Source: Spizellomyces punctatus DAOM BR117
Taxonomy: Eukaryota
DNA length: 64,000 nucleotides
Reading direction: 5' to 3' (one strand)
NCBI GenBank assembly: GCA_000182565.2
Contig: KQ257470.1
The notes beneath the pieces were generated by a model. The model was not told where the DNA came from. It ran no database searches and saw only the letters and a program-made list of their open reading frames with translations. This document shows positions 1-64,000 of the stretch, one piece after another (within the stretch, counting starts at the first letter, position 1; the number at the start of each line of letters is the position of its first letter). The translations under genes and the position numbers were made by a program.

Positions 1-3000
1 TCGCTCCTTCCGCTCTTGATTATCGTTGGCATCGCCTTTGTGAAAGTGAATTCCATCATGGTCACTCGCAGCGGAGACGCTTTCGCACGTGCTTCGGCTT
101 TGGCGGAACAAGCACTGGGAGGCGTACGAACAGTTTATGCATTCAGTTTACAAAGTCGGTTACAAGACAAGTACAGCAAAGCACTACATGGGGTGGAAAG
201 CGCAGATAGGAAGAAATCGAATATTGCCGGATTTGCTTTGGGGTTCTTTACCTCTTTGCTATTTTTGATATTTGCTCTGTCATTCTATCTGGCAGTCAGA
301 ATGAAAATTGATGGGGATATAGATGGTTCCAGCGCAGTGGTAAGGTGACCTAGATCTGCGTTTCACCAATGGTGCATGCTGCTTACCACAGGTCCTTTCC
401 TGCGCTTCCAGACGGTTCTCCTATCCATGATGATGTTAGCGGCTTCCCTCATGAATGTGCCGTCTGCCTTATCTGTACTCGCAAGCGCCGCCGCCGCCGC
501 TAGCATCCTTTTCCACATTATATGGGATGCTCAATCGATGGCGCCCGGGGCGAGGGGTGCACAGGAAATGCGAACCCTAGACCGAATAAGCGGAAAGATC
601 TCGTTTCAAAACGTCCATTTCAGTTATCCAGCCAGACCAGAAATACCAATCTTGAACGATTTGCATTTGGAAATTGGGGCAGGGAAGACTGTTGCCTTCG
701 TTGGGTAACTATATCTCTGTCGTTCATGAATTGAGAGATTTCCCGCATTGACATGTCGACCGATATGGATCGCTACAGAGGCTCTGGAAGTGGCAAGTCG
801 ACTACCATTGCGCTTCTTCAAAGGTGGGTTCAAACCGACTACGCAAGAACCACGCTTGGTTTCGGTGTTTTGTCTGATATGCAAAACAAAGTAACTCACT
901 TTCGATGGCTCTAAAAATTCAATTCACCAATAGGCTCTATAATCCGGCGCGAGGTTTCGTGCTCGTGGATGGTAAAGATGTGCGCTCCTTGGACCCGCAA
1001 TGGTTGCGAAGGCATATCGGAGTCGTTGGGTAGGTAGCAAGGACATTTGTTTCTTGGAGATGAAACATAAAAATTTTGGGGTCACCTCACATTTCAACTT
1101 GCTGATTAATGGAATAGGCAAGAGCCTGTTTTGTTTGCCCTTTCTATTAAGCAAAATATCTTGCTGGGGACCCACGAGAGCGTCTCAACGTCGCGCTTCC
1201 TTGAAGGTACGAGCACTCACAAAACATGTGAGTATGCTAGCAATGGCTAATTACCAAGCGGAGAATAGTTTGCAAAATGTCCCAATGTCACGAATTCGTT
1301 AGCAAACTGCCTCTTGGATACGATACTCCAGTAACCACTGGAATGTTGTCAGGGGGACAGAAGCAGAGAATTGGTACAGTACTTGTAGAATCAAAAGACT
1401 CTAAACGCAGACGGCACTTATCTTCTGGTTGCCTATAGCAATTGCCCGCGCCTTGATCAGCGACCCAAAAATACTCTTACTTGACGAGGTGTGGCAAAGA
1501 TTCTATGCGATTTCGTTTGTTCTTTGCAACTTCCGCAAGGTATTGAAAAAACTCTCACTGGCTGAATTAGGCTACTTCGGCTTTGGACACCAACTCGGAA
1601 CGACTTGTCCAAAAGGCACTAGATTCGGCATCGAGTGGACGAACAACGATAGTTATTGGTATGGCAAAGCGAACTTGAATTGCTTTGCTTATTGCTAATC
1701 GGAATTGTTCGGATCATGTAGCCCATCGGCTATCTACGGTTCGGAATGCTGATATGATATGCGTCATGGAAAAGGGGGTGCTAATTGAAAAGGGTCGCCA
1801 TGAAGAATTATATGCCCTGAACGGCACTTATACTCAACTGGTCAACAAACAAAAACTTTCGGTTGGCCATGAGACTGCACCGGGGAGAGACGAACCGATG
1901 GTGTCACAAAGGGAATCCGTTCAAATGGAAAGAAATGAGTATATTATAGAGATTATGCGCGCAGACGAAGAACTCCATATGGACTCTCCAGAAGAACTAG
2001 CAGCACAGTCTGAAAGAAGATTACAAGAAGAAAGGAGAAGGAGGGGAGACGTTGTTCATGGCTCCTCCTCGCTGTTCTGGAGAGTATTCAACTTCATGCG
2101 CCCAGAGTGGACTTTGATTGTCCTGGGTACTCTTGCTGCCGGATGTGGAGGAGTCGTATGTAAATTTGATTGACGCAGAACAACACAAAGAAACCCGCTT
2201 CCGGACCGCTCATTCTCCTATTCGCATAGGTTTTTCCCGGTTTTGCGCTAATACTGGGTTTCACCGTGCAAGAGATAGTAAAACCTGATCCCACCACGGC
2301 ATACCGGTGGATATCTTTTATGCTTGTAGTTGTTGCGTTTGCTCTGTTTAGGTAACGCGCATAGTTTTTCGATGCCTGTCAGACTACGGCACTTTAGATG
2401 CGAAATTCCCACAGCTAACGCATGATCTAAAAGCACCTGGGCTCGTTCGGCACTATTTGGAAGAGTGAATGCTATAGTGACAACCAAACTACGGCTCTTG
2501 ATGCTGCAAAATTTGCTCAAACAAGAAATGGGATTCTTCGATTTAAAGCTGAACTCCATTGGAATACTTTGCAACAAGTTAGCAATGTGCTCTTCTGTAC
2601 CTTGTTTTGTAACGGAGGTTTGGTCTGAACTTGCGCAACTGTCATTGTAAGTACACTGTTACTTTTCTTGGTTTCCCTTCACCTTACTTGCTACTAACGG
2701 ACGAACCCGTTAACAGTACCGCTATTTATGGAATAGGATTATCCATGGCATTTGCTCCGACGTTGGCAGCGGTATAGTGCGGATATTCCTTTGCAAAGTT
2801 TATAAAGGTGGACTAACTCCTCCTCTCGTGATTGTGTTTTAGATTCTGCTGATACTACTTCCGTTTCTGATCATCGCATCATACTGGCAAAGCAGTGCCA
2901 TCTCTCTGTACGCCGATGCGAGTAAGGAGGCTAATGAACAGGCAATGCAGGTTGCAACCGAAGCCATTCGCGATGTGAAGACCTTCAAATCGCTCGTCAG

Positions 3001-4767
3001 AGAAGACTTTGCAGTGCAGAGATACCGAAGTATGGCTTGCGTGAACTTCATGGCATTCCCTGTGTCTTTCCGGATAGCAAATCGCTCACACTTACTTTGC
3101 GATTTCTTCCTTATGTACCGTTCAATCGAAGCATTTCTTGCAAAGCCATTCGAATTGAGTAGGAAAAATGCGTTTCTCGATAGCCTTGCATACGCCGTTC
3201 AAGCTACAGCAGCCATGTTCACCATCTCATTGGGACTGTACGCCGGCTCCCGTTTAATTAAATCTGCTACTCTGGAATTATGGCAACTACTTGTGGTAGT
3301 GCTCGGAATGATGGTACGTTCTACATTACTTTGATTGGAATTCTATGAGTTTTAGGTGCTTCTTTCTGACTCCTCTTTCAGGTTACCATGATTAGTGTCG
3401 CAAGTTCCGCCGGGCTGGCTAGTGCGTATGCGAAAGGCAAATTCGCATCCCTTACCGTAAGACCTTGCTGGCCATTATTTAATTTTTCGCTGCAACGTCC
3501 AATATTTTGCCTTAGGCATTTCAACTGCTCGACAGAGAAACGGAGATTGACCCAGAGAAGAATGGATTCGTCCCAACAAATTTTCGAGCTGGTTTCAAAT
3601 TCGAGAACCTCGCTTTCCAATACCCAACGTCAACGGAGCCCATTTTTACCGGACAATTTAACTTGGAGGGGCTGGAAGATAAATCTCTAGCACTGGTATG
3701 ATTGGCAATCTATTTGACGTTCACCGCCATTCGTCACATCCTCACAAACATTGTTTTTTTTTCCCGTTGATCGCTTCAGGTCGGTCCTAGGTAGGTTGTA
3801 GAGTCTTTTCTTCATTATGGATAAACCTTCTCCAACCACATCTGCATTTTCTACTTATACAGCGGATGCGGCAAATCCACGGTAGCGTCTGATTACATGC
3901 AGAACAGTCTCCTACACGAAACTGACAGGAACGCGTTTGTAACGTAGGTCATTGGACTGTTGCAACGATGGTATGAGGCACAGGCTGGCGAGGGCACCAT
4001 TGGCGGAGTCAGAATAGCGGATTACCAGTTACTGCAAGGGCTACGTTCAAACATTGCTCTAGTAAGTGTTGCCATCGCAAAGCATATAGATGGTCGAGTT
4101 TTTCAACGCAGCTATGGGATTGCTTCCCAGGTCGGTCAAGAACCCATCTTGTTCGACATGAGCATCGCGGACAATATTGCTTGGGGATGCGAAAGACCTG
4201 TCACAATGGACGAGATTATTGACGCTGCCAAACAAGCAAACGTTGATGGATTTGTTGCTGCTTTGCCTGACGGTAGGTTGGCAATTTATTTGCCTTTTTT
4301 CATCGTGGAATGATTTGTCACTACCATCTTTGTTTGTGCGGGCAGGTTATAATACCAGAGTAGGAGAAAAAGGAGGACGCTTATCTGGCGGGCAAAAACA
4401 ACGAATAGCCATTGCGAGGGCTCTTATAAGGAAACCTAAGTTGCTATTACTGGATGAGGCAACGAGTGCATTAGATTCTACAAGTGAAGCAGAAGTTCAA
4501 AAGGCCATTGATAAAGCAGCCGTTGGGCGAACCACCGTGACCATTGCACACAGGTGAGAAGGCATCCTGGCGCATGGGCTAATAACAATGTACAGTGACT
4601 CATAAAAGGGTTCTGTATGTCCTTGTGCTTTCAGGTTATCAACTATCAGAAACGTTGATTGCATTGCCGTTGTTTCCGGTGGGAAAATAGTTGAGATGGG
4701 AAGGCATGAACAACTCGTTGCACTCAACGGGGTGTACGCGGGTCTCTGTCGGCAGCAGGATGTGTGA
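1..4767 (+). CDS. Full-size ABCB/MDR-type ABC transporter (TMD-NBD-TMD-NBD), multi-exon, 5' end outside the window
   Basis: Spliced translation gives two Walker A motifs ([18 protein letters not shown]), two [15 protein letters not shown] signatures, [11 protein letters not shown] Walker B/D-loop and AHRLST H-loops. Stop TGA at 4765-4767. About 20 GT-AG introns. Confidence 0.95.
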
Positions 4768-6335
4768 ATTCCAACGTGTACTTCGGATCATAGATTAGAC
4801 TTCCCTGTTACTGTATGGCACTTCCGAGGTGGTGAGTAAATTCCAAGCCTTGGAATGAATCCCCTTTACATTGCAGAAAACAAATTGACATTGCCTATTG
4901 CACCGATATATCGAGCTTCCCAATTCCTTGAGGAATTCGGCGCCCATTACCCTGGATGTACTTAGAGCTGTTGGCGCCGCGTGCAAGTTTCGGAGATTGC
5001 CTGAATCTAGTTTCCAATGCAGCACCGCTCAAAAAAAGATGATATCAGATTTTCCTAAACAGTCTGTGATTTGGCATTGAGGGAAAATGGATATCAATTG
5101 TTCGCATCGTTGCGTCATTATGAGAAGAAGATGCCCCACGTCGAAATGAAACCTTTGCTGATATTGATTTGAAAGTGTCACAAATCGAATCAAAAGTGAA
5201 GAACCAATCAGACATTGCAACTACTATACAAAGGTTTGAAATGAATGACAATGCTTCCTCTCGATTTGGAAGGCGTACATCTAGCCTCAGCCTAACCTCT
5301 CACCAATACTAATAATCCTACCTAATTCAACACGGACATATGTTTTCCATCAGCAAAAAATGAGGTTGATGGAAACATTCATGTTGACGCCGTGAATTGC
5401 ATTGCACCCCTTGTAGAGGGCAACACTCCATCTCGGATTTCGACAAAGGCGAGATCGTCATCGCCAGCACAGGTGTAGTAATGAGTTTCGACCTCCTCCT
5501 TTTTGATTGAAGAGGTTCACCCAAAACCACTTTATTAACAAGGATCTGAACGTCTTCCAAAACCCGGGCGGACCACTCAACACATGTGTATTGTTTGATC
5601 TGGATGTCCAGACGGTTGAAGTATTTGAATTTAAACTTAATGAGTATCTAACATTTGAATCAAATTTCAAAATCATTGGTAGTTAGGTCTAACTTCATAC
5701 AATGATAGGCACAGCCGACGATAGGATGAAGGTAAGAAGGACGTTTCATGCCCGCTCCTATTAATAATATAAAACTTTGATTCTGATATCGATATCAATT
5801 TTTTTCCCCAGCATATCGAAATGAGCAGAAACCCGCGACCGAAATAATAGTTGTCCTGTGGTGCTGCGACGTGAAACCTTATGTGGCGATAAGTAAACAT
5901 GGTGTGTGCCTAAACGAATCGTGCAAACGTAGATGGGGTCAAGTCGTGGCATCCTATGGTTGAGCCGAAGCCTTTACCTAAGAATCTTGGTTCTATTCAT
6001 TATAGTTGTATGAGAGGTGTTAAATGGCCTTGGAATCGCTGGTTCCTTTCTCCTCATGAAATCATCGAGGATTCCATGAACTCTGGGACGCAGGGTCGTA
6101 TATCAACTGAAAATGGCTGGCGAATGCAACAGCATAACCCGGTATAGAAGGTGCCTATTTAAAGAGCTTTAAAGAGCAGTACGCCCACATTCCGCAGATC
6201 ACTTACGCCCACTTACAGAAAGAAACAGGGAGCGCGCTGATAACAAAACCCAAATGACAAAGAACCTCCCCTCTGCTATGGTTATTAAAAGACATGGAGA
6301 TATGGAACAAGCCAATAGCATATATCTCCTACATA

Positions 6336-7051
6336 GTGTGGAGGTGATTGAAAATGGCACTAGGACCCATTATTATCCGGATTAATCCGGTTAATCATAT
6401 CGCATAATCAGCACCCCCTCTAACTCAAAAACGGTGTGGCATGCATGTAATGTCTTTTTATTAAACTGCGGTGAGGCGCATGCCAAAGGTCTGTAAAAGG
6501 GGAGCCTTTGCTCTCTCTCCCCTTCCTCACCAGTTCCTCGACTCTCAAACCATCTGCGCAACCCTCATCGCGACTTGGTCAATCATGAGAACGCCGATGT
6601 GGTGGTGCCGAGGACCTCGACCGCCCGACAGCAACCGTGATCAGAACCAGCGGCAACCAATCGGATCCGATAACAAAACTTACTATTATGCTGCCACATT
6701 AGTTGAGCTTGGTTGGTATGTATCGATGGCATTTCTTGCATTTCTTGTCATCGGGTCATCTTCTGACATGCAGTTTTTAGTCTCCAAGCCTTTGTCACTG
6801 AACATCCTCTGGCTTGTGACGCTGCCCAGTCGATTCGCTCCTGGATGCAAGAGTCTGGCTTCAATGCCATCAAGAGTTCCAGATCAAGGCCTAGTAGGGA
6901 CCGTGTGTGGTGGTGGGCAATTATCCGGTTAGAACCAACCGTTACGTATTGCGTGTATAATTGCCTAGTAGTAGCTTAGCTTTTCCGAACCGGTTGTCGC
7001 CGGTTTATTCTCTGGTGTAGTAGCTAGTGCCAGTTTCTGTCACCTCTACAC
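6336..7051 (+). mobile_element. Non-autonomous TIR element, Fanzor1 ghost-like, copy 1
   Basis: Left end GTGTGGAGGTGATTGAAAATGGCACTAG matches the reverse complement of the right end at 24/28. TA at 6334-35 and 7052-53. CATA at 6332-35. Homologous to the copies at 43020 and 61277. Confidence 0.9.
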
Positions 7052-7068
7052 TATTGATGAGAAACACA
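6980..7068 (+). ncRNA. Putative Fanzor omega-RNA: 74-nt scaffold (6980-7053) plus ~15-nt guide TTGATGAGAAACACA
   Basis: Scaffold CTTTTCCGAACCGGTTGTCGCCGGTTTATTCTCTGGTGTAGTAGCTAGTGCCAGTTTCTGTCACCTCTACACTA. Stem GAACCGG/CCGGTTT. Second stem GGTG..CACC has a loop TAGTG complementary to the terminal CACTA (pseudoknot). Closely resembles the SpuFz1 scaffold as recalled. Confidence 0.8.
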
Positions 7069-7999
7069 ATAATACAAAAAAAGGATTCGCGTATCGAGTT
7101 AAGGTGAAGAGTTCAGAAAGCTGCAAATGTATTTATCGAGTTCGTTCAAGTAACCATCGAAGCGTGCGCGGGGAAGTTCACGCTTGACCCGGCGAAACAT
7201 TCTTCAACAGACTTAACTACGCCGGCAAAAGCGCAGATCTTTCGAAAATAGGTGCCATGGGTTTCAATATTTTCCCCGACGTCGTCCTCTTCATCATTTT
7301 GTATCGTGCTGTTGTGTGTAGGTTCAGATAGCATTGACAATAAATCTCCTCTAACCCTTCAATGACCGTCCATGTTGTCTCTATACCTTCTCCATGTCTT
7401 CGACTGACAACAGATGGGGCAATGGTAACAGCGACGTTAAGTCCTGCCCATCCTCCAACCTTTCCACTGCTTCTCAAATTTCCTCATACCATTTTTCAGT
7501 GTCGTTCAATGAGAATGATTTGGACAACGGTAACATCGATTCTCTCTGATCGTGTGTGGCTCTAGCACGTTTGATCTTGGCGCCCTCTTCTTCTTGCCAT
7601 ATGTGAGACTCGGCGGCGCTTTGGGCATTTTGTGAAATGAGGTGTTAACAGGTTTCTGCAAGAGTATAAAACTAATATGGTAGGTAAAGGACTTGTTCCT
7701 ACCCCTATATATATCTGTGTTTGGGATCTGGATTTTCAGAATCGATATACTTAATGTGGAACCCTAAAAGTAGTGTCAATTCGCCAGGGGCAAAACGATT
7801 TTATGGAGTTAAGAGCACTTTTTCAACTGCAAACTGAGATTATGCTCTTGGGTTCCCATTAGTATCGAATGTTGAATCAAAAAACTAAATGATTAATGCT
7901 TCTCCGAAGAAACTTAAAACTAAAAAAAAAAAAGGCTGAGGCTTATGGGAGAAGCCTACCTATTTCGTCCAACTTTGTGTTGATTTTGTACACACCGTT

Positions 8000-10140
8000 T
8001 TCGATATCATATTGTCCGTCTACTGGATACACCAGTTCCCTCGTAATGTCTCGGCAACATACATGCCATCGATTCGTACCGCTGTCCTAATTTTACCCTT
8101 CAGCAGGATCAAGACAGAATCCGTTCTATCGATTCGTAGACCTTGGCAAAAGTGAGTTCTCCTCCTTATTGTCTTGTTCCCACAACTGCCACCAAGGGAA
8201 GGGTGATTGCATTGGTAACGTCACCATCGCTCTTGCATTTCATTCTTGCACAGGACGCATTAACACGCCCGGCCCGCAGACTCTACCACCTCCCTTTTCC
8301 TCTGGATGGGACTGATGTTGTTGTACGATTGCTGCTGAATTCTGTCGAAAAGGGTGCAAGAGTCTTTTATATTTTCATATTATCAAAACACAATGGTGTT
8401 CCTTCACGACCTGGGACTCGCAGCGTACCTCAGAGTGCGATGCATTGCGTACGCTGTAGACTCTCTTAACTGCATCTGGTCTCCATTGCTCGCCGAAGTC
8501 TCCATAAAAGTTGTGAGGAATGCCTAAGCGCGTTCGTAGATACATTCTCCATTCCGCTATGTTTCCTGATCGCGGAAGCAATATACATGCCCCACTTTCC
8601 GGCATTGTCAAATGCACACTATTTTTCTTTGCAGAATAGGAATCTATGCCCATTTCCCTTTGTCAGAAAAGTTCGAATTTCCGGTTGCATCAGATAAATC
8701 CAAATATTTGACAATGATTTCGCCATCTGGCGGCAGCTTGATGGAATCCATTGGGGTAGCGATTCTTGTTGTCCGAGACGATGAGGACGTGTCTGTCATG
8801 AATGGTTGCGATGTGGTGTTGAAAAGATCTTCGAGACTCGGCTTCAGAAAGGACCCTGTCGAGGACGAGCCGGACTTCCCTATTTCTCGATGGAGGAATG
8901 GTGGCGTATAGAGCGAGAGCAAGGTATTTCTGAACTTCCGGAGCAAGTATTGAAGGGTCGGCATTCAATCCCATTCCGCACAGTCGATCGCTGACCTGTC
9001 TTTGTCCCCGCGCCGTCTCGAGAAACTGCGGGAAGAGAACGTGCTACATCAGCACTTTTAAACCGCAAAGACAGTACCGTGGCACGAGGATGATCACATA
9101 CCTGGTCCCACAGAAATGTTGGACCATCGCCTCCTATGACCGAATTCTTTTGTCTATCAGCCAGCGTCTGTTCCTTGTTCCTTCGACTTTTCACGCGGGC
9201 GATTTTGGTGCATCTTGGGAAAGGTTCATCCTACTGCACATGGACATACTTCAAGACATCTACTGCTGCAGTGATGGCGGTTGGCAATTGACCCATGTGC
9301 CAACCCACGGATGCTGACCAAATAGCAGTCTATGTACTTGTCCTTAATGAATACAGGGAAATGGACAAATACAGTTAGGGGCGCCTCATCCCGCGGTTGT
9401 AGCATGTTGGAAGCTTCCCTAACTTACGAGGAGCTTGGGTGCTTTTTCCGTTTCGACTATTTGAGCCACCCCAAATAGCCACAAATGCCTTCCCGAGGCT
9501 TCGCAATGGTTTGCGCATTCCGGGGTCTACTTCCTCGCAACGGTTCATTTGGTCGGGAGAAAAAAACCCGCGAGGGCGTGAAACTCGGCATCATTCGTTG
9601 GCGTCATCTCGAAATCCTGGAGGGTGCAACTGTAGTAACACTTGAATAAATGCAGGGCTATTTAGACCCAGAAATCATAGAATGTGACTGATAAAACGAC
9701 CCACTGGTGCAAACACTGACTCACCACTTGAACTTTACAAGAGATTTGACCCCCTTTGCCAATTTCGTCTGATCCACATCAGGTAATGTCCTTCAGCGGT
9801 CTCAAGAAATCCTCGCTTCCCATATCCCTGTTGTCATCTTCATTGCCGCTTAGTCGTCGCCTTTCACCATTCAGAACATAAGAAGTATGCGACGCATACA
9901 CGGCAAAAGTATCGCCCTGAAGATCTTCCTCATCTTGGACCGATGGGTTGTTCGATCTGCCGAGCCTCGTAAGGAATGGGTAGCGCGTCCTCTATTAATC
10001 TGGTCACGGAACAGACATTGGAGTGAGCCTCTGGCAATGGTAAGAAGACATCTCTTCTGTCTTCATCGGTGTCTTCTTCTTCATCTATAAACCAAAGCGG
10101 TGGTGACAAAAGGGACACTTACCAACAGCTGTTTGCATAC
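8000..10140 (-). pseudogene. Degenerate intron-containing tyrosine recombinase (Crypton-like or other YR element); ends approximate
   Basis: Motifs in order across frameshifts: RPNEPLRG..ICGYLGWLK, YL.SIRGLAHGSIAN..AAVDVLKY, LALYATIPPSRNREVR (Arg 8887-89), VSTNALRHS (Arg 8523-25), AYAMHRTLR|IQQQSY (Tyr 8323-25, after GT-AG intron 8428-8342). In-frame stop at 8619-21. Confidence 0.8.
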
Positions 10141-11970
10141 CAAACAAAAAGGCTCGGTGCATCCCTTGCCCTAACCCCTAAATGTCAGAGGCGGAAACTT
10201 GAATAACTCGGCGAGTCCATAACTTATCAACAAGATTAAAACGGTTCTGAGAAGCCCTAGATTGTGGCAACAACCTGATTATATTACTCTTCTGGTTAGG
10301 CGGCATGCAGGCCCAAACTCATTTGCTACTTTCTCAGCGCTATCATAAGCCACCTTTCATCTCCGCATAAGTCAACTCTAAATAGTATCAACCGTTTGGA
10401 ACACAGCAGAAACACTTGCCTGATGATATACTCGATACTGGTTGTATGGTGTAAAACACATATGCCTCACTACAGTACATACCAGTCTTCATGGGATATC
10501 ACAAATTGCCCCTTTTTGACGTTACATTATGGATTCCCCATTCATTTCCCCACACTGTGGACTCATTATCCAGAAATTAGGACCGACCGGACATATCAAG
10601 ATAGAATGAGGTAGGATAAGGTGGAAATTTACAAAATGTCTGTGTATAAAGCAATGAAAGAGGATGCTTCCGTTGCATAGGCATAATAACATGACATGAC
10701 ATGGACATTTACTTTCCACTTTCCAGAGAGAGGACATTCCGCTTCAAGAGCGCGTCAATTGAAAAAGAAACAGCACTAGCCGACAGTAGTCCATCCTAAC
10801 CTTTCCAGTGGAAAAGGCGCCGGCAGTCTTATTTTTGGGGCTGCTCACAGCATGTGCACAGGTGGATCGAGGTTGATGCTTGAAGGGCAGTTGATGGGTT
10901 GCGACTGTGCATCAAACGTGTGGTAGGTCCATTTGCAAGAAAAGATTAAATGTTCTTTTGTCAAAATGTCAAGACAAGTTGCACCGATTAACATTGGTAC
11001 GCCATTTTGGACGTTGCCTGGGCCGGCATGAGAGTAATCGTCGTCGCCTGTTCGTCACGTATGACAGTGGATGGCAAGGTCAAGAACCGAGCCGCTAATG
11101 TACCAACTGCAGAAGAGCCAGCCGCCGCATTTCGGGATTTGGTAGAGCCCGCTGTTTGTAGTCGGATGACAAAGATGGCTCTCAAAGTGTATCCATGGAC
11201 GGGCTCAAGGTTTAACTTGTTTAGACTATCACTACCGAAACCATTCACACAAGGAAATCTCTGTGCATCGGCTTTATCGCCATCAAACAAACCTCTTTGG
11301 CATCGCTCCATTTCATTGTCAAGAAACCTTTTGACACGCCAAATCATCCAAAAGCGTCCATGGGCACATCCCGTCCATCTGCGGTTATTGTCCATGTACA
11401 TTGACTTCATGGGACAGATGGCACAATCATTTAACTGTTCTATAAAGAAAATGGGTGTTCAAAGGGCCCAGATATGAAACAAACGGCGAGGACAAAAAGC
11501 ATTTGCACACTTTATCAAGATTTGCTAGCAACCGATCATAGTAACGACATGGCACAGTCATACAAATACGTTGCACTGCGCGCCCGCAACTGGAAAATAA
11601 AACGCTTTCAGAAAGAGCTAAACAGCAAAAGAAAAAAGATGCCTAGGAAAAGCGTGGGAAAAAAAAGTGAAAAAACACCTCAAATGGCCTCTTGTTCGAC
11701 GTTTCTGCGCCGCAAAGGGCTTTTGGACGCCGTCGTCGTTTTTACCGCGACGCAGCCAAACAGTCGCTCCATTCCAGAGTTGCTGCTCGGCGGTTTTTGC
11801 AGAGAAGAACGTTGACGGAGGTTCAACCGAGGGTGAAAAATCCAAAGGTTGATATTCCGACAAGAACGTGAAGAAGGGCGGCGGGGTTTTCTTGTGGCGC
11901 TTCTCACATTTCAACAGTGCCCTACGCGACATTGTGACGACCGACGACGGCGAAAGGTAGCACTCACACC

Positions 11971-39112: not shown

Positions 39113-40948
39113 CTACCGCAAACGAACCCCAACAGCTTCCAACTCGCTCAAAGCCCCCAAACAACAGCCCACAACATTTCTCGCACACACCAGAACCTGT
39201 CCACCCGCATCCCGATCCTTCTCATCCCGTTCCTTCATGCGCGTCAAAACCATCATCTGACCCGCTAGTGCATCAACTTGATCCAAACTCCCCAATAAGC
39301 GCGCAGAGAGAATCGGGTCGGCGCATGCCTGTGCGGGGGTACGCCATGAGCGAGAAATGGAGCGTGCGGTGGAGATGATGGATTTAGCGGATTCGATGTA
39401 CAGGGGTTTGGCGCTTGGGGTTGGTGAGCGGGTTAGTGTAGTGTGTTGGGATTCGAGGGTGGCTAGGGTGGTGGAAATATGGTTTGTGAGGGCTGTGAGA
39501 TCTGACATGTCGACTTTGGGACGGGGAGGTCTGAGGTTGATGAGTGGAGGTGTTGGGGAGGGGGGAGTGGAATGCGGAGGTGTTGGGGTCGATGGGGGCG
39601 TATGGGGTAAGGCAGAGGAAGAAGGCGCAGTCCCCTTGGTACCACTATCGGTGGTGGGAGTGCGGTCATTGTGGTTCTCGTCGATTGGTTGGTAAGCAGC
39701 GTCACATAGGTCCTTTCCTTGAACGGCATCTGTGCTTTGCATTGAGTTCTCTGGAACTTGATTCACGGGAGTCTGATCCCCATTTGTTATGGCATCGACA
39801 GACTGAAACGCAGCTTTGAGCGCCTCAATGTCGTCTGCCTTGCTATCGAGCTGAGGCGGGTCTGGGTGAGGAGTCTCCGGTTCTGATGCCTCAGGGGGAG
39901 GCGTTGCAGGCTCTTCGGTTTTGGTCTGTTGTTCTGCAGGTACCTCGAAAATTGATGCAGGCTCGATATCCCCCGGTCCTTCACTTGCCACCGATAAGGT
40001 GGCAGGTGCATTATTCACAATATGGATTTCCGTATTGGCTGTTACAACTTGGAATAGTTCCTCATCTGAAGTGGGTGCTGGAGCGGGCGATTGAGGAGCT
40101 GCTGATGCCTCCTCACGAGAGCGCCCACGGAGTATTCTGGGTTCATTGACACTTGCGCGAGGAAGAGGAGAGCGGACGACGGGGCTTGACGGTCGCTGAC
40201 CCACCGCTGTCTGCATAGACGAGGTCCTCCTTGCTGCAAATCGGGACGACCCCGAACTAGGGGATCTCAAACTCGGCGTTCGCGATCTGGAAGGTTCCGG
40301 GCTGCGCGACCTCGTCGTAGACGGTTCGAGAAAAAGTCGGTTCACTGGACGAGGTGCAGGCCTCGATCGTTCCGTGGCAAAGGAGGAATCCCATGGCGGG
40401 CGATCGACCAAATTAGACGACCTCGTCCCGGACGACACAGTCGGTGTTTCAGCTCTAAGCAGCATGGACCTCCGCCGTGAACGGTCACGCAAACCCGTAT
40501 CAATACGGGGGGCAATGGAATCAAACCGGGACGAGAATGACGCAGTGGAAGTAACGGATGGACAAGGTGACGCAGATCGCACTGGTTCCGAAAAAGTACT
40601 ACTGCCTCCACCAACCGGCCTCCACGGCGGCAAGGAAGAGGATCTTCCATTCTGCTGTTCTCTCTGCTCTCTCTGACGTCGGGCCTTGAGGTCTTCTACG
40701 CGCGCCTTCGCCTCTGCGATTCTCTCTGCCCTCAGCTTGCAAGCGTCACATCCTGAGCGATGCGTCTTGTGAGAGAAGGGAATAAAGTCCGATGCAGAAG
40801 TAGAAGAGGTAGTGGAAAACGCAGGTGAGAGGGGATAGTACTGAAGCGAGTGACGAGAGGACGACGAGGGAGAGGGAGACGACGCCGAGTGGGAGTGAGA
40901 GTGCGGAGAGCGGTAAGAGGACGAGGCGGAAGTCTGTATTCCCAACAT
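39113..40948 (-). CDS. S/R/P-rich protein with a C-terminal vinculin/alpha-catenin tail-like domain
   Basis: C-terminus YIESAKSI..AQACADPILSARLL..VDALAGQMMVLTRMK..VLVCARNVV..LSELEAVGVRLR parallels vinculin Vt (AKDI..AKQCTDKRIRTNLL..IPTISTQLKILSTVK..LVHNAQNLM..EAEAASIKIR). Start codon uncertain. Confidence 0.75.
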   Translation of the reverse strand: MLGIQTSASSSYRSPHSHSHSASSPSPSSSSRHSLQYYPLSPAFSTTSSTSASDFIPFSHKTHRSGCDACKLRAERIAEAKARVEDLKARRQREQREQQNGRSSSLPPWRPVGGGSSTFSEPVRSASPCPSVTSTASFSSRFDSIAPRIDTGLRDRSRRRSMLLRAETPTVSSGTRSSNLVDRPPWDSSFATERSRPAPRPVNRLFLEPSTTRSRSPEPSRSRTPSLRSPSSGSSRFAARRTSSMQTAVGQRPSSPVVRSPLPRASVNEPRILRGRSREEASAAPQSPAPAPTSDEELFQVVTANTEIHIVNNAPATLSVASEGPGDIEPASIFEVPAEQQTKTEEPATPPPEASEPETPHPDPPQLDSKADDIEALKAAFQSVDAITNGDQTPVNQVPENSMQSTDAVQGKDLCDAAYQPIDENHNDRTPTTDSGTKGTAPSSSALPHTPPSTPTPPHSTPPSPTPPLINLRPPRPKVDMSDLTALTNHISTTLATLESQHTTLTRSPTPSAKPLYIESAKSIISTARSISRSWRTPAQACADPILSARLLGSLDQVDALAGQMMVLTRMKERDEKDRDAGGQVLVCARNVVGCCLGALSELEAVGVRLR

Positions 40949-41324
40949 CTTGTCCCCGTCCAAGTTTGATACCTCTCAAACGAGTGGAAATGCCCGCGAG
41001 AAGCAAGTGTCCAATGCCGCACCTCCAATGCAAAAAGTGTGATGTCCAGCAAAGAAGAAAAGAAGGAAAGCGGTGAAAAGGAGAGACGAGACTGTTACCT
41101 AATGCATTTGATCCACATTTGTATGATATACACAGCCACTCACATGACTCTCACGTGCTTCTGCAATGGGGCACTTTGTTTATAAGCCGTTTGGGCCGTT
41201 TGGGTTTTCCAATCAGCAAATGGGCGATACTTGGGTGGTAGGGAGCATCTGGTGCATGAGCAATCGTCTATATTCACTACAATGCTATATATACATGCAT
41301 AACACTTTTTGTTATCGACGTCAT

Positions 41325-42866
41325 CTATTCAATTTGCATTGAAAATAAAAAGTCCAATACATCTCCCAACGTAATCACATTAGTTGGTTTACCCCCCTCA
41401 TTCACAAAAAATAAGTGATGAAATGTGTTCACGACCATGACGCGGAGGAGGTCGCGAAGACTCATGGTCCATGTTCCTGTTATATATGTTGCCTGTGGAG
41501 ATGGGAGATGAGGATATTGGGCGAGACGAAAACTGTTGATATAATATGAAGAACTTACAGAGTTTTTCTTGAGGAGCTCTCGTACAGTGAGAAAGAGGTC
41601 TTGAACATTGTTCGAGTTTAAAGTCTGAAAGAAGGTGTTTGTAAGTGTGGGGTACGGATGTCCAGCAGGGAGTGATAGCCAATCTTGTCGGGTCAACCCA
41701 GTTTCTTTCACTCCGCACTCCTTCAGCATCGAGCAGTTGTGCGCAAATCCTGGCAAGACATTTTTCGGAACTCTTGAGAGCTTTTCTCTTTGCACAAATC
41801 AGACGCCAGCATGCTACTTCTTGCTTCCTTATACTCCCTCTGCCGCCCTGGTATTACTCACCTTGATATGCCGTACAGTCATCATACCGGACATGACCAT
41901 CCCTGAATTCACAACCGGGACCGCTGTAACCCCCCGCTCCCTCATTTCCTTCAAAACTTCCAAAACAACTTTGTTTTCTCCACACGCAAATACCGGAGTT
42001 GTCCCTACAAATCCCAAGTCTAGCAACGAGGCATCAGGCCTCAGATGCAATCTATCGAGGTTGAGCAGTGCGAACTCAACGAGTGAGCTTTGTGTTACAA
42101 TGTGGTGGATGGTTTGGTTTGATAGCAGGATCAGGCGGGTTGCGCGATGCTGTTGAAGGGTTTTGAGGACGGTATGAACGGTTGAGGTTGCGGGGAGAGT
42201 GATTGTTGGGTTTCGTGATGAAAAGTCTGGGATGCGATTTAGGATTCATGGTTTGAGATCACTTGCAAGTCCCGCGTGGCATACCAATTCACGACAACCC
42301 ACCAGCCAAATCCTCACACGGCACGCTGATAATATCCTTTAAATGCTCCTCAAACGTACTTCGACCTAGTTGCGCATACGCATTCGATAAAAATGTTGCC
42401 TGCCGTGCCAGCGCCCATTAGTGTATGCTGACTCGTTTTGCAAAGCTCCACCAAACGTACAATATCCACTACATCCGTCAGGACGAAATCTGAATTGAAG
42501 CGAGGATAATTTAGCATTCCGGTTACCCATTCGCATGGTCTCCAAAGAAGAATGCGTACCGGTATTAGACCTCACAACAGGCGCACATGAAATATTCTTT
42601 ATCCTAAAGGTCTGCACAATATTACTCACTCTCCCAAGATCCTCTTTGCATTACGCACAAGACATACCTTGATGGTCTCCAGTAGTGTTGTCGTGGGTTC
42701 AAGTGTCACCAACGGACCTAATCAGCAAACTTCAGCATGGCAGTTCATGCGAAATAAAACCAAAGTCAGGAAACGCACGGTTGAACAGGACGACATGTTC
42801 AATAGATTCCTCCAGGAGCGCCCGCGTTGACTCTGGAGTGTAGAATGAGCTTTGTTGGTGACCCAT
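41325..42866 (-). CDS. CBS-domain protein (AMPK-gamma/Sds23-like), multi-exon
   Basis: CBS motifs NISCAPVV, GVTAVPVVNSG and FHHLFFVNEGGKPTNVITLGDVL. Spliced N-terminus MGHQQS. Confidence 0.8.
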
Positions 42867-43019
42867 TTAATTGTCATGCTCCAACAGTTGTCATGCGTTC
42901 CATTGTCGACAAGGTGTGAGGCTCCAAAAGGAACGATCTGCGACAAGGTTTGCAGTGGACAGGTGGAGTACTAAGCACGTCATGATAAACTTTAATTTTC
43001 AACGCTTTTGGATTTCTTA

Positions 43020-43752
43020 GTGTGGAGGTGATTGAAAATGGCACTAGGACCCATTATTATCCGGATTAATCCGGTTAGTCATATCGCATAATCAGAGCCC
43101 CCTCTATCGCTCAGATTGGTGTGGCATGCATGTAATGTTTTTTTTTTTTTTTTTAAAACTGCGGTGAGGTGCATGCCGAAGGTCTATAAAAGGGGGACCT
43201 TCTGTCTCTTTCCCCTTTCCTCTTTACCCATCCTCAACTCTCGAAGCATCTGCGCAACGCTCACGCAGCACTCTCAAGTCCATCATGAGAATGCCGCTCT
43301 GGTGTCGAGGACCTCGCCCTCCCGACAAAAACAACTTAACCCCTTGCAAACGCTGCTACTACTATACTGCTACGATCGCAGGTATTTCTTGCTGATTTTC
43401 CCACGCGTATTCCGAGTCTAATTCTGATCTACCTTAGTATCTGAAAATCCTCCGACCAAAGAATCTCGGAATCAAGGGCTTAGTAGGATTTCTCTCGTGG
43501 TGGTGGGCTTAGTTACCCGGTTAGAACCAACCGTAATGTATTGCATGTGTCATTGGGCCTAGTAGTAGTTAGCTTTTCACGTACCCCAGTTCAACCCAGG
43601 CTGGAACCTGTAGCGAGTTAGGATAGGGGTGGGACTCGCTTGCAGGATAGGTTATGAAGGGTTGGACAGGCTGGCTAATTGCAAATTAGAACCGGCTGTA
43701 GTGGGTTGGAGGGAGAATTTGTTCCTAGTGACATTTTCTACCACCTGCACAC
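43020..43752 (+). mobile_element. Non-autonomous TIR element, Fanzor1 ghost-like, copy 2 (long 3' module)
   Basis: Same left end as copy 1. Right-end reverse complement GTGTGCAGGTGGTAGAAAATGTCACTAGGA matches at 26/30. TA at 43018-19 and 43753-54. CTTA immediately 5'. Confidence 0.9.
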
Positions 43753-43769
43753 TAAGGCTAGGAATGCAA
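43573..43769 (+). ncRNA. Putative extended omega-RNA: ~182-nt scaffold plus guide AGGCTAGGAATGCAA
   Basis: Begins at the same GCTTTTC anchor as copies 1 and 3 and ends in CACTA. Contains several hairpins. The last stem has TAGTG in its loop, complementary to CACTA. Confidence 0.6.
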
Positions 43770-43999
43770 AACACATTTTCAAAGCTTTGCATTTCAAGAT
43801 ACAGGTTCAAGGAAGAGTGTGAAAGATCAAATCATTCGTATTATACATATTTCATATCTAAGCCGTCGTTTCCATATATACCAACTCGTGCATATCCATC
43901 CAGCACTTTATGATATCCCATACCACGCCGTAGATCTCAACGGATATATCAGTCCTCACGTATTCACATCCATAATGTACCAAGGTATATGATAAGGCA

Positions 44000-44839
44000 T
44001 TACAACACAACGCAAAACCACCATCTCGATTTCGCAACGTCTTGCTCCACAATCGAGTGTTGTTCTGATACCTTATCTACATTCTCTTCATTCTCACTAT
44101 CCGCATCCCATTGCTCGTCGTCATCAGGTATGTTGGAGTGCTCACCATCATTCGCAGTGGTGTGTTCAGCGGCTTTCGCAGCATGTGATGTTGCAGAGAC
44201 TGGGGCTACGGGGACACTGGCGGATGCAACATCTTGAATCTCTCTTGCATCGTCTTGGACAGCTTTGGTGGAAGTGAGAAGGGAAACAGGGTGCAATATT
44301 TCTGGGTCGATAGGTGCTGTTGTTGATGGAGGTTCCCTTGCGGGGTTGACTGTTGTTGTGTCCGTCGGTGTCGTGTCTGTCGGTGTCGTGTCCAGATGTT
44401 CAGATGATACAGTTTCTTCTTTGATGGGTATGGCAGATTCGTCGGTGACAGTGGATGCCGCTTCTTGAATGGCTTTGGCGTCTTCTTGGGCGGATTTTGC
44501 AGCGTCAAGGAGTGAAACCGATTGAAGGATGTGTGTGTCTGGATGCGTTGGGATTTCTCCGTCTTTTCGTTCCAATGGCTTATCTCTACTTGCTTCAACT
44601 CTGACAACATTATTTATATTACCCTCCGCATCTCTCAAAGTCCCCACCTCCTCGTTAACTCTCCACACCCCATCCACAATAAACTTGAACACAACTTCAC
44701 CCTCCTCAACCTCTTTCTCTGCACTAAAAGTTCCATCGGGTTGCTTTTCAAGCGGGAGGGAGTGCGACCAAGAGTCAAACGTCCCGGTAACGTGAACTGT
44801 TTGGGCCGGGTGAGGCCAGGTGAAAGCTAAGAGAGGCAT
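44000..44839 (-). CDS. CBM48/AMPK1_CBM glycogen-binding domain protein with C-terminal CAAX
   Basis: FTWPHPAQTVHVTGTFDSW..FKFIVDGVWR..GNINNVV. Acidic tail with a duplicated HxxILxxVSLL..K..Q.DA..IQ motif. Ends in CVVL. Confidence 0.9.
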   Translation of the reverse strand: MPLLAFTWPHPAQTVHVTGTFDSWSHSLPLEKQPDGTFSAEKEVEEGEVVFKFIVDGVWRVNEEVGTLRDAEGNINNVVRVEASRDKPLERKDGEIPTHPDTHILQSVSLLDAAKSAQEDAKAIQEAASTVTDESAIPIKEETVSSEHLDTTPTDTTPTDTTTVNPAREPPSTTAPIDPEILHPVSLLTSTKAVQDDAREIQDVASASVPVAPVSATSHAAKAAEHTTANDGEHSNIPDDDEQWDADSENEENVDKVSEQHSIVEQDVAKSRWWFCVVL

Positions 44840-45711
44840 AACTGTTGGCGGAAATGGGGGGAAGAAAAGATGGGCGAAAATGTAAACAGATCTTGGAGGG
44901 CGTGACGCAATGATGTCACGTGCGTATATCGATTGCCCGATTATCTAATGCGCGATATGGTCGCTTACCTGTTGATGGACGATGAATTGCTTTCTTTTAT
45001 GGTTTGGTTCCTACGAGTGTTTGTAAATGGACACTAGTGTTGGTGTGGTTTAGAACACGCCTCGTTGACTGGAGATGTCTGCGTCTCTAACATGTCAGTA
45101 GCTACGGATGGTTAATGCTAGAAAAAGGGAAATATGCCGTATCGTGGGTCTGCAAAACCCAAATCCTATTATAAGTAATAATTCACAGTGCTACATCGTG
45201 CATATCGATGTGAGATTGGGAATGACTTGCTGATATTTATTGTTCGTTGATGATCGGGCGCAGGAGCATATTGCATGTAATTTTGGTTGTGGTAACCGTC
45301 AAATCGAACGACCTGAACAGCGCCCATACAGCGTCCGTTGCCCTCCAGCTCTTCTCTCTTTACTGTCATTCCCTTTCCTTTCTCCCTCTCTCGAGGTGGG
45401 CCACACGGTCGTTGTGTGTCCGACCTGAGTGAATGGCTTATGGAGATTTCTGGCAGTATATGCAGCGGTGAATGAAGCCTGTCTGGGTATACCAACGCTG
45501 ACGGCTTGGGTGATAAAATGATGGTGGACAGGAACTCTCAATAAAGGGACAGTTTGCTTTTGGAAGCAGAGGTTCGAGCCTGCCAGTATTAGGGACAGTT
45601 GCAAACATCGATTACAGGTGTTTGATACTATGGGCAATGCTGCTATCTGAGCGGTCCATCTTGTGGCACATTCCCCAAAGGAAAGAGCTTTGGAGAATTT
45701 TCTTACATCAT

Positions 45712-47396
45712 CTAAATCCATTCGGTCGACTGTCTTATGACACTATGCAAAACCTCCTTCAGCTTAAATAAAAATCTCTTGGCTTCTAGGTCGTCGCCGA
45801 GCACTCTTTCTCTATACACAACCGTGACTCTCATCTTTCCCCGCACTGTAGCAAGGACAATTGTGTAAGGACCCCAAAACGGATGCGCCGTTTGCGCACC
45901 ACCAGCGCTCTCTACCTCCCATTGGGTCGCTGCTGATTCAGACGAGCTGCCCAGCTGAATCTTGTCGCCGTGGGCACGTTCAAAGTGGATGCGGCCCAGG
46001 TTGGAGATTGTCACGGAAGCCTGTAACGTATTCTCACTTGTGTGAAACGCATTGTAGTCGGGCACTAGGTCCATTGTTGCAATGATTCTCAGCGCCCACC
46101 AAGCCCAGCCAATGCGCAACTTTCGAACGCTGGTTCTAGCCATCTCCCAGAAATGCTTCACGGGAACTTGCTCGGTGGGATCTTGGAGAACGAGGTCGGT
46201 ATGACAGCCGCTTGCGAAATTACCCATTATCGTATTTGGAACGGGTGGATTACAGCTTGGGCGCAGGCATATAGTGTGGTTCGTGCGGATGGTGATGGGT
46301 GGTTTCCCGTAACATGACGTTGGTGAGGAGACGCGGGCGCACGCCAGAGTGCATGCTGCTGTAATGGTCGCATGTAAGCTTGTCTTGCGACGTTTACACA
46401 TGTCGCTATTAGGCGACAAGAAAAGAAATTTCGTTAATGTTGACTGATTGAACGTAAACATAACAGAGTCTCGTCCCAAACCTCAACGACTGCATGTCCA
46501 TCTCATTTAGCTCAAATTCCAGTACTCGACACTTTCCAGCATCGTGAATGTTATATTTCACATTATTCCCTCTCCAATAGCCCAATCCAAAAACACATCT
46601 TCCGATGACTGATATCCGTTTGGCCAGCTCGAGTAGGCTCACATACAGCAAGAATACAATCGAGAGGCCAGTTGCCGGCGCAAGTTTACGCAAAGAAGGG
46701 ATTAGTTCGGGACCTCCGAGACGCGCAGGTAGCGCTATTGTTGCGTCCTCAGAACTGCCATGGTGTAGATTGGTGACCAAAGTCTTGCAAAATTCGACAA
46801 GAGACTTGCCGTCGCCGATGACGTGGTGCATGGAAACAACAAGATCCACGGAGGGCGGTGAAGAAGGTAAGGCACCCATTTCACTTTCGTGGGGTAAGAT
46901 GACGGTTACCCGGAACAAAGGTGTCTTTGATACCTGCGCTAGTGGAAATGGTCAAGCGATTAAAAACGATCGTGTCCATCAAGGGGTGTTGGATTGCGAT
47001 GAGAGAATAAAAACATACCATATCGAATGGAGTATTGACTTCAAGCTCCACCCAGCTTCTGACCGCTTCATCCTCGCCTACATCATTCTCTCTTTGGACA
47101 ACCTTTATGACACCTTTCAAAGACAACTCGCCATTGTCCAATAATGCATATTTTGGCGTTGCTGAGGTAGCATCAAGCACCACAGTCCACAGACAGGCAT
47201 GCATCGCCAAACAAGCACAGAGCGCTCGATGCACGGCTGTTCCCCATACTTGCGGGTGGTATGAGGAGACTGTTGGCGATTGGGCAGCCGGAGGACGGAG
47301 ACGGATGCTTGCTGTTATGCAGTTGTGATACTCCAGGACAGAGGCGGCGACCAGGTAACGAACAACACCGTCGACAGGACGAACTAGTGTGGGCAT
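45712..47396 (-). CDS. Alcohol acetyltransferase / condensation-like CoA-dependent acyltransferase
   Basis: HHVIGDG (HxxxDG) motif, ELEVNTPFD..LFRVTVI, CKRRKTSLHATITAA, TISNLGRI. Two introns. Confidence 0.85.
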
Positions 47397-47649
47397 GTTG
47401 GTGCCGTCCCGAACGAGCAACGCTTACGAGGAAGATCTGCAGAAAAACAATGCTGGAGGAAGGTTGCTGAGTAGTAATTTAGTTGATCGGGATGGGTTAC
47501 TTAATGATATCACGTGTTTTGCTGTGAATCCCCCGGCGATCTTCCTTCTGTCGAGGGTGAGTGCCTTTCCCACCCAAAATTACATTGAGGTCGTCATTAG
47601 ATCCTTACTGCAAACGCACAGGTCTCTCCAAAACTTCCACAACGTACAG

Positions 47650-49048
47650 ATGCCGTCAGACTGCTCGTCGGACCTCTCGCAAATTACGCCGAATCTCTTT
47701 TTGAGTGGGTGAGTGGGCGCCCATGTGTTTGTCGCGCCAATAGCAAACGTTGTGGGACTCGCCCCAGCATCCAAGCTTATGCACACTTGGCTCTTTAGCG
47801 TGGGGCCAGCGCAGAATCTGACATTGCTGAAGGAAAACTCTATTACACACATTCTTGGTATTGGCCTCCGACTTCAACCAAAATTCCCCAACGTAAGCTG
47901 TTGAACCCCGTTGGACCATGAAACATGCTGAGGCTGATTACGGGTTTTAGGAGGTTACATACAAGCATGTAAGCTTGGAGGATGACCCACAGGTGAATAT
48001 TATGCGATATTTCCCGGACACCTATCGGTAGGATTTGCGCTACCGAGATTTTCCTTTGCGATGAACCGTAAGTCGGACTAAATTCCATCTGTTTAGGTTT
48101 ATAGATGAGGCTGTAAAGGCCAATGGGCGTGTTCTAGTGCATTGGTATGAAACTTTTTTTGTCGGACAGCACTCTAAGCGTATTACTCACAAGACCATAT
48201 AGCGTTGCGGGGATTTCACGTTCGGCGACGATAGTGATCGCATACTTTATGAAAAGCGAAGGCATCGGTTTATATGAAGCCCAAATGAAAGTGAAGAGTA
48301 AGCGACGAATTATTCAGTAAGGCGTTCCTCCGTGGTTCTTTCTTTGAGTATTCGATCCGTCAGATCTAGACTGACCGTAACGGTTGGGCTTTTAGTCCGA
48401 ATTCGGGTTTCGTCAAGCAACTAAAACTGTTCGAGGCAATGCGGTGCGAACTCGACATGTCCCATCAACCATACCGACAGTTTCTAACGACCAAAACTGC
48501 ACAAGAGAAAACGGGGAAATTCCTCATGGATGACTCCGAGCACGCGAGCATATCAACTCTCGAAACGTCAACCAATTCGACCACAAGCTCACACCCCGAT
48601 CCATCTGACGATCGGAAGCCTACAAGCGCACGCCGTCTGAGATGCAAGAAGTGTCGTGCCGACCTTTTGTCTGATAAGCAGCTAGTTGAGCACGAATCCG
48701 GCGCCGGACAGGCTGCATTCGGATATCGCAAGCGTGCTATGACATTGACACCAACAGTCTCTCAGTGCGCATCGTACCATATCGAACCAGTGGAATGGAT
48801 AAAGGGTGTAAACGATGGAGAACTGGAAGGCAAAATTGTCTGTCCTAACCCAAAGTGTGAGGCGAAACTCGGAGCTTGGAGTTGGGCTGGTGGGTTATGG
48901 ACTTGTGACATCGCCCTGCTTCGTTTCTTGTGTCTCAATTATCATCACCTTTGTAGGAGCTCCTTGTTCGTGCGGAGCATGGGTAGCGCCATCGTTCAGC
49001 ATACATCGGAACAAAGTGGATGAATCATTCTCTGTGCCAGCAGAATGA
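47650..49048 (+). CDS. YVH1: Dual-specificity phosphatase with C-terminal zinc-binding domain (YVH1/DUSP12)
   Basis: Spliced VLVHC-VAGISRSAT catalytic motif, PNSGFVKQLKLF, LRCKKCR, IEPVEWI, EGKIVCPNPKCEAKLG..CSCGAWVAPSF. Confidence 0.93.
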
Positions 49049-49508
49049 GAAACTTTGCGAGACATTTGTTTCCGCGGTGGTTTTCGAAACGACCGCAAAC
49101 GGCACCCATGATGCACCGTGTCACGCAATTCGCTTTGACAGACGGGTGGTTGAGAGGAAGACAATCCGCAGCCCACAGGATTTGCTGGCTTTTGACTGCA
49201 ACAACCGGCAGGAAGCAGTAAACCAGGAATTGATCACTGAAGGGCTTCCATGTAGGAATGGTATTGTTTGTACAAAATCCTGGACACCTGCTACGCTATA
49301 GTATAGATTTTATGGAGACCGAGACGCTGTCACACACCATTGTATAATAGGTCACAAAACATGCATGGGGCAGGACAATAATCAAAATATATATTAGAAA
49401 CATAGTGCGTTCATGCACGACATTATCAGCAAAGTCCATGATGCTCCGAGATGCTCTCACACACAAGTACAAGTACCTCAAGGAATCTAACCACAGCCAT
49501 GGCTTTGC

Positions 49509-50114
49509 TCAATTGCTCCTACTCCCCTCCTTGGCCCCTGTCATAAACAACGACTTGAACCACCGCAAAGGCGGTGACAACTCATCCGTCTGTAAGGGTT
49601 CCATTCCCAACTTTGAGCTAGGCACGACCCCATCCACCAATTGGACCGACCGCCCTGGCTTTGCAGAATTCTCAGCCTCGGCCACTGTTCGAACAACCCC
49701 ATGTATTTTCAACAATTTCTGCACTAACAGACTCTTTTCGACTAACACCTGATCTGTCTGCATACGAGCCCTCGTCTCCGAGTCTGGCATTTTCAGCGGG
49801 TCTTTGGCATCTGCATATCCCTTCGCCCTCAAGTACTCCTCCAAATCTTTGTACGCTCGGTTCAGTTCAGGTATAGAAGCCACAACGGAAAGGAATGCGG
49901 CTCTGTAGTCGGGGTTGGTGCGGAGCAGGTGGGTTACGGCTTTGGGGTCTGTGTACCGAATTTCAATTTTTTGACCAGGACTTTTATGAGCGGGTTTTGA
50001 AGTGGTTGTGCGGTGTAAAGGGCGGAACGGGGTTAGGAGGGGTAGGCGACGTATGGTAACGGAGTTACGAGGGAGGTGGTAAGTAGCTCGCCATGCAGGT
50101 GGTCTGGAAGCCAT
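49509..50114 (-). CDS. Hypothetical protein, possibly mitochondrial
   Basis: 201-aa intronless ORF with an Arg-rich, acid-free N-terminus. No recognisable domain. Confidence 0.55.
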   Translation of the reverse strand: MASRPPAWRATYHLPRNSVTIRRLPLLTPFRPLHRTTTSKPAHKSPGQKIEIRYTDPKAVTHLLRTNPDYRAAFLSVVASIPELNRAYKDLEEYLRAKGYADAKDPLKMPDSETRARMQTDQVLVEKSLLVQKLLKIHGVVRTVAEAENSAKPGRSVQLVDGVVPSSKLGMEPLQTDELSPPLRWFKSLFMTGAKEGSRSN

Positions 50115-50726
50115 AATAATGTGTGCTGCCGAAATCTTGACGAGGTTACCTGGTCTCAAACTTGTAAGTGAAAGCCGACCTTGTCCACGTGCCAGTTTCT
50201 CGTAATCATGTTATAAGCAATCTGGCATCCTGTTTAACATATCGTTCGTTGAAGCACTCCAAGGCCAACGGCTATCAGATGTTGAACGATGGTATACATT
50301 AACCATCCGCCCACACCGACTACTGAACGACCCCGCACATCACGGGCACGTTCCGCAAACCAGCGACCCCCGCGCCCCCGCATCACCTCCGCACCACCCA
50401 CTAGATCGACTCCGGTGACCATCACCCATGCGATCCAATCTAGCCGCGCGACGTCAGGAAAATCTGTTCGAACAAGGCGCGATAGTGTGTTTAGTTCATG
50501 GACTTCTCGAGCGGGGAGTGCGCGGAGTGCGGGCGGGTGGTGGGAGGGTGAGGAGTGGGAAGACGGTCCGCTGGCTTGGGAGCCAAAAGTGAGAGATTTA
50601 CGGCCCAGTATTGGACAAAGTAGCAAAGAAGACGCTGACTTGGATACTTGTTAATTTAGTGCACATTTTTGGATGTCAGTGAAGCAAGGCGGGGTGCGTC
50701 CCTGCCCGATCTGGTGGGAGAACAAG

Positions 50727-53700
50727 ATGCGTACATGTCCACAAAGCTTCGCGACCAAGACGAGCAAGGTGAATGATTGTTAAATCATGCACCGGTTGAA
50801 CCTCCAAATAACACAGACAACACAGACGAAACAACTACTCAAGTCCAAACCCTCCTAAATACTCGGCCGATCTCATCCAAACACGTCGTGAGTCATCTCA
50901 GCTCTTGCACATTCTGCAAGATATATCCTAATGGATAAGATCAGCGTATAGCACAGGACATTCGTCACTCTATACCCTCCACGCCCAATCCACCCGTCTC
51001 ACGACCACCTTCAAGTCGACCCCGAACGGGAAGAACGGCACCCCGCCATGAGAGTGTCAACCACCTCCTTCGAAAATCGATACATCCAGAGACGAACGTT
51101 GATGAGCAGTCCGTTCAACGTGAGGTAAATTGGCATATCGAAACAATGCTTTGGTGGTATTTCAACGAGAATGGGAAATACAAACAGGGCCTCTACTCCC
51201 TCCTACATATGGGCCGAATCCCACCGGACGCTAATGTCTCCAAATCGCTTATAAACAAAGCTCAAGAGAAACTGGATGGAACAGCGCATTTAGATATTCC
51301 CTTGTCATACGAGTCCTGTGTGAAGGTCGCACAACCGATGCCGGTTAAGGAGGTCATTGGCAAGGTGATTAGGAGGCTTTTTCTTTGGCATTTGTTTATC
51401 CTGACTCATTGTAGGATGTGCAGCCCCCAACAACGACACCAGACGATCGAGAAACAAAAAAGGAAGCTTATCCTACTACTGAGCCTCGACCTTCTAAAGT
51501 GTCTCTGGTACCTGGTACGCAATCATCAAGCATACATCTCCACTCTCCCTTGTCTAATTGTGAAACAGCAACTCTTCCCTTGCCGGACCCATTAAACGAG
51601 ATCCACTTTGTTATCCACAAGGGACGGACAATGCAGCGTACACCAGCCTACGAAAGATTCATACGAATTCTTACGTTGGATATCCGAACAGTTGAGATGG
51701 TTATTGAAAAGCTAGAGAGCCTCTGCCAAGAGTTTCATGGTATTTATCTTTTGCATTTAGGTGAGGATCAAACAGATGTTTGGGTAACAAGCAGGCTTCT
51801 CTAGTTCTTTGGGCAGAAGTCGGAGCAAAAAATCTGTGTGATTTGGCTGGGAGACCCGTCATCTGGCCCATAAAGAAAGAGGATTTGCTCAAAAGCTTTG
51901 TTAACCGGCAAGAGGTAAGGGCAGGGTACATACTATACGTGCCATATGAATATCCTACATGAGGAACTAACTGACTCTGTCCGAAAGGTAGAGTCGCTTC
52001 TCCGAAAGCCCGGCCAACGATACCGCGGGAGAAATGGGGAAGCTGCTGCCATTACTAAACTTCAATCATGGTGGAGAAGCATTCTATGCCGGTAAAACTG
52101 AAAAATACAAGTATTAATCGGCACAACGCATGCTGATCCTTCCTACAGGCGAGACTACATTGACCGTCTAGCCCATCTCAAAGCTGCCGCAACTTTGTGG
52201 TTTTATTGGAAGATGAAAATGAAGCGTCGAATGTTATTTCTGGACGGCCAGGTGCGTACAATCCATCTTCCATGCTCGAACGCAAATCTCATACCTTGAT
52301 AGAGGAAACTCCAATTACATTACGAACAGTGCGCCCAAAGGACCCAAATTCTGCACAAGAACTGGGCAACGCAATTCAAACACCAAAGACGGTATGCATA
52401 TAGTGACTTCTTCATCTATCGCATCCCCACCCCGCAATGTCTAATATACTCCCCTCTCATAGACTCGTCATCCATATTCCATCAACTTATTCGTCACCAT
52501 CTGGTCTTCATAATGCGGAAGTCGGGAGGTAAACGTCCAAAACGATATGCCATATGCACGATTTTTCACGATGAATTAGGATAGACTCCTTGATATGCAT
52601 GATGCGACTCTCGAAGTGGTGTACATTGCGCAGACGGATGATGCCAATGTTCTAGACGAGCTGTATAAATTGCTCCGTAAGTGTTTCCTCTTAGACGGCA
52701 ACCGATGCATTGAGGAGTCTACTAAGACAGCCGCTAGATTTATCCTTCTCCCCGTCCTCGAATGTGTTCTCTAGATTGCACATCATCGCACCGGAAGCTT
52801 CACATTTGTTTCAGCCGGGAAGTTCGGTGGCAGCCATGTTGGATGCGAGTCCAAAGGCATTGAAGCAACTGCGTACGGTGATGGAGGGAAAAAAGTGTTT
52901 TTTTGTTACGGGGCGAGTAGGGGATGCCGAGGTTAGGTTATCTGCGGTATGTGTACGAGTTCCTTTTGTTTTGGAGATCTCGTTTGATGGTTTCGCTTGC
53001 GGTAGGTCTTGAACGCACCAATTCTTTCCACAATCCCAGAACCCCATAAAGATCCCTTGCCCATCTCATCCCAATGGTCGTTTCTGAAATCCATCAACGT
53101 CCCTGTACCAGAAGGCCAAGGTTTGTGTCCCATTGAGAAGCACATTGTCAAAACACCATCTCACCCACTTGTATCCAGTGCTCGAGCCGAATAATCTCGG
53201 ACAGTGGTATGAGGCATTTCGAGAGCTCTTGGTGGAGAATCTTAGTGTGAAGCGGTGGCTCGTCATGTGTAATGGGCGGGAGGGAGTCGGAGTCATCGAT
53301 ACACTCACAATAGCGACACATATGGGCCTCCCGACAACGTTCAGCGAGGCATTGGAATCTATTGTCCAAGTACCCCGGCCCAAAGACTTTATCATCAACT
53401 TGTTATCGCATGGTGGAGTCGTCCATGCTGATGTTGGGAGGGGAAGGAGGACGGTCGTGCATTGTTTCGTAGAGCCAGATGGAGAAAGCAGGGTGCTAGG
53501 AATGGGAGACGAGGTATGTGATGCATTTAACAAAATGCCGTCTTCATGAAATAACTCGGACTACCCAGATTTTTGACGAATCCACCACGCACTTACTTAC
53601 ACTCTTCCCACCCCTGTCGCCACCGCCCGAAACAGCCGTATCCCATATCCTCCAAAACTGCCACGATGCTTCTCTCAACGGTTACATAACATTAACATTC

Positions 53701-55231
53701 AACACAAACGGTTCAACATGTCAATGTGTCTCAGTCACACCCTATTATACACGCGCCGCCGCGGTCTGCCAGACATGGCTCCTGAGTACCGGGACGAGGT
53801 TTGATGGGCGTGGAAAGTATCTGTTTAATGTTTCCATAGGGCGGAGTTTGCAGTTGGAATTTTTGAGAAAGGTGGTCTGGGTTGATGTGGTGCGTTTCGG
53901 CTGTCGTGCTTGCCTGCTTCGTACCAGTGCTAAAGTGACGGATATCCGCAGGAAGGTGTTGAACGCAAAGCGGGCGTAATAACCAAAGAACAAGATGAGA
54001 GGATGGGAATATGGACTGTATTGGAACATAATCTGTTGGCTAACATGTCTCGACCGGCGTTGATGGCATCATTGAGAGAGGGAGGCATTGCGTATGATTT
54101 CAAGGTATGATTCCATCTATTCTTGTATATTCTATCAGGTCTATGACTGATGCCTACCAGTGGAGACAAGGAACCCTTTTCCCCACTGTCGATACAACCC
54201 CCAGACTCGATTCTCTTCCCATGCTGTACGTGTGATAGTTTCTGCTGTGGCGGCCCGTAAACAGAGAATCTTACATTCGAATAGGTGCTCGGGACGATCC
54301 ATGAGCGATTGCCTTGAGCTGGTGTTACGCAATCTAGTGGTTGTAGGGAGACGGGTATCATCACAGAGATTGGCGGGGAGGGGGAATTTAATGGTACGTT
54401 GCCGATGTGTGAGACATGGGGTGAGTGTTTGCTTATGGTCACTTTTGCCTTTAGGACATTGCAGAGAAAGTAGGAAAAGAACTTGAAGTCGTTCGACAAG
54501 ATACACACCTACGTGGTCGCATCTCTCCTCCCCCTTCAACCGACCCGCTCTCTAACGCACCTCCCTTGTACGCAGCACATACCACTCCACCCCCCGCACC
54601 TCAAAGCCCTCTCGAACGCTATATATCCCATCTCGTTCCACTTCCCCCCATCCCACGCCCTCCAACACCGCCAATTCCGACCCCTCCCTCCCCCGAGCTC
54701 CTATCAAAATCAATCCCCTCACACGCCCTGCAACAAGAACACTCTGACTGGAACGCCGTCAGACCTGCCTCACCCGTCATGCCTGAGCGCCTAACCGACC
54801 CAACACGCATCCCACCAGGCATGTTATCCCCTCAAATGTATTTATCCGCCCTTGAAGACCAAATGCGGAAACGGGATCAAGCGAAGCGTGACGAAGAGGA
54901 GCGGGAGGCGCTCAAAAAGCTGCGAGAGAACTTACCTGAAAAAGTAGTTACGCCCGTCAAGACCCGGTTACGTGTGACGGATTTCATGGGCATGCGAAAA
55001 ACGCAGGAACGCAAAGTGGTTTCCATGGTGGATAAACGACATGTAGCTCAAGAGTTACCAGATTTTGATACACCCATTGATTTCGCATCCCGTCGGACAT
55101 CTGTTTCCGCACCCATAGATCGAAGATTGTCCATATCACAGCGACGAAGTTCTTTCCAATCCTCTTCGTTAGTCAAAGAAGAGTCACTGGTCATGCAAGT
55201 GTTGGCTGGGCTATTCAGTGAAACGGAATAA
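50727..55231 (+). CDS. IQCH: IQ-motif-containing protein H (IQCH-like), multi-exon
   Basis: NRQEVESLLRKPGQRYRG..AAITKLQSWWR (IQ motif), VIHIPS, RLHIIAPE..SPKALKQLR..EVRLSAVLNAPIL, YDFK. Exon structure approximate. Confidence 0.75.
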
Positions 55232-56154
55232 TGTTATAGTAAATATGCATAGTAAATGTCCATTTGATGATACCCCGAATGTATACCCCTTTGATCCCTA
55301 AAAATGGAGTGCATACCCTTAACTAGCGATGGAGCACTCTTCTCAATCGTGTGTACGGCGATGATGGCCGATCGCAAACGGCGTACCGTAGATGGATGCA
55401 TAGCAATACAGGTAAGGAGCACATCTCAAGCTCCTAACACTGACAACACAGAATACTAATATATTCCAAGATAATTATTATTACAGTCGTGCTTGGATGG
55501 ATACTGTTCATACTGTCGCAGGTACGCGGATTCTCCGCTCTCGCCGTGCTTTACGTTTATAACACCGGTATCGCCTAGCTGTATCTCTCCTCTCGATGAC
55601 ATAAACGTAGTGACGTCGCCTTGTATGCATTCTGAGTTGGGGTAAGAAATCTGTAGACCACTTTGATGGAACGTTAAAGGTAACAGCTGTGAGTTGAACT
55701 AGGTGAGGATAGACGCGGCTCCGAGATGGTGCAGTTACCCAGGAAGAGGATATGCAATCGGTGCTATATATTGTCGAAAAATAAGAGTGGAACAGGTCGA
55801 TGCAATACAGTCTGGATCCTTACGAATACAGACGCCCTGCTCTCGTCCGTAGGAACGGAATTCCAAATAAGCGACTATATTCTTCCTAAGCATGGAATAC
55901 AAATCTACAAACTGGGTCGAATACAATAGAAAAGATGGACAGCAAATACGAAAATATAAATGTATATACCAGAAATAAAAATAAGCAGAGATACAATGTC
56001 GCGGTGTGTCTCTGTACAAAATGCAAAACTCTCGAGTATGCCCAACGTTAGATTGCACCATTAATCCAAGACCTCAGATCCACCCACAACCCTTTCCCAT
56101 CAATAAATGCCCATCCAATCTTCCACCACAAATAGGATTCTATATGCGTGAAAT

Positions 56155-56936
56155 CTACACCTCCGATTTGGTCTTCCACAACCCATCATTCAAAAAATGC
56201 ATCAAATCGACACCAACGCCTTTATTCACCCGTTTTCTAAAATACTAAAGTCAGTAATAACCAATCAAACACGGGATATTAGGGACAACTCACATATCGC
56301 TCGTCGACATCACCATTTTCCCGACCGCAAGCGCATGTTCCTTGCCTTCCGCCAAGATTGCTACCGGAGAATCAACGGGGAGGTCCACATCCATTCGGGC
56401 GCCGGCGGAAGTGAGACCTGGGCACATTATATTTGCCCCGCTGAGGACGAACTTGATCGCTCCGCGGTCCACCTGGACTGTTGGCATGATGTCTGGGTCT
56501 ATGGACAGTGTGAGACAGGTGGAACATATGAGGTGGATGATGACAATAACGTACATGTATGAAGGATATCTAAAAGGGGATAGTAAGGTCCGTCATGGTG
56601 GTTAAAAAACAATAGTCTCTCCCCAACCATAACGATATTTATTCTATCATGACTAAGAAAAAACACACACACATTAGCATACTTTTACACCAAAGCCATA
56701 GTGAAGTGTCGCTCACCATTTAACGAGTATGAGCGGCTCCTTTTTGGGCATGAGTTCCTCAATGTACGGGTTCAGCGATGGGTACTGCTCCAATATCGCT
56801 GCACGGATTCCGCGTTGAACAGACGATTTGACTTTGGATTTGCCAGAGACATCTTCTTTGGGTGTGAATCTGGTAATAGCAAACGTTAGTAGGGGTGAAG
56901 TAAGGGACGAATTCGGGTTGCTTACTTTTTAAACAT
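56155..56936 (-). CDS. TMA20: Translation reinitiation factor MCTS1/Tma20 (PUA domain)
   Basis: [59 protein letters not shown]. Confidence 0.95.
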
Positions 56937-57751
56937 GATGCCGGCAATGTTGCTTGTGGGGAATCCTTTCTGCAAGTCGGTCTTGAAAACGCTGGAGGAC
57001 TGTGCCACTCACTGACTGTGCCATCCAAAGTGTTCCAAAAAGCTTTTGAAAATAACGACGGACATGAATGCAGAATCCAATACAGGGCTACAGTAGCATT
57101 ACAACGATATATTGTACTTGAAGGGGTACGGACGCTTAGAATGTAGTCAAAAGACGCTACCGATATGTATTCACACAATACTTTGCTCCGTCGCCATGCG
57201 AGGACTGCTTGCTATATGGGGCCGGTTGTCACCTGGCGGTTGGGCACTCCAATGAGGGACGTTGCTTTATCGTCGGGGTGAGGCCCGGCGTGGCCCATGC
57301 TTCTTTGAGACCAAGCAATGCTTCCTTCCCAAGACGCATCCTCACAATACTTTACTCCCTCGCATGTTGTGCAGAGTCCATCTAATTTGGTGCTAGGCCG
57401 ACGTACTGAGGGCTACCAGTCGCAGCGTCACTGCACAATCAGCTGAATGAATTGAGATGTAGATCCTATGACACCATTCTTTTAGTGTTTTCTTGACATG
57501 CTCTCAAAAGATGCGCACCCGTTGCAAAGACCACTTTTTACGTTTCATTATCTCGCTTTTTGCACATGACGTGTGCTTTGCGCTGGCAAGTGCGCCGCGT
57601 TTTGTCCATGACGTGTTGTCGATTCTTGTGGAGGGCCCATCTGATGTAACCCGAGTATAAAAGGCGAACGGGGACAAAATAACTCCCCCATCTACCCAAC
57701 ACCATTGATAGTTTTTGATTTTTTATCGTTTGGTGATTGGGTATAAAAATA

Positions 57752-60700
57752 ATGTCCAGCACTGGGCAAGTGCAGATGTGTGATGAACAGACGTGTAAAG
57801 AGCGAGAGAGGGGTTATCTGCCCATCGGTAGTGTTTCTCCGCGACAAAGAAATATATCTCGGCGCCCTCTCACTCTCACTCTGCGCTGTAGAAAATTATG
57901 GCATGATTGGAAACATGCGGACCATCGCCATGTGCGGAACAGGTTGGTCACAGAGTCCAAGAAATAAGGCATGAGGATAATTGTCAACATTTGTGCTCTT
58001 TTAGACGGCTCCATCGATTTCTTCTGCTACCCTAAATTTGACAGTCCCAGCATGTAGGTTATTGCATTCATTTGGAGATTGGATGTCAACGTTTGTCGAC
58101 AACCGGTTTTCATCGATCTCATCACCTTTTAGATTTTTGCGTATTTTGGACCAGCATAAGGTGATGGGATAGCGATGCATATACCACCGCAAGCGTCGCC
58201 CGCCAACTTGCTTGGATTATATTCAGGGTGGTCATTTTCATATTTCGCCATTAGGTGAAACTCGTCACAAGCAGCAGTATCTACCCAACAGCAACATCCT
58301 GCAAACACGATTTCTGTCTGATCAAGGTAAAAGACAAGACTTTTTATCTCTAGCTCCTCGGTGTTCACTTTTATTTGATGACGGATTAGGTGTCCTGCAT
58401 GTAACGGATTACATGCATGTTCCCGCTCGCGAACCGCATCGTAAGCCGCTTTTGCATTGGCTGATTCGTCAAGTTGAATGTATGCGTGGCAGCTACCCGA
58501 CAAGAATCGAGGTGTACCCGGCGTTCGATTATGCGCGAGCAAAGCACACCACGGAAATGGTGGCAGGTTAGCTACTAGTGCCATTATTGAACGCCAGTTC
58601 TTTCTGAACCATGCCATCCATTAGAGGGTGGAGACGCTGGAACACTGCAACACCATACCGATGGTTCTGGTTCCGTGACTGGTGCCCAGCGTGTGGTCTT
58701 CACTTCTGAGAATGGTCTACAAATGGATTTGCGGCATGTTGTTCATTGTAGCGAATATGCACTTGGAATCGACCTGGCAGTGGCCGACGTGAGTCCGGAG
58801 GACGAGGTCCGGCCGGGGGAAACACGCAATGTACCTTCGATTCGCTGGAACATTGATCAGAAGAAAGAGATGCTGGGACCCGGTGTGTGGGCTGAAGTGG
58901 ACCTTCGAGAGGGCGAGCGGATCACATTTGCTTTTCGAGAGGTGCCTAAACAAACAGAGAAGGACATGCTAGTAGATCCACCGATGAGCAATGCATTGAT
59001 GGAGAGCTTGTTGAAACAAACTTTTAACTATTGGACGAGATGGATTGCGCAAAGCAAATTCTCTGGTCGATGGCGGGAGGTAGTCCATCGCAGGTGCGTG
59101 GATGTTTAAGGGTCGGTCTCATAGAATGCTCCACGACCCACGCCAATCATGAAATTATCTTCTCAGTGCTTTGGCACTAAAATTGCTCATATATGAGCCG
59201 GTAAGCTACAACGAGATCCACAACTAGGTGAAGCGGCTCAATGACAGTTACCTCCAGACAGGCGCTGTTGTCGCAGCACCTACCTTTGGTCTTCCAGAAG
59301 AGCTTGGAGGTGAAAGAAATTGGGATTACCGGTATGTTGCTCACGTACTGGGCCAATTTGACATGGTCGCTTTCCTAACCAAGAACTGTTACATGACTCA
59401 GCCTTTACGATATACGCACTGATTCGCATCGGTGCGTGATGCTCATTACCGTGCAATTCTGTCTCACGAAAGGAAAGCCAAAGCTAAAATATTTAAGCAG
59501 GGCTCACCGAGGAAGCAGAAGGGTTCATGAACTATATTGAAGCACGATGTCAAGAGTTGGTGAGTGCCCAGATCTCAGAATGTGATAGGGGTGGAGAATC
59601 GGCAAGAGCTAAACTATTTATTAGACGCCAGAGGGGGCACTTCAAGTGATGTACACGATTGGTAAATTGGGACTTGTTGCTTGAAGTGAGTAGGCGTCAC
59701 TGATGACCATCTTCCACCATAGACGGGAATCATGAGCTACCAGAAGTTACTCTTGATCACCTCGGTAAAGCTTCATCAGTTCCGCTATTTGTATATGTTG
59801 GTAGACTCTAACTTTAAATTTGTCGTTTGAATACAGAGGGTTATCGGCAGTCACGCCCAGTTCGAATCGGCAATGGCGCATACGATCACCTCCAACTTGA
59901 CATCTACGGTGAACTGCTCGACTCAGTCTATCTGTACAATAAATATCGAACTCCTGTTTCCTACGACACCTGGTGCCAAGTTAGACGTCTTGTCAATTAC
60001 GTGTGCAAGAACTGGATGAAGGAGGACATGAGTATATGGGAAGTGCGAGGAATGAAGAGAAACTTTCTATACAGGTTCGCTCAATCGGTGACCCTTGGCG
60101 AGCACGAATTTGTTATATTGATAAGCCAATTCGCCCTCTTGAACCATGTAGCAAGATTATGTGCTGGGTGGCGGTTGATAGAGGTAACTTGACCTTGTCA
60201 TCTTCACATGCCCATGCATGTCCTTATTTTGTCCATTGGCAACAGGCCTACGACTTGCCGAGAAGCGTAGTCTCCCTTGTCCTGACAGGCTACAGTGGCT
60301 GGTGACTCGCGACCAGATCTATGGTGCGTTCATATGGCGGTCGCCCCTGAGATCATGCTGCTAATAGATTAACTGTAGAGGCCATTATGACGAATGGGTG
60401 GTCAGAGAAGCGGAAATGCTTCATTCAATCATTCGAAGCTCAAGAAGATGCTACATTGGATGCTGCTGTTCTGATAATGCCATTGTGCTTCTTTATTAGG
60501 TAAAACTCATGTCTGTGTAAAAGTCGGATATGATATAGTTGCATTTTGTCTGACCATTGATTCTCGTACCATAGCCCCAGTGATCCGCGAATGTTGAGCA
60601 CAATTCGGCAAATTATGCTGCCACCTGAAAAAGGTACAGTAGTCAAGGCGTCATTGATGCCTCTTATATGGGCTTACAGGATCTCTACGTAGGTGGACTG

Positions 60701-61214
60701 TTGGCTAACAACCTGGTATACCGATATGACCACCACATGTTTGATGACGGACTCTCTGGAGGGGATGAAGGAAGTTTCAGCATGTGTAAGTGGGCACATC
60801 AGCAAATGGCTGCAGGCGCTTGTAAGTTTGTTTCGACAGCGCAGTGCAAAAATGATGCTTTTGCGTTCCTCTAATCAAGAGTTTTGCGTAACTCTATCTT
60901 CCCTTCATTTTTAGGTACGTTTTGGCTGGTTGAGGCTCTCACACGTGCTGGCCAGCATCATCCCGAGCTGTTGCAAAGAGCTATCGTAATGTTTGAACAG
61001 GTAGGTTCATGTCGCCATGTTGGGCCCCTTCCAAACATCAAGGGTCATACTTTCTACGTAGATGATTGCATACGGGAATCACCTCACACTTTTTAGCGAA
61101 GAAATCGCAAGGAGTGGTGAAATGCTTGGAAACTTTCCGCAGGCTTTCACTCACATTGCGCTCATGAGCGCTGCATTCAATTTGGACAGGGTATTGTCTG
61201 GATATAAGTTCTAG
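57752..61214 (+). CDS. Glycoside hydrolase family 15 (glucoamylase/trehalase-like); possible lesion near 59385
   Basis: [84 protein letters not shown]. Many introns. Confidence 0.92.
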
Positions 61215-61259
61215 TACAGCTTAGGGTTACTATTGCGCGTTTTCAATTTCTGGGAAACC

Positions 61260-61348
61260 TACAGAGAGCTATACTAGTGTATTGGCAATAACAAATGTCA
61301 CAACACAATACACCAGGGAATAAACCAGCGACAACCAGCCCGGAAAAG
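61260..61348 (-). ncRNA. Putative omega-RNA: 74-nt scaffold (61348-61275) plus guide GTATAGCTCTCTGTA
   Basis: Scaffold CTTTTCCGGGCTGGTTGTCGCTGGTTTATTCCCTGGTGTATTGTGTTGTGACATTTGTTATTGCCAATACACTA. Same length as copy 1. Stem 1 is kept through G-U pairs. Confidence 0.7.
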
Positions 61349-61930
61349 CCAAGTAAGTCCCTCCTTACAACCAACTACTGCTACTAGGCTCAATTACACA
61401 TGCAATACATTACGGTTGTTCTAACCGGGTAACTAAGCCCACCACCACGAGAGAAATCTTACTAAGCCCTTGATTCCGAGATTCTTTGGTCGGAGGATGT
61501 TCAGATACTAAGGTAGATCAGAATAATTAGACTGGATAATCCGCGTGGGAAAATACAAAGATAATGCATACCTGCGATCGTTGCAGCATAGTAGTAGCAG
61601 CGTTTGCAAGGGGTTCTGATTGCTGTTGCTGTCGGGCGGACGAGGTCCTCGGCACCAGAGCGGCATTCTCATGATGGACTTGAGAGTGTTGCTTGAATGT
61701 TGCGCAGATGCTTGCAAGTCGAGGGTAAAGAAACAAGAGGGAAGAGGGAGCAGGTCCCCTTTTATAGACCTTCAGCATGCACCTCACCGCAGTTTTAAAA
61801 AAAAGTTACATTATATTAGCATGCCACACCGATATGAGTGATAGATGGGGGGTGCTGATTATGCGATATGATTAACTGGATTAATCCGGATAATAATGGG
61901 TCCTAGTGCCATATTCAATCACCTCCACAG
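61277..61930 (-). mobile_element. Non-autonomous TIR element, Fanzor1 ghost-like, copy 3
   Basis: Minus-strand left end CTGTGGAGGTGATTGAATATGGCACTAGG is preceded by CATA (61934-31). TA at 61275-76. Interior is near-identical to copy 2 and the 3' end is collinear with copy 1. Confidence 0.9.
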
Positions 61931-62018
61931 TATGTACTGATTGTATACTGTGTAAACTGTGCATTTGTAAATATTCGCCTTTTACTATCTTCTATCTGAC
62001 TACCTAACTTAATAGTCC

Positions 62019-63819
<1,801 letters not shown>

Positions 63820-64000
63820 ATTTGTGTCCAGTTGTTGCCGTGTCCTGCAGTTGATGCAACGTGTGCACTTTTACCTATAAAGCGCTGCGTAAGTCAATAC
63901 TTGTGGACACTGGTCGATAAGCTTATTGGGGAACAAGTGCTCCGCAGGCTTCGAGAAGCGGAGCGAACGCAAGATAGATTACGTTAGCAAGAAATGAAAT

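What the first reader, a model, noticed from the sequence alone, without database searches (positions are those of the whole stretch)
6332..7068. Fanzor (eukaryotic RNA-guided nuclease) ghost locus: CATA | TIR ... omega-RNA scaffold | guide; one of three copies in 64 kb
Seen: three homologous 654-733 bp elements (6336-7051 +, 43020-43752 +, 61277-61930 -). Each has imperfect ~28-30 bp TIRs, TA on both sides, CATA/CTTA/CATA directly 5', and a structured 3' end finishing in CACTA where homology stops abruptly. Established: Spizellomyces punctatus Fanzor1 (SpuFz1) uses a 5'-CATA TAM, encodes its omega-RNA over the 3' TIR with the guide taken from flanking DNA, and has ORF-less ghost loci. The 74-nt segment 6980-7053 closely matches the SpuFz1 scaffold as I recall it (TTTTCCGA.CCGGTTGTCGC..GGTT..TC.CTGGTG....GCTAGTGCCA...CACTA); this needs a real alignment. 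Inference: a dispersed family of guide-RNA cassettes serving a Fanzor encoded elsewhere.
Basis: partly seen in the sequence, partly recalled or inferred. Interest (0 to 1): 0.93.

Follow-up and report, generated by a model that had tools for sequence, protein, structure and literature searches.

The report
Three known Fanzor ghost guide-RNA elements
These are three copies of a small mobile element that carries the guide-RNA scaffold of the fungal RNA-guided nuclease Fanzor but not the nuclease gene; they are real, but this element family was already described in 2023.

Summary
Three homologous elements lie at 6334-7053 (+), 43018-43754 (+) and 61275-61932 (-). Each has 30-nt terminal inverted repeats that start with TA. 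CA lies directly upstream in two of three copies, and homology stops sharply after ...CACTA.

The interpretation also holds. In copies A and C the last 74 nt carry 15 of the 18 nucleotides that Saito et al. 2023 name by position in the SpuFz1 omega-RNA. These are the two best scores of 127,840 start positions scanned. The fold gives two stems and a linker, with the ghost-type 3-nt bulge. The only protein relatives of the internal ORF are two 'uncharacterized' proteins of Spizellomyces punctatus DAOM BR117.

The elements therefore fit the published 'ghost Spu-1' family (134 loci). The finding is correct but already known. Copy B has a divergent scaffold and CTTA instead of CATA.

Two details are absent from the main texts I searched. 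The family is transcribed on the + strand from behind a TATA-like box, and a 65-nt GT..AG intron is spliced out. A conserved structured block also lies just upstream of the scaffold.

The parts
6332..6335 (+). CATA at the left border of copy A. CA lies outside the element and TA forms the first two bases of the 30-nt repeat. It equals the published SpuFz1 TAM.
   Evidence: TAM from PMC10432273 section 8 passage
6334..7053 (+). Ghost element copy A (720 nt including the terminal TA at each end).
6334..6363 (+). Left 30-nt inverted repeat of A.
   Evidence: 26/30 against the right repeat
6369..6398 (.). Subterminal palindrome (CCGGATTAATCCGG core), invariant in all three copies.
   Evidence: self-match on the opposite strand, 86.7% over 30 nt
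6492..6502 (+). TATA-like box, found with the pattern T[AG]TAAAAGGGG at the matching place in all three copies. Calling it a promoter is inference.
   Evidence: element positions 159, 168, 167
6551..6562 (+). Invariant motif CATCTGCGCAAC, about 60 nt behind the TATA-like box. RNA coverage of the family begins here or just upstream.
   Evidence: depth 7 in bin 6510-6550, 2281 in bin 6551-6591; clipped reads at 6579 continue upstream through this motif in paralogues
6716..6780 (+). 65-nt GT..AG intron, seen spliced out in RNA reads.
   Evidence: 447 reads, 14 starts, in X22; the same splice in a paralogue form in X22, 162 reads, and in one X6 contig; annotated paralogue protein follows the spliced frame
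6909..6978 (+). Conserved structured block directly upstream of the scaffold: a long G.U-rich stem closing two small hairpins. Family RNA depth peaks here.
   Evidence: 26 pairs, 98.7% of cells paired against 27-44% when slid; 2 compensatory pairs; a matched 2-nt insertion on both arms; 35,241 in bin 6920-6960
6980..7053 (+). Omega-RNA scaffold of copy A (74 nt). Stem-loop 1 is 6987-7006, the linker about 7007-7012, and stem 2 about 7013-7053, which overlaps the right inverted repeat 7024-7053.
7054..7068 (+). Presumed 15-nt guide of copy A, which is flank DNA. It is unique in the window and is preceded by ACTA, not CATA.
   Evidence: guide length from PMC10432273 section 7
43018..43754 (+). 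Ghost element copy B. CTTA stands at its left border (43016-43019). The homologous intron is at 43382-43437. Extra sequence of about 115 nt lies between the conserved block and the 3' end. The terminal scaffold (about 43681-43754) is divergent. The presumed guide is 43755-43769.
61275..61932 (-). Ghost element copy C. CATA is at 61934-61931, the homologous intron at 61508-61571, the scaffold at 61348-61275 and the presumed guide at 61274-61260. The right repeat has diverged from the left (17/30), but stem 2 still pairs.

Best explanation
These are three members of the published 'ghost Spu-1' family of Spizellomyces punctatus. Ghost Spu-1 elements are non-autonomous relatives of the Fanzor1 (SpuFz1) transposon that keep the inverted repeats and the omega-RNA gene but have no nuclease ORF.

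Proposed working. (1) The element is transcribed on its + strand from an internal TATA-like promoter. A short intron is removed, and the transcript runs through the right inverted repeat into the flank. (2) Fanzor1 protein made from other loci binds stem-loop 1, the linker and the base of stem 2. The mature RNA is the 74-75-nt scaffold plus 14-15 nt of flank, which serves as the guide. (3) The complex cuts double-stranded DNA that reads 5'-CATA followed by the guide.

For copies A and C that target is exactly the unoccupied insertion site, CA + one TA + right flank. The cassette therefore targets its own empty site. The occupied locus is spared because its flank is preceded by ACTA.

What is shown here: the anatomy, the positional match to the SpuFz1 omega-RNA, transcription and splicing at family level, and the organism. 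What is taken from the literature: protein binding, the TAM, guide length and cleavage. What is inferred: the promoter, maturation of the omega-RNA from the spliced transcript, and the empty-site logic. Copy B (CTTA, divergent scaffold) is probably a weakened or dead cassette.
For: Three copies have 30-nt TA-started repeats, with CA upstream in 2/3.

Copies A and C carry 15/18 of the nucleotides named by position in the cryo-EM description of the SpuFz1 omega-RNA, in one shared register. They rank 1-2 of 127,840 starts.

The fold of A has two stems and a linker. Stem-loop 1 has 7 pairs plus a U.G, the loop is UGUC, and stem 2 has a 3-nt bulge. This agrees with 'two stems and a linker' and 'a 3-nt bulge' for ghosts in PMC10432273 and with '7 base pairs in SL1' in PMC11423790 (passage).

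Element sizes of 658-737 nt fit 'about 550 nt conserved flanked by 30-nt IRs'.

The only 2 database relatives of the internal ORF (of 7 candidates) are named as S. punctatus DAOM BR117 proteins, at 98% and 69% identity.

RNA run X22 gives + strand depth of 2,000-35,000 from about 6551 to about 7050, against 4 or less in the flanking bins beyond 6304 and 7084. The intron is spliced in 447 reads. DNA-like contigs of X14 join the element to both unique flanks with 0 mismatches.

The guides are unique in the window and are preceded by ACTA.
Against: No direct alignment to a published omega-RNA sequence or to the list of 134 loci was possible, because supplements are closed and the main texts hold no sequence.

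The template scan is only modestly selective window-wide: three unrelated places reach 14/18.

No Fanzor ORF was seen in the window. This rests on the 10 longest of 28 stop-to-stop ORFs of 180 aa or more. The rest of the genome could not be searched, so 'nuclease elsewhere' rests on the paper.

Most RNA reads laid on copy A come from paralogues: 121,333 of 128,198 fit only partly, and at 7011 the window's base is in 4% of reads or fewer. Expression of copy A itself, and a 90-nt RNA ending 15 nt into the flank, are therefore not shown.

Copy B fails the template (10/18 at most), lacks the TAM, and its 3' end folds no better than shuffles.

Covariation rests on 3 sequences and does not beat the shuffle control (57/500 and 62/500).
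Confidence: 0.92

Rival explanations
1. An ordinary TA-target miniature inverted-repeat element (Tc1/mariner-like MITE) with no link to Fanzor. On this reading the structured 3' end is only the hairpin that any inverted repeat can form.
For: TA at both ends and 26/30 inverted repeats. Bao & Jurka 2013 call the TA of SPu-1 a putative target-site duplication (PMC3627910, passage). Rfam has no match, even at E up to 1.
Against: A and C match 15/18 of the named SpuFz1 omega-RNA positions, including all 8 named positions in the 5' strand and loop of stem-loop 1, which lie outside the inverted repeat. CA is upstream in 2/3. The family occurs in S. punctatus, where exactly such ghost loci are published.
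Confidence: 0.03
2. The elements are transcribed relics. Their RNA is made, but the copies in this window no longer act as guides. Alternatively, the abundant transcript has another role and the omega-RNA is a by-product.
For: Copy B has CTTA and a divergent scaffold. C has lost repeat symmetry (17/30). RNA depth peaks upstream of the scaffold and falls across it, from 35,241 in bin 6920-6960 to 7,677 in bin 7002-7042. Most reads are from paralogues. PMC13434818 reports that distant ghost scaffolds edit less well (section 8).
Against: A and C keep every named protein-contact nucleotide except G22. C keeps stem 2 through changes on both arms, although its repeat has diverged. Four 75-nt ghost scaffolds worked in human cells (PMC10432273, passage). 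The fall in depth near a transcript end and in less conserved sequence is expected for 60-nt reads laid at 95% likeness.
Confidence: 0.2
3. The element carries a small protein-coding gene (73-109 codons after splicing), and that protein, not the RNA, is what is conserved.
For: A conserved ATG lies about 90 nt behind the TATA-like box. In the first 16 codons, 6 of 9 substitutions among the three copies fall on third positions, and the one indel is 3 nt (my count). Two paralogues are annotated as proteins.
Against: Behind the first ~44 codons the frame is not kept. Spliced ORF lengths are 109, 73 and 35 codons in A, B and C, and the two annotated paralogues leave A's frame at different points. 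There is no PDB relative at E up to 10. Only 2 database relatives were found, both from the same genome. I did not scan this ORF against Pfam.
Confidence: 0.08

Closest known systems
Ghost Spu-1 elements of Spizellomyces punctatus DAOM BR117 (Saito et al. 2023, Nature, PMC10432273; 126 unique scaffolds re-catalogued in PMC13434818)
   Same: 30-nt inverted repeats, CA upstream, no Fanzor ORF, a conserved interior of several hundred nt, a 74-76-nt scaffold across the 3' repeat with a ghost-type stem 2, a guide taken from the flank, and the same host species.
   Different: Nothing that defines the family. Copy B is a divergent member: CTTA, an altered 5' CC and linker, and about 115 nt of extra sequence. 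I did not find the internal TATA-like box, the intron or the upstream structured block mentioned in the main texts searched. Supplements and figures were not visible.
Canonical SPu-1 / Spu-1 Fanzor1 transposon (Bao & Jurka 2013, PMC3627910; Saito et al. 2023)
   Same: Inverted repeats, TA ends, and an omega-RNA over the right end. 15/18 of the named scaffold nucleotides are shared by A and C.
   Different: The canonical element is about 2.1 kb and has a 633-638-aa Fanzor1 ORF. Its repeats differ from ghost repeats at seven positions, and its stem 2 ends in an 8-nt loop. Here there is no such ORF; the longest internal ATG-started ORF is 150 aa.
TnpB omega-RNA of IS200/IS605 (OMEGA systems) and their non-autonomous derivatives
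   Same: It works alike. The RNA is encoded over the right end, the guide is the DNA just outside the element, and the TAM sits at the left border, so the RNA addresses the empty or donor site. The homing role of TnpB is summarised in the discussion of PMC10432273.
   Different: This is a eukaryotic host. The element has terminal inverted repeats and TA ends rather than subterminal hairpins. SpuFz1's omega-RNA has no pseudoknot. Here there is also a spliced, TATA-associated transcript. No transposase is known for Spu-1.
Tc1/mariner-type MITEs (TA target-site duplication)
   Same: Small size, terminal inverted repeats, TA at both ends, multiple copies.
   Different: The right end encodes a protein-binding guide-RNA scaffold. 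No Tc1/mariner transposase link is shown, here or in the papers read.

Membership tests
ghost Spu-1 element (Saito et al. 2023) | Two conserved 30-nt inverted repeats at the ends | tested here: met
   26/30, 26/30 and 17/30 left against right. The left repeat is near-identical in all 3 copies.
ghost Spu-1 element (Saito et al. 2023) | Conserved CA directly upstream of the 5' repeat, which together with TA reads as the CATA TAM | tested here: met
   CA in A and C, CT in B. P about 0.015 for 2 or more of 3.
ghost Spu-1 element (Saito et al. 2023) | No Fanzor ORF between the repeats; conserved interior of about 550 nt | tested here: met
   Elements are 658-737 nt. The longest internal ATG-started ORF in A is 150 aa. 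Its 115-aa part from the conserved ATG has no PDB relative.
ghost Spu-1 element (Saito et al. 2023) | A region of 74-76 nt across the 3' repeat similar to the SpuFz1 omega-RNA scaffold | tested here: met
   A and C match 15/18 named positions and are the top two scores in the window. B matches 10/18 at most. This is an indirect test, because no published sequence could be aligned.
ghost Spu-1 element (Saito et al. 2023) | Scaffold fold: stem-loop 1 (7 bp), a linker, and stem 2 with a 3-nt bulge | tested here: met
   Predicted fold of A. Pairs are kept in 92.6% of cells over the 3 copies, against 33-52% when slid.
ghost Spu-1 element (Saito et al. 2023) | An RNA of 88-90 nt whose 3' end lies 14-15 nt beyond the repeat | tested here: inconclusive
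   One search shows strong + strand family RNA up to the right end, and depth 3.2 in bin 7084-7124. Reads are 60 nt from an ordinary RNA library, most come from paralogues, and no ends table was returned.
ghost Spu-1 element (Saito et al. 2023) | Host genome carries Fanzor1 genes elsewhere | not testable with these tools
   No genome is held for the window. The paper reports 42 Fz loci. No Fz was found among the window's 10 longest ORFs.
ghost Spu-1 element (Saito et al. 2023) | Host is Spizellomyces punctatus | tested here: met
   Both relatives of the internal ORF are named S. punctatus DAOM BR117 proteins, one at 98% identity. The window's own proteins are in the same sources, with names withheld.
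ghost Spu-1 element (Saito et al. 2023) | Listed among the 134 published loci or the 126 gst scaffolds | not testable with these tools
Tc1/mariner-type MITE | TA target-site duplication, shown by an empty site | not testable with these tools
   TA is present at both ends, but no empty site or second genome was available.
Tc1/mariner-type MITE | Repeats shared with a Tc1/mariner transposase-encoding element | not tested
   No transposase within Spu-1 repeats was found by Saito et al.. None was searched for here.
IS200/IS605 TnpB omega-RNA | Bacterial or archaeal IS with subterminal hairpins, TnpA/TnpB, and an omega-RNA with a pseudoknot | tested here: not met
   The window is eukaryotic (spliced genes; Pfam content). 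The element has terminal inverted repeats. SpuFz1's omega-RNA lacks the pseudoknot. The element works like this system but is not a member.

The most novel reading that the evidence does not exclude
Ghost Spu-1 elements are not bare repeat-plus-scaffold relics. They are self-contained, promoter-bearing genes for a spliced non-coding transcript. In that transcript a conserved, G.U-rich structured domain (6909-6978) sits directly upstream of the omega-RNA, and the omega-RNA is matured from the transcript's 3' end. Copy C has lost inverted-repeat symmetry (17/30) but keeps stem 2 by changes on both arms, which suggests that selection acts on the RNA rather than on mobility. On this reading the family is a domesticated guide-RNA gene family with a eukaryote-type biogenesis route.
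Probability: 0.4. Interest if true: 0.5.

Novelty: already known. Interest (0 to 1): 0.25.

Why it matters
Fanzor is the eukaryotic counterpart of TnpB and Cas12 and is being developed as a genome editor. Its ghost loci are the natural pool of alternative guide scaffolds.

These three loci add nothing to the catalogue. They do show that the family can be recognised from raw sequence. They also give a worked anatomy: the empty-site logic of CA + TA + flank, one weakened copy, and one copy that keeps the RNA pairing while its repeat decays.

The transcription unit, the intron and the upstream structured block bear on an open question: how a eukaryote makes an omega-RNA, and why the ghost interior is conserved. 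If these details are not already in the papers' supplements, they are worth a short follow-up.

Tried and rejected
(1) A search of the window's own genome for further copies and for a Fanzor ORF: no genome is held.

(3) Rfam gave only a tRNA at gathering scores for the whole window, and nothing at E up to 1 for 6300-7100.

(4) Text searches for short scaffold motifs in the main texts of PMC10432273 and PMC13434818 gave 0 hits, so no published sequence could be aligned.

(5) The 620-aa ORF at 39113-40975 was checked as a possible Fanzor. It has no Pfam family and no PDB relative, and it reads as serine- and proline-rich low-complexity sequence. It was rejected.

(6) A metagenome scan with an 18-nt pattern from the conserved block returned 4 loci. 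All 4 share only the 19-nt word with the element. They are chance or unrelated and add no further copies.

(7) An exact look-up of 10 window proteins found 4 in the collection, with names withheld.

(8) The internal ORF against the PDB at E up to 10 gave nothing.

(9) X14 depth inside the element is 100-645, against 2-4 in the flanks. This fits a high-copy family, but the tool states that depth is not a copy number, so I draw no count from it.

(10) The covariation shuffle controls do not reach significance with 3 sequences.
Full report
OBSERVATION. Counting the terminal TA, they are A 6334-7053 (+, 720 nt), B 43018-43754 (+, 737 nt) and C 61275-61932 (-, 658 nt). A 27-nt pattern from the left end hits these three places and no other at up to 3 mismatches, and none of 100 shuffles gave a hit. 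By BLAST, A is 81.3% and 80.5% identical to B and C over the first ~300 nt. It is similar again over about 80 nt just before the 3' end (85.5% to B). B and C are 86.2% alike over 566 columns. The middle of A is not alignable to B or C.

The ends are 30-nt inverted repeats that begin with TA. Left and right agree at 26/30 in A, 26/30 in B and 17/30 in C. The two bases outside the left repeat are CA, CT and CA, so the border reads CATA, CTTA, CATA. With the window's CA frequency of 0.071, two or more of three has P about 0.015. All copies end in CACTA, and the flanks beyond share nothing. A BLAST of the three elements against the whole window found no further copy. It found only an 18-nt exact relic of the right end at 22434-22451.

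WHAT THE LITERATURE SAYS. I read sections 7, 10 and 11 of Saito et al. 2023 (PMC10432273) in full, and passages elsewhere in it. The paper makes these points:
- SpuFz1 lies in a ~2.1-kb element with 30-nt inverted repeats, and a conserved CA stands upstream of the 5' repeat.
- The genome of S. punctatus DAOM BR117 has 42 loci with Fz genes and 134 'ghost Spu-1' loci.
- Ghost loci have the repeats, CA, a conserved ~550-nt region and a 75-nt region over the 3' repeat like that of Fz loci, but no Fz ORF.
- The omega-RNA is a 75-nt scaffold plus a 14-15-nt guide from the flank.
- The TAM is 5'-CATA, and any change to it abolishes cleavage.
- Ghost scaffolds from four loci worked in human cells, and they have a 3-nt bulge in stem 2 instead of an 8-nt loop.

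[quoted passage not shown] A 2026 paper (PMC13434818; passages and part 1 of section 8) catalogued 126 unique ghost scaffolds of 74-76 nt. It found that those far from the canonical scaffold edit less well.

TESTING THE SCAFFOLD CLAIM. No published sequence could be aligned. The main texts contain none (0 hits for motifs), and supplements are closed. Section 10 of Saito et al. names 18 scaffold nucleotides by position: U5 C6 C7 U16 G17 U18 C19 G20 G22 A29 C32 C34 U35 G37 C40 G70 A72 A75.

I slid this template over both strands of the window, allowing one 1-nt shift after position 21. That gave 127,840 starts. The two best scores, 15/18, are copy A with position 1 at 6980 and copy C with position 1 at 61348 (-). 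Both have the same -1 shift. Unrelated places reach 14 (3 starts) and 13 (19 starts). The scan is thus only modestly selective over the whole window. At the one place and register predicted beforehand, however, 15/18 is far beyond the chance expectation of about 4.5, which is my own calculation.

The misses are G22, and C40 and G70. C40 and G70 bound the distal stem 2, which the paper calls dispensable and different in ghosts.

The predicted fold of A has three features (-23.4 kcal/mol, z = -3.7, 0/200 shuffles as good):
- Stem-loop 1 has seven pairs plus a closing U.G, with a UGUC loop at positions 16-19.
- A single-stranded linker follows.
- Stem 2 carries a 3-nt bulge.

This matches 'two stems and a linker', the ghost-type bulge, and the seven-pair SL1 of Fz1 RNAs (PMC11423790, passage). 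Over the three copies, 92.6% of pair cells are standard pairs, against 33-52% when partners are slid, and two pairs change on both sides. The shuffle control is not significant with three sequences (62/500).

Between A and C, all four differences within stem-loop 1 are transitions that turn Watson-Crick pairs into G.U pairs, which only an RNA of the + strand tolerates. Copy B is different. Its best template score is 10/18, off register. In the alignment it keeps U16 G17 U18 and G20 but has lost C6, C7, C19 and the linker. Its 3' end folds no better than shuffles (z = -0.9).

ORGANISM. No genome is held for the window, and the window's own proteins are listed without names. The ORF that starts at the conserved ATG inside copy A (6585-6929, 115 aa unspliced) has two relatives among 7 candidates in the large protein collection. 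Both are named 'uncharacterized protein SPPG_... [Spizellomyces punctatus DAOM BR117]', at 98% and 69% identity. They lie on other contigs and come from the same sources as the window's proteins. The window content is eukaryotic: a DEAD-box helicase with a GUCT domain, a mitochondrial carrier, a cyclin and an AMPK beta domain. The window is therefore most likely from S. punctatus, the very genome in which ghost loci were described.

RNA EVIDENCE. I laid four coded runs on 6100-7300.

X14 has contigs that join both unique flanks to the element with 0 mismatches (2217-nt and 534-nt records). Its organism label is therefore that of the window.

X22 is raw RNA reads with the same species label; about 6% of the run was read. 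Its profile is as follows:
- Depth is 4 or less in the bins left of 6305 and right of 7083.
- On the + strand, depth is 2,281 in bin 6551-6591.
- It rises to 35,241 in bin 6920-6960.
- It is 27,230 in bin 6961-7001, 7,677 in bin 7002-7042 and 1,115 in bin 7043-7083.
- The other strand stays at or below 132.

A joint that skips 6716-6780 (65 nt, GT..AG on the + strand) is seen in 447 reads from 14 starts. The same splice in a paralogue's sequence is seen in 162 reads and in one contig of X6. The splice orientation fixes the RNA as + sense.

The caveats are important. Of 128,198 reads, 121,333 fit only partly. At several positions the window's base is in the minority (at 7011 it is in at most 4% of reads). 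The signal is therefore that of the family, not of copy A. The reads are 60 nt from an ordinary library, and no table of molecule ends was returned. The published 88-90-nt species, and its 3' end in A's flank, are thus neither shown nor excluded.

ANATOMY OF THE INTERIOR. All three copies share the following:
- a subterminal palindrome (6369-6398 in A);
- a T-run;
- a TATA-like box (T[AG]TAAAAGGGG; 6492-6502 in A);
- an invariant CATCTGCGCAAC about 60 nt further on (6551-6562), where family coverage starts. Clipped reads at 6579 continue upstream through this motif in paralogues;
- a conserved ATG (6585);
- a GT..AG intron at the homologous place (65, 56 and 64 nt).

Protein coding is doubtful. 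Spliced ORFs are 109, 73 and 35 codons in A, B and C. The two annotated paralogues leave A's frame at different points. One of them follows the spliced frame across the same exon junction, so the public annotation also used this intron. Only the first ~14 codons look constrained: in the first 16 codons, 6 of 9 substitutions are at third positions and the indel is 3 nt (my count, on three copies). I leave this unexplained.

Directly upstream of the scaffold lies a block (6909-6978) that is the best conserved internal part. It folds into a long stem closing two hairpins. Of its 26 pairs, 98.7% of cells are paired, against 27-44% when slid. Two pairs change on both sides. A 2-nt insertion on the 5' arm in B and C is matched by a 2-nt insertion on the 3' arm. 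Many pairs are G.U, which again points to the + strand RNA (the shuffle control gave 57/500, and the structure was derived from these same sequences). In C and B extra sequence (27 and about 115 nt) separates this block from the scaffold.

HOW IT MOST LIKELY WORKS. The element is transcribed from its own promoter (inferred) and spliced (shown for the family). The transcript runs through the right repeat into the flank. A soil metatranscriptome contig carries a near-identical scaffold followed by 53 nt of another flank (X1), but that library may contain DNA. Fanzor1 from other loci binds the scaffold, and the final RNA keeps 14-15 nt of flank as the guide (published).

The target must read CATA + guide. 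For A and C the site without the element would read CA + TA + right flank, if one TA is a target-site duplication or if the left TA belongs to the target. That is TAM plus guide, so each cassette addresses its own empty site, as TnpB does. If both TAs left with the element, the empty site would lack the TAM. The geometry therefore argues that one TA stays behind (inference).

The occupied locus is safe, because the guide-matching flank is preceded by ACTA. The three guides have no second 12-nt match in the window. B, with CTTA and a divergent scaffold, is probably inactive. C has a decayed right repeat (17/30) but intact stem 2 pairing. This suggests the RNA, rather than mobility, is what has been kept. 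That rests on one copy and is only a hint.

RIVALS. An unrelated TA-target MITE is excluded for practical purposes by the scaffold match outside the repeat and by the host species. 'Transcribed relics' remains open for these particular copies, because copy-specific small RNAs were not seen. A small protein gene is unlikely, because the frame is not kept.

COMPARISON AND NOVELTY. The elements meet every definable feature of the published ghost Spu-1 family that I could test. The features left untested were the 90-nt RNA, the Fanzor gene elsewhere in the genome, and the loci's presence in the published list. They work like TnpB omega-RNA cassettes but are not members of IS200/IS605.

The finding is already known.

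Some details may be new. The words intron, spliced and TATA do not occur in the main texts of PMC13434818 and PMC11423790. In PMC10432273 I searched intron, spliced, Pol II and promoter, but not TATA; promoter occurs there only for expression vectors. A search for Fanzor + ghost returned only two papers. Fanzor + biogenesis + polymerase II returned 5 papers, of which 4 were listed and seen as listings only; none had these terms in its title or abstract. The possibly new details are the TATA-associated spliced transcript and the structured block upstream of the scaffold. Figures and supplements, which I could not see, may already show them.

Supplements were closed.

Noticed in passing
window 22434-22451: An exact 18-nt copy of the outer end of copy A's right inverted repeat (ending in CACTA), with no recognisable scaffold upstream. 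It is probably the stump of a truncated or deleted element.
   Followed up: partly
window 6305-6427 (+) and 6469-6509 (-): Besides the main transcript, RNA run X22 shows a much weaker + strand signal over the left repeat and palindrome (depth 67-229). It also shows about 40 reads on the opposite strand around the TATA-like box. These are family-level signals of unknown origin.
   Followed up: no
window 6585-6632 and the homologous parts of B and C: The first ~14 codons behind the conserved ATG keep the peptide stretch W-C-R-G-P-R-P-P-D in all three copies. The DNA differences there fall on third codon positions. Further on the frame is not kept. This could be a short conserved upstream ORF or a chance pattern.
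   Followed up: partly
window 6370-6378 and 6920-6928: The word ATTATCCGG, followed by similar bases, occurs near the left end and again in the conserved block before the scaffold. Both are on the + strand, so the repeat is direct. CCGGTT-type words recur in stem-loop 1. They could be protein-binding subterminal repeats.
   Followed up: no
window 43575-43690 (copy B) and 61349-61375 (copy C): Extra sequence lies between the conserved block and the scaffold, about 115 nt in B and 27 nt in C, and the two partly align with each other. Just before its insert, B also keeps the first few bases of an A-like scaffold start.
   Followed up: partly
run X1 (soil metatranscriptome), laid on 6976-7053: A 131-nt contig carries a scaffold with 1 mismatch to copy A and continues for 53 nt into a different flank. 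A near-identical ghost copy therefore occurs in an environmental RNA library. The library may contain DNA.
   Followed up: no
window 14570-14652: A tRNA gene (Rfam RF00005, 55.6 bits). At 83 nt against a 71-position model, it may have an intron or a long variable arm.
   Followed up: no
window 39116-40948 (-): A 611-aa serine- and proline-rich ORF with no Pfam family and no PDB relative. It is present as an exact protein in public collections.
   Followed up: partly
window 43139-43156: The T-run upstream of the TATA-like box is 18 T in copy B but much shorter in A and C. This tract varies in length within the presumed promoter region.
   Followed up: no

Follow-up and report, generated by a model that had tools for sequence, protein, structure and literature searches.

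The window analysed here is a 64,000-nucleotide stretch of contig KQ257470.1 (assembly GCA_000182565.2) of the chytrid Spizellomyces punctatus DAOM BR117. It contains three ghost transposon copies with 30-nt inverted repeats and TA flanks and without a Fanzor gene, and the segment 43573-43769 is the right end of one of them, a ghost Spu-1 copy called copy 2 below (Table 1). Gene-less "ghost" transposons carrying a Fanzor1 guide-RNA part are a kind of element that has already been described.

Table 1. Features of the three ghost Spu-1 copies, with the parts of copy 2 in order along the window.
Feature	Position	Strand	Detail
Ghost Spu-1 copy 1	6334..7053	+	74-nt scaffold 6980-7053: SL1 6988-7005, linker, stem 2
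CT dinucleotide before left repeat, copy 2	43016..43017	+	reads CTTA
Ghost Spu-1 copy 2	43018-43754	+	182 nt from anchor C to end
Left 30-nt inverted repeat, copy 2	43018..43047	+	begins with TA, which flanks all three copies
Perfect palindrome CCGGATTAATCCGG	43061..43074	.	on the reverse complement occupies the SL1 place of the right end
TATAAAAG box upstream of transcribed part	43185..43192	+	kept in all three copies
Short spliced transcript body	43285..43568	+	ATG 43285, GT..AG intron 43382-43437
5' anchor CUUUUCA	43573..43579	+	canonical CUUUUCC, C7 to A; model positions 1-6
Insert of ~108 nt between anchor and SL1	43580..43688	+	no second copy in window
79-nt branched hairpin domain	43589..43667	+	encloses hairpin 43607-43646; RNAfold, shuffles
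Hairpin on 5' arm of SL1 relic	43666..43699	+	RNAfold, pair probabilities
SL1 relic	43690..43707	+	loop UGUA vs UGUC; model positions 9-26
Imperfect terminal stem	43699..43754	+	register shifted from canonical stem 2; UAGUG 43699-703 pairs with terminal CACUA
Right 30-nt inverted repeat	43725..43754	+	ends ACTA like the published scaffold; model positions 45-64
15-nt flank	43755..43769	+	guide position if the RNA were a working omega-RNA; position only
Ghost Spu-1 copy 3	61275..61932	-	74-nt scaffold 61348-61275

Three ghost Spu-1 copies

Copies 1 and 2 share the same left repeat sequence, from which copy 3 deviates by a single mismatch, and the left-repeat pattern was matched three times in the window where no match was expected. 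The right end of copy 2 matches its own left end at 87.5% over 32 nt. In copies 1 (6332-6333) and 3 (61934-61933) the left repeat is preceded by CA, which together with TA forms the CATA TAM; this conserved dinucleotide upstream of the 5' repeat is absent at copy 2, where CT is found instead. The backbone of copy 2 is 86% identical to that of copy 3 over 566 aligned nt and holds short ORFs only, and no Fanzor ORF was found among the 10 largest ORFs of the window. SPPG_08830 of S. punctatus DAOM BR117 was the only protein retrieved at E <= 0.01 (1 of 24 candidates), with 98% identity across the covered part.

The family can be identified because the SPPG_08830 match, the 30-nt repeats, the TA flanks, the CA of copies 1 and 3 and the lack of a Fanzor ORF all fit the published accounts (Bao and Jurka, 2013; Saito et al., 2023). 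The three copies match published ghost Spu-1, and copies 1 and 3 carry a 74-75-nt SpuFz1-type scaffold. The Fanzor context proposed in the preliminary description was thus correct. A plain Tc1/mariner-type MITE had also been considered and was overturned by the SPPG_08830 match and the published ghost Spu-1 description. The idea that the ghost ORF is the N-terminus of a longer protein, such as a Fanzor, was rejected on weak evidence, none of 14 longer candidates having scored. A degenerate 21-mer of the family, used to scan metagenomes, returned a single locus, which lies in an unrelated coding region and is therefore a chance match.

The canonical scaffold in copies 1 and 3

In the SpuFz1 scaffold, U5-C6-C7 stand directly before SL1 and C6 pairs with G20 (Saito et al., 2023, PMC10432273). 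SL1 has seven base pairs and the loop U16 G17 U18 C19 G20 (Saito et al., 2023, PMC10432273; Xu et al., 2024, PMC11423790), and it is followed by a 6-nt linker, A29 to C34, and by stem 2, closed by the terminal ACUA, with a guide of 14-15 nt (Saito et al., 2023, PMC10432273). Copies 1 and 3 fold as published, with a 7-nt 5' tail, SL1, the 6-nt linker and stem 2. The 74 nt of copy 1 (6980-7053) gave a fold z of -3.72, with 0 of 200 shuffles as good, and those of copy 3 (61348-61275) a z of -2.80, with 3 of 200. Copy 3 also has a private 26-nt insert (61375-61350) located 5' of the anchor. When copy 1 was compared with the nucleotides named from cryo-EM (U5 C6 C7, U16-G20, A29, C32, C34, U35, G37, A72 and A75), 13 of 14 were present, allowing a 1-nt offset after nt 20, and G22 was mismatched.

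A covariance model (R1) was built from copies 1 and 3 and used to search the window with filters off at E <= 10. It scored 94.5 bits at copy 1 and 94.8 bits at copy 3. Its inner helix (helix 3) is out of register, with 0% paired, which leaves SL1 and the base of stem 2 unaffected.

The long right end of copy 2

It was suggested in the preliminary description that copy 2 carries a much longer module than its two relatives. The length was borne out (counted from the C of CTTTTC, 182 nt at 43573-43754 against 74 nt in copies 1 and 3), and every motif that it had named was found where it had been placed. The order of anchor, SL1 relic and inverted repeat is the same in copy 2 as in copies 1 and 3, and the linker and canonical stem 2 have been lost. 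None of the 14 hits of model R1 in the window fell on the right end of copy 2. Run on that end alone, the model recovered only collinear fragments of 0.1, 0.9 and 4.8 bits, namely positions 1-6 at 43573-79, positions 9-26 at 43690-707 (0.9 bits) and positions 45-64 at 43725-44 (4.8 bits).

The long end had been described as unalignable to the other copies until the terminal repeat. This did not hold: a 19-nt block (43689-43707) aligns collinearly to SL1 of copy 1 at 15 of 19 positions, a score reached by 27 of 1000 shuffles. The SL1 relic can form six of seven pairs (6 of 8 in the canonical register), with one G-G mismatch and C19 changed to A, and lies 66 nt from the element end, compared with 67 nt in copy 1. 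Among the contact nucleotides, U5 and C6 (in the distant anchor), U16, G17, U18, G20, A72 and A75 are kept, and C7, C19, the linker, U35 and G37 are lost. U5-C6-C7 directly before SL1 is absent, the anchor UCA being ~108 nt upstream and UUA preceding the SL1 relic. The 6-nt A29-C34 linker is likewise absent, its positions reading GAGGGA, and stem 2 keeps 5 of 10 pairs in the canonical register. The claim of a conserved architecture holds for the SL1 relic, for the anchor and for the terminal stem in its shifted register, and for nothing else. To judge from this collinearity, the copy 2 end appears as a diverged relative of the SpuFz1 scaffold and not as a separate module.

The insert has no significant match to the scaffolds of copies 1 and 3. 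Its origin by direct or inverted duplication of the neighboring SL1 region found no support, since 350 and 288 of 2000 shuffles, respectively, scored as well. A repeat search in the module yielded only two 12-nt repeats, one direct and one inverted. The insert is not flanked by terminal repeats or by a target duplication, and a search of the module for a coding remnant found no open frame.

Folding

The helices proposed by eye were reproduced in the RNAfold minimum-energy structure of 43573-43754, which contains 43589-98 paired with 43659-67, the hairpins 43607-43646 and 43666-43699, and a GAGA/UUUG inner stem. Stability is concentrated in the domain 43589-43667 (z -3.92, 0 of 200 shuffles as stable) and in its hairpin 43607-43646 (z -3.56, 0 of 200; 14 of 5000 random 40-nt tiles of the window as stable). 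Values were z -1.99 (9 of 200) for the hairpin 43666-43699, z -2.15 (3 of 200) for the terminal stem 43699-43754, and an unexceptional z -1.40 (17 of 200) for the whole 182 nt. The last 74 nt of copy 2 fold at chance level (z -0.46, with 371 of 2000 window tiles as stable). Folding of the sense strand is favored by 4.5 kcal/mol over that of the antisense strand, on which the inverted repeat is also significant (z -4.71). Rfam searches found no family at the gathering threshold in the window except a tRNA elsewhere, and only two chance-level matches (E 4-5) in the 1-kb region.

Because the hairpin 43666-43699 uses the 5' arm of the SL1 relic, the two compete: in the 182-nt context the hairpin has pair probabilities of 0.77-0.999 and the relic 0.0. 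In the last 74 nt the pair probability of the relic is 0.46, and alone it folds at -6.4 kcal/mol, compared with -4.1 for the working-type SL1 of copy 3. SL1 of copy 3 is also abolished in silico once its natural upstream context is added, and an argument that SL1 is sequestered in copy 2 is therefore weak. SL1 and the shifted terminal stem share 43699-43707 and thus cannot form together. The stem closing on the terminal ACUA has been kept through changes on both sides at two positions.

The preliminary description also held that copy 2 has the same terminal pseudoknot as the other copies. However, the TAGTG (43726-30) and CACTA (43750-54) concerned both lie within the 30-nt right repeat, and the left repeat holds the same pair mirrored (43018-22 and 43042-46). 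What had been read as a "terminal pseudoknot" is a TAGTG..CACTA palindrome belonging to the repeat itself. Nested folding, by which pseudoknots cannot be represented, joins the terminal CACUA to UAGUG at 43699-703 with a probability of 0.65-0.94 in 182-nt contexts and gives the repeat-internal TAGTG/CACTA pairing a probability of 0.0.

The left end mimics the layout of the right end: CCGG-type subterminal motifs occur at both, and model R1 gave a hit of 9.7 bits on the left end (43018-43084, minus strand).

Transcription, depth and variants

RNA coverage climbs in bin 43226-43296, downstream of the TATAAAAG box, and the transcript body of copy 2 ends in a stop cluster, TAGTAGTAG, at 43560-43568. 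The NCBI model SPPG_08830 has the same splice junction as copy 1, and RNA depth dips in bin 43368-43438. The reading frame is not conserved across the three copies, which differ by 4-nt, 17-nt and 2-nt indels. A small protein gene carried as cargo was therefore rejected as the main function.

In RNA run X23, sense depth over the module was 645, 1249 and 424, against 8.6-24 antisense; strand was called from a neighboring minus-strand gene, at which first mates read the RNA strand. Downstream of the TATA box inside the element, sense-strand reads of the family extend over the region, and no discrete starts or ends inside the module were reported from ordinary RNA-seq (one run). Ghost elements appear to bear their own TATA promoter and intron, with the omega-RNA as the 3' end of the sense transcript. 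This observation bears on how eukaryotic omega-RNAs are expressed and is perhaps of more general use.

Contigs carrying 43581-43722 had a depth of 452 against ~124 on the flank in DNA set X3, and of 17.6 against 2.8-4.6 in set X9, although contig depth is not copy number. The raised depth in these two sets hints that the long form has several genomic copies and is not single-copy, a state that by the preliminary description would have counted as its refutation. Two variants fall in the stems of the hairpin 43607-43646: 43639 C>T, in 556 of 597 sense-direction reads, gives a G-U pair, and 43633 G>A, in 84 of 587 reads, gives U-A, with pairing retained in both cases. A strand-switch joint 43607/43647 occurs in three reads. 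Joints of this kind commonly arise as artefacts of hairpins in DNA or cDNA.

Discussion

Copy 2 is probably a minor variant of a known element with a drifted guide-RNA end, and not a new RNA class. The long form most likely represents a minor ghost subfamily whose guide-RNA end is weak or degenerate. Copy 2 itself is probably a remodelled right end of such a minor ghost Spu-1 subfamily, impaired or inactive as a SpuFz1 guide. In this remodelling the CUUUUC anchor would have been kept, followed by the structured ~108-nt insert and a weakened SL1; the canonical linker and the 5' strand of stem 2 would have gone, leaving the terminal repeat to pair in a shifted register. The region may form the 3' part of a short spliced transcript made from the element itself, and the resulting RNA, at a site that also lacks the CATA TAM, would guide SpuFz1 poorly or not at all. 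The subfamily could nevertheless persist because its spread would depend on inverted repeats acted on in trans, for which its own RNA is not needed. The stable SL1 relic, the stable insert, the pair-keeping variants, the sense-strand fold bias and the reported gain in SpuFz1 activity from 5' extensions are points that count against this explanation.

An alternative is a working natural expansion of the SpuFz1 omega-RNA, with the insert as a self-folding domain or 5' protective structure. SL1 and the terminal stem would then still form on the protein, and the RNA would guide SpuFz1 like other ghosts. The insert domain is significantly structured, both variant sites in its hairpin preserve pairing of the sense RNA, and an SL1 relic with six of seven pairs has been kept at the right distance from the end, together with the stem closing on ACUA through two-sided changes. 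The region beyond SL1 is described as unconstrained (Xu et al., 2024, PMC11423790). Moreover, 5' extensions or a 5' hairpin increase SpuFz1 activity in human cells (Saito et al., 2023, PMC10432273), and a natural structured domain on the 5' side could therefore be useful. The region is transcribed, and the higher contig depth is a hint of more than one copy. However, C7 and C19, both named as contacts to the protein or within the tertiary structure, are altered and there is no linker, the anchor lies ~108 nt from SL1, SL1 and the shifted terminal stem are mutually exclusive, the last 74 nt have no excess stability, and the covariance model finds no full match. The CA is missing from the left flank as well, and poorer editing has been reported for ghost scaffolds that lie far from the canonical one (Chen et al., 2026, PMC13434818). 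On balance we consider a working expansion unlikely. It is a rather improbable proposal that copy-2-type ghosts carry an expanded omega-RNA whose ~108-nt domain stabilises the guide RNA, in the manner of engineered 5' extensions, or gates SL1, and which still loads onto SpuFz1 or a close paralogue; if true, a natural expansion segment would thereby be documented for the first time in a eukaryotic omega-RNA within a single species.

The hairpins might instead be a DNA-level inverted repeat, carried passively in the 3' untranslated part as a small fold-back insertion or as extra subterminal transposase-binding repeats, and would then be no RNA feature. The significance of the inverted repeat on the antisense strand, the subterminal motifs at both ends with the left mimicking the right, the RNA-seq without discrete starts or ends inside the module and the strand-switch joint in three reads all agree with this. 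Yet the insert is bounded by no terminal repeats or target duplication, its duplication from a neighbor is unsupported, and the G-U pairs favor a sense RNA, which makes a purely DNA-level origin improbable. Less probable still is a second-class scaffold for a different Fanzor paralogue, as the preliminary description had proposed. Between SL1 and the repeat no alignment to copies 1 and 3 is possible, and in length 182 nt is nearer to the 150-nt omega-RNA of GtFz1 (PMC11423790) than to that of SpuFz1. Nevertheless, the module sits on an ordinary ghost backbone with ordinary repeats, it keeps collinear relics of a SpuFz1-type scaffold, and the window is without a Fanzor gene among its 10 largest ORFs. 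Nothing in the results supports a separate class, and most SpuFz1-contact nucleotides are missing.

SpuFz1 and ghost omega-RNAs are under engineering as compact genome editors. In this regard, a naturally expanded right end shows which parts of the scaffold can vary in the host. An active form would mean that the scaffold accepts a large domain beside its 5' anchor. If it is inactive, as seems more likely, copy 2 is a decaying member of a known family and no new category is needed.

Published ghost Spu-1 elements have 30-nt repeats, TA flanks, a conserved interior of ~550 nt with no Fanzor gene, and a right end that takes in the repeat and is akin to the SpuFz1 scaffold (Saito et al., 2023, PMC10432273). 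Copies 1 and 3 agree with them in every respect tested, whereas copy 2 differs in its right end of 182 instead of ~75 nt, in the absence of a linker and canonical stem 2, and in CT for CA. The main-text treatments of ghosts and scaffold lengths do not describe the long form (Saito et al., 2023, PMC10432273; Chen et al., 2026, PMC13434818). The same right ends were surveyed as gst1-gst126, with several small divergent clusters, and natural scaffold variation there provided the best short scaffold, gst28 (Chen et al., 2026, PMC13434818). As described in that survey, all entries were taken as 74-76 nt, and an upstream insert would therefore escape notice.

The SPu-1 element, from the same species, has terminal inverted repeats of ~33 bp and a putative TA target duplication; it is ~2.1 kb long and encodes a 633-aa Fanzor1 (Bao and Jurka, 2013, PMC3627910). 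The copies in the window are ~660-740 bp and encode none. The canonical SpuFz1 omega-RNA is made up of the U-C-C anchor, a 7-bp SL1 with a UGUCG-type loop, the terminal ACUA and the guide (PMC10432273; PMC11423790). Copy 2 retains a weakened anchor, SL1 and the terminal ACUA, but its terminal stem has a different register and shares bases with SL1, and it has no A..C linker. The omega-RNA of ISDra2 TnpB is likewise a guide RNA overlapping the right end of its transposon, and it was to TnpB omega-RNAs that the preliminary description likened the module in size. It has a pseudoknot, in contrast to the solved SpuFz1 omega-RNA, which is stated to be without one (Saito et al., 2023, PMC10432273, Extended Data Fig. 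10e legend).

Results

Each of the three gene-less ghost Spu-1 elements starts with TAGTG or TACTG, ends with CACTA, has its terminal 30-32 nt as inverted repeats and is flanked by TA on both sides; the two ends of copy 2 match at 87.5% over 32 nt. In the S. punctatus genome, 134 ghost Spu-1 loci are reported beside 42 Fanzor loci; the ghost loci have a conserved region of ~550 nt inside 30-nt inverted repeats, a conserved CA 5' of the left repeat (TAM, the target-adjacent motif, CATA) and a right-end 75 nt constituting an omega-RNA scaffold that SpuFz1, the Fanzor1 of this fungus, can use (Saito et al., 2023; PMC10432273). Terminal inverted repeats of ~33 bp and putative TA duplications were described for SPu-1 (Bao and Jurka, 2013; PMC3627910). 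The window, which is eukaryotic, contains housekeeping genes, and its 10 largest ORFs include no Fanzor- or TnpB-like ORF. SPPG_08830 of S. punctatus DAOM BR117 (NCBI) was the sole database relative of the 150-aa ORF of copy 1 (E ≤ 0.01 in 1 of 24 candidates), with 98% identity covering 29% of the query.

Among the nucleotides named in the cryo-EM description (compared: U5 C6 C7, U16 G17 U18 C19 G20, A29, C32, C34, U35, G37, A72, A75), 13 of 14 are present in copy 1 when a 1-nt offset is allowed after position 20; G22 of that description is mismatched. The scaffolds of copies 1 and 3 fold in the published layout (7-nt 5' tail, stem-loop SL1, 6-nt linker, then a stem 2 that the terminal ACUA closes), with z-scores of -3.72 (0/200 shuffles) and -2.80 (3/200). 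Given the published ghost features, the named nucleotides, the SPPG_08830 match and this layout, copies 1 and 3 are ghost Spu-1 elements of the ordinary, already known type, and their omega-RNA scaffolds are ordinary ghost scaffolds too. Elsewhere in the window lie a tandem repeat and a tRNA gene, the latter being the sole Rfam match at gathering threshold; its length of 83 nt suggests that it contains an intron.

Coordinates of the elements, putative expression units, scaffold fragments and other features
Feature	Position	Strand	Basis or remark
Copy 1	6334-7053	+	repeat and alignment
Copy 2	43018-43754	+	repeat and alignment
Copy 3	61932-61275	-	repeat and alignment
Putative expression unit	43185-43568	+	box, ATG, intron, stop cluster
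Putative expression unit	6490-6985	+	box, ATG, intron, stop cluster
Putative expression unit	61765-61375	-	box, ATG, intron, stop cluster
Copy 2 fragment, model positions 1-6	43573-79	+	covariance model
Copy 2 fragment, model positions 9-26	43690-43707	+	covariance model, 0.9 bits
Copy 2 fragment, model positions 45-64	within right repeat	+	covariance model, 4.8 bits
tRNA gene	14570-14652		55.6 bits
Tandem pair of 78-nt units	31926-32081		83% identity

To judge by its identity to copy 3 (86%, 566 aligned nt) and copy 1 (81%, 315 nt), the backbone of copy 2 is an ordinary ghost backbone. Counted from the C of the common CTTTTC anchor, its scaffold region measures 182 nt vs. 74 nt in copies 1 and 3, and a recount bore out these lengths in the preliminary description along with its coordinates and motifs. 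The anchor of copy 2 reads CUUUUCA (C7 replaced by A). That the sequence cannot be aligned to the other copies until the terminal repeat holds for the ~108 nt following the anchor, which have no second copy in the window, but not for 43689-43707: this 19-nt block aligns to SL1 of copy 1 at 15 of 19 positions (a score reached by 27/1000 shuffles), and its distance to the end of the element is 66 nt, vs. 67 nt for SL1 in copy 1. A covariance model trained on copies 1 and 3 scored them at 94.5 and 94.8 bits; run over the whole window without filters, it returned 14 matches at E ≤ 10, none of them at the right end of copy 2. On the 251-nt region alone it found only three fragments, which are collinear. 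In the canonical register, six of eight SL1 pairs and five of ten stem-2 pairs are kept, GAGGGA occupies the linker positions and A replaces C19 in the loop. Because collinear fragments and some of the SL1 and stem-2 pairs persist, the module is, on sequence grounds, a remodelled derivative of an SpuFz1-type scaffold and not an unrelated module. Nor does a clean insertion into the old scaffold fully describe it.

For the 182 nt, minimum-energy folding gives the structure previously drawn by eye. Stability exceeds chance for individual pieces, namely the domain 43589-43667 (z -3.92, 0/200 shuffles), its hairpin 43607-43646 (z -3.56, 0/200; equalled by 14/5000 random 40-nt tiles of the window), the hairpin 43666-43699 (z -1.99, 9/200) and the terminal stem 43699-43754 (z -2.15, 3/200), but not for the module as a whole (z -1.40, 17/200; 18/600 tiles equal). 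The last 74 nt, the counterpart of a working scaffold, are unremarkable (z -0.46; 371/2000 tiles equal), compared with merely 58/2000 equal tiles for the copy 1 scaffold. At precisely the two feet of hairpin 43607-43646 (43607/43647), opposite strands are joined in three RNA reads, the usual template-switch artefact of a strong hairpin. The weakened SL1 of copy 2 (the SL1 relic) has its 5' arm taken by hairpin 43666-43699 and its 3' arm by a shifted terminal stem, so its pair probability is 0.0 in the 182-nt context and ~0.46 in the last 74 nt alone. This computed competition carries limited weight, because SL1 of copy 3 is likewise lowered in silico when its native upstream sequence is included, and the isolated relic, at -6.4 kcal/mol, exceeds SL1 of copy 3 (-4.1 kcal/mol) in stability.

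Four coded sequencing runs were mapped to 42800-44900, two of which (X3 and X9) were taken by guess as DNA. Contigs carrying 43581-43722, with two other letters in each, had depths of 452 in X3 (~124 on the unique flank) and 17.6 in X9 (2.8-4.6), and the shared ghost backbone reached 14,000-42,000 in X3. These values hint at several copies of the long form; depth is no copy number and gives no count. In the RNA run X23, 78,342 reads mapped, 76,562 of them only partly on the stretch; since 69,193 were 95-99% alike, the reads come mostly from paralogous copies. First mates in the minus direction cover the neighbouring minus-strand gene; first mates therefore have the orientation of the RNA, and transcription of the element runs in the omega-RNA sense. 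Sense depth in successive bins from 43226-96 was 16,650, 4,952, 300 (intron bin), 11,270 and 11,569, then 645, 1,249 and 424 over the long module and 2.6 beyond the element, with antisense depth at 8.6-52 from the intron bin up to the end of the element. RNA:DNA depth ratios are similar for the long module (~0.6-1.6) and the backbone (~0.8), which puts co-transcription of the module near the family average. No clustered read starts or ends were reported in X23, an ordinary cDNA run of 60-nt reads that cannot reveal small RNA. Two variants fall in the stem of hairpin 43607-43646: C>T at 43639 (556/597 sense-direction reads), giving a G-U pair, and G>A at 43633 (84/587), giving a U-A pair. Both preserve pairing in the sense RNA, which is a hint and not a covariation test.

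The ghost units share an order of conserved TATAAAAG box, ATG, GT..AG intron (43382-43437 in copy 2), TAGTAGTAG stop cluster and omega-RNA region as the 3' end. Sense coverage sets in ~40-55 nt past the TATA box, with a drop over the intron bin, and SPPG_08830 has the same splice junction as copy 1. Ghost elements thus look like self-expressing units. As reading frames are not alike between copies, this transcript probably carries the omega-RNA without coding for protein. In the text of Saito et al. (2023), the word intron is absent and promoter is limited to expression constructs.

Read as reverse complement, the left ends at 43018-43084 (-) and 6334-6400 (-) resemble the right-end scaffold layout, with the palindrome CCGGATTAATCCGG forming a CCGG-loop-CCGG hairpin where SL1 would lie and the repeat coming next; their scores under the scaffold model are 9.7 and 7.0 bits, respectively. 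SL1 could have arisen from a subterminal DNA motif of both ends, or could itself serve as one. In copy 3, a separate 26-nt insert (61350-61375, -) stands between its stop cluster and its CUUUUCC anchor. X3 and X9 contain this variant as loose ends at 43570, and another with extra letters before 43572 that precedes the long module. The stretch directly 5' of the scaffold looks like an insertion hot spot.

Discussion

The best-supported reading is that copy 2 represents a minor ghost Spu-1 subfamily, in which the omega-RNA end would have been remodelled by a structured insert together with a diverged linker and stem 2. As a guide, its RNA is probably impaired or inactive. A working expansion of the omega-RNA, as the preliminary description allowed, seems unlikely: copy 2 lacks C7, C19 and the linker, its anchor and SL1 are far apart, SL1 overlaps the sole good terminal stem, and the scaffold core has no stability excess. 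Furthermore, natural ghost scaffolds far from the canonical one gave lower editing (Chen et al., 2026; PMC13434818). The CA before the left repeat is also absent, 43016-43017 being CT, and the emptied site would be CTTA and not the CATA TAM that SpuFz1 strictly needs (Saito et al., 2023). In favor of a working expansion, SL1 alone is conserved among Fz1 omega-RNAs, the remainder being unconstrained (Xu et al., 2024; PMC11423790), and the relic retains six of its seven pairs. The insert has a stable fold, and 5' extensions or a 5' hairpin raised SpuFz1 activity (Saito et al., 2023). That the insert is purely a DNA-level feature appears quite unlikely, and a scaffold serving a different Fanzor, also raised in the preliminary description, highly improbable.

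The ghost family and its guide-RNA ends are already published, and Saito et al. (2023) was the only literature found to combine Fanzor, Spizellomyces punctatus and ghost. The survey of natural ghost scaffolds took every scaffold as 74-76 nt (Chen et al., 2026). Main-text passages of these two papers on ghosts or scaffold lengths do not describe the long form; their supplementary locus and scaffold lists may include this locus.

The terminal pseudoknot first proposed for copy 2 is not supported. Its pentamers, TAGTG (43726-30) and CACTA (43750-54), both lie within the 30-nt right repeat and have a mirrored pair in the left repeat; it is therefore the repeat, as DNA, that makes them complementary. 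In nested folding, which does not model pseudoknots, the terminal CACUA pairs 5' of the repeat in all three copies; its partner is nt 34-38 in copies 1 and 3 and 43699-703 in copy 2. The solved SpuFz1 omega-RNA comprises two stems plus a linker and, according to a figure legend, is without a pseudoknot, unlike the omega-RNA of ISDra2 TnpB, which has one (Saito et al., 2023).
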